A DNA stretch of 62,978 nt, filler included. It is 7 parts of 7 records of this genome, joined end to end, with 100 filler letters (N's around TTAATTAATTAA, not from the genome) between each part and the next. Parts side by side here need not be neighbours in the genome. Positions count along the whole stretch, not along the records: positions 1 to 11,433 come from DRR723986_9413; 6 more parts are not named here. One strand, given 5' to 3'. The position numbers and the translations under genes are program-made. A model generated the notes under the pieces. The model saw nothing but the letters and a program-made list of their open reading frames with translations, searched no databases and was not told the DNA's origin. Shown here in pieces: positions 1-62,978 of the stretch (positions are counted from its first letter, which is position 1; every line of letters starts with the position of its first letter).

Positions 1-1
1 T

Positions 2-145
2 TGCTGCGATCCTTGCGGTGGACGCAAAGGTTTCTTCGCTAAGCTTCGTGAGCGATGTGCTGCACGCAAGGCTGCTTCTTGCTGCGACGTAGCTCCAAGC
101 TGCGGTTGCGAAATGCCAGTTGCAAGCTGCGGATGCGGCATGTAA
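2..145 (+). CDS. 3' end of a Cys-rich protein (partial, Planctomycete-type)
   Basis: Manual translation of frame 2: CCDPCGGRKGFFAKLRERCAARKAASCCDVAPSCGCEMPVASCGCGM*; followed by a terminator. Not in the ORF track because its start lies outside the window. Confidence 0.75.
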   Translation, partial: CCDPCGGRKGFFAKLRERCAARKAASCCDVAPSCGCEMPVASCGCGM

Positions 146-211
146 TCTGCCTCCGGCTGTAACGCTCGCTGGCCAAGTTAGCCTGTAGCTACAGTCGGAA
201 CCTGAAAGATC

Positions 212-250
212 AAAAGCGGTAGTTCACCCCCAGTGAGCTGCCGCTTTTTT
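212..250 (+). terminator. Rho-independent terminator (possibly bidirectional)
   Basis: AAAAGCGGTAGTTCAC-CCCCA-GTGAGCTGCCGCTTTTTT hairpin with G-U pairs and T tract. Confidence 0.8.
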
Positions 251-773
251 CGTTGCAACACTCAGTAAGCCTTGCCTCGGTAAAACCCCGTCTCAGTAAC
301 ACCCCGCCTCCGAACTACATTTCACCCCACCGCCTCACAATCGTCCGCTCACTACTTGCCACCTCTGCCTTTGGGGGGAGTCGTTCGCCGGCCCTGGAGC
401 GCCTGGAGAGGGCGTTGCATAGCACACAGCCGCACCGGCGTCTCGCGAAGTCAAACGAACCCCAGCCCGAGTCACTTTGCCCTTTGGGACAGGTCGGGTG
501 CCAGCCGTGAACCACGCCTCATCAACTCCGCGCGCCCTCGAAGTCTTGACAACGAGCGCAAAACCGAGGCACAAATCCCAACCGTGCGAAACTCTGACAC
601 CCGATTGGGGGATGGCTCTACGTTGAAAACGGGCGTCGCTGGCCCTACAATGACAGTCACTTCCGAGCGAAGCTGGCAAGTTTCGTCCCTCCTCTCGGTC
701 TCGCATTTCCGCTCACATGCGAATGCCGAATCACCCCCACAGGTTACCTTCTCCGATGAAAAAGACTCTCCCG

Positions 774-2090
774 ATGCACAACCAAGAAACCAATTCAGCG
801 GCCTCCACGTCTCCTGCCACCAGTCGCCGCGCGTTCGTGAAGACGTCGGCCATCGCGGCGGGCGGCGTGAGTATGGTTCACTCAAGTGTGAAGGCGGCAG
901 ACGACAATCGTGAACTACGGCTTGCACTGGTCGGCTGCGGTGGCCGAGGGAAGGGAGCAGTCAACGATACGCTCAGCATCAACGAAAATGTAAGAGTTGT
1001 TGCCCTAGCAGACCTTTACATGAAGAATTGCCAGGGAACCGTTCGAGCTCTTGGGAAGAAATACCCCGAGAAGATTGACGTGCAAGAAGACCGGATGTTC
1101 GACGGCCTGGATGGCTACAAACGGATCCTTGACGACAGTTCCATCGACGTCGTCATGTTTGCGACTTCGCCAGGCTTCCGCCCTCCTTACGTACTGGAGG
1201 CGGTTCAAGCTGGAAAACACGTCTTTGCGGAAAAACCAAGTTGCGTCGATCCAGCAGGCTACCGAAAAAATCTCGAAGCGCACGAACTGGCACTCAAGAG
1301 CAACACCGCGATCGTCACCGGTACGCAGTATCGCCGCCAGTTGAACTACAAAGAAGCGGTTGCCAAGATCCACGCGGGTGAGATTGGCGACATCATTGGT
1401 GCAACGACTCGATATTGCACTGGCCGCATCTGGCACCGCAACCGAGCCGAGGGCATGTCGGACACCGAATATCAGTTGTTCAACTGGATGCATCACGTGT
1501 GGTTGAGTGGTGATCATATCGCTGAACAGGCGGTTCACAACATTGATGCTATCAACTGGATCATGGGCGGCCCACCTGAGTCGGCCTACGGCAGCGGCGG
1601 GCGTCACCAGCGCCCCGATGGCAGCGAACTTTGGGATAGCTTTGCGATCGATTACATGTACCCGGGCAACCGACTCTGCTCATTCATGTGTCGGCAACTA
1701 GGCGGGACTGATTACGATAACGGCAATTGGGTCTACGGCAGCAAGGGCCGGATGTTCATTGGTGCAATCAATTCACCAGCGATCATGTACGACAAATCTG
1801 GCGAAAAGGTCTGGGAGGAAAAGGGCAATATTGGTGCCGCTTATCAACAAGAGCACAAGGACCTAATCGACTCAATTCGCGCTGGCGAACCAATCGTTGA
1901 ACTGAAGCAAACTGCCGAAAGCTCCTTAACTGCTGCGATGGGTCGCATGACGGCTTACACGGGCAAGAAAGTGACTTGGGACTTTGCCAGCAAGGATTCT
2001 GAGCTGGATCTGTTCCCGGCCGATATTGACTGGGATGCCGCTATGGAAGTTGCTCCAATCGCAGTTCCGGGCGAAACGAAACTTCTGTAG
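774..2090 (+). CDS. Gfo/Idh/MocA family oxidoreductase with Tat signal
   Basis: SRRAFVK twin-arginine motif, LVGCGGRG Rossmann motif, GKHVFAEKP motif. Start uncertain (717/756/774). Confidence 0.9.
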   Translation: MHNQETNSAASTSPATSRRAFVKTSAIAAGGVSMVHSSVKAADDNRELRLALVGCGGRGKGAVNDTLSINENVRVVALADLYMKNCQGTVRALGKKYPEKIDVQEDRMFDGLDGYKRILDDSSIDVVMFATSPGFRPPYVLEAVQAGKHVFAEKPSCVDPAGYRKNLEAHELALKSNTAIVTGTQYRRQLNYKEAVAKIHAGEIGDIIGATTRYCTGRIWHRNRAEGMSDTEYQLFNWMHHVWLSGDHIAEQAVHNIDAINWIMGGPPESAYGSGGRHQRPDGSELWDSFAIDYMYPGNRLCSFMCRQLGGTDYDNGNWVYGSKGRMFIGAINSPAIMYDKSGEKVWEEKGNIGAAYQQEHKDLIDSIRAGEPIVELKQTAESSLTAAMGRMTAYTGKKVTWDFASKDSELDLFPADIDWDAAMEVAPIAVPGETKLL

Positions 2091-2163
2091 TCTCGCGAGA
2101 CCGCATTGAAGCGTTTGAGCACTGAAGCTCTACGTAAGATCCTTACTCTGGAGATTGACGCCC

Positions 2164-3495
2164 ATGCCGACCTTCCTGCAAAACAAATCTCTGAGTCGGC
2201 GCACTCTCCTGCGAGGGCTCGGCGTTTCACTTGCACTACCGATGCTCGATGCAATGCGCCCGGCTGTCTCATTTGCTTCAGCCTCCGCCGAGGAACAATC
2301 CAAGCCGAGGCGGATGATCGGAATTTGCAACAACCTTGGATTGCTGCCCAAGAACTTCTTTCCGGAGTCACCGGCCGACGGCGCGAGCCCGTCCGAGTAC
2401 AAACTTTCGCCCTACTTGGAACTGCTGAAGAAACATCGCGACGACTTTACGGTGTTTAGTGGTGTTTGGCACCCGGACGTGGATGGCGGTCACCCAGCAG
2501 ACATCTGCTTTCTCACCGCCGCACCACATCCTGGATCGGGCGGATTCCGCAATACAATTTCGCTCGACCAGTTTATTGCGGAGCGCATCGGTCACCTGAC
2601 GCGTTTCCCGTCAATGACGCTAGGCGTAAACGTCAACCAAGGCCTGCGCAGTCTTTCCTGGACTGGTGCGGGCGTCTTGATCCCCTGCGAAGAGAGCCCA
2701 CGGAACGTTTATGAGCAGCTCTTCTTGCAGGGTTCCGCGAAGCAGATTGAACTGCAGAAGAAGAAGCTCGAAGTCGGCAAGAGCATTATGGATGCGGTTG
2801 CTGGCCAAACGAAAAGCTTGATGAAGGAGCTGGGGCCGAAAGACCGGCAGCGCGTCGACCAGTACTTGACCGGAGTTCGCGATCTGGAACAGCGGCTGGA
2901 CGCCGAGCACGCGTGGCAATCGATCCCCAAACCTAAGCCCAACAGCGAGCCGCCTCGCGATCCTTCCGACCCGAAGGAATACATGGCCAAGGTGAAACTA
3001 CTGTACGACATGTCTCGTGTCGCCCTGGAGACTGACTCTACGCGAGCGATCACACTGATGCTAGACAGTGTTAATTCCCCTGCAATTGATATCGACGGGA
3101 CGGACATTACCGACGGATATCACAATCTGTCTCATCACGGGAAGAACGAAAAGAAGATTGCCCAGTTGGAAGTCATTGATCGTGGGCACATGAAACTGCT
3201 TGACGAGTTATTCAGTTCGATGAAGAGTGTGCGGGAAGACGACGACACGCTACTCGATCGCACGACGATCATCTACGGCAGCAATCTAGGTGACGCAAAT
3301 ACTCACGTGACAACAAACATGCCCGTTCTGTGTGCTGGCGGTGGTTTCAAGCATGGTCAACACTTAGCCTTTGACCGCACGAACAACTACCCACTTCCGA
3401 ATCTGTTTGTATCCATGCTTCAGCGTATGGGAATGCCAGTAGATCAGTTTGCCACATCAACCGGCACCATGCGTGGCCTCGAATTTGCCTCGTAG
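2164..3495 (+). CDS. DUF1552 domain protein (Tat signal)
   Basis: [23 protein letters not shown]-terminus, [16 protein letters not shown] and C-terminal [10 protein letters not shown] typical of DUF1552; GGAG RBS upstream of ATG 2164. Confidence 0.88.
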
Positions 3496-4256
3496 TCTCC
3501 CGCCGCCGAGTGTTTGGTCGCATCGAATACACCGGCTGCATCTCATCGATTGTTCGGGACGACTACCTAGTCGTTCTGGTTCGTCATGACTTCGAAGGGC
3601 GATAGGCAATTCCTCTGTCGTTCAATTGGTTCACACACGAGATGCCATCGACGCGTTTCCTGTGGTTCGCACACAAATTCGGCTCTGATCGAACTTGCTA
3701 CGAGCAGGGCTGCTCGGCTAGCAATTAGGTGCAAAACGCCAGCGCCCTTCGATGTAATCAGCGGAACGCAGCAGCGATCGTGAATTGCACCTCGCTCGGG
3801 CCCGACAAGACGCCAACCACGGCTCTGACTCTGACGCGGCTAACTTCGCTTCGCAGCTTGCGACTCCTGTTGGTACGCAAACTTCTGCCCCTCTGGGTTC
3901 CAACATGCTTACCTGATCCGAAAGCACTGCACTTTCAGGGGCCATGCCCCTGAGCCAAAAGAGTGGTCTCGGAGCTGGCCCAAATATTTGCCTACTCACG
4001 AGTCGGCTGCAACAAGGTGTGTTATACTCGAGCCGATAGTATTGCAGTCATGGAGATATGGGTGCAAGCACTTGATTGTAGACTTGGCTAAGGTCACTTT
4101 TTCGCGGTCTCATCCCTCACCTTCACCAAGGTACGAGTTGCAAAAGACTGCGTTCGCTGGATTGCTGTCGGCCTTTCGCCAGAGGCTTGCTGATTGCATC
4201 TCAGGTAGCGAAGTGCAACCTTAAGTTGGCCAAAAAGGAATAGAACGAGCAGGACA

Positions 4257-7217
4257 ATGAATCGAGCAAACAACTACCCAGGAAAACTGGCAATCACTCT
4301 ACTGGCGGTTGCCTGTGGCCTTTGTAGCACAGACTGCAAGGCTGATATAAAGACATTGAAAATGCCTGGCGCCTACGCTGGTTTCGCGTTCCAACCTGAG
4401 TCTGGCGATCTAGTTGCGCTCGACGGTAAAAATGGAAAGGCGGTGTACTTTCGTGGGAGCGATTTGAATAGCGGGAAAGCTGAACCGGCATCAAGTCTTC
4501 GTGTTGGTTCGCAGCCTGTGAGCGTGTTTTACAAGGACTACCAAAACGTCGGGTACTACGCGGTTGTGTGTTCGAGAGATTCACACATGTACTTGATCAA
4601 GTCCGATGACTTCAGCTTGGCGGCCAAGATCAAGCTCAACCAGGCTGGAGTAAGGCTGGTAACGGGATCGCAAAATAAAGATGACCCATTCCTGTACTAC
4701 TGCTTCGGCAATGGCCACGATTGCGCAACTGGTGCGGTAAGCCTTCGGGACTTCAAGAACAAAGGAGGCGTGTTCGACGATTCAATGGATTGTGCGATCT
4801 CGGCTCAAGGCAACATCGCTTACCGCCGTGGCCCGTTCTCGCCATCGGGCTTCGAATCGCTCATTCGTACGAATGAATTGGAGGCGGAAATTCCGAAATT
4901 TGACCGCCTTTTCTATGACCACGACTCTACGATGCAGTATGTTCCCGACCCATTCAATCGATTCACCGCCGCTGGTAGCGACGTTTACACACGCTCGCTT
5001 GAACAAAATGTTGCACTACTGGATTTCATTCCCCATCAATTCTTTCACGATCGACCGTTAATTATCGGAGTAAAGAAGCTGGACCCGGTTTATGCGATGC
5101 GGGATCCCAGTTCCAATGCGGTTCAACTGAGAGCCGGCTCCTACAACACGTTCAGCAGTATCGGGGATTGGGTCACTCTGCCTTCTGCTGATTCAAAGCC
5201 TGATGACAAAACGGGCCGCGGATTCCCGTCTAGCTGGACTAGGGAAAAAAGTTTATGGCTGTTTGCTGATGCGAAGCGTGACCAGGTAGTCGTTGCACTC
5301 AAGAGCCGAGTCCACTTGGTCCCACTTGCAGAGTTCAACCTTCCCGAAGAACCATTCTTATTTGCAGACTTGCACGGCGCAGACGACATTACTGTTGGCC
5401 GAGAGACAAAATTCAAATTGGTACCGCGTGACGAACGCGTCGAAGTACTGATTGAGGATCTTCCGGCGGGGATCAAACGCAACGGCTTGAATTTTTTTTG
5501 GACTCCCAGCATGGATTCTGTGGGATCGACCGATTTGTCAGTGACTCTGAAGCACGGAGAAATTCAACGCACTTTGAACTTCGATTTGCAAGTGAAGTAT
5601 CCAGGAGTAAAACTCCCGTTTGCCCCGAGCGACATTGCTGTTTCGACCAATGGCGAGCACGCTGTGATCTGGGAAGGCATCCCACCGGATAGATTCGGCA
5701 GGTCACGGCCTGTTCCCCAACAAGGTCCGCTCAAGATTGCCGTGGTTCAGTTGGAAAACGGGGACGTCAAAGCGGAACGTAAAATCGCTTCGCCAATTGA
5801 TAGCGCCATGTTGATCGGAAACAGTTGTCTCGTGTGGAACACCAAAGCTACACCCAAATTTGATGTTTTGAAGTTGGATAGCCTCGACCGTGCGGCGACA
5901 ATCGCAACTGCAGGACCAATCATACAGATCGAGAGCGCAGGTAAGCTCATACTGGTTCGGACGACAGAACAAATCGAAGCCTACGAAACACAACAATGGA
6001 AAAAAGTCCGCGTCTTCCAACCTGATTCCTTTGATCGCCGCATGCCCAATAGGAACGGAGAGATAAGTTTGGTTGGTCGTCACGGAATCTATCTGAAGAA
6101 CCTGCTCTACGATTTCGAGCTTAAGCCGAAGCTACTGCCCGACCGACGTGGACTCCCAACTCTCGCAGGTGCCACTTCAGGAGGCGATGCAGCCTTCTAC
6201 AAAGAATTCGAACAGAAGACTAACACTAGGGTGGAACGTTATAATCCGAGCGCAACCGAGACAGCCATAGTTGGGGCTTCTCCAATCCCTGGTTCAAGTG
6301 GTGATGTCCAGCTTGTTCGATCACTTAATACGATCAAAGTACCGGGATCCATGCACACCAACAGGAAGCATTATGAGTTGAGCGTTTCCTCGACGGGTGA
6401 CCGGCCCGGACGCCAAGTACTTCTACGCAAATCGATGCACGGGCATGCAAATTTAGGGATCCCATCAATCCGCCCGCGAGTCAAGGCTACAAACCGCACA
6501 GCCGTCGTCGTCCATGAAAACACTCTTTATCGTTGGCCAATTCCCGAACCCATCGAATCTCCACAGCAGTTGGATGGTGTATTTAGCTTCATACCGAAGC
6601 AGTCCGTTTTGGCGATTGATCCCCAAGGCACTACGCTACTTAAACACGCAACGACCGGCGGTCAGTCGCCCGTGAAGTACTCCATCCCTTCACCATATAG
6701 CGGCCTCAAAATTGACGAAAAATCCGGAACGATAACCGTCGACAATGCCAGCATGCTGAAGGAAGCCGAGAAAGCCCTTGAGAAGTCGATTCTTGATTCG
6801 AGACGCGGCAACTCGCTTGTTGATACGCTCAGAGATTGGGCAGGCCAGCGTATGGAAACTGCGGCTCTGATGCTGGGCCGACGTGCGAAAGGACTTCCGG
6901 TGGCGATTCCGATTCGGGTCAATGCCTCTGATGACAATCTCGCAAATGCCTCCCTTCAGTATTTTCTGATAGCGGAGGTGCCAGCACGCCAATTTATGTC
7001 CAAGATGCGAAAGCTGGACGAGGAGCGGGAAAAGATGCTGGAGCAGGGTCACCAGCGAAGACTAGCTGACGCACTGGCTAGGCCCCAAAACCCAAGCCAA
7101 TTCCAAGAAGCAGAAACAATCGAATTTCTGGCTCGAAAAGTGGCGGCCCTGGAAGATCGGATTGATCTGCTAACACGGCAGATGTCCCAATTGCTAGAAG
7201 AGCAGGAAAAACGATAG
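4257..7217 (+). CDS. Large secreted hypothetical protein (beta-rich, Ig/cadherin-like modules, C-terminal coiled coil)
   Basis: 986-aa ORF, AGGA upstream, hydrophobic signal peptide, LPAG...FFWTP and YSGLKIDEKSGTITV Ig-like motifs. Confidence 0.75.
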   Translation: MNRANNYPGKLAITLLAVACGLCSTDCKADIKTLKMPGAYAGFAFQPESGDLVALDGKNGKAVYFRGSDLNSGKAEPASSLRVGSQPVSVFYKDYQNVGYYAVVCSRDSHMYLIKSDDFSLAAKIKLNQAGVRLVTGSQNKDDPFLYYCFGNGHDCATGAVSLRDFKNKGGVFDDSMDCAISAQGNIAYRRGPFSPSGFESLIRTNELEAEIPKFDRLFYDHDSTMQYVPDPFNRFTAAGSDVYTRSLEQNVALLDFIPHQFFHDRPLIIGVKKLDPVYAMRDPSSNAVQLRAGSYNTFSSIGDWVTLPSADSKPDDKTGRGFPSSWTREKSLWLFADAKRDQVVVALKSRVHLVPLAEFNLPEEPFLFADLHGADDITVGRETKFKLVPRDERVEVLIEDLPAGIKRNGLNFFWTPSMDSVGSTDLSVTLKHGEIQRTLNFDLQVKYPGVKLPFAPSDIAVSTNGEHAVIWEGIPPDRFGRSRPVPQQGPLKIAVVQLENGDVKAERKIASPIDSAMLIGNSCLVWNTKATPKFDVLKLDSLDRAATIATAGPIIQIESAGKLILVRTTEQIEAYETQQWKKVRVFQPDSFDRRMPNRNGEISLVGRHGIYLKNLLYDFELKPKLLPDRRGLPTLAGATSGGDAAFYKEFEQKTNTRVERYNPSATETAIVGASPIPGSSGDVQLVRSLNTIKVPGSMHTNRKHYELSVSSTGDRPGRQVLLRKSMHGHANLGIPSIRPRVKATNRTAVVVHENTLYRWPIPEPIESPQQLDGVFSFIPKQSVLAIDPQGTTLLKHATTGGQSPVKYSIPSPYSGLKIDEKSGTITVDNASMLKEAEKALEKSILDSRRGNSLVDTLRDWAGQRMETAALMLGRRAKGLPVAIPIRVNASDDNLANASLQYFLIAEVPARQFMSKMRKLDEEREKMLEQGHQRRLADALARPQNPSQFQEAETIEFLARKVAALEDRIDLLTRQMSQLLEEQEKR

Positions 7218-7560
7218 TTCAGTACCCCGTTTTTGATGAAAGACGTTGATCGCCCGATCTTTCCTGGATGCTTCACATGGTTTGATCGGCGGTACTTCAA
7301 GCTACGATAGTGAATACGGATTTCCCATGAGTAACCCTGGACACAGGACTGACTGAGCTTGCACTAACAATGACAAGCAGTGTACTGACGAAAGAGAAGT
7401 TTCGTGAAACTTTTTCTCTGCAGTTTGGTCTTGATATTTTGCATCAACATGCTTGCGGTCGGTGCGATTTATATTCGTGAGGTCCCTTATGGCCCGAGGG
7501 CAATTCCCGGAGCTAGTCAAGACCATCTTGCCCTCGGCGAACGTTTGCTGCAGTGTCATG

Positions 7561-7602
7561 CTTTCACCAATGCGATACATCCTTTCACCAATGCGATACA
7601 TC
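7561..7602. repeat. Exact 21-bp tandem duplication
   Basis: CTTTCACCAATGCGATACATC x2. Confidence 0.9.
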
Positions 7603-7810
7603 GGAGGCCCTTTTCTGTCTGTCCTTTCCTGATCGTAACGGGGCTGAGAGATACGGGTTTACGGAGTCGGTTATCCGGCGGATCAGTGGTCTGACAGAAT
7701 CTTTTGGGCACAGCCGTAGACGCTGGAGTTGTGCAGAGTTTGCTGAAGCATCTAGAATGTCGCTTCGTAAACGAGTGGCGGCGGCGAGGCAAGGGATGGA
7801 AACGGCACTG

Positions 7811-8086
7811 ATGAGCTACGATGATTATGATGACGAAGAAGAGGATGGAGCAACGTTCCCTTGTCAGGAGTGTGGTGCGGATGTGTGGGTTGATGCAGAG
7901 ATTTGCTCTCGATGCGGCACTTACGTCACCGACGAAGACTGGGGAAACCACACCGCTAGCAGCCAGTCTCGGACTCCAGCTTGGATCAAGTTGACCGCGC
8001 TCGTATTGATCGGGCTGTTCATCCTGTCGGCCGTGGTGCCGCTGGTGAATTCGTTGACTCCGCCTCCAGTACCAGGTGGCGAATAG
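7811..8086 (+). CDS. Small zinc-ribbon protein with C-terminal membrane helix
   Basis: MSYDDYDDEEED acidic start, CQECG...CSRCG double CxxC, hydrophobic WIKLTALVLIGLFILSAVV. Start trimmed from ORF 7553. Confidence 0.75.
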   Translation: MSYDDYDDEEEDGATFPCQECGADVWVDAEICSRCGTYVTDEDWGNHTASSQSRTPAWIKLTALVLIGLFILSAVVPLVNSLTPPPVPGGE

Positions 8087-8142
8087 CATGCTTGCACCTA
8101 CAAAAACGGCTGGCATGTTGCAACAAGCAGGAGCGGCCGAGC

Positions 8143-8826
8143 GTGGGTAGCGGTACCTACTCTGGCAAACCGGAGGTTTTCCCGGCTGAGCCCGATTCAA
8201 CGTCGTGGCAGGATACTGATCCCGGGGCCTTGGAGTTGTTTATCGTTGAGGGGCGTTCGGCGGCACTCAGCATTGCTGCACTTCGGGAGCCGAGTTCTCA
8301 GGCCGTCATGGGGCTACAAGGAAAACCGATCAACGCACTTAAGGCGTCCGAGAAGCGCGTTTCCGCTCATCCGTTCTATGGCCTGCTTTCGCAGCAGATT
8401 GCCGGACCACACGCGACTGGCAAGCTGATCCTGCTATTCGATCCTGACGCGGATGGAATCCACTGTAGCGCTCTGCTGCTTGGGTTCTTGCTCAAGTGTC
8501 ATCGGCAAACGCTGGAACAAGGTCGAGTGTTCGCCGCTCGTGCACCGGTGCTGGAGGTCGTTGCGCGACGGGAGCACACTAAAGCCGGAGAACCTGCGCA
8601 GTGTGATGAAGTCTTCTACGCGTACGCAGATGGAAACACCAATCGTCTCTTGCGCGACGTTCGTTTGGCTGGCCTGGAAATTGTCAGTCGGAAATACTTC
8701 CGCGGCCTGGGTGGCATACCGCCCAAGATTCTCAGGACGCAGTGCGTTGATCCGCGAACACGCGACCTTGTGCCGATCACTATCGCGGAGGCCGAGACGG
8801 CAGCCAAGATTTTCCTAGGAGGCTAG
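8143..8826 (+). CDS. Stand-alone GyrB/ParE-type TOPRIM domain protein (no ATPase domain)
   Basis: ELFIVEGRSA, GLQGKPIN, DPDADGIH and YFRGLGG align to GyrB EGDSA, PLRGKILN, DADVDGSH and YKGLGEM motifs; AGGAG RBS 9 nt before GTG 8143. Confidence 0.85.
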   Translation: MGSGTYSGKPEVFPAEPDSTSWQDTDPGALELFIVEGRSAALSIAALREPSSQAVMGLQGKPINALKASEKRVSAHPFYGLLSQQIAGPHATGKLILLFDPDADGIHCSALLLGFLLKCHRQTLEQGRVFAARAPVLEVVARREHTKAGEPAQCDEVFYAYADGNTNRLLRDVRLAGLEIVSRKYFRGLGGIPPKILRTQCVDPRTRDLVPITIAEAETAAKIFLGG

Positions 8827-8858
8827 GCACTCAGCATTCACTAGTCGTCACTCATTCA

Positions 8859-9554
8859 CTAATCGTCGGCTCGGCTGAGGAGACGGCTGGCCGCGGCAAG
8901 TGAGTTTTCGCCAAGCTGTTCAATTTGGCTGTCGAGCCAAGCAGCGGCATGACCGTAGCGTCTGCCGGGTGTGAGGGCGAGGTCTCGGATCTGCGTCGGG
9001 TCCGGGCCTGTGAAGTTGCTGGCCAGTTGTGAGCTTTCCCGGCGTCCAGCATCAACGGCACTGCGGAGGCTTTCACTCAGCGCCATACTGGTTTTCGTCG
9101 CAACGGTACCAAACACCTCCTGCAGTGCGGCGTTGGTTGCAACAAGCGGCGCGAGATCCTCGGCAGAGGGCTTTCGAACCTCTTGAACGTCATCTCGCAT
9201 CGGCTCGGCTTGATCAGGAGCTTGGCCGCCGGCGACTTCTGGAGCTGAATCGCTAGGACTAAACAACCAAAATCCACCAACGAGCAAGAGTGCTGCGGTT
9301 GCTGCCAACACGACTCTCCTCGCCAGGATGCCACCGGAATGATTGTCGCCAAGTGAGCCCTTGCCACTGACAGGAGCGGCTAAACGATACGGCTGCACCT
9401 TCTCGGAGGTCGCATTGCGAATGATTTCATCTTGCAGAGCTTTTCCACGAGCCGACTCAAACTCAGCCGACCAACCACTTGCGTCGCTTCGCAGTTTTTC
9501 TGCGAGCTTGTCTTCGGAAAGCTTCTTTTCAGTACCGCCACTCATTTCGTTCAC
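8859..9554 (-). CDS. Putative single-pass membrane anti-sigma factor
   Basis: Starts 3 nt after the ECF sigma stop; short cytoplasmic N-terminus, one TM helix (VVLAATAALLLVGGFWLF). Confidence 0.65.
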   Translation of the reverse strand: MNEMSGGTEKKLSEDKLAEKLRSDASGWSAEFESARGKALQDEIIRNATSEKVQPYRLAAPVSGKGSLGDNHSGGILARRVVLAATAALLLVGGFWLFSPSDSAPEVAGGQAPDQAEPMRDDVQEVRKPSAEDLAPLVATNAALQEVFGTVATKTSMALSESLRSAVDAGRRESSQLASNFTGPDPTQIRDLALTPGRRYGHAAAWLDSQIEQLGENSLAAASRLLSRADD

Positions 9555-9557
9555 CGT

Positions 9558-10208
9558 CTATTGTTCTTTGTCGAGTCGTTTGGCGAGCAACTTCCTGGCT
9601 CGGTGCAACGTAACTCGTATGGACACTTGGGATTTCCCAAGAGCTTTACTAATTTCTGCAACGGACATTTCCTCGCCGTACTTGAGCCATAATGCGGAGT
9701 ACTGTTCTTTGGACAGCAATCGGCTGGCCTGTCCCCACAGATTCCCTTCGTCTGCGGGCCGCGGCTGAGGTGCAACGAGGTGCGAAGTCACATCCGGCGT
9801 TTTGTCGTGATCGGGCACCCGAGCCTGTCGGCGATGAAAGTCGATTGCCTGCCGCCTGGCGATCGTGTAGACCCAGGTTGAGAACTGGTAGCGTGCGTCA
9901 AACTTGTGAAGTTGACTCCAGGCTCGCGTCAGGGTGTCTGCCGCAACATCTTCCGCGTCTTGCAAGTGTCCGAGCCGCTTGTACAGAAAACTAACCAGCC
10001 GAGGATAGAAGTGCTCGGTTAGTTCGCCGAACGATGCATTGCACCCTTTGGTCGCCTTGGCAACAAGCTGTTGCATTTGCCCGCGTTCACTTACTTCGCG
10101 GCGTTCACTGACTGGCGCATCACTCCCACCAGCTTGCGACATTTCTGTCGCAAACGAATTGGTAGGTTGACCAAGGATGGATCCTTGGGAGACGCGAACT
10201 TGGGACAA
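9558..10208 (-). CDS. ECF-family RNA polymerase sigma-70 factor
   Basis: Sigma2 DAEDV...FSTWVYTIARR and sigma4 SVAEISKALG...LHRARKLL motifs. Start may be further downstream. Confidence 0.92.
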   Translation of the reverse strand: MSQVRVSQGSILGQPTNSFATEMSQAGGSDAPVSERREVSERGQMQQLVAKATKGCNASFGELTEHFYPRLVSFLYKRLGHLQDAEDVAADTLTRAWSQLHKFDARYQFSTWVYTIARRQAIDFHRRQARVPDHDKTPDVTSHLVAPQPRPADEGNLWGQASRLLSKEQYSALWLKYGEEMSVAEISKALGKSQVSIRVTLHRARKLLAKRLDKEQ

Positions 10209-10279
10209 GTCGATTACCTTCTACAGCGAAATAGTCCGGCAGTACTGCAAGGCCTCTACAGCCTAGAGTATTGCGAGTC

Positions 10280-11299
10280 CTACAGTGGCAGGTCCGCTTC
10301 TTCGCGGAGGAACTTGATCACCAATTGCAGTGGCAGATCGAAGGTTGCCGTGACCACATTGTCTTCTTGATCCACGTTGATCGATTCGATCACACTTGAC
10401 GCGGCATCGCGAAGTTCTTCATTCTCTTTCAGTTCATCAACTGATTCTACCATCAACGAAGCCGCAGCCGAAACTCCTTGGATTAGTTGTCGAATCTGCT
10501 CGGCACGCTTATCGCTCTCGGCAGTTACCGACACGGTTGTCGTCAGGACATCATCTCCCTCGGCAACAGAGACAGCGGCACTTTGAAGTGACTTGACGAC
10601 GTTCGCGAACGGTTCGTCGTCCTCGATGATATCCTTCGGAAGCTCGATCAACGTCACTCGAGCGAACACGCCCCGCGGCAAGTCGGTGTCTACCGTCATC
10701 GTCTTCCACGGCTCAGCGTCGCTAGACTTCGCATCCGCAGTTGGTGCGAGCGACTCCAAGAGCGACATCACTCGATCCGAAGAAGGAGAGATTACAATCC
10801 AGTGGTTTCCGCTGGCATCTTTGTGAATCGCACCGCAGGCGGATTGGCCACCCTCTTTGACGGTGTGAATCGTATGCCCGGCCGCTTCGTGCGAAGAGTA
10901 GCCAGGCAGTGCGAGCAGTAACCCTTCGATGTTTCCAGTTGTTTTTCCAAGCTGGATAATCGCGCTGGCCGTCTTCGGGTTGACATCTTCCAGGTTGTTT
11001 ACTGCGAGAGTGATTGTTCGGATTTCCTGAAGTGGATCGAAGCCGAGCGTTTCGGTTACTTTCGCAAGCAGGTTTTCTTCATCGGTGCCAATTTCTGCGG
11101 CGGCTGTATTGGTTGTCAGCGTCAGCAGTCGCTGGCCAAGCGTACTATTCTTGAATTGCGTAACATCGACAGATGCAACAACCTGCGTATCGGCGGGCAG
11201 GTTCAGGTCCGATGCCTTGCAAGGCGACACCGCGAGACTAGAGAAAACCAGCCCCACAGCCACGAGAAATCTGCTCATCACAATCCGCGTCAATTTCAT
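10280..11299 (-). CDS. Secreted hypothetical protein
   Basis: Signal peptide ending PCKA, AAAGGA RBS before ATG 11299, LPADTQVVASVDV start of mature chain. Confidence 0.75.
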   Translation of the reverse strand: MKLTRIVMSRFLVAVGLVFSSLAVSPCKASDLNLPADTQVVASVDVTQFKNSTLGQRLLTLTTNTAAAEIGTDEENLLAKVTETLGFDPLQEIRTITLAVNNLEDVNPKTASAIIQLGKTTGNIEGLLLALPGYSSHEAAGHTIHTVKEGGQSACGAIHKDASGNHWIVISPSSDRVMSLLESLAPTADAKSSDAEPWKTMTVDTDLPRGVFARVTLIELPKDIIEDDEPFANVVKSLQSAAVSVAEGDDVLTTTVSVTAESDKRAEQIRQLIQGVSAAASLMVESVDELKENEELRDAASSVIESINVDQEDNVVTATFDLPLQLVIKFLREEADLPL

Positions 11300-11354
11300 A
11301 ATCAATTCCTTTACGTATCCTGCGGGAAGCACCGCAATATAAATTAGCAGTCAA

Positions 11355-11433
11355 ACTCCGCGTACCGATCCCAAAGTAGTAGGCACACTCCGCGTGCCGT
11401 TCGCAAAGTAGTAGGCACACTCCGTGTGCCGTC
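11355..11433. repeat. Tandem GTAG-type REP-like palindromes, 32-bp period
   Basis: CAAAGTAGTAGGCACACTCCG(C/T)GTGCCGT twice plus a degenerate partial copy; hairpin GGCACAC-TCC-GTGTGCC; runs into the contig end. Confidence 0.8.
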
Positions 11434-11533
11434 NNNNNNNNNNNNNNNNNNNNNNNNNNNNNNNNNNNNNNNNNNNNTTAATTAATTAANNNNNNNNNNN
11501 NNNNNNNNNNNNNNNNNNNNNNNNNNNNNNNNN
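11434..11533. other. Artificial contig spacer
   Basis: N-run with central TTAATTAATTAA, 100 nt. Confidence 0.99.
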
Positions 11534-12250
11534 CCCGGACCGCCCGCCATATATCTCGGCCACCCGCCGGATCATCCGCAGGTTCGCGCTCAACGCCGCC
11601 ACCACATCCGCCAGCGCCAGCGGCACCAGCGCCGTCACCGTTGCCACCTGACGCGCTGCGGCTTCAACCTCGCGGCTGGCCGCCTGATCCAGCGGCGCCA
11701 GCAATTCCGCCTCGGCCAAATGCAAAAGACCCTCGGCATCCATCTGATCGCCGCGCAACTCTTTCAGACGATCCCGGCCCCAGCGAGTGTCCTCGCGCCC
11801 CCGATACAAACGCACCAAACGGTCCGCCACCGACCGCGCCGCACCCAGATCCTCCTGCGCCAAAGCCTGCCCCGCATCATGACGCAGCCCGTCCAGCTTT
11901 GAGAGCCGGCCAAAGGCCGCCACCTCGCGCAGGCCCATCAGGGTCAGCACCAGCACAAACGCCCCGATCAGAACCGTCATCACCCAGCCCAGAAGCGGAT
12001 ACCGCGCCATCAGGTCCGTAACAAAGGTCCACGCCGTGATGGACACCAGCGCCCCGACCAGGGCCCCGGACAGCCACCAAAACAACCGTCCCAACAGCGA
12101 TGGTTTCCGCGCCGCCAACCGTGCCGCGACCTGCATGGCCTGCCCCTGCGGGGCGGACGGCAAGACATCAGGCACCGGCGGAGCATCCGCCACCTGCGGG
12201 CGCGGCGCGGTGTCTTCCTCGATCTCAAACAGAACCGGACCTTTGGCCAT
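11534..12250 (-). CDS. ycjF: YcjF-family (TIGR01620-like) membrane protein, 3' truncated
   Basis: Two TM helices, VATVTALVPLALAD...IAEIYGGR-like motif; downstream of ycjX; TGATG overlap with GNAT stop. Confidence 0.85.
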
Positions 12251-12696
12251 CACGCGCCCTTCCTTCTTTGCCATTCAAACCGCACATCGGGCAGCTTTTC
12301 ATCCGTCGTTGCGCCATCCGTGCGCTGCACTTCGGTAAATCCGTGGCGCAGATAAAACCGCTGCGCCCTTTCGTTGGTCTGAAATGTCCAGAGTGACAGC
12401 CGGTCGTGTTGGACCATCATATGCTGCAAAAGCGCCGTTCCGACCCCCTGCCCGCGCATCGCGCCCGCCACGTAAAGCGCATCCAGATCCGCGCCATCAC
12501 ATGCAGCAAAGCCGATCACCTCGCCATTTTCTTCGGCCACCGTGACCCAGCCACGTTTGATCATCGCACCTGCATGGGCAATGTCCTCGGCCCCGCTGTG
12601 CAGCTTTGGCATCCATTCGGTTGTCGCGGCAAATTCGGTCAAAATGCCTCCGACAGCCCCGGCATCGGTGGACCGCGCCGCCCGCAGAACCGTCAT
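12250..12696 (-). CDS. GNAT family N-acetyltransferase
   Basis: LYV...RGQGVGTALL acetyl-CoA motif A, NERAQRFYLRHGF motif B. Confidence 0.9.
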   Translation of the reverse strand: MTVLRAARSTDAGAVGGILTEFAATTEWMPKLHSGAEDIAHAGAMIKRGWVTVAEENGEVIGFAACDGADLDALYVAGAMRGQGVGTALLQHMMVQHDRLSLWTFQTNERAQRFYLRHGFTEVQRTDGATTDEKLPDVRFEWQRRKGA

Positions 12697-14108
12697 AACC
12701 GATCCCCGAACAAAAACTCTGCCGCACGGTCCAATCTGATATGCGGCGGCCCGTCACCCGGGCGCAGGTTCAACGGCGCCGGGGCAAAGCGCATCACCTG
12801 ATAATCCTGATCCAGCCACGCCTTTGCCCCCTGCCGCGCGGGCGTCAGCAGATGCGCAGGGTCTTGGGGGAAATCGCCGGGGTAAAACGCCGCCTCCTTG
12901 CCCGTCTCAAGCAACGTGCCGCGCACCACCGGCAACATATCGCCCCCATGTTTCATCTCGTCCTCCGTGGTCGCCCTGAGCGAGGCGATGGACAAGGCAG
13001 CAGTGCCCGCACCTGCGTATTGCGCCCGATCCTGCGCCTCACGGACCAGCGCCTGCATGATCGCAGTCAGACGCGGATGCTGTTTGTGGTGCAGATGATC
13101 CGCCTTGGTGGCCGCAAACAGGATCTTTTCCACCCGTTTGCCGCGCAACAGATTGCTGAGAAACCCGTTGTTGCCGGGCCGGAACGCCGACAATGTCTCG
13201 CTCAGTGCCGCGCGCAAGTCCTCAACCGCCTGCGGCCCTTGATGGATCGCGCCCAACGCATCAACCAAAACCACCTGCCGGTCGATCCGCGCAAAGTGAT
13301 CGCGGAAGAATGGCTGCACCACACGTTTTTTGTAGGCCTCGAACCGACGGGCCATTTCGCGGTGCAAAGACCCGCGCTTTGACGGGCCATCCGTGCGCAA
13401 GGGCGCAAAGGTCAGCACCGGCGATCCGGCCAGATCACCGGGCAGCAGAAACCGCCCCGGCGTGCAATCGGAAAAGCCATCTCGCCGCGCGGCCTGTAGA
13501 TAGCTGGCAAACGCCCGCGCCAGATCCTGCGCCAAAGTCTCTTGGTGTTTGGCCTCGGGATCCGCGGTCTTGGCCAGCGCCAAAAACGCCTCAGCGGCGC
13601 TCCTGCTTTCAATGCGGCTTAGGGTGTCGTTGGACCAGTCTTCATAGCTACGCTCCATCAACCCCAGATCCAGCAGCCATTCGCCGGGGTAATCTACGAT
13701 ATCCAGATGGATGGTGCGCGGCCCCTGCAACCCGGACAAAAGCCCGTTTGGGCGCACTTTGAGCGACAGGCGCAGCTCAGATATCGCCCGCGTGCTGTCG
13801 GGCCAATGTGGCGCAGGGCCGGTCAGCGCGGCAAGGTGGTTTTCATAATCAAAGCGCGGCACGGTGTCATCGGGCTGCGGCTGCAAAAACGCCGCCTCAA
13901 TCCGCCCCTCGGACGCGGCCAAAAGCCCCGGCATCCGGCCACGGTCCAGCAGATTGGCCACCAGCGATGTGATGAACACGGTTTTGCCCGACCGCGCCAA
14001 GCCGGTTACGCCAAGACGGATCACCGGTTCAAAAAATGTCTCTGACACGGTGTCTTGCACCGTTTCAACCTGCCGCCAGATGCCATCGGCAATGCGTGAG
14101 ATGACCAA
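12693..14108 (-). CDS. ycjX: YcjX-family P-loop NTPase
   Basis: IRLGVTGLARSGKTVFITSLV, DIVDYPGEWLLD, FAATKADH, PHIRLDRA motifs. Confidence 0.92.
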   Translation of the reverse strand: MVISRIADGIWRQVETVQDTVSETFFEPVIRLGVTGLARSGKTVFITSLVANLLDRGRMPGLLAASEGRIEAAFLQPQPDDTVPRFDYENHLAALTGPAPHWPDSTRAISELRLSLKVRPNGLLSGLQGPRTIHLDIVDYPGEWLLDLGLMERSYEDWSNDTLSRIESRSAAEAFLALAKTADPEAKHQETLAQDLARAFASYLQAARRDGFSDCTPGRFLLPGDLAGSPVLTFAPLRTDGPSKRGSLHREMARRFEAYKKRVVQPFFRDHFARIDRQVVLVDALGAIHQGPQAVEDLRAALSETLSAFRPGNNGFLSNLLRGKRVEKILFAATKADHLHHKQHPRLTAIMQALVREAQDRAQYAGAGTAALSIASLRATTEDEMKHGGDMLPVVRGTLLETGKEAAFYPGDFPQDPAHLLTPARQGAKAWLDQDYQVMRFAPAPLNLRPGDGPPHIRLDRAAEFLFGDRL

Positions 14109-14198
14109 AGCTGCGTCCGCCCCGAAATGTGTTTGGCCTTAACATAGGCAGGCGGGTGAGGGATTGCCAGACGCCAGCCACCGCGCTAGACGCGGCGC

Positions 14199-14966
14199 AT
14201 GCCCCGTTTTGCCCTCAAAATCGAATACCACGGCGCGCCCTTTGTCGGCTGGCAGCGGCAGGTGGACCTGCCTTCTGTACAGGGCGCGATTGAGGCCGCC
14301 TTGGCCAAGCTGGAGCCGCGCGATCACACCATCGCCGCTGCCGGGCGCACCGATGCTGGCGTGCATGCTCTGGCGCAGGTGGCCCATTGCGACATGACCG
14401 GCGATTGGCAGGCGTTTCGCCTGTCCGAGGCGCTCAATTACCATCTCAAGCCGCAGCCTGTGGCGATCACCGCCTGTGTGGCCGTTGAGGAGGATTTTCA
14501 CGCGCGGTTTTCAGCGCTTGAGCGGCGCTATCTGTTCCGCATCCTGTCGCGCCGCGCCCCGGCCACCCATCAAGAGGGGCTGGTCTGGCAGGTCAAACAT
14601 GATCTGGATGAAACCGCCATGCAGGCCGCTGCGGATATTCTGGTGGGCAAACATGATTTCACCACCTTCCGTTCAACCATCTGTCAGGCTGACAGCCCGG
14701 TAAAGACGCTGGACCATCTGAAGGTCAGCCGCATCGAAACACCGGGCGGCACCGAGTTTCATTTTGATGTGCGGGCAAGGTCCTTTTTGCACAATCAGGT
14801 CCGTAGCTTTGTCGGGACGTTGGAACGGGTCGGCGCCGGATCATGGACGCCTCAGGATGTACAAGCCGCGCTGGAGGCCCGCGACCGCGCAGCCTGCGGG
14901 CCGGTCTGCCCGCCCCAGGGCCTCTATCTGGCGCATGTCAGCTATCCCGTAGATCCGTTCGCTTAG
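14199..14966 (+). CDS. truA: tRNA pseudouridine(38-40) synthase TruA
   Basis: [29 protein letters not shown] motifs. Confidence 0.97.
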
Positions 14967-14975
14967 GCGCAGGCC

Positions 14976-16394
14976 TTACAGCGCGTTCCAATCACCGTGA
15001 AATTTGCCGTCTTCGTCGGTGCGGGCAAAGCCATGCGCCCCAAAGAAATCCCGCTGCGCCTGTATAAGGTTTGCGGTGCCGCGACCCCGGCGCATGGTAT
15101 CGTACCACGCCAGCGAAGCAGACAACGCCGGCATCGCCGCGCCTTGCGCGATCGCCGATGACAAAACCCGCCGCAATGCCGGCACGGATGCCTCTAGCCG
15201 CGCGCGCATGGACGGCGCAAGGATCAGATGGCAGGCAGGCAATTCACTGCGGAACGCATCCGCAAATTCGTCCAGAAGGGCCGAACGGATGATACAGCCC
15301 GCCCGCCAGATCTCTGATATCCGCGCCATATCGAGGGACCAGTCAAACTCTTCCGATGCGGCCCAAAGCACGCGAAACCCCTGCGCATGGGCCAGAATGC
15401 GCCCCGCCAGCATCGCCTGTTCCAGATCTGCCGGGCTTGGCATATCTGCCACAAGCGTGCCAGCTGCCAGCAAGGGTTCGGCCATCACCCGTGTGTCTTT
15501 CTCCGAGGACCAGCCACGCGCCCCCACCGCCGCCTCAATGGTATTGGCCGATTGGCCCATCTTCAGCGCCTCGATCAAGGTCCAGCGGCCCGTGCCTTTT
15601 TGCCCGGCCTGATCGCGGATCACATCCACCATCGGTTGGCCGGTCTTGCTGTCGATTGACAAAAGCGCCGCTGCGGAGACCTCGATCAAATAGGAACTCA
15701 GCGGGCCGTCCGTCCACCCCTCAAACAGCGCACCGATCTGCGGCGCCGATTGTCCGCCCGCATCGCGCAGCAAACCGTAAATCTCGGCGATCATCTGCAT
15801 ATCGGCATATTCGATACCGTTGTGCACTGTCTTTACAAAATGCCCCGCGCCGTCCGGCCCCAGATGCGCCACGCAAGGCTCGCCCTTGAACTTTGCTGCA
15901 ATCGCTTCGGCCATCGGGCGCAGGCTGGTCCATGAATGATCCGTGCCGCCCACCATCATCGAAGGGCCGTGCCGTGCGCCCTCTTCGCCCCCCGATACGC
16001 CCATCCCGACAAAATGCAGCCCCGTACCAGCCAGATCGGCGGAACGACGGCGGGTGTCATTGAAATTGGCATTCCCACCGTCAATGATCGTATCGCCCTC
16101 CTCCAGATGCGGGCGAATGGCCTCGATCATGGCGTCCATCGGCGCGCCGGACGGGATCATGAAAAGGATACTGCGTGGCCGCGCATTGGCCGCAACAAAA
16201 TCTGCCAAATCGGCCTGCCCGGTCAGCCGCTTGGCCAGGGGACCGGCCTCTTTGATGAAATCGTCAATCCAATTGGCCTCGCGGTTGGAAACCGCCACAT
16301 CAAACCCGCTGTCGGCCAAATTCAATGCCAGTGCAGAACCCATTGTGCCCAACCCGTAGACGCCAATATCCGCACCCTTTGACTGTTTGTTCAT
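14976..16394 (-). CDS. gnd: 6-phosphogluconate dehydrogenase (decarboxylating, long form)
   Basis: GLGTMG, GVSGGEEGA, FVKTVHNGIEY, QAQRDFFGAH motifs. Confidence 0.95.
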   Translation of the reverse strand: MNKQSKGADIGVYGLGTMGSALALNLADSGFDVAVSNREANWIDDFIKEAGPLAKRLTGQADLADFVAANARPRSILFMIPSGAPMDAMIEAIRPHLEEGDTIIDGGNANFNDTRRRSADLAGTGLHFVGMGVSGGEEGARHGPSMMVGGTDHSWTSLRPMAEAIAAKFKGEPCVAHLGPDGAGHFVKTVHNGIEYADMQMIAEIYGLLRDAGGQSAPQIGALFEGWTDGPLSSYLIEVSAAALLSIDSKTGQPMVDVIRDQAGQKGTGRWTLIEALKMGQSANTIEAAVGARGWSSEKDTRVMAEPLLAAGTLVADMPSPADLEQAMLAGRILAHAQGFRVLWAASEEFDWSLDMARISEIWRAGCIIRSALLDEFADAFRSELPACHLILAPSMRARLEASVPALRRVLSSAIAQGAAMPALSASLAWYDTMRRGRGTANLIQAQRDFFGAHGFARTDEDGKFHGDWNAL

Positions 16395-16571
16395 GGCTGC
16401 CGCTGCTCCCGGATCTGTCTCAAGTGTCACCTGTTCTCAATCCCATTTAAGCGGCCCACCTCAGGAAGGCCAATAGACATTCGCCTCTGCGGCCAACGCG
16501 CAGGCCCTGCCAAACCGCCCAAATCCCATCCACATAGGCAATAAACCGTCAAAAAAGTTCAATATGCCACA

Positions 16572-16591
16572 TCGTATACAATGGTATACCG
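16572..16591. promoter_or_regulatory. Tandem GTATAC palindromes, candidate GntR/FadR-family operator
   Basis: TCGTATACAA-TGGTATACCG, two palindromes 10 bp apart in the divergent gnd/icd intergenic region. Confidence 0.5.
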
Positions 16592-16619
16592 TAGACGCGC
16601 CCAGATGAACCCGCTATGA

Positions 16620-17063
<444 letters not shown>

Positions 17064-17163
17064 NNNNNNNNNNNNNNNNNNNNNNNNNNNNNNNNNNNNN
17101 NNNNNNNTTAATTAATTAANNNNNNNNNNNNNNNNNNNNNNNNNNNNNNNNNNNNNNNNNNNN
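17064..17163. other. Artificial contig spacer
   Basis: N-run with TTAATTAATTAA. Confidence 0.99.
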
Positions 17164-18637
<1,474 letters not shown>

Positions 18638-18652
18638 CGGGAGCGTGTCGCC

Positions 18653-19054
18653 ATGGCCAAGGAGTACAGCCGGACCCAGCGCGTTGCCGATTACCTGCAG
18701 CGCGAACTGGCGGGATTGATCCAGCACGAGCTGCGCGATCCGCGTCTCGGCATGGTCAGTCTGACGGCGGTCGACGTGAGCCGTGACCTCGGGCACGCAC
18801 GGGTGTACTACACACTGCTGAATTGCGATACCGAGGAAGAGGCGCACCAGGCCACCGAGGTACTGAACAAGGCGGCGGGGTTCCTGCGCAGCGAACTGTC
18901 CCGGGACGCCACCATGCGCAGCGTACCGCGCCTCAAGTTTTACTTTGATACCAGCATCGGCCGCGGTCGTGAGCTGGAAAGCCTGATCAGCCAGGCGGCG
19001 GAAGCCGATCGCAAGCTCGGCCTGCGGGCTGAGGATGGCGAGGACCAGGGCTGA
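18653..19054 (+). CDS. rbfA: 30S ribosome-binding factor A
   Basis: MAKEYSRTQRV...DPRLG...VPRLKF; follows infB. Confidence 0.97.
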   Translation: MAKEYSRTQRVADYLQRELAGLIQHELRDPRLGMVSLTAVDVSRDLGHARVYYTLLNCDTEEEAHQATEVLNKAAGFLRSELSRDATMRSVPRLKFYFDTSIGRGRELESLISQAAEADRKLGLRAEDGEDQG

Positions 19055-19057
19055 ACC

Positions 19058-19987
19058 GTGGCCAGACGGCGTCGCGGGCGGCCACTAGACGGAATCCTGG
19101 TTCTCGACAAACCGTCAGGAATGAGTTCCAACCGGGCCCTGCAGATAGCCAAGCGCCTGTTTTTTGCTGCCAAGGCGGGGCATACCGGTAGCCTGGATCC
19201 GCTGGCAACGGGGGTGTTGCCACTGTGTTTCGGCGAGGCGACGAAGTTTTCCCAGTACCTGCTGGATGCGGACAAGGCCTACGACAGCACGTTTGTGCTG
19301 GGGCAGGCGACCGATACCGGGGATGCCGAGGGACAGCTCAAGTCGGAAGCTGATGCATCGGAGCTGACCCTGGCCCGGGTAGAGGAAGCGCTGACGGCCT
19401 TCCGCGGCGAGATCGAGCAGGTGCCTTCGATGTTTTCGGCGATCAAGCAGGACGGTCAGCCGCTGTACAAGCTGGCCCGGGAAGGCAAGGAAGTTGAACG
19501 GAAGGCACGCAGGGTGCATGTCAGCCGGCTCGAGATACGGGATTTTCGTCCCGGCCGTCTCGCCGAACTGGATGTGTCCCTGTCCTGCAGCAAAGGGACC
19601 TATGTGCGGTCAATTGCCGAGGATCTTGGCAAGGCACTGGGCCTGGGCGGCCATGTCAGCGTGCTGCGACGCACCGCGGCGGGGCCTTTCAGCCTGGTTG
19701 ATAGCGTTACCCTGGGTACGCTGGAAGCCTTGAAGGCCAACGACCGGCTGGCCGAAATGGACAGCCTGCTGGTGCCGGCCGACGCGGCGCTGGGCGATTT
19801 GCCCCTGGTGAAGCTGAGTGAATCCGCGGGATTCTACATGCGCCAGGGTCAGCCGGTGCTAGTGCCAAACGCGCCCTGTGATGGTATGGTGCGCGTCGCT
19901 CTGGACAGCGGTGAGTTCCTGGGCGTTGGAGAGATATTGGACGATGGGCGCGTGGCGCCGCGTCGCCTGATAGTCACCGGAAGGTGA
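19058..19987 (+). CDS. truB: tRNA pseudouridine(55) synthase TruB
   Basis: LDKPSG, KAGHTGSLDPLATG, CSKGTYVRS motifs. Confidence 0.97.
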   Translation: MARRRRGRPLDGILVLDKPSGMSSNRALQIAKRLFFAAKAGHTGSLDPLATGVLPLCFGEATKFSQYLLDADKAYDSTFVLGQATDTGDAEGQLKSEADASELTLARVEEALTAFRGEIEQVPSMFSAIKQDGQPLYKLAREGKEVERKARRVHVSRLEIRDFRPGRLAELDVSLSCSKGTYVRSIAEDLGKALGLGGHVSVLRRTAAGPFSLVDSVTLGTLEALKANDRLAEMDSLLVPADAALGDLPLVKLSESAGFYMRQGQPVLVPNAPCDGMVRVALDSGEFLGVGEILDDGRVAPRRLIVTGR

Positions 19988-20092
19988 CGCGAACCTGTCT
20001 GTAAATCTGCACGGACAGGCTCTTTTATCAATGACGGTCTTCAAGGCGAGCGTTGCTCCCGGGGCCGGGGCAGATTAAACGAGGAAATAACC

Positions 20093-20362
20093 ATGGCATT
20101 AGATGCTGAAAAGAAAGCGGAAATCGTAAAAGAGTACCAGCAAGGCGCGGCCGACACAGGCTCCCCGGAAGTACAGGTAGCGCTGCTCACGGCAAATATC
20201 GAGCAGCTTCAGGGGCACTTCCAGTCGCACAAGCAGGACCACCATTCACGTCGCGGCCTGATCCGCATGGTAAACCAGCGGCGCAAATTGCTGGATTACC
20301 TCAAGCGCAAAGACACGGCTCGCTACTCTGACCTGATCAAGCGTCTGGGTCTGCGTCGATAA
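20093..20362 (+). CDS. rpsO: 30S ribosomal protein S15
   Basis: [34 protein letters not shown]. Confidence 0.98.
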
Positions 20363-20421
20363 GTCGCTTTCATACCGGGGCCAATGGCCCCGGTAGTCAT
20401 TTCAAGAATTGGAGAATAAAT

Positions 20422-22557
20422 GTGAATCCAGTAACTAAAACGTTCCAGTACGGCGGCCAGACCGTCACCCTGGAGACGGGCCGAATTGCCCGTCAGGCAA
20501 GCGGCGCGGTGTTGGTCACCGTGGAAAACACCTCGGTACTGTGTACCGTCGTAGCAGAAAAAACCCAGCGCGAGGGGCGCGACTTCTTCCCCCTGGCCGT
20601 GCACTACACCGAAAAAACCTACGCGGTCGGTAAAATCCCCGGTGGCTTCTTCAAGCGTGAAGGCCGGCCCAGCGAGAAAGAGACCCTGACCTCCCGACTG
20701 ATCGACCGTCCCATTCGCCCGCTGTTCCCGAACGGTTTCATGAACGAGGTGCAGGTAGTCTGCACCGTGATGTCTGCTGACAAGCACATCGACCCGGATA
20801 TCCCCGCCATGATCGGCACCTCTGCTGCCCTGGCCATCTCCGGTTGCCCGTTCAACGGCCCGATCGGTGCGGCTCGCGTCGGCTTCAACGAAGCCCGTGG
20901 CTACATCCTCAACCCGACCTACGACGAGCTGCCCGAGAGCAAGCTGGACATGGTAGTAGCGGGTACTGACGAAGCCGTTCTTATGGTTGAGTCGGAGGCC
21001 AAAGAGCTGACCGAAGACCAGATGTTGGGCGCAGTACTGTTTGCTCACCAGGAAATGCAGACTGTCATCCAGGCAATCAACGACCTGGTTGCCGAAGCCG
21101 GCAAGCCGCGCTGGGAGTGGCAGGCGCCTGCAGTTAACGAGGAACTGGTGGCTGCGGTGGAAGCACAGGTCAAGAACGACCTGGGCGAGGCCTACCGCAT
21201 TACCGAGAAAGCGTCACGCTACGAGCGTGTCGGCGCAATCCGCGAGGCCTGCATCCAGGCACTGGCAGTGGAGGGAGGCCCCTCTGCTGACGAGATCAAG
21301 GATATCTTCAAGAGCGTCGAGAAGAACCTGGTGCGCAAGCGCATCCTGGCCGGTGAAGCCCGCATCGATGGTCGCGACAATCGCACCGTTCGCGCCATTG
21401 CCTGCGAAGTCGACATCCTGCCCAAGGCTCACGGTTCTGCCCTGTTCACCCGGGGTGAAACCCAGGCGATCGGTGCCCTGACCCTGGGCTCGACCCGCGA
21501 TGCACAGATTATCGATGCCCTGGAAGGCGAGCGTCGCGATCCGTTCATGCTGCACTACAACTTCCCTCCCTACTCCGTCGGTGAGGCGGGTCGGGTTGGT
21601 TTCACCAGCCGTCGCGAAGTTGGCCACGGTCGTCTTGCGCGCCGCGGTCTTGCTGCGGTTATGCCCAGCCCCGACGACTTCCCCTATACCATCCGCCTGG
21701 TATCGGAGATCACCGAATCCAACGGTTCCAGCTCCATGGCCTCAGTCTGTGTCGGCTCCCTGTCGATGATGGCGGCGGGTGTACCGCTGAAGGCGCCGGT
21801 AGCCGGTATCGCCATGGGCCTGGTCAAGGATGGCAACCAGTTTGCCGTGTTGACCGATATCCTGGGTGACGAAGATCACCTGGGCGACATGGACTTCAAA
21901 GTGGCTGGTACCGCCGAAGGCGTTACCGCCCTGCAGATGGACATCAAGATCGAAGGCATCAACGAGCAGATCATGGAGATCGCCCTCGAGCAGGCCCAGC
22001 AGGCTCGCCTGCACATCCTTGGCCAGATGAACACGGTACTTGCCGAACCGCGCCAGGTGACCTCGGAGAATGCGCCGAGCATGGTTACCCTGAAGGTCGA
22101 TTCCGACAAGATCCGCGACATCATCGGCAAGGGCGGTGCAACCATCCGCTCCATTACCGAAACCTCCGGTGCCACCGTCGATATCGATGACGACGGCACG
22201 GTTCGCGTCTTCGGCCAGGACCAGGCTGCCCGCGACCGCGCGGTGGCGATGATCGAAGAGATCACTGCCGAGGCTGAAGTCGGTGCGGTGTATACCGGTA
22301 CCGTTGCCCGCATCGTTGATTTTGGTGCGTTCGTCAACATCCTTCCCGGTAAGGACGGCCTGGTACACATTTCCCAGATCGCCAATGAGCGGGTCGAGAA
22401 TGTGACTGACCATCTGAGCGAAGGTGACGAAGTCCGGGTGAAGGTGCTGGACGTTGACCAGCGCGGCCGGATCAAGCTGTCGATCAAGGAACTCCTCGAT
22501 GACGAGGTGGTTGTCGACGAGCAAGTGGTTGTTGAGGAACCCACTGCAGCGGAATAA
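20422..22557 (+). CDS. pnp: Polyribonucleotide nucleotidyltransferase
   Basis: [30 protein letters not shown] and S1 domains. Confidence 0.98.
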
Positions 22558-22581
22558 ACCCCGCTACAGGGCAACAGCCAG

Positions 22582-22614
22582 AAGAGGGCGCACCGTGAGG
22601 GGCGCCCTTTTTTT
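22582..22614 (+). terminator. Rho-independent terminator after pnp
   Basis: AGGGCGCACC-GTGA-GGGGCGCCCT followed by T7. Confidence 0.85.
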
Positions 22615-22655
22615 ATGTGCGGCTTAGGGGCTGACCCCGGCCGGGAGCAGCGGGG

Positions 22656-23379
<724 letters not shown>

Positions 23380-23479
23380 NNNNNNNNNNNNNNNNNNNNN
23401 NNNNNNNNNNNNNNNNNNNNNNNTTAATTAATTAANNNNNNNNNNNNNNNNNNNNNNNNNNNNNNNNNNNNNNNNNNNN
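23380..23479. other. Artificial contig spacer
   Basis: N-run with TTAATTAATTAA. Confidence 0.99.
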
Positions 23480-23509
23480 TCCAGCATTCCAGCATTCCAG
23501 CATTTCAGC
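23480..23509. repeat. 8-mer tandem repeat at contig start
   Basis: (TCCAGCAT)3 plus degenerate TTCAGC. Confidence 0.85.
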
Positions 23510-23979
23510 CGAGCGTCGCTCAGTATCACAGAATTCCGGTGGCAAAAATTCTCGGGCTGCAAAATACGGACGGCATATCTCTTTGGGGCTCAACCGTACG
23601 GCGAATAACGATCGCGCCGTTTATATTCTGCTGCCCGCCAAATTGAGATTGCCTGCCCCGAAAATTCATCGCCGCAGTGATGTTTGACGCCAGACTTTCG
23701 CTCTCAGCCCAAGTTCCAAAGTCATATGTCAAGCACACACGCCACCTTCTGAGATCGAACTGACAGTTTCCAGTACATCGCCCACTCCATCAGCTGCTCA
23801 CGAGCCAATCCCAAGGATTCGGCTGGTTACTGCCGCTTTGGGTTTCTGTATAACATTCAGCCCCGGCTCCTGACTTTGAATTCATCTGAAAGAATCAAGG
23901 CAATTATGCTCAGCGGGAAGCAATTGAGGTTGAGAGCGCTGGAATTTGGTTTTTGGGTTAGAGGGCTGAGAATCTCTCA

Positions 23980-24026
23980 AAAAATCAAGCGGGTCGAGCC
24001 CTTAGGGCTCGACCCGCTTGATTTTT
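23980..24026. repeat. Perfect 22-bp inverted repeat (REP-like)
   Basis: AAAAATCAAGCGGGTCGAGCCC-TTA-GGGCTCGACCCGCTTGATTTTT. Confidence 0.9.
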
Positions 24027-24536
24027 GATTCGGAATCGCGCGAATTCCGGATAACATCAAGGCATCAAATACAGAATATCAGCCTTTTGGCTTCTAACTC
24101 CGGCTCATTATCACGAAATCTGGGGACTTAGATCTGAATGACTTGACATTCGAGACTTGCAGACTTCCGGCTGAGCGACTCTGGTGCACGAACGCGGAAT
24201 ATGGATGGAGATGTCTGACCAGATCCGCCCCTGAAACCAGCCAGATCAACAGCCGCATACCCGGAAGTATAATTGGTCCAGTTGTCCAAGGAAGTTCGGC
24301 TGAAGGAACTCAGAATGAAGTTGAGAGGGCAGGATCAGCAGGTGAACGGTCAGATTTTCAACTAAAAAGTTTCCCACACCAGCTGGTGGCTCACAGCTGG
24401 TGTTTAATCTCAAAGTCCGACAACTCCAACCCCATCAACTAACAAGAAAATCAAAAAGCCCGAGACCGAAGCTGAAACCGCAGGTGATGCAAGGGCTCAA
24501 GGGCGGTCCGATGTTGTCAATTAAACTGCTGAAAAC

Positions 24537-24569
24537 AAAAAACGTGCTGCCGAATGAACGACAGCACGT
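24537..24569 (-). terminator. Terminator downstream of hslO
   Basis: Minus strand ACGTGCTGTCGTTCATTCGGCAGCACGT followed by T tract. Confidence 0.75.
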
Positions 24570-24619
24570 CAGAAAACTGCTAAAACCTTGCGTTATAGTG
24601 GGCCTGGTGCCCGTTGGAT

Positions 24620-25543
24620 CTATTTGCCGTCGGCTTTTAGATCCTTGATAATGCCGCGAAAGTCGTCGTCCGAGAGTTCGTAACGTTCGCTGCAGTAATT
24701 GCAGACGAGTTCGTTTTGGCCCTTGGCCTGCATGTCCTCGATTTCAGCGCGGCCGAGCGTGCGCAAACCACTCTTGAAGCGGTCAATTGAGCAGCGGCAG
24801 TAGAAATCGATGGGAGTGTCGGCAACAATTTTGACATTTTCGCCGGCGATCATGCTGATGACTTCTTCGGGGCGATAATCGACCATCCAAGCGGAATCGC
24901 GTTCGCGGAGTTCCTTGATATTGGCAATGATCGTTTGGATCTGTTCATCCTTGGCGTCGGGCATGGCCTGCACCAGGATACCACCGGCGTGTGTAATCTT
25001 GCCGGATTCATCGATGCGTTCCTCAAGAACCACACTCGAACTGATTTGCTCGGATTGCAGAAGATACTGCTCCAGATCAGCGCTGACATCACCTTTGGCG
25101 AGATCCGTGATTCCCGTTATGGGCTCACCACGCTCGTACAGCACCTTGCTCACCTGCAGCAAACCAATCCCGAGGCCGTCACCAAGCTGCGTGTTGGGCT
25201 TGGAAGCATCAAGCGCCGCGGCAGGATTTGCCACAAAACCACGGACTTCACCGACCTGCATAGCCTCGGCATACACATGCGCGAGCGGGCCACTGCCTTT
25301 GATATCGAGAATGAGACGCTCTTCGCCTTTGAGAAACGAAGCGAGGAGTGCCGCACCGGACATGGCGCGCGAAAGGACTACGGCAGCCAGGGGACCAAGA
25401 CCGTGGCGCTGCTGCGCGAGGGCGGAAAGATTATTTGAGCGCACCACACCGATGCGAAAGTGCCCATCCTCGGTTAATCCGCGGGCAACACGATCGCGGG
25501 TCTGATACATCTTTTTAAGCGATCTGAGATTTGACTCGGCCAC
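24620..25543 (-). CDS. hslO: Hsp33 redox-regulated chaperone
   Basis: YLLQSEQI, AGGILVQAMP, CRCS...CNYC zinc centre; GAGGAGG RBS before GTG 25543. Confidence 0.93.
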   Translation of the reverse strand: MAESNLRSLKKMYQTRDRVARGLTEDGHFRIGVVRSNNLSALAQQRHGLGPLAAVVLSRAMSGAALLASFLKGEERLILDIKGSGPLAHVYAEAMQVGEVRGFVANPAAALDASKPNTQLGDGLGIGLLQVSKVLYERGEPITGITDLAKGDVSADLEQYLLQSEQISSSVVLEERIDESGKITHAGGILVQAMPDAKDEQIQTIIANIKELRERDSAWMVDYRPEEVISMIAGENVKIVADTPIDFYCRCSIDRFKSGLRTLGRAEIEDMQAKGQNELVCNYCSERYELSDDDFRGIIKDLKADGK

Positions 25544-25936
25544 AACGACCTCCTCGTAAGATCTAACAGTCTTGCGCTTGTCCACATTGAAGTATTGTAC
25601 TGGCACACCGCGTAAAACGGCACCAGATGGGAGCCGGCGCAAAAAAATGCAAAAGGCATGAAACGATTATTGACCGGAGGCATTGTTTTGCGCAGACGGC
25701 ATGCGCTTGGGAGCCAGGATTTTGCCTTTCAAAGTTGTGACTTTGACCGTACTTTGGGAATCTTTTGGCGGGTGTAACTTGTTGCTGCTTTCGATTGTCT
25801 CCCACGCAGGATTCGTGCGTCCACAATTGTTGGAATCTTCCAGCGTCGTTTGATCGTCTATTAAACTGAAGCACGCAGACATTTTTCCCATAGCGTGTTT
25901 TTGGCTTGCGAGCTTATTCCGCGTTTATCGCTCACT

Positions 25937-28900
25937 ATGAAAGACAACCCCCTGTCCCGCCTAGGCCGAGTTCTGAGTGTACTGCTGTTTGGCTTTTTTG
26001 CCGCCAGTGTTACACCGCTCCAGGCACAGCTCATCATCCAGCTGGAAACACTAACGTTGCCGGATGTGACGATTGACGCCTCAAATTTTCCACATGTGAG
26101 TGCCCGGATTCGTGCGAACTACAACGGCAGTGCGTACGCACTTTCCATTGATGAAGTGCTGATTCAGGAAGATAACCGCACAACGCGGCCACACACGATT
26201 GGCACTCCCAACGGTGCCGGTTTCCAAACGATAGAATGGCTTTCGACACTGCGCGGCGTGCAGCGCGACGGCTCCTCCACACCAGACAACCCCGTAGGCA
26301 TTAACCCGGCAACGATCTTTGCGATTGTGAATGGCGACGTAGCTCAAGCGCGCGCGCTTCAGCGCCGCTTTGACGCTCCACTCGTTCGTTTCCTGGGCTT
26401 GCAGCCTGAGCTGAGCGATGTAATGCCCGACGTTCATTTTGGACGAGTTGCTCCCGGCATAGATTCGACGATCTCCGTGTACGTTCAGCTGCAGACCGCG
26501 GCACGTGTAAATGGCTCCGAGCAGCCGGTGCGCGTGGACTCGGTGACCGTTTCCGGCGACCAATTCGGCTGGAAATGGATGGGTGCTGCGATCAACCGCA
26601 ATGATCAGTTTCCAATCGACATAATCTCGCCTTTCCGCTATCGCATAGAAGTGACCTTTTCGCCGACGAGCGATGCATTCGCCTACGACACGCTGACGGT
26701 CTACTACGAGGATGGCGCTACGCGGCAAGCCTTTTTGATTGGCAATCAGTTTGAAGTTCCGGATGTCTCGCCACTGCGGCTGACGGCACCGGCGGACGGC
26801 AGCATTTTTGCGCCCTGTGAAGAAGTAACAATTGAGTGGGAAGGGGCAACGCCTGACCTGCCGGTAAATATTGAGTTTTCGCCGGATGCGGGCCGCAGTT
26901 GGCAGCTGATAGGCGAAACTACACGCGAAAGCCTGCTGTGGCGCATGCCTGCCGAAGGCAGCGATCAAGTGCGCTTCCGTGTGACGCAGCCGCTGCAGGC
27001 GACTGAAACACGCACGCTGCAGGAGCAAGGCACTGCCGTGGGCAGCGTCGGCTTCAGTAATGACAGCCGCACCTTACTCTCTGCCGACCAAAGTGGAATA
27101 ATTCGCTCCTGGGACGCCGTCTCAACAAATGAAGGTCTGGTCTACACTCTGCCGGGCTCACGCCTGAACGTACAAGCTTATGCCGCCCAGACACTGGATT
27201 ATATCAGCGATGAGCAGTTTGTAGCGGTGTACAGCAGCGTGGTAGCACGGCGCGATTCAGTTTTCCTCTTCAATGTTGGTCAGCAGGACCCGATTGGCAC
27301 ATATGGGCTACCGAGCGATTTTCCGCTAAGCGCCGCCGCAATTGACCCGAATGGTCGATTTGTACTGTGTGGTTCTACTTCTTCGGCTGAGCTGCTGGTC
27401 GTTGATCTGCCGGGCTTTGGTGAGCGCCGCATTCCCTTTGACGCGCCGATTACCGGCGTCACAGTCAGTGGCGGACAGAACCAGGCGGTGGTTTCACTGC
27501 TGGACGGTCAATTGATTATTCTGGATCTGCCGAGCCTGACAAGCAGCAAAACAATTGAACTTGGACACCTGCAGATCATCAACCGCCTGGCGATGTCGCC
27601 CGACGGACGTTTTGTAGCGATTGCCACACAATCGCCGCGCGTAACACAACAAGGTGGCGGGCGCGCTTCGGTTCACATTATTGATGTGAACTCGGGGGCA
27701 ACAATTCGTTCTTTCCGGCGCAGCAGTACCGACGCTGTTGGTTTTACGTTCAGCTCAACTGCGCGTTTCCTGGCGATTGGTTTTGAGGGTGCTCCACAAA
27801 CGAGAATTTACAATCTGCCGAATGATCGCGATGAAGGTAGCATTATCAGCCACCCGGCGCAGCTGACAGACTTGCAGTTTGCCGACAATGGCTTTTCAAT
27901 CGCCTCATCGTCAACGGGTAGAATTCAAAATCTTAAGCTGCGTACGTTCTCCTTCCCGGAGCGCGACTCCAACGACACATTTATTCGAATTGTGCCGCCG
28001 CAAGTGCGGCTGGCGACCGTCAATCTGCCACCTGCACTGATTGGTGCGAGTGAGCCGGTAGAAATCACGACGGCGATCTGTAATGATGGTGAAACCCCGC
28101 TGGACCTGGAAAACATTTTCCTTGGAACGGGACTCTCCTTCCGCCTGGCGACAGCGTTTACGCGCGACACTTTACAGCCGGGCGAGTGCCGTGACGTCAG
28201 CCTGATATTTAATCCGAGTGATACGGGTTCGATCCGCGATGTGCTTGTCTTTGCATCCTGCGAACGCGAATTTGTGATTCCGCTGCAGGCACAGTCTCTC
28301 AACCGCAACATCGCACTGCTGGCCGACAACTATGATTTTGGCGAGTTATGTGTCGGCGAGGAATTGACCGTTGAGATTGAACTGATTCGCAATGACGACA
28401 ACCGTCCATTACTTGTAAACTCCATCTTCATTGAAGACATAGCAACGTCACCGTTTGTGCTGGCCGAAGCGATTGTAGATACCGTGTTGCAGCCGGGTGA
28501 AACCCTGCGCGCCAACGTTCGGTTTTCGCCGCTGGACCTGGGAAGCGAAGAGCGCATCGTAACTATCGAGCACTCGGATCAGCGCCAGGTGACGGCTTCG
28601 TTTGACTTCCGCGGTGTTGGCGTAGGAGCGGAACTGGATTACTCACACCAGACGCTGACATTTATTCCCGAAGAACGCGAGCGCATTGTGCGCATCAGCA
28701 ACAATTCAGATAATCCTGTGAATGTCTCAGACGTACAGTCAGCCGATCCGAGCGAATACCGTGTTAACACAACATTCCCCGCCGTTATCGGCCCAGGCGA
28801 GACATTTGAGATAGCAGTAGAATACCTGGGTGATGCCGGCACGATTCCAACGAGTGAGCTGCTGATTAATTCCGAACCGTGTTCGGGCAACCAGGCGATT

Positions 28901-29614
28901 GTTCTGGGTGCCTACCGCGCCACGAGTATTGTTGAGTTGCCGACGGTGGAGGCCGACCCAACCAAAGCTACGAGCCTGCCGATCAGCTTTCGCAATGACG
29001 AAACGGTGGCGTATGACGGCGAACGCACGTTTGAGGCAGTCTTTACGATTGATCAGCGGATGTTCCTGCCGCAATCAGTAGAGACTTCTTTTGGAGAAGC
29101 CGAACTGTTCCGCAATGAAGTAATTGGCGAATTGCGCTATGTGGGCGTGCGCGTGCGCGGCAACTTTACAACTGAGGGTGTAGTTGTTAATGTCCTGGGA
29201 CTTCCAGGGCTGTCATCCACGCTGATCACTCCAATTGACTTTGTGGTTGATGAATCGCTCTACTGGAGTGCTGCAGTTACAACGCTGGGTAGTGCCGGTC
29301 AGTTGATTATCACGCCTGAAGATCCGACGCGCCGCCTGATAAAACGTCAGGTACTGATGACGGTTGGTGGCGTGTTCCCGAACCCGGCTTCCGGCGCTAC
29401 GACGCTGGATGTAATCAGCGAGGAAGCCATTGGCGTGCGGCTGGAAGTTGTGGATATGCTCGGCAACCGCATTGCGGAGTTACCGCCGCTGAGTCTGCCG
29501 AAAGGTGTCTCACAGCACAAGCTGGATCTTAGCGCCGTACCGGTGGGTGCTTACCGCATCATGCTCGTGGCTCCGGCAGAAATGGCCTCCGTTCCGCTGC
29601 TGATAGCCCGCTGA
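25937..29614 (+). CDS. Secreted WD40/beta-propeller plus Ig-like (choice-of-anchor D/ASH-type) protein with T9SS C-terminal domain
   Basis: Signal peptide, WD40-like repeats, repeated LQPGE...F-P Ig modules, VFPNPASG...DMLG...GAYRI CTD. Confidence 0.82.
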   Translation: MKDNPLSRLGRVLSVLLFGFFAASVTPLQAQLIIQLETLTLPDVTIDASNFPHVSARIRANYNGSAYALSIDEVLIQEDNRTTRPHTIGTPNGAGFQTIEWLSTLRGVQRDGSSTPDNPVGINPATIFAIVNGDVAQARALQRRFDAPLVRFLGLQPELSDVMPDVHFGRVAPGIDSTISVYVQLQTAARVNGSEQPVRVDSVTVSGDQFGWKWMGAAINRNDQFPIDIISPFRYRIEVTFSPTSDAFAYDTLTVYYEDGATRQAFLIGNQFEVPDVSPLRLTAPADGSIFAPCEEVTIEWEGATPDLPVNIEFSPDAGRSWQLIGETTRESLLWRMPAEGSDQVRFRVTQPLQATETRTLQEQGTAVGSVGFSNDSRTLLSADQSGIIRSWDAVSTNEGLVYTLPGSRLNVQAYAAQTLDYISDEQFVAVYSSVVARRDSVFLFNVGQQDPIGTYGLPSDFPLSAAAIDPNGRFVLCGSTSSAELLVVDLPGFGERRIPFDAPITGVTVSGGQNQAVVSLLDGQLIILDLPSLTSSKTIELGHLQIINRLAMSPDGRFVAIATQSPRVTQQGGGRASVHIIDVNSGATIRSFRRSSTDAVGFTFSSTARFLAIGFEGAPQTRIYNLPNDRDEGSIISHPAQLTDLQFADNGFSIASSSTGRIQNLKLRTFSFPERDSNDTFIRIVPPQVRLATVNLPPALIGASEPVEITTAICNDGETPLDLENIFLGTGLSFRLATAFTRDTLQPGECRDVSLIFNPSDTGSIRDVLVFASCEREFVIPLQAQSLNRNIALLADNYDFGELCVGEELTVEIELIRNDDNRPLLVNSIFIEDIATSPFVLAEAIVDTVLQPGETLRANVRFSPLDLGSEERIVTIEHSDQRQVTASFDFRGVGVGAELDYSHQTLTFIPEERERIVRISNNSDNPVNVSDVQSADPSEYRVNTTFPAVIGPGETFEIAVEYLGDAGTIPTSELLINSEPCSGNQAIVLGAYRATSIVELPTVEADPTKATSLPISFRNDETVAYDGERTFEAVFTIDQRMFLPQSVETSFGEAELFRNEVIGELRYVGVRVRGNFTTEGVVVNVLGLPGLSSTLITPIDFVVDESLYWSAAVTTLGSAGQLIITPEDPTRRLIKRQVLMTVGGVFPNPASGATTLDVISEEAIGVRLEVVDMLGNRIAELPPLSLPKGVSQHKLDLSAVPVGAYRIMLVAPAEMASVPLLIAR

Positions 29615-29784
29615 TGGCTGATAGGTCGCCGGACAGCAGGAATGGCCGGCCTCAAGAAATTTTTACCTGGTAGCTTAGGATTGTATTCCGGCCCACGGCA
29701 TTAATTGAAGAAAATTTACGGCATGCAACTACGCGGCGGCGCAAGCGCCGCGTTTGTCTTTTTATTAGGAATCCGGGAACAGGA

Positions 29785-31785
29785 ATGCTCTGGCCAAAAA
29801 ACGTACGGATCTTAGCCGTATTACTCTGGTTCTTTTGTCTTTGCTCAGTGGCCACTACGGCTACGGCGGCAGCGATGCCCCAGTCTCCCCCATCTGACGA
29901 AGCTCTGGCAGATACGAGCAAGTTCCAGCCGCTGCGCTGGACTGCGGGCCTGGGGCTGAACGCGAACCTGCATTCTGCCGCTTTTGTGGCACTGCCGGGC
30001 ATTCCGAGTTGCTGCGCTGAATATAGCAGCGGTTTTGGCTTGGGGCCGCACATTTATGGTGGACTGGAATACAACCCACAGTCCAGCATTTTTGGCATGC
30101 CACATCGCTGGAACCTGGCTTTGGGTTACAGCGCGATCGGCGCGACGCTGGAGGTAGACGAATTTTTTGCCTGGGCGATAGAGGGTGATGAAGCCGTGGA
30201 AGCGGTTTCGCGACACTCACTGGAAGCTTCGATTGCACTGATCAATTTTGAGCCGTCGATAGCCATACAGCCGCTGGCGAGCATGCCGGAACTGGCGCTG
30301 CACATTGGCCCCAGCTTCGGTTTTGCAATTGGAGCTTCCGCCGAGCAGTCGGAAGTACTGCTGCGACCAGAAGGTTATGATCTGGAGACGCAGCGGCCGG
30401 TGCGCAACGAGTATTCCGGCGATATTCCAGACGCAACTTCACTCCTGTTTGGTGCGCGGTTTGGTCTTAGTTATGATCTATATGAGCATGACCGCTTTAC
30501 GTTCAGTGCCGAAGCAAATTACCGACAATATTTTAACGACCTGGTAAGTGGTGTTGAGTGGAAACACTCGTCAATTCAGGGCGGAATCCGGATTGCATAT
30601 CAACCGCCGGTTGCCGTGGAGCCTCCCCCCCCACCGCCACCGCCGCCACCGCCGCCGCCCCCACCTCCTCCGCCGCCACCGCCAAAACCACCGGTTTTGA
30701 GTCTGGCTGCTGAAATGTATGTGGGAACGCGTAAAATCGGCGAAGGCGAAAAAATCGAAGTACCGCTTAGAATTGAGCGCACAATACAAATCCGCAGCAT
30801 GCGCCCGCAACTCTATTTTAGCGCCAACGGCAGTACTATGATTCCGGCGCCGGGAATCGACCCGGATCAAATGTTTAGTGCCCTGGCCAAGCGTGCGCAA
30901 CAGAATAATGGCATAACAATCGAAGCTCAAGCCGCTTCGGACGAAGAACTTGCAGTGGCGCAAGAGCGCGTAGATTATGTGCGTACGGAGTTAACGCGCC
31001 GCGGCGTTAAACAGAACCTAATAACAGCTAAAACCAGCAAAGCCGGCAAACCCGCAGGCAAACATCCCGAGCTGCTGGAAGAACAGCGCCTCCTGCGCTT
31101 AACGTTTGGCGAAGAAGCAGCCCTGCTGTCGCTGCGTGATACCGTAGAACAACGCTCCAGCGATCCGGTTGAGCTTGTAGTTGCTCCTGCGATGACAGTT
31201 GAACGCAGCCCGTATACGCTCGACGGACAGTTGAGTATTAACGGCAGTGCACAAACGACACTCAACGACGGTCCAACTACGTGGAATGCCACTGCCGAAG
31301 CCCTGCCACGCGATGATGTCGGCATTGCTCGCACTGGGAATCTGAAAGTAGAGTACACGGTACGCGACGGCGTTGGCCAGGAACGCCGGGCAAGCTTAAA
31401 CGCCAAAGTTGTTCCCAAGATCAGTACCAGCGAGCTTGTTAACCGCAAGGATGACAAGAGCAATGAAGAGTGGATTCTGGGATACTTTGACTTTGATGCC
31501 GATCAGTTTGCAGTTCTGCATCAGAATGCGATTGAACGCGTTAAAGAGGCGGCGGCATCAGGCAGGACAATCACCTTAACAGGAATGGCCGACGCGCTTG
31601 GCAGCCCGGACTACAACAAACGTTTGGCACGCCGACGTGTGTTAAACACCATTGAACTGCTCGGTCTAAACGAGAGCGACGTAGAGATTAAAATCCTGGC
31701 CGAAGGACGCTACAACAATGCATCGCCATATGGCCGCGTGCGCAACCGTAGTGTTATGGCCGAGATAGGCCCTGCGACGCCATAA
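29785..31785 (+). CDS. OmpA-family outer membrane protein (beta-barrel, poly-Pro linker, OmpA-like domains)
   Basis: Signal peptide, alternating beta strands, poly-Pro, C-terminal GMADALGSPDYNKRLARRR...RNRSV. Confidence 0.85.
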   Translation: MLWPKNVRILAVLLWFFCLCSVATTATAAAMPQSPPSDEALADTSKFQPLRWTAGLGLNANLHSAAFVALPGIPSCCAEYSSGFGLGPHIYGGLEYNPQSSIFGMPHRWNLALGYSAIGATLEVDEFFAWAIEGDEAVEAVSRHSLEASIALINFEPSIAIQPLASMPELALHIGPSFGFAIGASAEQSEVLLRPEGYDLETQRPVRNEYSGDIPDATSLLFGARFGLSYDLYEHDRFTFSAEANYRQYFNDLVSGVEWKHSSIQGGIRIAYQPPVAVEPPPPPPPPPPPPPPPPPPPPPKPPVLSLAAEMYVGTRKIGEGEKIEVPLRIERTIQIRSMRPQLYFSANGSTMIPAPGIDPDQMFSALAKRAQQNNGITIEAQAASDEELAVAQERVDYVRTELTRRGVKQNLITAKTSKAGKPAGKHPELLEEQRLLRLTFGEEAALLSLRDTVEQRSSDPVELVVAPAMTVERSPYTLDGQLSINGSAQTTLNDGPTTWNATAEALPRDDVGIARTGNLKVEYTVRDGVGQERRASLNAKVVPKISTSELVNRKDDKSNEEWILGYFDFDADQFAVLHQNAIERVKEAAASGRTITLTGMADALGSPDYNKRLARRRVLNTIELLGLNESDVEIKILAEGRYNNASPYGRVRNRSVMAEIGPATP

Positions 31786-32080
31786 AAGCCGCAAGCACTT
31801 GCGGCACTGATCAGAATTGATTTGTACCTGAGAAGGCACATAAAATTGCGGCTTAGAAAATGCAGCCGGCAGCTCCAAAGAATCGAAGGATTGTGGACTG
31901 CCGGCTGTTGTATTTTTGGATGAATTGTTTAGACTTGGGGATCAAGTGCTTGAGAGCTAGTGGGTAAGGTGTCAAATTCGGTATGCATCGTATACCGTCA
32001 CTATACACTTCCGGCCGGTTGTTTATTACTCAGTGTGCCACTTTTGGGGCCTTTGAACCCAGTCTCTAAGTCTTGGGGAT

Positions 32081-32180
32081 NNNNNNNNNNNNNNNNNNNN
32101 NNNNNNNNNNNNNNNNNNNNNNNNTTAATTAATTAANNNNNNNNNNNNNNNNNNNNNNNNNNNNNNNNNNNNNNNNNNNN
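32081..32180. other. Artificial contig spacer
   Basis: N-run with TTAATTAATTAA. Confidence 0.99.
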
Positions 32181-32202
32181 CGAGCCCTAAGGGCTCGACC
32201 CG
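32181..32202. repeat. Second, truncated copy of the REP-like palindrome
   Basis: CGAGCCCTAAGGGCTCGACCCG, reverse complement of the core at ~23990-24011. Confidence 0.85.
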
Positions 32203-32385
32203 GGTGTCTACTTGGCATTTTTTTAGACTTTCAGACAATTCCGTGACATGCCACTGGAGCCCCAGCGACAAACAAAACACTCAATAAAGCCTGAGGACAA
32301 ACGGAATGGAAAGCGCAGCTTGAAGTGAAGAGCAGGACTCAAAGCGATCAGGGTGCGGTCAGAGGGCGCTCAGAAAACAGTTGAT

Positions 32386-34380
32386 TTAATCTTCATCGTC
32401 AAATTCGAGGGTGTACTCGTCGTAGAGTTCCTGAGGCAAGGTTTCTACAAAACGCGAAGGACGGCCCAGGACCATTCCTGTTTCACGGTCGTAAATGTTA
32501 ATCGGATAACTCATGAACAGGTGATCGGCGGCACGGGTACAGGCCACATAAAACAAACGGCGTTCCTCCTCCAGATCCTCGGTACTCTTGAAAGAGCGCA
32601 CGGGAGGGAAACGTCCATCCAACACCCAGATCACAAACACCGCGCGCCATTCGAGGCCCTTGGCGCTGTGAATTGTTGAAAGTGTTAAGAGCGACTCATC
32701 TTCGTCGTTGGTGGCGGAGACGTCTTCGAGAGACTCAACCGGAGCCTCAAGCGCCATATCGGCCAGAAGTTCATCCATTGAGGCATAACGTTCAGCAATC
32801 GTCTGGAACATTTCAATATCGCGCGAACGCTTGTTGTGATCGTCGTATTTGCGCTTGAGTGTGGGCCAATAAAAATCGATGACAGCGGCGACACATTCCT
32901 CAACGCCGACGCGCTTTTTGTTTAACTTACTGAGCATACCAAACAGTTCAGCGACGCGCTCATTGCCACCCGCCAGACTCTGATAACGTTTAATATCAGA
33001 CCAGGTGGAGCTACTTTCGGTGACAGCATCAACAATGGCTCCGGCGCGGCGTGGCCCGATGCCTTCGAGCAAAAGCAGAATCCGGTTCCAGCTGACGGCG
33101 TCACGGGGATTAACTAGAACACGCAGGTGCGCAATGACATCCTTAATGTGCGCTGTTTCGAAGAATTTAAAGCCACCAAACTTCTGGAATGGCACGTTGG
33201 CTTTGTTAAGGAAAAGTTCGATGTCGGAGGAGTGATGTGAAGAGCGGAAGAGCACGGCCATGTCGCTGAGTTCCAGGCCTTCCTCGCGTAGGTTGAGAAT
33301 CTGCGAGACCACAAATTCGGCTTGCTGCTCTTCGTTATCGGCTTTAATTAAGTACGGCAACTCTTCGGCCAGGCGGCGTGTAAAAAGTTCCTTTTCAAAC
33401 TTTTGAACCGCGGAGTTCATTATCTCATTGCTAAGATCAAGTATCGGTTGAGTGCTGCGGTAATTTTCTTCGAGTTTAATAATCGTGCACTCTTTTTTGA
33501 ATGCCTGGGGAAAGTTCATGATGTTGGCAAAATTTGCCCCACGGAAGGAATAGATACTCTGGGCATCGTCGCCCACGGCCATGATATTTTCGGCCTGACC
33601 GGCCAGGTGCACTACAATTTCGTGCTGAGGGATATTTGTGTCCTGGTATTCGTCGACCAGAATGTGTTTATACTGACGCTGAACCTGGTCGCGAACAGCC
33701 GGCACGTCCTGCAGAATCCGATGCAAATAAAACAATAGATCGTCATAATCCATCAGATTATGCTGTAGTTTATAACGTTTGTAGGACTCGGCAAGGAATT
33801 CGATTTCGGTGGTTTCTTCCACAAACTGCGGGTACTCATTCTCAATAACATTGGGAATGGTACTGGCGCGATTCATGGCGGCAGAGATAATGTTATGAAT
33901 GGTTTGTTTACGCGGAAAACGTTTCTTGCGCGAGCCGACAACCTGGGCACGAAGCAGGTTAACAACATCCTGCGCATCACTTTGGTCGAGTACGGAAAAG
34001 CTGGAGTCGAATTTGATATGTTTGGCGTGGCGGCGGAGAACCTGGTTGGCAAAGGAGTGGAATGTACCACCGGCAACATGTTCACAACGTCCATCGAGAA
34101 GCATGGTGGCGCGCCGCAGCATCTCACCTGCGGACTTGCGCGTAAATGTTAACAAGAGAATCGCGCGCGGATCAACACCATCTTCCACGAGCCGCGCCAC
34201 CCGATATATTAATGTGCGAGTTTTACCTGTTCCTGCTCCAGCGATAATTAGTGCCGGCCCGCCAGCATGCATGACGGCCTGATGCTGTGCCGCATTTAAC
34301 TCATCGGCATAACGAATGGTGTAGTGCTGCCCCGGCCCCTTGGAACGTGCGGTGACTTTTTTGAGGCTTAACTTTTTCAT
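32386..34380 (-). CDS. UvrD/PcrA/Rep-family ATP-dependent DNA helicase
   Basis: AGAGTGKT, VDEYQDTN, VGDDAQSIY, EENYRS, TIHSAKGLE, EERRLFYVA motifs. Confidence 0.95.
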   Translation of the reverse strand: MKKLSLKKVTARSKGPGQHYTIRYADELNAAQHQAVMHAGGPALIIAGAGTGKTRTLIYRVARLVEDGVDPRAILLLTFTRKSAGEMLRRATMLLDGRCEHVAGGTFHSFANQVLRRHAKHIKFDSSFSVLDQSDAQDVVNLLRAQVVGSRKKRFPRKQTIHNIISAAMNRASTIPNVIENEYPQFVEETTEIEFLAESYKRYKLQHNLMDYDDLLFYLHRILQDVPAVRDQVQRQYKHILVDEYQDTNIPQHEIVVHLAGQAENIMAVGDDAQSIYSFRGANFANIMNFPQAFKKECTIIKLEENYRSTQPILDLSNEIMNSAVQKFEKELFTRRLAEELPYLIKADNEEQQAEFVVSQILNLREEGLELSDMAVLFRSSHHSSDIELFLNKANVPFQKFGGFKFFETAHIKDVIAHLRVLVNPRDAVSWNRILLLLEGIGPRRAGAIVDAVTESSSTWSDIKRYQSLAGGNERVAELFGMLSKLNKKRVGVEECVAAVIDFYWPTLKRKYDDHNKRSRDIEMFQTIAERYASMDELLADMALEAPVESLEDVSATNDEDESLLTLSTIHSAKGLEWRAVFVIWVLDGRFPPVRSFKSTEDLEEERRLFYVACTRAADHLFMSYPINIYDRETGMVLGRPSRFVETLPQELYDEYTLEFDDED

Positions 34381-34404
34381 GCAGGGCTCGCAGAAATAGA
34401 TGCA

Positions 34405-35631
34405 TTATACCAGGTCAAAATCATTCGTAATTGTGCCTTTGCGAACGGCATGGCCGATTACAAGTGTTAATCCAATCAGCAGGCTGATCACTCCGCCAAA
34501 TGCCGTCATAAGTGCGACGCGCGGCGATGTTTTACTCAGCGGTGTGCGGGCCTCATCCAGCACCTGAACGGTAGCAATGTCGCGTTCTTCCTGAATGGCT
34601 TCCTGCGCACGTTGGGCTTCGAGGAAGGCGTGAATTTTCTCACCGACTTTAATATCGCGTTCGTATTCAAAGTATTGACGCGATAGTGATGGGATGTCAT
34701 CCAGCGAAATTGAGAAAGCGTCGTCTTCCACGAGTCCGCCCATTTGAATGCGGCGATACTGTTCTTTTAGCGTTGCGAGTTCCTGTTCAATTTCGCGAAT
34801 TTTGGGCGTATTGGCGTCCAGCTGCTGGCGCGCGACTTCGAGTTTAAGTTGGGTCTCGGCAATTGTGGTTCCGATGGCAACAGCATTTTGGACAATGGCT
34901 GTGGCCTGGTCTTCGAGTGCCAGAATTTTATTCTCGCGGCGGAAGGCTTCCATTTTATCCTGAAGCGTATCCAGACCGGCACGTGTTTGCGCCATGTATC
35001 TTTCGATATACAAACGCGTGCCGCGTGCCGCTGAAACGGTTTTAGCATGGTTAAGACTATCGAGCACACTAACGGCGGAGTTAACAAGGCAGGCCGTCAT
35101 TTCAGCGGTTGCACGCTGTTCCGTGCTATCGGAGAACCAGGGTGTTTTGAGTGCGCTGAGGACTACAATCAATCCTGCATTGTTAATATCGTACACAAAC
35201 GCGGACTGAAGTGATTCGATTAACTTTTCCTCATCCAGGTCCTTAAACTGGTGGAAGTCGCGCACGGCGCAGCGGTCGGCAACGGCTTCGCAGAGCGTGC
35301 GGCTCTTAAGAATGTCAACGAATCTTTTGGAACGTTCTCCGCCGCCACCAAATTCGCCCAGATCCAGCCCAATCGAACTACTACTAAGAATAGAGGAAAG
35401 GCCACCACCGCCGTCCTGCTCAGGCGGCATGACGGAGGACCAGGTTGAATAGGTCTCCGGCATTATCTTGGCATAAACAAAGGTTGCGATCATTCCAACA
35501 ATCAGGAGCAGAAGCAGGAGCATGCGTTTGCCCCAGGCAACGGTCCAGATGTTGGATAAAGTTATCACATCCAGTTTGCTTTGTGAATGTGCCGAGTTAT
35601 TCGGCTGTGCTGCATTAGCCATAAATTGCAA
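34405..35631 (-). CDS. Wzz/GumC-type polysaccharide co-polymerase
   Basis: Two terminal TM helices, central coiled coil, VQVLDEARTPLSKTSPR motif. Confidence 0.85.
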   Translation of the reverse strand: MQFMANAAQPNNSAHSQSKLDVITLSNIWTVAWGKRMLLLLLLIVGMIATFVYAKIMPETYSTWSSVMPPEQDGGGGLSSILSSSSIGLDLGEFGGGGERSKRFVDILKSRTLCEAVADRCAVRDFHQFKDLDEEKLIESLQSAFVYDINNAGLIVVLSALKTPWFSDSTEQRATAEMTACLVNSAVSVLDSLNHAKTVSAARGTRLYIERYMAQTRAGLDTLQDKMEAFRRENKILALEDQATAIVQNAVAIGTTIAETQLKLEVARQQLDANTPKIREIEQELATLKEQYRRIQMGGLVEDDAFSISLDDIPSLSRQYFEYERDIKVGEKIHAFLEAQRAQEAIQEERDIATVQVLDEARTPLSKTSPRVALMTAFGGVISLLIGLTLVIGHAVRKGTITNDFDLV

Positions 35632-35758
35632 TGGTCCGCAATTGTGTTAATCCTGTGTTGTAACTGATGAAGCGCGGCGGCACTTCTGGATACCTACCCG
35701 GTACGCGGGCTCAGACAGTCAATTCCGACCGATCGATAATCACGATGCAGGCGAATGT

Positions 35759-37456
35759 CTAATTGGTCCTGGCAATTGACACCACTACGGCGACAATTGT
35801 AAAGAGCTGAGTGGCAATCGTCAATGCCTCAGTGAAGACGTCAAGAAACTCGGTTTCGGGTTCCTCCGGCACCAAGATTCGGTCTCCAGGCTCAAGTTTG
35901 TAATTGAAGTCTTCAGCCAGAAACTGCTCACCCTTGGATTTGACCACGAGTGTTCCGCCCTCATCCGCCCGATAGCCATAACCACCGGCAAGAATGATGT
36001 AGTCGGAATAATTGAGATCCGGCTGGAAAACAACACGTCCAGGGCTGTTGACGCGGCCGAGTACATTGATGTAATCTTTGCGGCTGGGAACGTAGATTGA
36101 ATCTTTGTCCTGTAGAATCAGGTTGTTCTCATCCTGGTCTTCATCATAGAGCAACTGAAAATCGACGGCCATCAGACCTTCTTCTTCACGTGCCCGAGCG
36201 CGGTAATACTTCAATTCGTCCGAACTCATCTCTGAAGGATCCAGCCTTGAGAGGCGCACGAACTCTTTGTCGATTTCACCATAATCGGCGCGGCGAACAA
36301 CAACGGCTCCTTCCAGCAGAGCATTATTGGTAAATCCACCGGTGCGGTCGATTAGTTCGCGCAATCGCACGCGATTACGCGAAATCGGGTAGCGGCCGGG
36401 ATAACGGACTTCACCTTCAACTACGACGGTTTCCGTGGAGAGCCAGTCGGGCTTAAAGCGAACGTTGACCCTGTCTCCTGCCTGCAGCGGGATGTCTCCG
36501 TCTAAACTTTGGCTCAGGAAAATTTTGTCTTCCCATGATGTTAGATCCAGAAAAAAACGATCAATCAGACCGTCATTTCCAGTGATGCGGCCAAGTTCAA
36601 TTGAGTCGAGGAATGCAGAGGGCGCCAGGCCACCGGCAAAACGCAATACGGTGGAGAGACGGTCACCTTCTATAAACTCATAACGTCCGGGGTACGGCAC
36701 CGCACCGCGCACATCTATGATTTTGCGATCGTAGGTCACCGGGACAAAAATGCGGTCACCGCCTTGCAGGGTAGGATTGTTGCTGTTATCGGCAAACCGA
36801 TAGAATGACTGCAGGTCTACGTTCAGATTCAGTGTTGAGGTATCACCGGTGTGACGCATTACCTGGATGCGGCGCAAAGAGGAGTTGTAGAGCATTCCCC
36901 CGGCGCGTTCCAGCACTTCGGACACGCGATCTGCGGCCGTAGCTTCAACTGTTGAGGGTTTGCGCACCTGGCCAAGCACTATCACCTTAAAGGTGCGCAG
37001 CTTGGATAAAACGACGGCAACCTCAGCGGTTCGGTAAACCTTTTTACACGCCACGCGCACAAGCGAATCGGCGGCATGCAGAGTTTGATTGCGCAGGTCA
37101 ACAACACCGACCCCAGGAATGAGGATTTTACCTTCCGGTGAAACGCGCATTGAATGTTCGAGTGGTTTACTGGTCATGACCGAAACCGTCAGAACGTCAT
37201 TTGGCCCCATCATATATTCTTTGGGGTCAATTTCACGTTCCAGCAGCCCGGCTGTTCCCTTGGCCAACTCCTGGCCAATTTTGTAGGCTACGGTATCATA
37301 TTCTCCGGCGGACCGGAAGTCCCGTTTAGGCAAACGGATATTATCGTTCTCGTACTCAATTTCCTGCGCACCCGAAGGCATACAGAGAATAAAACTGAGT
37401 ATTACACTACACAGCAAGGGAGCCATGCCCCGCATCGGCAGACTGGATGTTATCAT
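35759..37456 (-). CDS. Polysaccharide export protein with multiple SLBB domains (Wza/KpsD-like)
   Basis: EYMMGPNDVL poly_export start, repeated GxVxxPG and LxxGDRIxVP SLBB motifs. Confidence 0.88.
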   Translation of the reverse strand: MITSSLPMRGMAPLLCSVILSFILCMPSGAQEIEYENDNIRLPKRDFRSAGEYDTVAYKIGQELAKGTAGLLEREIDPKEYMMGPNDVLTVSVMTSKPLEHSMRVSPEGKILIPGVGVVDLRNQTLHAADSLVRVACKKVYRTAEVAVVLSKLRTFKVIVLGQVRKPSTVEATAADRVSEVLERAGGMLYNSSLRRIQVMRHTGDTSTLNLNVDLQSFYRFADNSNNPTLQGGDRIFVPVTYDRKIIDVRGAVPYPGRYEFIEGDRLSTVLRFAGGLAPSAFLDSIELGRITGNDGLIDRFFLDLTSWEDKIFLSQSLDGDIPLQAGDRVNVRFKPDWLSTETVVVEGEVRYPGRYPISRNRVRLRELIDRTGGFTNNALLEGAVVVRRADYGEIDKEFVRLSRLDPSEMSSDELKYYRARAREEEGLMAVDFQLLYDEDQDENNLILQDKDSIYVPSRKDYINVLGRVNSPGRVVFQPDLNYSDYIILAGGYGYRADEGGTLVVKSKGEQFLAEDFNYKLEPGDRILVPEEPETEFLDVFTEALTIATQLFTIVAVVVSIARTN

Positions 37457-37614
37457 ACGATCCGATTACACGTGAATGAAGGAAGCTGGAAGGATACCCG
37501 GTTCGGTCCTGCGGCACAGCTCAGTTGTGGCAATTGATTGCCTCAACAGAACTTTTCGCAAATTGCGAAAGCAGAGATTCGCATAACTCGAACACACAAA
37601 TTATTTATTTCCCT

Positions 37615-38439
37615 ATGATTGACCAAGGTTCCGAGAAATACGCAGAGATTCCTCGCTTACTTGATTTTGCCATAACTCAGGCACGGCGCGCAGGCGAATT
37701 ACTCCGCGAGGGATTTGGAACAGCTTTCCAGATCGGCGTAAAAGCGGGCGACAGCAGCCATGATCTGGTAACAGAATATGATCGGGCGGCCGAAGAGCTG
37801 ATAGTAAGTGCTCTACAAAACACGTTCCCGGGCCACGCGATTTTAGCTGAAGAAGGCGGAGAGAAGTTAACCGACGACCCTGACGCGATACGCTGGATCA
37901 TTGATCCGCTGGACGGCACCGTCAACTTTGCTCATGGTATTCCGCTGTTTTCGGTCAGCATTGCCGCAGAATGGAAGGGCGATATCCTGTGCGGCGCTGT
38001 TTATCAGCCGATGCTAAACGAAATGTTTCATGCAGGCAAACATACAGGAGCATTCCTCAACGGGAAAGGCATTTCTGTGTCCGGGGCCGCAAAATTACCC
38101 CAAAGTCTACTTGTAACGGGTTTTCCGTACAACATTCACGAAAATCCGGGCGGAACAATCGAACATTTTGCTGCCGTCCTCAAACAGGGCATTCCCCTAC
38201 GCCGCCTGGGCTCAGCAGCGCTGGACCTGTGTTATGTAGCTGCAGGGCGTTTTGATGGATATTTTGAGATTGAGCTAAAACCCTGGGATGTAGCCGCCGG
38301 ACAATTGATTTTGCGCGAAGCCGGCGGACGTGCCAGCGACTATTCCGGCCAGGAGTATCGGGTGAATCACGGACCAATTATTGCCACCAATGGAAAAATC
38401 CACGAGGCTTTGATTCAGCTTCTGAGAGATGCCGACTAA
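37615..38439 (+). CDS. suhB: Inositol monophosphatase family protein
   Basis: [28 protein letters not shown] motifs. Confidence 0.9.
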
Positions 38440-38591
38440 GGTATCGCAATTTTGGTCAGCATTTTAGAAAGTGCTTTATCATCCGTATTTTCCCGGCTTG
38501 CTGTGTGCATGTGCCAACACACATACGCCTGGGACACAATTGCTCGGTTCCCTTTCTCGATTCTAACGCACTCACAAAACGATTCCAACCC

Positions 38592-40133
38592 ATGAAACTG
38601 ATCTACAGTCTAATCTTTCTTTTACTCGCAAGTACTTGCACTGCCCTGGCTCAAGATCCTGAGGCGACTTCCAGTGCGCCGGGATTTGATGCACAAGTAG
38701 ATGAATATTTAAAACCTGCCGCGCAGATTATTGAAGATATCATCTTTTTCACCGTGCCGGTTTCCAGCAGTCACGAGATACCTTTTGTCCTGCTCTGGTT
38801 GATAGCCGGTGCAGTCTTCTTCACCATCCGAATGGGTTTTATCAATATTCGCGGATTTGGCCTGGCCATCCAGGTGGTCCGCGGTGTATTTACCAACCCC
38901 AAGAATAAGGGTGAAGTTTCGCCGTTCCAGGCATTGGCAACGGCACTTTCTGCCACGGTGGGCCTTGGAAATATTGGCGGGGTGGCAATTGCGATTGCTG
39001 CCGGTGGTCCGGGCGCCACGTTCTGGATGGTGTGCGCGGGCCTGCTCGGGATGTCCTCCAAATTCGTCGAATGTACGTTGGGTGTCAAATACCGCGAAAT
39101 CGACAAAAACGGTGTGGTTTCCGGTGGTCCGATGTATTACCTTTCACGCGGACTCGCCAAGCGGGGTGCCGGTTTGGGGGCATTGGGAACGGGGCTGGCA
39201 ATCATTTTTGCCATCGCCTGTGTGATGGGGTCGTTTGGTGGCGGCAACATGTTTCAGGTAAACCAGGCCTATGCGCAGTTCAATAATATGATGGTAGGTT
39301 TTGTGCCGGGCTGGAGCATGGAAGGCTGGATATTTGGCCTCATCATGGCTGGAGCGGTTGCGGTTGTAATTCTGGGCGGTATTCGCAGCATTGCACGCGC
39401 CACTGAAAAGATTGTACCGTTCATGTGTGGTATCTACATACTGGCGGCTCTAATCATTATTGGTTTGCACCTGGGTGACATTCCCGGAGTCATTGGCCAG
39501 ATTTTCAGTGGAGCGTTCACAGCCGAAGGCGTTACTGGTGGTTTTCTGGGTGTGCTGATTCAAGGGTTCCGTCGCGCGGCTTTCTCTAACGAAGCCGGGA
39601 TTGGCTCTGCATCAATTGCCCACTCCGCAGTGAAAACCGACGAACCTATCAGTGAAGGGATCGTGGCTTTGCTGGAACCATTTATCGACACGGTGGTTGT
39701 TTGTACGATGACGGCGCTTGTGATCATTATCACAAACAATCATTTGGATTCGAACGTCGCTGATGGAGTTCTTCTAACCTCGCGAGCTTTTGAATCTGTC
39801 ATTGGTGGATTTGACATTGTCCTCTCGATAGCCGTCATTTTGTTTGCCTTCTCGACGATGATCTCCTGGTCTTACTACGGCCTCAAAGCATGGACATTCA
39901 TGTTTGGCGATTCGCCGGTGGCGGATGTAAGCTACAAGATTTTGTTCCTGACCTTTGTGGTATTGGGTGCTGCAATGAGCCTTGGATCCGTCATTAGAAT
40001 ATCCGATGCGATGATCTTTTTGATGGCATTCCCGAACATTTTGGGTCTGATTTTGTTGTCAACTGAGATACGTCACGACCTGACATCTTATCTGGACCGA
40101 ATCCGCAGCGGAGCGATTGCGCGTTTTAAGTAA
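38592..40133 (+). CDS. Alanine/glycine:cation symporter (AGCS family)
   Basis: [35 protein letters not shown] motifs. Confidence 0.93.
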
Positions 40134-40162
40134 ACAGCAGCAAACTTCCAGGAATATCGTGT

Positions 40163-40204
40163 AGCCTGCACCGGGTCTGAGACTGGGTGCAGGCTCATTT
40201 TTTT
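40163..40204 (+). terminator. Rho-independent terminator
   Basis: AGCCTGCACC...GGTGCAGGCT hairpin followed by T7. Confidence 0.8.
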
Positions 40205-40239
40205 CTCTCATGAGCGAGCGAAAGACGACAGCATAGCCT

Positions 40240-41121
40240 ATGCAACTACACACGTATATCATGTCCGGTGCAGGCAACATGTTTACGGTAATTGACCGCC
40301 GCAAACACGCTTTGACGCTGGAAGAGGCTGCCCGCAATACACCACAACTCTGTGCACCTGGAGAATTTGCTCCCGACGGCACTGAGGGCCTCATGATGCT
40401 GGATGTGGGGGATGCCGAACACGATTTCCATATGGAATTCTTCAACCCGGACGGCTCGCATGGAGCTATGTGTGGCAATGGTGGCAGGTGTGCTTTGCGT
40501 TTTGCTGCGGAAGTTGGGCTGGTGGATGCCACCCCAGAGAAGCGCTACCGCTTTGACGTGCTGGATCAAACCTACATGGCCGAGATTGTCGGTAGCAACA
40601 TTCGCTTGTTCCTGCCACCACCGCGCAGCATTGATTTTCCATGTATACTTAAGCTTGACAGTCACTTCCTGCCGTATGCCTATGTGGATGTTGATTCGGA
40701 TCACGCAGTTATGGATATCAAGGATGTCCAGCAGGTTTTTGGCGGTTCAATTCGCTTGTTTGACCTGCAGCATTGGGGCAGCAAGGTTCGTTATCACAAG
40801 GACTTTGAACCGCGCGGCGTAAACCTCAATGTTTTCGCCTTCAACGCAGATGGTACGGCGGATATTCGCACTTACGAGCGCGGTGTTGAGGCGGAGACAG
40901 GTGCATGCGGGACCGGTTCAGTCTCTACGGCCTTGATGATCAACAAAAAGTATGGCATTCAAACTCCGCTTGAACTCATCCCACCCAGCGGTGAAAAGAT
41001 CATTGTGGATTTCAAACCATCGGCAAACAATATCGAATTTTGTATCCTTGAGGGGCCTGCGAGGATTATAGGTACACGTAACGTAGAAATTGATCACGTA
41101 GCGACAAAAACGGACCAATAG
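40240..41121 (+). CDS. dapF: Diaminopimelate epimerase
   Basis: GAGN, NPDGS..MCGNG, RTYERGVE.ETGACGTG motifs. Confidence 0.92.
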   Translation: MQLHTYIMSGAGNMFTVIDRRKHALTLEEAARNTPQLCAPGEFAPDGTEGLMMLDVGDAEHDFHMEFFNPDGSHGAMCGNGGRCALRFAAEVGLVDATPEKRYRFDVLDQTYMAEIVGSNIRLFLPPPRSIDFPCILKLDSHFLPYAYVDVDSDHAVMDIKDVQQVFGGSIRLFDLQHWGSKVRYHKDFEPRGVNLNVFAFNADGTADIRTYERGVEAETGACGTGSVSTALMINKKYGIQTPLELIPPSGEKIIVDFKPSANNIEFCILEGPARIIGTRNVEIDHVATKTDQ

Positions 41122-41203
41122 CCCTCGTTCCAGAACGTCTGCATGCCCAGATACAACGCTTTATTTTTTGTTGAAGCAATCGTTTTTACCTTGACTCAAA
41201 ATA

Positions 41204-44200
41204 ATGCGCCACAGAACGAGACGATTGGTGTGCTGGTGTTTTTTTAGTGATTGTATGGTGAACCCTACAGCCCCGATAGAACAGCGCCTTGCAGTGGACG
41301 CCCCCAGGCCCGCCTGTGGAACCTCCCCAACACGCTTGAGTTTGATGCTCGTGTTGTCACTCTGTGCTCTGCTATTCCTGCCTGATGCTTCGGTACATGC
41401 GCAGGAACGCGACAGCCAGGGCCGTGAGTTTTTCCTCTGCTTTCCTCCAAATTACCACCAGACCGGCGGCCAAAATCAACCCCTGGACAGCCTCTATATT
41501 TGTATTACGGCAGAGAAAGAAACCAGAGGGCGAATCGAATACCGGGACCGCTCCGGGCGCGATTACATACGCACTTTTGAATTCACACCGCCGATTACAC
41601 GCCACGTAGAAAGTTTTGCCTATCTGGATTTTGAACTCCAGGGTGACAATCTGGATGGTTTGCTTAAAAACCCAGAATCCCAGAATGAAACTACGGCGGC
41701 ACAGGTCTTCAGGGTAGTGATAACCAGCACCCCGGAAGTAAGCGTTTTTGGATTAAATCACGCGGGCGCATCCAGCGATGGATTTATGGCCCTCCCGGCT
41801 GATGCTCTTGATGGCTATTACACGCTTCCTTCGTTGCCTTCCGACGTCCGCGTAATCGAAAACCGCCTGGCAGCCTCCAGCACACCGTCCCAGTTTGCGG
41901 TCGTAGCTCTGGATGACAACTCCGAGATTTTAATCCAGCCCGGTGCGCCGCTTCCGAAGGCCGACGAAGGTCCGCTCCGCATAACCCTGCAGCGCGGAGA
42001 AGCATACCTGGTGCAGTCGCGCATGTCACCAAATGAAACACAAAATGACCTGACGGGCACGATAGTGCTTAGCGATGGACCACTGGCTGTTTTTACGGGA
42101 CATCAACGAACACAAATGCCGGCCGGCGGTTCGCAAAATTCGGCAACTCAAGACCACATCTTACAGCAAGTGGCTCCTGTATCCACCTGGGGTAAAGAAG
42201 TCCGGGTAGCTCCCCTGGCAAATGCTGCCGATGATGACGGTATTGGTAGTGATCTGATACAGATATTGGCAACCAACCCCGAAACGACGATTAGAATTAA
42301 CGGTAGCGAACGCGCCGTACTTCAGGCTGGAGAAACATTGGAAGAGTTGCTGGACCAGGCACTCTTTATCGTAGCCGACGAGCCGATTTATGTTACGCAT
42401 TATCGGCACTCCTCTTCACTGGTCGGTTCGGCAACGGCGAAGCTGGGCGACCCTTTCGCCCTGCCCTTAACGCCATCTGAGCAGTGGCAAAATGAGTATC
42501 ACTTCTCGACTGCACAGGCTTATACAAATTTGGAGTCTCCCGACCGGCGCAGCTTTGACCTGCAATACCTGAATGTGGTAATCCGCAGCCAGGACGTTCA
42601 GGGCCTGACACTAAACGGCGAATCGCTCGGCGCCGATCAATTCCGTCAAGCAGAGTTTGGAGACTTCGTGTATGCCAACATCAAGCTTGATGACGGCGCT
42701 CATGTTCTGCGGGCTGATCAGTCCTTTGGCGCTCATGTTTATGGTTTTGGCAAAGCCGAATCCTACGCCTACCCCGCCGGGGCTGCATTGCTGCCGATCA
42801 ACCTTGACTGTAATGCTGATGCCGGTGCGGCAATCACAGTCTGCCAGGGCGATACGGTCACACTCAGCGCCATCAGCAGTGGTTTTGGCAATCAAACTAC
42901 GTACCGCTGGTCGCCAGACGAATTTCTGATTACCTCTCCATTTGCCAGGCAGCTGCGCTTCCGCGCAGTCGAAACCGCCTGGTACAAAGTGATAGTTCGT
43001 GACGAACGCGACTGCCGTGCCGAAGACTCGGTGCTCGTGACCGTGACTCCCCGCCCGCGTATTAATGCCGGTGAAGATCAAATTCTATGCGTTGGCGAAA
43101 CCACCCAACTTGGATTTGAAGAACTTGAAGAGCCGATTAGCTCCATCCGATGGTCCCCGGCCGATAAACTAAATGACCCCACTTCGCCCGCTCCAACTGC
43201 TTTTCCTGAAGTATCAACCGGTTTTGTCGTTGAAGTCGAAACTCTCAGCGGCTGTGTCGTTTATGACACCGTCGTTGTGAATGTTCGGCCGCGCCCGATT
43301 GTAGATGCCGGCGAGGACGTCGCCATTTGCCGCACGAGCAGCACGGAACTCCAGGCCAAAGGTGGTGTGGATTATGAGTGGCGGCCTACCGTCGGCTTAA
43401 ACAATCCCAACATTTACAACCCAATCGCCCGCCCCACACAAACGCAGAAGTATTTTGTGCGGGTCACCGACGAGTTTGGATGTGTGAACGAAGACTCAGT
43501 CACAGTCATAGTCGAAGACTGTGCCCCCTGCGAAGAGATATCAGGTGTCATCAATGACTATGCCTCCGTCATTACAATCGACAGAGCCAGCAGACGCGTA
43601 CGTGTAGTTGACGCATCCAGTTTTGCACCCGGTGACCTGGCCATGATTGTGCAGATGCAGGGCGCCGACATCAATCTGGATCAATCCGAAAATTATGGCA
43701 GGATAAACTCCATAGCCACAGCTGGTGCGCATGAATTGGTGCGCATTGCAGATATCAGCCTGAACTTCCTCAGCACGGAAGGCCCAATAAACAACTCTTA
43801 CGACGACGCCGGCAAGGTGCAGGTCGTTCGCGTACCTGAATATGACCATGTGACCGTCACTGATCGTTTACATCCTGAGCCGTGGAATGGAAACACGGGC
43901 GGCATCCTCGCAATGGTGGCCAACTGCCTGATTGTTGAGGATACTATTTCAGTGGACAGTTGTGGGTTCCGTGGCGGTGAATATGAAGTGCAATCCGGCT
44001 GCCTTTTTGAGCCCAATACAACTGATTGGGTCTCCGACCAACTCTGCCGATTTTCGTATCGCGGTGAAGGTGTTGCAGCGTATGGTGACGGTCGATTCAT
44101 TTACGGTCGCGGCGCGCCGGCCAACGCTGGTGGCGGTGGAAACAACCACAATGCCGGCGGTGGCGGTGGTGCCAATGGTGGGCCGGGCGGCAGCGGCGGC

Positions 44201-45589
44201 AACGGCTTCCGCAACTTTGCTAATTGGAGCGACGCGGGTGGCGTGGGTGGACGCAGCCTTGCAGAATACGCTGAGAACGACACAACCGGTCGCCTGTTCA
44301 TGGGTGGTGGTGGCGGTGCCGGCCACGTAAATCATACAAATGGTTCGGGTGGTGCGCGCGGTGGCGGAATAATTTATATTCGTTGTGGCACGTTGCGCAG
44401 CACACCAAATTCACTGATAACGGCACGTGGCGTTAACGCTTTGGATGACGATGCGGCCCTGAACCCCGATGGCTGCGGCGGCGGCGGTGCCGGCGGTACC
44501 ATTATGCTGCATGCCGACCAACTACTTGAAAATGTGACGCTGGACGTACGCGGCGGCAACGGCGGGACACGGATTCGCGACCTGTCAACGACTTCCGGAC
44601 CAGGCGGCGGCGGTGCCGGCGGGATTGTACTGCTTTCCGGCGATCTTGACGAAAGTGAATTTGAAGTTCTCACCAGCCTCGGTGGTGGAGTCGCAGGCGA
44701 ACTCGGCATGGGAAGTGGCAACACCTACGGTGCCGGAGATGGTGGCACAGGTGCGCGGATAACGAATGTCAAGGTTAATGATGCGCTGAGCAATATCGTA
44801 TTCGATGCCTGTGACGGCTGTTACCCCGTCCGCAAGGCAATTGTAGGTGGCTGTGGCGAAGTAGAGTTTAACATCGCAGATGCAAATTTCGAAGTTCGCT
44901 CAGTTGTGCTTTCAGAGGAAAGTGCCAACGTCGTAATGACTATCGAAGAACTTAACACCCTGCGAGTAGCCGTCCGCGTGGAGCTTGACGATCCTTCGCG
45001 CTCCGGCAGTTATACTATCACAGGCCGCAATGTTAACAACAAAGAATCTATTTTCCGTGGCATTATCCTGCCGCGGCCGCCAATGCCGGAATTATTATTC
45101 CGCAATGACTCGCTGTTTATAGCCGAAGATATTTTGCCGTTTGCCGATTCAATTCAGTGGTATAGCGAAGAACGCGGGACACTTGCCCAACAGACTGCCG
45201 GCCGTCTGGCACTTGTTGACTCAGGCGTTTATTGGGTGCAGATCTGGAATGAAGAAGGCTGTTCCGCTTCCTCTGAGCGCTACAACTTTAATGTTGTCAG
45301 CAGCATCAGAAATAACTCGCAGCAGTCAAGTATTACGCTGGCGGCCTATCCAAACCCTGCAGTTAACATGTTAACTATTTCCTGCCGCACAAATTCTGCA
45401 GAGAAAATGCGCTTGCAGATCAATGACCTTTATGGACGTATGCTCTACCAGCAGGAACTGCCGGCCTTCCGCTTCCAGCATGAAGTCGATATTGATTTAC
45501 ATAAACTTGCCCTGGCACCTGCGGCATATGTAGTCAGTGTTTCCGCTGCAGTGATGTATGCGAGCACGGTGTTCATTAAACAACCGTAG
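41204..45589 (+). CDS. Large T9SS-secreted surface protein (IgGFc-binding-like N-terminus, PKD/SprB-like repeats, Gly-rich domain)
   Basis: GREFFLCF...YGFGKAESYAYPAG, repeated DAGED..IC modules, GGGG-rich segment, AYPNPAV CTD. Start uncertain. Confidence 0.82.
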   Translation: MRHRTRRLVCWCFFSDCMVNPTAPIEQRLAVDAPRPACGTSPTRLSLMLVLSLCALLFLPDASVHAQERDSQGREFFLCFPPNYHQTGGQNQPLDSLYICITAEKETRGRIEYRDRSGRDYIRTFEFTPPITRHVESFAYLDFELQGDNLDGLLKNPESQNETTAAQVFRVVITSTPEVSVFGLNHAGASSDGFMALPADALDGYYTLPSLPSDVRVIENRLAASSTPSQFAVVALDDNSEILIQPGAPLPKADEGPLRITLQRGEAYLVQSRMSPNETQNDLTGTIVLSDGPLAVFTGHQRTQMPAGGSQNSATQDHILQQVAPVSTWGKEVRVAPLANAADDDGIGSDLIQILATNPETTIRINGSERAVLQAGETLEELLDQALFIVADEPIYVTHYRHSSSLVGSATAKLGDPFALPLTPSEQWQNEYHFSTAQAYTNLESPDRRSFDLQYLNVVIRSQDVQGLTLNGESLGADQFRQAEFGDFVYANIKLDDGAHVLRADQSFGAHVYGFGKAESYAYPAGAALLPINLDCNADAGAAITVCQGDTVTLSAISSGFGNQTTYRWSPDEFLITSPFARQLRFRAVETAWYKVIVRDERDCRAEDSVLVTVTPRPRINAGEDQILCVGETTQLGFEELEEPISSIRWSPADKLNDPTSPAPTAFPEVSTGFVVEVETLSGCVVYDTVVVNVRPRPIVDAGEDVAICRTSSTELQAKGGVDYEWRPTVGLNNPNIYNPIARPTQTQKYFVRVTDEFGCVNEDSVTVIVEDCAPCEEISGVINDYASVITIDRASRRVRVVDASSFAPGDLAMIVQMQGADINLDQSENYGRINSIATAGAHELVRIADISLNFLSTEGPINNSYDDAGKVQVVRVPEYDHVTVTDRLHPEPWNGNTGGILAMVANCLIVEDTISVDSCGFRGGEYEVQSGCLFEPNTTDWVSDQLCRFSYRGEGVAAYGDGRFIYGRGAPANAGGGGNNHNAGGGGGANGGPGGSGGNGFRNFANWSDAGGVGGRSLAEYAENDTTGRLFMGGGGGAGHVNHTNGSGGARGGGIIYIRCGTLRSTPNSLITARGVNALDDDAALNPDGCGGGGAGGTIMLHADQLLENVTLDVRGGNGGTRIRDLSTTSGPGGGGAGGIVLLSGDLDESEFEVLTSLGGGVAGELGMGSGNTYGAGDGGTGARITNVKVNDALSNIVFDACDGCYPVRKAIVGGCGEVEFNIADANFEVRSVVLSEESANVVMTIEELNTLRVAVRVELDDPSRSGSYTITGRNVNNKESIFRGIILPRPPMPELLFRNDSLFIAEDILPFADSIQWYSEERGTLAQQTAGRLALVDSGVYWVQIWNEEGCSASSERYNFNVVSSIRNNSQQSSITLAAYPNPAVNMLTISCRTNSAEKMRLQINDLYGRMLYQQELPAFRFQHEVDIDLHKLALAPAAYVVSVSAAVMYASTVFIKQP

Positions 45590-45758
45590 AAATATTCGGC
45601 AAGGTGGTGCGTGCTGCGCCACTGGCGCCGGCATGTCTTAAACTTTATCAGCCAAGTGGCACATGCAGCGGCTGTATTCGCAACTGCGGATGGTCTCAGC
45701 CACTTGGCTTCAACCCGATTAAGTTCAACAACGCACTCAAAGTAACACGGCAAGGATT

Positions 45759-46928
45759 ATGAACGAACTACTGGCATCAGCTAAGAATCTGGAACAAGAC
45801 ATCATTCGTGATCGCCGCCACATCCACCAAAACCCGGAACTTTCGTTTGTTGAACACCAAACCGCAGCTTATATCCGTGAGCGACTGACAGCCATGGATA
45901 TCCCATTCAAAGTCCTGGCTGACACGGGTACCGTTGCACACATTGGCCAGGGAGAGCGCTGTGTAGCCCTGCGTGCTGATATCGACGCCCTTCCAATTCA
46001 TGAGGAAAGCGGCGAAGAATTTGCGTCACGCAACGATGGTGTGATGCATGCCTGTGGACACGATGCACACACCTCAATGTTACTTGCAGCTGCCAAAATG
46101 TTAAAAGACCGCGAATCTACTTTGGGCGGCGTAGTTAAACTGATTTTCCAGCCGGGCGAAGAAAAACTTCCCGGCGGTGCCAGTATCATGATCCGCGAAG
46201 GTGCACTCCTTGACCCAGTGCCCGAAGTCATCTTTGGACAGCATGTTTACCCCGACGCGCCGGCCGGACACATTGGCTTTGTCCCAGGCGCGATGATGGC
46301 GTCCGCAGATGAGTTATACTGGACAATTCACGGTCGTGGTGGCCACGCAGCGCAGCCGCATCAGACCGTCGACCCAATTGTTATTGCGGCGAACCTGATT
46401 ACACAGCTGCAGAGCATAGTCAGCCGCACATTAAACCCATTCGACCCCGGCGTGTTAAGTGTCACAGCTATTCATGGCGGACATGCTAACAACGTTGTAC
46501 CGGATTCAGTTGAAATGCTGGGCACGCTACGTTCACTCAACCTGGACTGGCGCGAATCGGCGATAGCGAAAATTGAGCAATTCTCGCGGACGATTGCAGA
46601 AGCTGCCGGCGGAACTTGTGATATCCGTATTCACCGGGGGTATCCCCCCTTGTTTAATGACGCCGCAACAACTCAATTCGCACGCGAAACTGCTTTGAAT
46701 CTTGTTGACCCTGCCGTCGTATTTGACTTTGAACCCAAAATGTGGGGCGAAGATTTTGCGTACTACGCTCAGGAAATTCCGGCTTGTTTCTGGATGCTTG
46801 GTGTGCGCGCACATGACCGCGACGCAGCACCTGGGCTGCATAACGCCAAGTTTGTCATCGATGAATCGGCCTTGCACAAAGGCGCAGCGATGATGTCCGC
46901 AGCGGCAATTAATCGCCTGAGTTCCTAA
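45759..46928 (+). CDS. M20D family amidohydrolase
   Basis: RADIDALP, MHACGHDAH, FQPGEE, GEDF motifs. Confidence 0.93.
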   Translation: MNELLASAKNLEQDIIRDRRHIHQNPELSFVEHQTAAYIRERLTAMDIPFKVLADTGTVAHIGQGERCVALRADIDALPIHEESGEEFASRNDGVMHACGHDAHTSMLLAAAKMLKDRESTLGGVVKLIFQPGEEKLPGGASIMIREGALLDPVPEVIFGQHVYPDAPAGHIGFVPGAMMASADELYWTIHGRGGHAAQPHQTVDPIVIAANLITQLQSIVSRTLNPFDPGVLSVTAIHGGHANNVVPDSVEMLGTLRSLNLDWRESAIAKIEQFSRTIAEAAGGTCDIRIHRGYPPLFNDAATTQFARETALNLVDPAVVFDFEPKMWGEDFAYYAQEIPACFWMLGVRAHDRDAAPGLHNAKFVIDESALHKGAAMMSAAAINRLSS

Positions 46929-46944
46929 GGGACAAATTAGGAGG

Positions 46945-47391
46945 ATGAAGATGTTCAACTCCAGCAAAACAATCGAAGTTAACGGCGCGGCAGAACTTTC
47001 AATTGACCGCCCGCTCGTAATTTTTGACGGTGACTGTGCCATGTGCAGCGCTTCGGTTAAGCTCATCCTTAAACTGGAGCGAGAGCCACTAATGGTTTTC
47101 GCTCCCAGCAATGGCCCGACCTTCCGCAAACTCATTCCCAGCGAGTTGCACGCGCGCGATACCATGATGCTGCAGCACAATGGCGTAACACTCATAGAAT
47201 CCGACGCAGTCCTCAAAATTGCGCATCTGCTCGGTGCTCCCTGGAGCCTGGCATACCTTCTGCGATTTTTGCCGCGCACTTTGCGCAATCGCGCCTATAG
47301 ATGGGTTGCACGCAATCGTTATACGTTTTTTGGCCGCAATGAATCTTGTTACCTACCGCCGCCCGAGCTACGCACCAGATTCCTGCCTTAG
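46945..47391 (+). CDS. DCC1-like thiol-disulfide oxidoreductase family protein
   Basis: FDGDCAMC (DxxCxxC), YRWVARNRY..FG motif; AGGAGG RBS. Confidence 0.88.
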   Translation: MKMFNSSKTIEVNGAAELSIDRPLVIFDGDCAMCSASVKLILKLEREPLMVFAPSNGPTFRKLIPSELHARDTMMLQHNGVTLIESDAVLKIAHLLGAPWSLAYLLRFLPRTLRNRAYRWVARNRYTFFGRNESCYLPPPELRTRFLP

Positions 47392-47560
47392 AAGTTAGAA
47401 TCAAAGTCTTAACACACTTGTTGCTGCAACAACGAACAGGCATTAACAGACAGCGGCAGCTTCTTAGACACAAGCTATTAAACAATTGGCTCTCAAAGCG
47501 AGCAACTTCAGCATCACTGTGTTTAACTCAATCGGCAACACCAACAAAGCAGGACTTAAC

Positions 47561-48328
47561 ATGAGTGGGCAAAACGACGAACTCCAACTCTTGATAGATT
47601 TACACAAAAACGCAGACAGACAGGGCCCCGGCGGTGAAGCCGAGACACAACTCGCAATTTCCCTTGCGGGCCTTTCCAAAGGCAACAAGCTTACAATTGC
47701 GGACATTGGCTGCGGAACAGGTGCCCAAACTATCACTCTGGCAAAGGCCCTAAATGCAGACATTACGGCTGTGGACTTCTTGCCCGACTTTCTTGCCGAA
47801 CTTCAACAGCGGGCGCGGGCCGCAGGAGTCTCCAGCAACATCAAAACCCTGGCAGAGTCGATGGACGCATTAACATTTGCATCAGAATCTCTTGACGTCA
47901 TCTGGTCGGAAGGTGCCGTTTACAACATGGGATTCGAAAACGGCGTGCGCAACTGGCGCAAGTTTCTCAAACCCGGAGGAATCATTGCACTTTCGGAGTT
48001 AACGTGGCTCACCGAGACACGCCCGGACGAGCTGCACACACATTGGACAAATGCCTACCCTGATGTTAACACAGCTTCTGCCAAATTTGCGATTCTGGAG
48101 TCATGTGGCTACTCGCCGATGGCATACTTTACATTGCCAATACACTGTTGGCTCGATAATTATTACCGCCCGATGCAAGCGCGATTTGAGGCATTCCTGG
48201 CCGAACATAATAACTCCCCGGCGGCACAAGCAATTGCCCAGGAAGAACAGGCTGAAATCAGTCTTTACGAACGTTATGCGGACTTTGTGAGCTACGGCTT
48301 CTACATTGCTCAAAAACTCCCGGGCTAG
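47561..48328 (+). CDS. Class I SAM-dependent methyltransferase
   Basis: RQGPG, IADIGCGTG, DVIWSEGA, FLKPGG motifs. Confidence 0.9.
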   Translation: MSGQNDELQLLIDLHKNADRQGPGGEAETQLAISLAGLSKGNKLTIADIGCGTGAQTITLAKALNADITAVDFLPDFLAELQQRARAAGVSSNIKTLAESMDALTFASESLDVIWSEGAVYNMGFENGVRNWRKFLKPGGIIALSELTWLTETRPDELHTHWTNAYPDVNTASAKFAILESCGYSPMAYFTLPIHCWLDNYYRPMQARFEAFLAEHNNSPAAQAIAQEEQAEISLYERYADFVSYGFYIAQKLPG

Positions 48329-48902
48329 GCGACTTACCAACGACTTAAACAAACACCACGCCACTTAACACATTCGCAGGTAGCGGCTAGCGCACATCCA
48401 ATCAGTTAACAACTCACCCCCAAGCCACTTTCTTTTAGCAATACGCATTTCACAGACAGTGCAACTTCCCTTTGGGCTTGACAAAGACCGCTTCGCCTCG
48501 CCTCCATTACACTCGCCGGCGGCTTGCTTTTTTCTTTTGTTAGTCCCTGGGGCAGCAACCTAAAGAATCTGAGCCCGCCACAAGTCTGTAAAACTTCTAA
48601 GACTACCAGGCTTTAGACATTTAACATAGCGGCACTGTAGCGGGATTCTGGTTATTCGGCCTAAACAGTCTATGCAATGCGAGCATAGATGCTTAACGGC
48701 AACCCAGTGGATTCACGCTTTATTCCCAGTGACAAACAAAATGGATTTGCTTAGCTCAGGTCAAAACCCAATCAGTATGATAGCGCACGGCCAATTTCCC
48801 TGCGGAACACCGTAAAGCCGGAACTCCGAGGCGAGAGAGGTTCAGCCCCAAGAGGCCAGAGATATTTGGACCGAAAACAATTGGGTAACCAGCCCACAAG
48901 GC

Positions 48903-48932
48903 CACCAGCTCACCAGCTCACCAGCTCACCAG
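48903..48932. repeat. 8-mer tandem repeat at contig end
   Basis: (CACCAGCT)3 CACCAG. Confidence 0.85.
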
Positions 48933-49032
48933 NNNNNNNNNNNNNNNNNNNNNNNNNNNNNNNNNNNNNNNNNNNNTTAATTAATTAANNNNNNNNNNNN
49001 NNNNNNNNNNNNNNNNNNNNNNNNNNNNNNNN
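48933..49032. other. Artificial contig spacer
   Basis: N-run with TTAATTAATTAA. Confidence 0.99.
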
Positions 49033-49100
49033 GCCCCTCGGTTCGGGCGCGGTGGCACTTTAGAGGCAACTAAGTCCGCATTCCTCCCTCTCCAAACCTC

Positions 49101-49559
49101 TCAAGTCTCTGCCTTTTTTTCCCAACGCCCTGATTCTTCCGACCAATATTGCGCCGACGCGCCTGCGTCCTTGAGGGTCTTCCACTGGGTACGGGCATGG
49201 GCCACCGCCGCCTCGTCCATGCCGTCAAACAAGATACACACCCTGTCCAATGTCCCCACTTCTTCGGCGCTGACCTCGGCCCCGTGCACGGACATCACGC
49301 AATTGGGCCGGTTGGGGGCCTCCGTGGTTGTGGTCAACAGAACCGGTTGATCCGCGTCCTGCGGCCCGCCGGCCAGACCATGGGGCAAAAAGCTGTCCTC
49401 TGGCCCCCGCCACAGCGCCTGATCCAGCGCGGCAAGGGCCGATGCATCTGTCCCGCGCACCGCGACCTTCCATCCGTTATCAAGCGATTTGCCCAGCAGC
49501 ATCACCAGCGTTTCCGCCAGTGATTTGCGCGTCAGATGATAGAAAAACGCAGCGCCCAT
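49101..49559 (-). CDS. holC: DNA polymerase III chi subunit
   Basis: FYHLT, LDQALW...SFLPHG, ARTQWK motifs; follows pepA. Confidence 0.93.
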   Translation of the reverse strand: MGAAFFYHLTRKSLAETLVMLLGKSLDNGWKVAVRGTDASALAALDQALWRGPEDSFLPHGLAGGPQDADQPVLLTTTTEAPNRPNCVMSVHGAEVSAEEVGTLDRVCILFDGMDEAAVAHARTQWKTLKDAGASAQYWSEESGRWEKKAET

Positions 49560-49564
49560 GGGCG

Positions 49565-51037
49565 TTACCCCGCCTCATACCGATCTGCGATCAAACGATT
49601 CAGCGCTGCAACGCCCCAGCCCGTTGCGCCAGCAGGGGCCAGCGCGGTTTCGGATTTGACCGATGCCACACCGGCAATATCGAGGTGAATCCACGGCGTA
49701 TCATCTTTGACAAACCGTTGCAGGAATTGCGCCGCCGTGACGGACCCCGCAGGGCGTCCGCCGATGTTTTTCATATCCGCAATCCGGCTTTTGAGCATAT
49801 CATCATAGGCCTGCCCCAGCGGCATACGCCACGCGCCCTCGCCCTCGGCCTTGGCGGCCTTGAGGAAGTCATTGCACAGGTCATCATCGTTGGAGAACAC
49901 ACCCGCGTTCTCATGGCCCAGCCCGATGATAATCGCGCCCGTCAAGGTCGCCAGATCAATCATCGCGGAGGGGTTGAATCGCTCTTGCGCGTACCACATC
50001 ACATCGCACAGCACCAAACGCCCCTCGGCATCTGTGTTGATCACCTCAACCGTGTCACCTTTCATGGATTTGATCACATCGCCGGGGCGCACCGCGTTGC
50101 CAGAGGGCATGTTTTCCACCAGCCCAACCAGACCGACCACATTGGCCTTGGCCCCGCGCAAGGCCAGGCTGCGCATCACACCGGACACAACGCCCGCGCC
50201 GCCCATGTCCATCGTCATGTCTTCCATCCCCGCGCCGGGTTTCAGGCTGATCCCGCCGGTGTCAAACACCACGCCCTTGCCAACCAGTGCCAAAGGCGCA
50301 TCGCCTTTCTTGCCGCCGTCCCAACGCATGACCACAACCTTGGAGGGGCTGTCGGACCCCTGCCCAACGCACAAAAGCGTTCGCATTCCAAGCTTTGCCA
50401 GCTCATCTTCATCCAGGACTTCAACCTTTAGGCCCAGTTCACCCATCGCAACAAGTTCATCGGCGAAGCTGCTGGTGGTCAACACATTTGCTGGCGCATT
50501 GGTCAAATCGCGGGTCATAAAGGCGCCCTCGGCAATGGCCAGTAATGGCGCGGCGGCTTCGCTGGCGTCCTCAGGTTTGCTGCACATGACGGTCACGGCT
50601 CCGGCCCGCGGTTTGGCATCGGATTTCTGCGCGTCATAGCCATAATCCCGCATCGCCAGACCAAAGGCCATCTCGGCCACCCGCCGCATGCCCGCCGCCA
50701 GAACCAGCACATTGGCCTTGCCGCGCCGCTTGGCCAATGACGCGCCCGCGCGGCGCGCCTCCTGCACCGATGCCTTGCGCGGCAGAAACACCACATCCAC
50801 GGCCTCCGCGGCCAATCCTGTCGGGTAGGACATCACATGCACATCCCCTGCCTTGGCCTTGGCAAAGCCATCGCCCTCAACAAGCCGCAGCAGCGCACCG
50901 CGCATCAGCTTGTTGACCCGCCGCGCCCCCGCATCGAGCCGTCCTTCGGGATCAACAAACACGGCAATCCGCCCCTGATGCTCCGCGATATGGTCTATCT
51001 CGGTGGTCTCGAATGTGATGGGTGTCAAAGTTGTCAT
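49565..51037 (-). CDS. pepA: Leucyl aminopeptidase (M17)
   Basis: VGKGVVFDTGG, DMGGAG, NTDAEGRL, HLDIAG motifs. Confidence 0.96.
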   Translation of the reverse strand: MTTLTPITFETTEIDHIAEHQGRIAVFVDPEGRLDAGARRVNKLMRGALLRLVEGDGFAKAKAGDVHVMSYPTGLAAEAVDVVFLPRKASVQEARRAGASLAKRRGKANVLVLAAGMRRVAEMAFGLAMRDYGYDAQKSDAKPRAGAVTVMCSKPEDASEAAAPLLAIAEGAFMTRDLTNAPANVLTTSSFADELVAMGELGLKVEVLDEDELAKLGMRTLLCVGQGSDSPSKVVVMRWDGGKKGDAPLALVGKGVVFDTGGISLKPGAGMEDMTMDMGGAGVVSGVMRSLALRGAKANVVGLVGLVENMPSGNAVRPGDVIKSMKGDTVEVINTDAEGRLVLCDVMWYAQERFNPSAMIDLATLTGAIIIGLGHENAGVFSNDDDLCNDFLKAAKAEGEGAWRMPLGQAYDDMLKSRIADMKNIGGRPAGSVTAAQFLQRFVKDDTPWIHLDIAGVASVKSETALAPAGATGWGVAALNRLIADRYEAG

Positions 51038-51172
51038 TGCGCAGGCCTCTGTCTGATTTCGCGACAAGACCTAGCGCGGCACCGCCGACATGACCAGATA
51101 GCAGTTTTCGCCGATCAGATTATGCGGTAAGATTGTGTCAACACGCCGTAAGAGCAACTTGGGGGAGTCGCA

Positions 51173-52303
51173 GTGGCCAAATTCGACCGCTATTTGCTGT
51201 CGCAGCTTCTTGTTATGTTCGGCTTTTTCGCGCTGGTTCTGGTGGCCCTTTTTTGGATCAACCGGGCGGTTGTGCTCTTTGACCGTTTGATCGGCGATGG
51301 GCAATCCGCCCTTGTTTTCCTTGAGTTTACCTCGCTCAGCTTGCCGAAACTGATCACCACGGTCCTGCCCATCGCGGCCTTTGCAGGCGCGGTCTATGTC
51401 ACCAACCGGATGAGCGGCGAATCTGAGCTGACGGTTTTGCAATCCACCGGCACGAGCCCTTGGCGTCTGGCGCGGCCGGTACTGGTCTACGGTCTTTGTG
51501 TGGCCCTGATGATGAGCGTGCTGAGCCATTATCTTGTGCCGATGGCGCAATCGCAGCTGAACCAGCGTGAAAACGAGATCTCGCAAAACGTGACTTCGCG
51601 GCTGTTGACCGAAGGCACATTCCTGCATCCCACTGAAATGGTCACCTTTTACACCCGTTTGATCGACGAAGACGGGGTATTGCGTGATGTGTTCCTGTCG
51701 GACCGGCGCGATCCCGTGCAAGGTGTGATCTACACCGCAGCTGAGGCTTATCTGGTGCGCAACGGCGATGGCACGACCTTGATCATGGTCGATGGGCTGG
51801 CGCAACGGCTTGGCACTGCAGACAACCGCCTCGCCACGGCCAAGTTCCGCGATTTTTCCTTTGACATCTCGGGCTTGATGACCAAAGCGCCAACTGGGAA
51901 CCAATCGGTCGGCAATATGATCACCCCCGATCTGATTGGCGATTGGGATGTGATTTCCGCCAAAACTGGCGAGGCACCGGGATCCATCGCAGAGGAATTG
52001 CACGCGCGGTTTGCCCAACCGCTTTTCTGCGTGATTGCCGCGCTGGTGGGCTTTGCCACTTTGCTTTTGGGCGGTTTCTCGCGCTTTGGTGTTTGGCGCG
52101 AGGTGGCGATTGCCTTTGGTTTGCTGATTTCAATCGACGGCATTCGCGGCGTTCTGGTTGATATTGTCCGGGCAGATGCGCAGAACTGGCCGCTGCTTTA
52201 TCTGCCTTCGGCGATTGGATTTTTACTTGTGATTGGAATGCTTTGGCAGTCGGCCAACCCCGGATGGCTGCACCGGTTGCGCCGCAGAAGGGCCGCAACA
52301 TGA
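51173..52303 (+). CDS. lptF: LPS export ABC permease LptF
   Basis: YjgP/Q topology, ESELTVL..G.S motif; divergent from pepA. Confidence 0.92.
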   Translation: MAKFDRYLLSQLLVMFGFFALVLVALFWINRAVVLFDRLIGDGQSALVFLEFTSLSLPKLITTVLPIAAFAGAVYVTNRMSGESELTVLQSTGTSPWRLARPVLVYGLCVALMMSVLSHYLVPMAQSQLNQRENEISQNVTSRLLTEGTFLHPTEMVTFYTRLIDEDGVLRDVFLSDRRDPVQGVIYTAAEAYLVRNGDGTTLIMVDGLAQRLGTADNRLATAKFRDFSFDISGLMTKAPTGNQSVGNMITPDLIGDWDVISAKTGEAPGSIAEELHARFAQPLFCVIAALVGFATLLLGGFSRFGVWREVAIAFGLLISIDGIRGVLVDIVRADAQNWPLLYLPSAIGFLLVIGMLWQSANPGWLHRLRRRRAAT

Positions 52304-53397
52304 TCCTGCACCTGTATTTTGCCCGCCGCTTTGCGATGACCTTTTTGTTGATCACGGCGGTTCTGTTTGCGCTGGTGATGCTGGTGGATGCAGTGGAACA
52401 GGCGCGCAAGTTTGGCAGCTATGACATTGGCTGGCAAAAAATCATGGGGCTGACCCTGCTCAATGCGCCGCAGACCATCAATCTGATCCTGCCCCTGATC
52501 ATGATCCTTGCAACCGTCACACTGTTCATTTCGCTGGCAAAATCATCTGAAATGGTCGTGACACGGGCGGCGGGGCGGTCGGCGTTGCGCTCTCTTATCT
52601 CGCCTGTGGTGGTTGCGTTGATCATCGGGTTTATGGCGGTTGGCATGCTCAACCCCATCGTGGCCGCGACCGGAAACCGGTATTTGCAGCTGTCGGAAAG
52701 TTATCGTGCAGGCGGCGCATCTGCCCTGTCGATCAGCGACGAAGGGCTGTGGCTGCGCCAGGGCAGCGCATCGGGGCAAACCGTGATCCGCGCCTGGCGG
52801 TCCAACGCCGATGCATCGGTGCTGTTTGATGTGACCTTCCTGTCTTATGACAATGCCAACGGCCCTGTGCGCCGGATCGAGGCCGGAAGCGCCGCTTTGC
52901 AAAATGGCGAATGGTCCCTGCGCAACGCCAAATCCTGGCCTTTGACCGCTGGCCAGAACGCAGAGGCCAATGCCGAGACGTTTGAAACGTTGGTTATCCC
53001 ATCGTCGCTGACCCTTGACCGCATTCGCGAAAGCATCGGCAAACCGGGGGCTGTGTCGATCTACGATCTGCCCACATTCATCCGCCAGTTGGAACAAGCA
53101 GGTTTCAGCCCGCGCCGCCACAAGGTCTGGCTGCAAACCGAAATTGCCCGGCCGTTTTTCCTTGTTGCGATGGTTCTTGTTGCGAGCGCCTTTACCATGC
53201 GCCATACCCGTTTTGGCGGCACGGGGGTGGCCGTTCTGGCATCTGTCCTGCTGGGGTTTGGTTTGTATTTTATTCGCAGTTTTGCGCAGATTTTAGGTGA
53301 AAACGGGCAAATTCCCGTGATGCTGGCCGCTTGGGCACCGCCCGTGGCGGCGATTCTGCTGGCGCTTGGACTGCTGCTTCACGCAGAGGATGGCTGA
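52300..53397 (+). CDS. lptG: LPS export ABC permease LptG
   Basis: SSEMVVTRAAG.S, GLWLRQ, LAAWAP motifs; ATGA overlap with lptF. Confidence 0.92.
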   Translation: MILHLYFARRFAMTFLLITAVLFALVMLVDAVEQARKFGSYDIGWQKIMGLTLLNAPQTINLILPLIMILATVTLFISLAKSSEMVVTRAAGRSALRSLISPVVVALIIGFMAVGMLNPIVAATGNRYLQLSESYRAGGASALSISDEGLWLRQGSASGQTVIRAWRSNADASVLFDVTFLSYDNANGPVRRIEAGSAALQNGEWSLRNAKSWPLTAGQNAEANAETFETLVIPSSLTLDRIRESIGKPGAVSIYDLPTFIRQLEQAGFSPRRHKVWLQTEIARPFFLVAMVLVASAFTMRHTRFGGTGVAVLASVLLGFGLYFIRSFAQILGENGQIPVMLAAWAPPVAAILLALGLLLHAEDG

Positions 53398-53400
53398 CCG

Positions 53401-55557
53401 GTGCTGCTGCGTTCTTTTCTTTTTGTTGTTCTGGCCTTTGCGGCGCTGATCTGCGCAGCGCAGGCCCAGGACACGCCGCCGCAACCGGCAGTTCTGATCG
53501 CCGATCAGGTCTATATCACCCGCGACCGTACCTTGGTGGCGCAGGGCAATGTCGAGGCGTTCCAAGGCACCACACAGATCCGTGCCAGCGCGATCCGCTA
53601 CAATCAGGACACCGGCGCGTTGACCCTTGAGGGGCCGATTGTCATCACCGATGGCGATGACAGCGTGATCCTTGCGGATGCAGGAGAGCTGAACAACCGC
53701 CTGCGGTCCGGCTTGTTGCTTTCGGCGCGGCTGATCCTGAACCAGCAGTTGCAACTGGCTGCACAGCAAATCAATCAGGTCGAGGGTCGCTATAGCCAGC
53801 TTTACAAAGCGTCCGTCACTTCTTGCCGGATTTGTCAGGATGGCCGCCCGCCCCTGTGGCAAATCCGCGCCCGCCGGATTGTCCATGACAAGGTGGAACA
53901 GCAGCTCTATTTCGACGAGGCACAGTTTCGCATTCTGAACGTACCAGTTTTGTACATTCCGCACCTGCGCCTGCCCGACCCAAACCTGAAACGGGCGACG
54001 GGCTTTCTGGTGCCATCCATCCGCACCACGTCGCAGCTTGGGACCGGGCTGAAGCTGCCGTATTTTATCAAGCTGGGCAATCACCGTGATCTGACGATCA
54101 CGCCCTACCTGTCCACCGCCACCCGCACAATTGAACTGCGCTACCGTCAGGCATTCAAGCGCGGGTATATTACCTTTGATGGCGCCCTGACCCGCGATGA
54201 CCAGCGTCCGGGCAAACTGCGGGGCTATCTGATCGGCTCCGGTGTTTTTGATCTTGAACGGGATTACAAGCTGACCTTTAGCGTGCAGGCGACCAGCGAT
54301 CGCAGCTATTTCTCCGAATACGGCTATTTTGACGGAGACCGTTTGTCCAGTGACATCACCCTCAGCAGGGTGCGGCGGGATGAGTACATTCGCGCAAGTG
54401 TCTACAACTTCGAAAGCCTGCGGGACGGTGATATCAACGACAACCTGCCCACCATCGTGCTGGACGGCGAATATGAAAAGCGCCTGTTTCCAAAGGCTTG
54501 GGGCGGCGAGCTGCGGCTAAGCCTGCGGGCGCACAGCCACAGGCGCAACTCGGACAGGGACACAGACGGGCCGGATGCGGACCTGATCGTCGATGGCCGA
54601 GATGTGGCGCGTTTGCATGGGCAGGCAGAATGGCTGCGCCGGTTCACCTATTCCTCCGGTATTGTGGCTGATCTGCGCATGGGGGCCAGCTTCAACATCT
54701 TTGACATCACGCAAGATCAGACCTTTCCGCAGAACCATTCCGAGGTTGTGCCGCACGCGGCGGTCTCGCTGCGCTACCCGATGGTACGACATGATGCAGG
54801 CGGCGTGACACAGATGCTGGAACCTGTGGCGCAACTGGCCTGGACCGGGGGCAACCGGCTGAACGTTCCAAACGACGAAAGCACGCGGGTGGAATTTGAC
54901 GAAGGCAACTTGTTGTCGCTGTCCCGCTTTCCCCGCCCCGACCGCCGCGAACGGAAGACGGTTGCCGCCATTGGCGTGAACTGGGCGCGGTTTGATCCGA
55001 CAGGCTGGAACGCCCATGTCAGCGTGGGTCAAGTGCTGCGCGGAGAGCCCGACACTGCCTTTTCCGCCACTTCGGGCTTGACCGGCACCACCTCAAGTTT
55101 CTTGGTTGCCGGACAGGTGAAAATGCCGGGCGGCTTTTCTATACTGGGCCGGAGCCTGATTGATGAAGACCTAGATTTCGCCAAAGCCGAGCTGCGCGGC
55201 ATTTGGGAATTCAAGCGCGGTTGGGTCTCGGGCAGTTATATCTGGCTTGATGCCGATCCGGCCGAAGACCGCGCCGATGCGGTGTCCGAGATTTTCCTCA
55301 AAGGGAACTACCAGATCAACAACCAATGGACCGCCCGTGCCGATTGGCGGTTCAACGTGGCGGATGACCGCGCCGCCACAGCAGGCGTTGGCCTGCAATA
55401 TGACAATGAATGTGTTACCGTCGATCTCTCGGTCTGGCGGAGCTATTCATCCTCAACTAGTGTTGAGCCTACCACCAATATCGGCTTTAACGTCGGCCTA
55501 CGGGGCTTTGCCGCGTCAACCGGAACAGAGAGATACCTGCGCTCATGTCGGAAATGA
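53401..55557 (+). CDS. lptD: LPS-assembly protein LptD
   Basis: OstA-like N-terminus, TSC..C...PLWQI, GFLVP, YDNEC beta-barrel end. Confidence 0.93.
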   Translation: MLLRSFLFVVLAFAALICAAQAQDTPPQPAVLIADQVYITRDRTLVAQGNVEAFQGTTQIRASAIRYNQDTGALTLEGPIVITDGDDSVILADAGELNNRLRSGLLLSARLILNQQLQLAAQQINQVEGRYSQLYKASVTSCRICQDGRPPLWQIRARRIVHDKVEQQLYFDEAQFRILNVPVLYIPHLRLPDPNLKRATGFLVPSIRTTSQLGTGLKLPYFIKLGNHRDLTITPYLSTATRTIELRYRQAFKRGYITFDGALTRDDQRPGKLRGYLIGSGVFDLERDYKLTFSVQATSDRSYFSEYGYFDGDRLSSDITLSRVRRDEYIRASVYNFESLRDGDINDNLPTIVLDGEYEKRLFPKAWGGELRLSLRAHSHRRNSDRDTDGPDADLIVDGRDVARLHGQAEWLRRFTYSSGIVADLRMGASFNIFDITQDQTFPQNHSEVVPHAAVSLRYPMVRHDAGGVTQMLEPVAQLAWTGGNRLNVPNDESTRVEFDEGNLLSLSRFPRPDRRERKTVAAIGVNWARFDPTGWNAHVSVGQVLRGEPDTAFSATSGLTGTTSSFLVAGQVKMPGGFSILGRSLIDEDLDFAKAELRGIWEFKRGWVSGSYIWLDADPAEDRADAVSEIFLKGNYQINNQWTARADWRFNVADDRAATAGVGLQYDNECVTVDLSVWRSYSSSTSVEPTTNIGFNVGLRGFAASTGTERYLRSCRK

Positions 55558-56783
55558 TCTTTACCACCCTTACCAAGGCGGCTCGGACGCTGTCGCTGAT
55601 GGCGGCTGTCACGCTTGGCGCACAAGCGGCCACTGCCCAGAACATGTTTGCGCCCGTTGTTCGGGTCGACAGCATGGTGGTCACAGAATTCGAAGTGCAA
55701 CAGCGCCAGCGGTTCCTGCAATTGCTCAACGCGCCGGGGTCTGACCGCGACAGCGTTGTTGAAGGTTTGATCGACGATCGCCTGCGCAACCGTGCTGCAA
55801 CCGACGTGGGGCTTGAACTGACCGAGGAAGGCACCCAAACCGGGCTCAGCGAATTTGCCGCCCGCGCCAATCTCACCACCGAAGAATTTACCAAGGCGCT
55901 TGAGCAATCCGGCGTCGCCCGCGAGACTTTCCGCGACTATGTCACCACATCGCTGATCTGGCGCGAACTGATCCGTGCGCGGTACCTCAATTCGGTAAAC
56001 ATCACCGAAGCCGAGATTGATCGCGCCATGGGCGCCAGCCGCGGCGGCAGCGGTCTGCGTGTGTTGGTTTCTGAGATCATCATCCCCGCGCCGCCGCCAC
56101 AGGCCGCGCGGGTCAATGCCTTGGCGGGCCAGATTTCGCAGTCCACCTCCGAGGCGGAGTTCTCCAGCTATGCGCGGAAATATTCCGCAACCGCCTCTCG
56201 CGGGGCGGGCGGGCGTCTGCCTTGGACACCGCTGTCCAAATTGCCGCCATCGCTGCAACCGCTGCTCCTGGCCCTTGCCCCCGGTGAGGTCACGTCGCCG
56301 CTGCCCATCCCCAATGCCGTGGCGCTGTTCCAGCTGCGGGCGATTGAGGAAACCGGCACCCCGACCCAAAGCTATTCTGCCATTGAATATGCCGCCTATT
56401 TCATCCCCGGAGGCCGGTCCGAGGCTGCATTGGCCGAGGCCGCGCGCATTCAGGGTAAGGTGGATGTCTGCGACGACCTTTATGGCATCGCCAAAGGCCA
56501 ACCTGCCGAGGTTCTGGCGCGCGAGACCAAGAAACCCGGTGAATTGCCCAAGGATTATGCCATCGAATTGTCCAAGCTGGATCCGGGTGAGACCTCCACG
56601 GCGTTGACCCGCGCGAACGGCCAGAACCTTGTGCTGTTGATGCTGTGCAAACGCACAGCTGAGGCAAATGCCGAGACTGACCGCGATGCGGTGCTGAGCG
56701 CCCTGCGCCAGCAAAAGCTGCAAGGCTATTCCAACCAGCTGTTGCAGCAATTGCGCGCCGAAGCCCGCATCATTTACAAATGA
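55545..56783 (+). CDS. surA: SurA-type peptidylprolyl isomerase/chaperone
   Basis: Signal peptide, SurA N-domain, parvulin-like ARKYS...GGRLPW; lptD-surA-pdxA order. Confidence 0.88.
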   Translation: MSEMIFTTLTKAARTLSLMAAVTLGAQAATAQNMFAPVVRVDSMVVTEFEVQQRQRFLQLLNAPGSDRDSVVEGLIDDRLRNRAATDVGLELTEEGTQTGLSEFAARANLTTEEFTKALEQSGVARETFRDYVTTSLIWRELIRARYLNSVNITEAEIDRAMGASRGGSGLRVLVSEIIIPAPPPQAARVNALAGQISQSTSEAEFSSYARKYSATASRGAGGRLPWTPLSKLPPSLQPLLLALAPGEVTSPLPIPNAVALFQLRAIEETGTPTQSYSAIEYAAYFIPGGRSEAALAEAARIQGKVDVCDDLYGIAKGQPAEVLARETKKPGELPKDYAIELSKLDPGETSTALTRANGQNLVLLMLCKRTAEANAETDRDAVLSALRQQKLQGYSNQLLQQLRAEARIIYK

Positions 56784-57598
56784 GCCCTGGCAGGCGGCCG
56801 GTTGTCCTGTCCTGTGGTGAACCCGCAGGCATAGGACCGGAAATCGCCGCATCGGCATGGGCCGCTTTGAAGGATGAGATCCCGCTGCTGTGGTTGGGTG
56901 ATCCGCGCCATCTGCCGCAAGGCACCGCCTATGAGGTGGTCGATGATGCGGCGCAAGCCGCCGCACTGTCGCCTTGCGCCTTGCCCGTACTGGCATATGA
57001 TTTTGGCGGCCTCTCCATCCCCGGACAACCCGATCCGACCCATGCACAGCATGTGATAGACGTGATCGCCGCCGGTGTTGGTTTGGTCCGCGGTGGACAA
57101 GCCGCTGCCCTGTGCACCGCGCCGATCCACAAGAAGGCGCTGTTGGACGGGGCAGATTTTGCCTATCCCGGCCACACAGAATACCTCGCCGCGCTTGGCG
57201 GAGTAACAGATGTGGTGATGATGCTGGCCTCTGACCAGTTGCGGGTGGTGCCTGCGACAATCCACATCGCGCTGGATCAGGTGGCAAGTGCCCTGACCCC
57301 CGAGAAACTCCGCCGCACCATCGAGATCACCCATGCGGGGCTGCGTGATATGTTCGGGATTGCCGCACCGCGCCTTGCTGTGGCGGGCCTGAACCCGCAC
57401 GCGGGCGAAGGCGGCGCCATGGGCCGGCAGGAAAGTGACTGGATCGCGCCCCTGCTGGACCAGATGCGCAGCGAGGGCTTTGATCTGGCAGGGCCACTGC
57501 CCGCCGATACGATGTTTCACGCCGCCGCCCGCGCCCGTTATCACGCGGCTGTGGCGATGTATCACGACCAGGCGCTGATCCCGATCAAGACGCTGGAC
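56780..57598 (+). CDS. pdxA: 4-hydroxythreonine-4-phosphate dehydrogenase, 3' truncated
   Basis: GEPAGIGPE, PGHTEYL, GLNPHAGE, MYHDQ motifs. Confidence 0.96.
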
Positions 57599-57698
57599 NN
57601 NNNNNNNNNNNNNNNNNNNNNNNNNNNNNNNNNNNNNNNNNNTTAATTAATTAANNNNNNNNNNNNNNNNNNNNNNNNNNNNNNNNNNNNNNNNNNNN
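57599..57698. other. Artificial contig spacer
   Basis: N-run with TTAATTAATTAA. Confidence 0.99.
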
Positions 57699-57834
57699 CC
57701 TCGGTGTTGGGCTCGCCCAGAAGGACGGCTTCGGCGGCGGTGCCTTTCACCTCGTTGAGATACCAGGCCCAGATGATGGGAGAGCCGGTTGAATCGGTGT
57801 CGGGGGATTTGTGGCCGAATACGAGGGTGGTCAT
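57699..57834 (-). CDS. ppaC: Mn-dependent inorganic pyrophosphatase (DHH family), N-terminal fragment
   Basis: MTTLVFGHKSPDTDS...LGEPNTE. Confidence 0.9.
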
Positions 57835-57925
57835 GGGGAGGGTTCCGTTCATCTTGAGTTTGCGCGCGTCATACAGAAGCGGCGCAGGATTGTCAGGTGG
57901 AAGTTGTGCCGCAGGACTGGCGGCG

Positions 57926-59239
57926 TCAGCTACGCGATCCTGTTCGATCCCTGAGGCGGTTCGCGATCCGGGCGGCCAGGCGCTTGAGGCCGATACCGGT
58001 GCGGAACTCGAACTCCTCGTAGTGGATATCGCGGGCGCTGACCCCGTGGCGCGCAAGACCCGACTGCAACGCCCGTCGCAGTCCGGCGGGGCCGCAGAAC
58101 CAGAGCTTCAGTGGGCCGTTTGCCGTTGCCGCGATCCGGTCGGCGGTCAGCCGGTCGCCCGTGTCGGAGGTGAGGATATGAACGGTCAGGTTGGATACGC
58201 GGTTCGCAGCAGCCTCGACCCGCTCGATCTGGGGCGCCTCCGCGCGGGAGCGGACGCACCAGAAGAGCGTGACCGGTTCGGGCAGCGTGTCGGGCAGCGC
58301 CTCGGCCCAGGCCAGGAACGGGGTGATGCCAATGCCCCCCGCGACCCAGATTTCCGCGGCCTTTGACGGCACGCGCCGTTGAAACCGCCCGAACGGTCCC
58401 TGAACGCGCAGTGGTGTGCCCGGCGTCAGATCCCGGCCCAATTGATGGGTGAAATCGCCAAGCGCCTTCACGGTGATCTGAAGTGATCCATCAGATGCCG
58501 AAGGGGCGGAGAGGGAAAACGGGTGCGGCTCGGTCAGGCCGCGCGCTGCGAAAGTGAAGACGGCGAACTGGCCGGGGGCAAAGCGCAGGGGGCGGCCGGT
58601 CGGGGTCATGGTGATCTCGGTCGCGCCGCCGGTGGATCGGACGTGACTGACCACATATTCAGCTGACCTGCGCAGGGCCAGCGGCAGCAGCGTGACCGCA
58701 TAGGCCAGCACGCCCAGGCCACAGATCGCACTGACATAAAGACCAAGCGGGGACGCATTGCTGAAGGGTTTGAGGATGAAAAGGTAGTGGATTGTCCCGG
58801 CGATGAAGAAGCCGCCCATGGCCTTATGGGTCCAACGCCACAGGTGGTAGGGGATGAAGGTGGCAATCGAGATCACCACCAGCACAAGCAGCCCGTAGAG
58901 GCTGAGCTCCCCCAGGGTTTCGGCGATTTCGGTCAGTGCGGTTTCCCGACCGATCCCGTCCATGTCGGCATCAATCGTGTCATGCAGCAGGATCGCGGTC
59001 ATCGCCACGATGCCAGACCATTTATGCAGCACATAGACCCTGTCCATAGGGCCCATCAGCGCTTCGACGCCCATGATCCGAGTGGCCATGATCTGCGCCC
59101 AGGCCATCAGGATCAGGGCGAGCGTGCCCAGATACTGGCTGAACAGCGCCACGGGGTCGGGGACATTGGGCAGCGTGGCAAACAGATAAGCGGGGATCAG
59201 GCAGGAGATGAAAATGATGACTAGCCCGGCGGCGCGCAT
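57926..59239 (-). CDS. Ferric reductase-like transmembrane flavocytochrome (TM heme domain plus FAD/NAD domain)
   Basis: Paired TM His (LHKW...LLHD; THK...IHY), EPHPFS, AGGIGITPF, CGP...EEF. Confidence 0.9.
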   Translation of the reverse strand: MRAAGLVIIFISCLIPAYLFATLPNVPDPVALFSQYLGTLALILMAWAQIMATRIMGVEALMGPMDRVYVLHKWSGIVAMTAILLHDTIDADMDGIGRETALTEIAETLGELSLYGLLVLVVISIATFIPYHLWRWTHKAMGGFFIAGTIHYLFILKPFSNASPLGLYVSAICGLGVLAYAVTLLPLALRRSAEYVVSHVRSTGGATEITMTPTGRPLRFAPGQFAVFTFAARGLTEPHPFSLSAPSASDGSLQITVKALGDFTHQLGRDLTPGTPLRVQGPFGRFQRRVPSKAAEIWVAGGIGITPFLAWAEALPDTLPEPVTLFWCVRSRAEAPQIERVEAAANRVSNLTVHILTSDTGDRLTADRIAATANGPLKLWFCGPAGLRRALQSGLARHGVSARDIHYEEFEFRTGIGLKRLAARIANRLRDRTGSRS

Positions 59240-59427
59240 TGCTGTGCCCTTTTGGTTCGCGGATCAGAATGTTGCGACGGGCTAGCGGCTTGGGCGCGGG
59301 CTGTCAGGACGCGATGCAACCCTGACGTGAATCGACCACAGAGTGGTGCCCGAATGCCACGTTCCGAGCGCGCGCCTTCGGGCGACGGCCCCGCGCGCAG
59401 AGGCACAGGGCGTGATCGGCTGCGGGG

Positions 59428-60900
59428 CTATTCGGCGGCGATCTGTCCCTCGTCCCCAAGTGCCGAGACCACCCGGTTGCGGCCCTGATCCTTGGCGCGA
59501 TACAGCGCCAAATCCGCGTGTTTCAGCATATCGGCCACATGTTCGCCGCAGGCCGGGTAGCTGGTGACGCCCGCCGAGGCGGTGATGCGGGGCAGTTTGC
59601 CATCGCCATAGGCCAGTTCCAACTCGCTCAGCGCCATGCGGAAGGTTTCCGCGATGTCCAGGGCGGCGGCGTGATCCAGACCGGGCAGCAGAGCCACGAA
59701 TTCCTCTCCACCCAGACGGCAGGGGGCGAGGGGCGGCGTGAACACCTCTCGCATCAGGGCACCCACTTCGCGCAGCACGATATCGCCCGCGTCGTGGCCG
59801 TGATGGTCGTTGAACTTCTTGAAGTGATCCACGTCGATGGAGATCAGTGACAGCGGGCTGCCCTGCCGCCGGGCGCGCCCGATCTCCTTGTGGGCGGCAT
59901 CGAGGAACCAGCGCCGGTTCCACAGGCTGGTCAGCGGATCGCGCACCGACTGGTCCATCAGTTCCTGACGAAGCTGCACATTGGCGACCGCAAGGCTGAT
60001 CTGTTCGGCGCAGAGCAGGCCCAGTTCCCACCGTTGTTGCAGGAAGGTTTCCACCATCTCGCGCGACATGATCGACCGGTCGAAGGCGGAAAAAGCCAGA
60101 TGCAGCAGGCCGATGGTTTCGCCATGCGCGATGATCGGCAGGCAGAAATAGGGGGTGTCTTCGCCGTCCACATGCGAACAGGGAAACTCGATGGCGCGGG
60201 TGCCGTAAGAATAGGCGCGGCCGCGGCGCAGGGCCCAGCAATCCTCGGCATCTATGTGCTTGTGGGGTTCGTGATCGCCCCAGCAGGTTTCCAGATCCAG
60301 CGTGTCGCGGGAATTGGAGTAGATATAGAGCTGCCCTTCGCTTTCGGGGATCAGCGTGTGCATGGATTTCTGCACGACCTTCAGCAGTTCTTCCAGCGAT
60401 TTGGCGGAATAGAGCCATTCGCTGACCTGGCTGAGCAGCTTTCGTTCATGTTGGCGCTGTTCTTCGTTGGCCATAACCTCGCGCGTCTTGTCCTCCATCT
60501 TGCGGCGTTTGGAGATGTCGCGGTTGATCGACATATGATGCGTGTGATTGCCGTCCTCGTCAAAGATCGGGGTCAGGGTCTTGTCGACCCAGATGGGGTC
60601 GCCGGAGGCGGAATAATGCAGGATATCAACGGTCAGCGTTTCGCGCCCTTCGATGGCGCGCAGCACCTTGTCGCGCGCGGCGGAGTCTGTTTCGGGGCCG
60701 TCCAGCAGGCCCCGCGCGGGCTGGCCGATGATGTTTTCCAGCCGGTGGCCGAACATCCGTTCAAAGCCGGTATTCACCCAGACAATGTCATTGGCCAGAT
60801 CCGTCACCAGCACAGCATCCAGGATATGGCGCAGCGTCAGTTCGGCATAGCGACTGTCGTCTTCGGACCGGTCGTCCGTTCTGGGGCGGGTCTTGGCCAA
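59428..60900 (-). CDS. PAS-GAF-GGDEF diguanylate cyclase
   Basis: PAS/PAC, GAF (CWALRRG), DPLTSLWNRR, DVDHFKKFND, RLGGEEF. Confidence 0.93.
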   Translation of the reverse strand: MAKTRPRTDDRSEDDSRYAELTLRHILDAVLVTDLANDIVWVNTGFERMFGHRLENIIGQPARGLLDGPETDSAARDKVLRAIEGRETLTVDILHYSASGDPIWVDKTLTPIFDEDGNHTHHMSINRDISKRRKMEDKTREVMANEEQRQHERKLLSQVSEWLYSAKSLEELLKVVQKSMHTLIPESEGQLYIYSNSRDTLDLETCWGDHEPHKHIDAEDCWALRRGRAYSYGTRAIEFPCSHVDGEDTPYFCLPIIAHGETIGLLHLAFSAFDRSIMSREMVETFLQQRWELGLLCAEQISLAVANVQLRQELMDQSVRDPLTSLWNRRWFLDAAHKEIGRARRQGSPLSLISIDVDHFKKFNDHHGHDAGDIVLREVGALMREVFTPPLAPCRLGGEEFVALLPGLDHAAALDIAETFRMALSELELAYGDGKLPRITASAGVTSYPACGEHVADMLKHADLALYRAKDQGRNRVVSALGDEGQIAAE

Positions 60901-61015
60901 GGTCGTATCCCGGTTGTGTCATCTCACGGATGGGATCGGATGCTAGGCAGGGAAAATGAACAAAATCCTGACGCGGGCGGTTTTTTCGGTCGCATTCGAC
61001 GAAAACCTGACACGA

Positions 61016-62326
61016 TCAGGCCCGCCGGTGCTGCCGCTCCGCCGCCTCTGCACCGCATCCCAGGCTGTGGTCGCGATAGCGTTGCAGGTGTTTTCGAAGC
61101 AGCAGGGGCCGGGCACGCTGTGTCATCGGGCGCAGCGTCAGGCCCGATAGCAGCAGCCGCAGAACCGGGTCCGTGCGAAGCGCCTGGGGGCCTGAGAAAA
61201 CACTTTCGGTCCAGACGCCCTCGGCCCGGATCAGGTGGTGCCGCTCGAACAGCAGATGCACATAGGTCAGCGCCCGGCAGGGCAGGGGCGCGGGATGCGC
61301 CTTGCCCAGTTCCTCGGCAATATGACGGGCGCGGATCAAGACCTCGCCCTTGCCGCCGGGGCGCGGATCATGGGCCAGAAAGGCGTGCTGAAGCGACACC
61401 AGCATGGGCCGCAGCGGCAGGCCGTTCCCGAAGCCGCCCGCGTCGATCCGGATCGGGCGAAGGGCGGGGTCGGCCAACTGCGCGGCAGCGGGGATGTGGC
61501 GGCGCAGGCTGGCGCGAAGCGGTTGCAGGCCCGCGTCGCGGGTGCGCACAAGGTCGCCGGGGCGCAGCGCCTCGACCGGGCGGGGGCCGGTGGCAGTATC
61601 GACCAGCGCCCCGGCGGTCAGGCAGATCGGCGGGCCATAGGGGTCTTCGGGCAGCAGCTCATCATCATTGGTCAGCACCCGGTCGAGAATGTCCTCTTCG
61701 TCGATGGAGCTGTTCCAGTGATAGGTGAAGTCCAGCGTCAGGCTGGCGCCGGGCACCCCGTCCAGCGTCATGACCCAGATCTTGGGATTGCCGGTGGGCG
61801 TCAGGATGATGTCTTCGGGCGCGGCGCCGCCGATATGGATGTGGTCGCTGTCAGGGCTGAAGCCGGTGGCGGTGTCATGGCCGCTGCCCGGCCCGAAGGC
61901 GATGGTGTCGTTGCCGCCCGAATAGCCGCCCATGGAAATCTGGTCGTCGCCCGCACCGCCATCGACCACATCGCCGCCAATGGCGTTGATGGTATCGTTG
62001 CCGGCCCCGCCGAACAGGGTGTCCGCCCCCCATCCCCCATCGAGGGAATCGTCCCCGTCACCGCCCGACAGCAGATCGTCGCCGCTGTCGCCTTCCAGCG
62101 TATCCGCGCCGTCGCCGCCCGACAGGCTGTCATGCCCGGATCCGCCTTCGAGCACATCGTTGCCGTCACCGCCCAGAAGCTCGTCCTGACCGGACGCGCC
62201 GATCAGCGTGTCGTTGCCCGCGCCGCCATCCAGCGTGTCGTGGCCTGACTTGCCATCAATGCTGTCATCCCCGGCGCTGCCGGTCAGGCTGTCGTCAATC
62301 CAGCTTCCGTTGATGGTGCTCGGCAT
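61016..62326 (-). CDS. RTX Ca-binding repeat protein with C-terminal Hint (BIL-type) domain
   Basis: Many GGxGxDxL nonapeptides, then ICLTAGALVDT...LRPGDLV...YVHLLFERH..I.AEGVWTES. Confidence 0.9.
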   Translation of the reverse strand: MPSTINGSWIDDSLTGSAGDDSIDGKSGHDTLDGGAGNDTLIGASGQDELLGGDGNDVLEGGSGHDSLSGGDGADTLEGDSGDDLLSGGDGDDSLDGGWGADTLFGGAGNDTINAIGGDVVDGGAGDDQISMGGYSGGNDTIAFGPGSGHDTATGFSPDSDHIHIGGAAPEDIILTPTGNPKIWVMTLDGVPGASLTLDFTYHWNSSIDEEDILDRVLTNDDELLPEDPYGPPICLTAGALVDTATGPRPVEALRPGDLVRTRDAGLQPLRASLRRHIPAAAQLADPALRPIRIDAGGFGNGLPLRPMLVSLQHAFLAHDPRPGGKGEVLIRARHIAEELGKAHPAPLPCRALTYVHLLFERHHLIRAEGVWTESVFSGPQALRTDPVLRLLLSGLTLRPMTQRARPLLLRKHLQRYRDHSLGCGAEAAERQHRRA

Positions 62327-62453
62327 CCGCTGCTCACGCCTTCCGACGTTCCCCGATCAGGTCGCCGAATATTCATTACCCCCCAACGATAGCACGAATA
62401 ATGCTTGCTGTTGAGTTAATCACGGGGCGCCGAATTTTTCTGGGACGCGCGTG

Positions 62454-62482
62454 TTGACTAGTCCCTGCGGTCTCCTTATCTA
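62454..62482 (+). promoter_or_regulatory. Putative RpoH-type promoter of groESL
   Basis: TTGAC ... CCTTATCTA, resembling the alphaproteobacterial heat-shock consensus TTG-N17/18-CYTATNT. Confidence 0.55.
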
Positions 62483-62489
62483 CGGCTCG

Positions 62490-62516
62490 TTATCACTCGC
62501 CCATGGTGAGTGATAA
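62490..62516 (+). promoter_or_regulatory. CIRCE-like operator (variant)
   Basis: TTATCACTC-N9-GAGTGATAA versus consensus TTAGCACTC-N9-GAGTGCTAA, upstream of groES. Confidence 0.85.
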
Positions 62517-62553
62517 CATGGGAGAAACAACGAACCTAAGGAGTGTTCGAGAG

Positions 62554-62841
62554 ATGGCATTCAAACCGCTGCATGACCGTGTGCTGGTGCGCCGCATCGA
62601 AGGCGACGAAAAGACCAAGGGCGGTCTGATCATCCCCGATAGCGCCAAAGAAAAACCGTCCGAAGGCGAAATCGTCGCCTGCGGTGAAGGCGCGCGCAAG
62701 GACTCGGGTGAGCTGATCGCAATGGCTGTGAAAGCTGGCGACCGCGTTCTGTTCGGCAAGTGGTCGGGCACCGAAGTATCGGTCGAGGGCGAAGAGCTCT
62801 TGATCATGAAAGAGTCGGACATTCTCGGCATCATCGCCTGA
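62554..62841 (+). CDS. groES: Co-chaperonin GroES
   Basis: [31 protein letters not shown]. Confidence 0.98.
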
Positions 62842-62891
62842 GCCGTCCCTTTTTCGACTGAAACCAAGACATTCCAAGGAAGGAGCCACCG

Positions 62892-62978
62892 ATGGCTGCT
62901 AAGGACGTCAAGTTCAACACCGATGCCCGCAACCGTATGCTTAAAGGCGTCAACATCCTCGCCGACGCGGTGAAGGTG
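62892..62978 (+). CDS. groEL: Chaperonin GroEL, N-terminal fragment
   Basis: [38 protein letters not shown]. Confidence 0.97.

Follow-up and report, generated by a model that had tools for sequence, protein, structure and literature searches.

The gene and its surroundings

The window, by which we mean the whole stretch of DNA analysed here (62,978 nucleotides), is made of several contigs separated by N linkers, and positions 1-11433 are the contig to which the gene belongs. On its plus strand, 8143-8826 translates as an intact frame of 227 codons with no internal stop. This agrees with a reading made from the sequence alone, which had described an ORF of about 227 aa with its own ribosome-binding site. 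The features of the gene are as follows.

8129..8133, plus strand: AGGAG ribosome-binding site, 9 nt before the GTG, read directly
8143..8826, plus strand: coding sequence of a 227-aa stand-alone GyrB/ParE-type protein, TOPRIM plus tail; GTG start, TAG stop, same start as in the homologues P0002 and P0003
8233..8532, plus strand: TOPRIM domain, residues 31-130 (Pfam PF01751, 40.3 bits against a cut-off of 23.1; AF2; Foldseek)
8248..8262, plus strand: EGRSA motif, with the catalytic Glu E36 (8248-8250) and with R38 (8254-8256) at the position of E. coli D426 (alignment)
8311..8334, plus strand: GLQGKPIN, the family's counterpart of PL[RK]GKILN, with Q59 (8317-8319) at the position of E. coli K447 (alignment)
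8440..8463, plus strand: DPDADGIH, with the metal-binding D100, D102 and D104 and with H107 (alignment)
8698..8814, plus strand: segment resembling the GyrB tail, residues 186-224 (FRGLGG...CVDPRTR...AAKIF); PF00986 DNA_gyraseB_C, below cut-off

The closest homologues, P0002 (227 aa, 78% identity) and P0003 (241 aa, 65%), begin at the residue that corresponds to position 8143, which favours this GTG as the start; a longer frame would be possible from a TTG at 7981. A promoter scan returned no sigma-70-like site, and the terminator-like sites in the same scan were at chance level only. Among metagenome contigs, no relative of the window protein exceeded 44% identity. The neighbouring genes are typical of planctomycetes and include a GFO/IDH/MocA oxidoreductase, a DUF1552 protein, a 986-aa protein without an assigned family and a small zinc-ribbon/membrane ORF, with an ECF sigma factor and two unassigned ORFs on the opposite strand. 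When the whole window was searched by tblastn with GyrB, ParE, GyrA and ParC of three genomes, matches were confined to 8200-8814, and no other had an E-value below 0.09; the window is therefore free of any ATPase remnant and of gyrA and parC. The earlier statement that no gyrA, parC or 5' remnant of gyrB lies nearby thus stands, where nearby covers some 8 kb before the gene and 2.6 kb after it on a contig of 11.4 kb.

The Pfam Toprim profile matched the protein above its cut-off (E = 3.6e-10), and DNA_gyraseB_C (PF00986) aligned below its own through profile positions 9-47 of 63 (2.7e-4, 21.5 bits against 29.8); neither the GHKL ATPase domain (HATPase_c) nor the transducer domain (PF00204, DNA_gyraseB) had a Pfam match in the window protein. 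The NCBIfam gyrB and parE models align only through positions ~407-614, at 62-86 bits against cut-offs of 723-900, the best gyrB score being 86.4 against 740 (model positions 416-614 of 641). A sequence search of the PDB placed the TOPRIM region of M. tuberculosis GyrB first (1.9e-16, residues 22-224 covered) and returned S. pneumoniae ParE30 at 9.3e-15. The AF2 model, built with a 30-sequence alignment as input, reached a pLDDT of 89.8 and a pTM of 0.86, and its best Foldseek matches were GyrB/ParE TOPRIM-plus-tail chains (5bs8, 3k9f, 3ksa and 6waa; TM 0.70-0.73 over ~226-229 columns). Aligned with E. coli K-12 GyrB, the protein runs from about residue 395-405 to about residue 780 of 804; the E. 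coli insertion is absent (gap at 601-737), as are the last ~24 residues, which form the final helix. The window gene is TOPRIM plus tail of the GyrB/ParE type and nothing else. Alignment and Pfam thereby bear out three claims made beforehand: the start at the TOPRIM boundary, the lack of ATPase and transducer domains, and the end just before the last GyrB helix.

Residues and evolution of the short family

The catalytic Glu and the three Asp, which had been described as retained, do align with their E. coli counterparts (E36 with E424; D100, D102 and D104 with D498, D500 and D502), and H107 aligns with H505. These five residues are invariant in 30 of 30 and in 60 of 60 aligned members. The same K-12 alignment places R38 at D426, Q59 at K447 and R198 at W751.

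A family signature was derived column by column from 79 short forms and 25 full-length sequences. The short forms retain E..EG.SA, R..Q-A, GK.LN, D.D.DG.H, GLG (as RGL) and P.TR. Elsewhere they depart from the full-length proteins: PL[RK]GK[IVM]LN becomes PMQGKPLN, with the Q and the P in 100% and R/K replaced by Q in 79 of 79; DADVDG.HI becomes DPDADGIHC; A.PPLY becomes RAPL; [FY]KGLGEM becomes [FY]RGL[AG]x[I]; and ETT becomes ..tC, with the C in 100%. Beside this invariant Cys (C201), a second Cys after the DxDxDG.H motif is frequent. The Asp of EGDSA is kept in 78% of short forms and is otherwise R, L, N or E. The window protein carries the complete family signature (Q59 G K P62. N64, D100-H107, F186 R187 G L, C201), with EGRSA and GLQGK in place of the canonical EGDSA and PL[RK]GK. 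In its subclade of three sequences, EGRSA occurs together with GLQGKP, so that R38 replaces the Asp and G57/L58 replace P/M.

The sequence-only reading had noticed substitutions at two sites known for resistance mutations. Its residue correspondences to E. coli D426 and K447 were right, and EGRSA is confined to the three-sequence subclade, but the Gln is no local resistance-like mutation: it is invariant across the whole family and is therefore a family trait. According to passages of PMC11381327, EGDSA and PLRGK are DNA-contact motifs of TOPRIM, touching the +1/+4 and -1/+5 base pairs, and only the Glu has a catalytic role in them. The Asp of EGDSA and the R/K of PLRGK are also part of the wall of the pocket in which the gate poisons zoliflodacin and QPT-1 bind; in N. 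gonorrhoeae, the changes D429N and K450T confer zoliflodacin resistance (PMC9865888). Since the catalytic Glu is retained and the D and R/K positions are altered, the chemistry appears to be kept in the family and the DNA-gate and drug-pocket surface to be remodelled. These family-wide changes in two DNA-contact motifs beside the cleavage site suggest an altered handling of the cleaved DNA gate.

The expected homologues of similar length, planctomycete ones included, were found in number. When 5.8 billion proteins were searched with a limit on length, 203 of 861 candidates proved to be homologues (124-398 aa, E <= 0.001). Without that limit, phmmer matched 2276 of 1.84 billion representatives, 282 of them at <= 1e-10; among the matches listed, all those above 81 bits are 172-294 aa long, and full-length GyrB/ParE start at ~81 bits. 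In GTDB, with one genome per species, relatives occur in 344 species genomes, the best 80 of which comprise 47 Planctomycetota (38 of them Pirellulales), 29 Pseudomonadota (mostly Burkholderiales, some Lysobacterales), 1 Verrucomicrobiota and 3 unassigned. No fused form appeared among the best 120 of 8000 longer proteins scored in a profile search: all were ordinary GyrB/ParE at 193 bits or less, nearly all with four Pfam domains, apart from two 507-aa rows without the ATPase domain, and none had any other domain.

Phylogenetic analysis separated the short forms from the full-length proteins. With FastTree, 79 short forms and 25 TOPRIM-to-C-terminus regions of full-length proteins (105 input rows, one lost at the HMM step) resolved all short forms as one clade free of full-length proteins (SH-like 0.758). 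With IQ-TREE, the split between 35 short forms (the window protein and 34 drawn at random) and the 25 full-length sequences received a UFBoot of 100; the window protein was the earliest, long branch among the short forms, and the other 34 were joined at 71. Planctomycete and proteobacterial subclades are interleaved in the short-form tree, which implies transfer between phyla, to which mis-binned MAG contigs could contribute. By the Nei-Gojobori method, dN/dS was 0.040-0.172 in 32 of 33 family pairs of 70-97% identity, all from outside the window protein's own subclade; the remaining pair (0.54) is nearly identical, with a dS of 0.04. For the window subclade, selection is indicated by the intact frame and by the fact that all family-invariant residues are kept across sequences 78% and 65% identical.

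The proteins of ~220 aa are a monophyletic, conserved family under strong purifying selection, and the window copy belongs to a rare, early-branching subclade of it. The proposal of a dedicated stand-alone gene that is no pseudogene holds accordingly, given a family of short forms, the UFBoot of 100 and a dN/dS of 0.04-0.17 in all pairs but one. The novelty lies in a B subunit of a type IIA topoisomerase that has been cut down to the cleavage module and evolves as a family of its own.

Database names of the members are generic: NCBI gives 'toprim domain-containing protein' and JGI 'DNA gyrase subunit B'. The gene had been put forward as the window's best candidate for an undescribed system, which is apt in that the family is unstudied but not in the sense of unseen, since NCBI lists its members under that name. 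A full-text search, with subscription-only literature outside its reach, found no paper on a stand-alone GyrB-type TOPRIM gene. The GyrA/GyrB paralogues discussed in the relevant passages of a planctomycete proteome paper are full-length only (PMC8567305).

Carrier genomes, neighbourhood and spread

Five carrier genomes were examined, namely Adhaeretor mobilis, Brachymonas sp., two Novipirellula species and Ottowia flava. Each contains exactly one short form, scoring 235-306 bits with the family profile, which scores the TOPRIM regions of the same genomes' full-length GyrB/ParE at 125-169 bits. Full-length GyrB and GyrA are present in all five, and a ParE-like and a ParC-like protein in four each. 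All PF00204 and PF00521 matches fall in full-length genes, and the carriers thus have neither an ATPase half nor an A subunit standing alone. An intact gyrB elsewhere in the genome, without a separate gene for the ATPase half, is therefore the situation in five of five carriers. TopA is also present in all five, and a replacement of topoisomerase I was rejected on that ground.

Within the Pirellulaceae, a ParC-like gene occurs in 12 of the 14 genomes with the short form and in 13 of the 67 without it. On the GyrA tree, most genomes with a ParC-like gene fall in one clade, inside which the short form is patchy, and three carriers (G038, G041 and Adhaeretor) have no ParC. Co-occurrence was accordingly rejected as an argument for ParC as the partner, as shared ancestry explains most of it and these three genomes are exceptions.

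All-against-all clustering of ORFs from 79 loci and the window, with antisense shadows of the gene set aside, found no conserved partner gene, the largest non-overlapping clusters covering at most 7 loci. Pfam families of the upstream neighbours within 600 bp, scanned for 62 of 73, were heterogeneous and of unrelated housekeeping types (GFO/IDH/MocA in 5; GatB, DPRP, SRPBCC, SCPU and M41-like in 2 each; 21 without a family). The family was never found next to gyrA or parC. With no conserved neighbour, a partner, if there is any, must be encoded elsewhere, as gyrA is. Control by the SOS response was rejected, since the 79 upstream regions contained a single weak match to a LexA-type box.

The short family does not fall with the defence or nuclease TOPRIM families (OLD, Gabija GajA, Wadjet JetD, PARIS AriB): PADLOC assigned none of three family members to any defence family, and the upstream neighbours scanned are of housekeeping type rather than a defence-type operon. 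Phage T4-type split topoisomerases and viral Toprim/TOPRIM_C proteins likewise have the TOPRIM region encoded apart, and an Atlas feature search returned a viral Toprim/TOPRIM_C cluster (score 0.92). However, T4 gp39, gp60 and gp52 are parts of a complete, co-encoded type IIA enzyme, whereas the short family has no co-encoded parts and no member found in IMG/VR viral contigs (0 relatives among 105 pattern matches). A search of phage records gave at most 39% identity among the 12 matches listed, three annotated as topoisomerase IV B, one as hypothetical and eight without annotation. A phage origin is thus not backed by either search.

Among 72,556 plasmids there was one true member, on a 417-kb megaplasmid of Ca. 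Thiodictyon syntrophicum (47.9% identity to P0108, another family member). It lies directly after genes for an ATP-dependent helicase and an RNB ribonuclease, near a PRTRC gene, and this helicase/RNB arrangement is absent from the 145 other loci. The distribution is sparse across the genomes sampled: the Pirellulaceae-level group has the gene in 14 of 81, Ottowia's family (Burkholderiaceae) in 3 of 81, and presence alternates between sister genomes on the GyrA tree. The family is accessory and horizontally spread. Being accessory and often lost between sister genomes, the gene is dispensable for core topology.

Possible roles of the short protein

Like GyrB47 of topoisomerase II-prime, the short protein corresponds to the part of GyrB that follows the ATPase and transducer, with the metal-binding Glu and DxDxD kept. 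The two differ in that GyrB47 is derived from full-length GyrB and retains both the E. coli insertion and the final helix, whereas the window protein is separately encoded and has neither. The premise that a C-terminal GyrB fragment together with GyrA relaxes DNA without ATP is upheld by a passage of PMC1635281 (citing Brown et al. 1979 and Gellert et al. 1979), in which A2 with GyrB47 relaxes negatively supercoiled DNA in the absence of ATP. A passage of PMC2893164 similarly describes ParE30 (residues 404-647) and ParC55 assembling on DNA into a cleavage complex. The window protein shares span and fold with ParE30 and with the TOPRIM constructs of M. tuberculosis and S. aureus GyrB (3FOE, 3K9F, 3KSA, 5BS8, 2XCS). 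These cleavage-core constructs are engineered and have canonical EGDSA/PLRGK and the native C-terminus, whereas the natural family, ~25-30% identical, has PMQGKPLN, DPDADGIHC and RGL[AG]. The carriers' full-length GyrB and ParE contain a homologous TOPRIM and tail; unlike them, the short family has no GHKL ATPase and no transducer, scores far under the NCBIfam cut-offs and forms a separate clade.

From these comparisons, the likeliest reading, to which we would give an even chance, is that the short protein acts as a catalytic, ATPase-less B' subunit bound to an A subunit. It would dock on the breakage-reunion domain of the host GyrA, or of ParC where present, replacing GyrB/ParE, and its metal-binding Glu and DxDxD would be supplied to the catalytic tyrosine of the A subunit. 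This would yield a DNA-gate complex without an ATPase, the natural equivalent of topoisomerase II-prime or of ParC55-ParE30. Such a complex could bind DNA, cut and rejoin it and relax it with no need for ATP, in competition with the ATP-driven enzyme. In the cell, this may provide an extra relaxase, a brake on supercoiling or a protection of the DNA gate.

The observations reach as far as a predicted folded B' module that has its metal ligands intact, is under selection and is encoded apart from other topoisomerase parts. The GyrB/ParE matches in fold and sequence, the invariant catalytic residues and the existence of a real, selected family all count in favour of the B' subunit, and constructs of the same span, which work with A subunits in vitro, offer a precedent. 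Several features count against it. The family is without the last ~24 residues of GyrB, which all laboratory constructs keep; the changes of R/K to Q, I to P, KGLGEM to RGL[AG]x[I] and PPLY to APL could affect contacts with DNA or the A subunit; the window subclade has in addition R for the Asp of EGDSA and G for the Pro of PLRGK; and the gene never stands beside gyrA or parC and is accessory, being often lost between sister genomes. As TopA occurs in all five carriers, an extra relaxase is not obviously required.

The short protein might instead bind GyrA/ParC, or the DNA gate, to regulate or protect it with no role as an enzyme subunit, a possibility that we consider rather improbable but the strongest of the alternatives. 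It may be a dominant-negative that lowers supercoiling activity, or its altered pocket may make the complexes in which it takes part insensitive to natural gate poisons and so lead to fewer lethal cleavage complexes. The altered positions would fit the latter, as they are exactly the TOPRIM side of the gate-poison pocket in which D429N and K450T give zoliflodacin resistance (passages of PMC9865888), and R/K is Q in every one of the 79 short forms, with the D kept in only 78%. An accessory, patchy, horizontally moved single gene, with one copy on a megaplasmid, is also the distribution seen for other stand-alone gyrase protection factors. YacG, the pentapeptide-repeat proteins (Qnr/MfpA) and GyrI are, like the short form, small and singly encoded, and the short form could act on gyrase as they do, although their folds are unrelated to it; in its passages on truncated and paralogous forms, the 2024 review of gyrase protein inhibitors that covers them includes no TOPRIM-only paralogue (PMC10886550). 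However, the invariant metal ligands argue for retained chemistry rather than a mere decoy, the 62 upstream neighbours scanned show no link to biosynthetic clusters or toxin genes, and the 79 loci yielded only the one weak LexA-type box.

TOPRIM domains act as nucleases in other families, such as OLD, Gabija and Wadjet JetD, and the short protein could have a role that involves no type IIA A subunit, as a Mg-dependent nickase, nuclease or DNA-end-binding factor, alone or with an unlinked partner. Such a role, which we hold to be unlikely, may lie in repair or in the processing of plasmid or mobile-element DNA. It would be consistent with the plasmid copy that follows a helicase and an RNB ribonuclease beside a PRTRC gene, and with the family-specific C201 and the frequent second Cys after DxDxDG.H. 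Yet the nucleophile of known enzymes does not come from the GyrB-type TOPRIM, and the tail domain, whose known role lies within the A2B2 core, is retained. The plasmid context is found at 0 of 145 other loci, PADLOC matched no defence family for the three members, and the viral searches gave no relative in IMG/VR (105 pattern matches) and identities of at most 39% among the 12 phage matches listed. The free-nuclease option in particular is without positive support.

A decaying gyrB/parE remnant, or one half of a split gyrB with its ATPase half elsewhere, would suit a protein boundary at the transducer-TOPRIM junction, but this reading has next to no probability and is already contradicted by the open frame, the length shared with relatives 78% and 65% identical, the monophyly and strong purifying selection of the family, the lack of an ATPase remnant in the window, the five carriers in which every PF00204 match lies inside a full-length B subunit and the best 120 of 8000 longer proteins, all ordinary GyrB/ParE. 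What probability these four readings leave falls to something else.

The preferred reading, of an ATPase-less B' subunit on GyrA or ParC, also has a bolder version, in our view decidedly doubtful, in which that subunit is mobile and naturally 'poison-proof'. It would form ATP-independent gate complexes whose pocket excludes natural gate-wedging toxins, being unable to hold them because of the Q for R/K and the variable Asp. If this were true, carriers would tolerate such compounds, or reset their supercoiling ATP-free at low energy, and the family would represent a new class of topoisomerase modulator built from the enzyme's own cleavage domain.

Few enzymes and drug targets have been studied as thoroughly as the type IIA topoisomerases. 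Their B' fragment without the ATPase has been known since 1979, but to our knowledge only from breakdown of the protein or from constructs made in the laboratory. Here, a separately encoded, strongly conserved and horizontally transferred B' protein occurs in hundreds of species beside complete enzymes, and its invariant changes sit at residues that line the cleaved-DNA and drug pocket. If it assembles with GyrA or ParC, it would be an overlooked, built-in ATP-independent or regulatory form of gyrase or topoisomerase IV; if it does not, a GyrB-type TOPRIM would have gained a new partner or a new chemistry.

Composition of the window

The window strings separate contigs together, and its far-apart parts may therefore belong to different replicons, or even to different organisms. 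GC content differs from piece to piece, ranging from 0.51 to 0.63, and the joins lie at the following positions:

11434-11533, 17064-17163, 23380-23479, 32081-32180, 48933-49032 and 57599-57698: contig joins, each made of paired 44-N runs with 12 bases between

Genes flanking the stand-alone TOPRIM gene

Features around the TOPRIM gene (8143-8826, + strand)
4257-7217, + strand: 986-aa ORF
7553-8086, + strand: small zinc-ribbon ORF
7557-7602: tandem repeat with a 21-bp unit (CATCCTTTCACCAATGCGATA), 2.2 copies, 96% matching
8859-9554, - strand: 231-aa ORF without an assigned family, after the ECF sigma factor gene
9558-10208, - strand: ECF sigma factor (Sigma70_r2 and r4_2)
10280-11332, - strand: 350-aa ORF without an assigned family, before the ECF sigma factor gene

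The TOPRIM gene begins 56 nt past the end of the small zinc-ribbon ORF, on the same strand. The product of this ORF, whose real start is likely near 7758, combines an acidic stretch, a CxxC...CxxC zinc-ribbon and a hydrophobic helix at the C-terminus; its Pfam DZR/zinc-ribbon matches were weak (E 0.002-0.006), below the cut-offs. The tandem repeat precedes the zinc-ribbon ORF, in intergenic or 5' sequence. Further upstream, the 986-aa ORF has a signal-peptide-like N-terminus and a coiled-coil-like C-terminal tail, and matched no Pfam family at E <= 0.01.

Convergent with the TOPRIM gene is the ECF sigma factor gene set (8859-11332, - strand), in which the 231-aa product is possibly the anti-sigma factor of the adjoining sigma factor and the 350-aa product looks as if it carries a signal peptide.

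Type IIA topoisomerases in Pirellulaceae-level genomes

A second type IIA topoisomerase, encoded by adjoining genes for ParE-like (~640 aa) and ParC-like (~830 aa) proteins, was found in only about 25 of the 81 sampled Pirellulaceae-level genomes (G003-G085), mostly within one clade; the remaining genomes appear to have gyrase alone. Two of the sampled genomes, G060 and G080, paired on a very long branch of the GyrA tree, which may reflect the reading frame chosen for those stretches, or a divergent or foreign gyrA.

A plasmid-borne family member

The sole plasmid-borne member of the TOPRIM family was located on pTs417 of Ca. Thiodictyon syntrophicum (locus L240, 742-7675), as the last gene of a same-strand run encoding, in order, PRTRC system protein B, a hypothetical protein, an ATP-dependent helicase, an RNB-domain ribonuclease and the TOPRIM protein, with VirB10 fragments and a toxin-antitoxin pair downstream. 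This plasmid could have served as a vehicle when the family was transferred between phyla.
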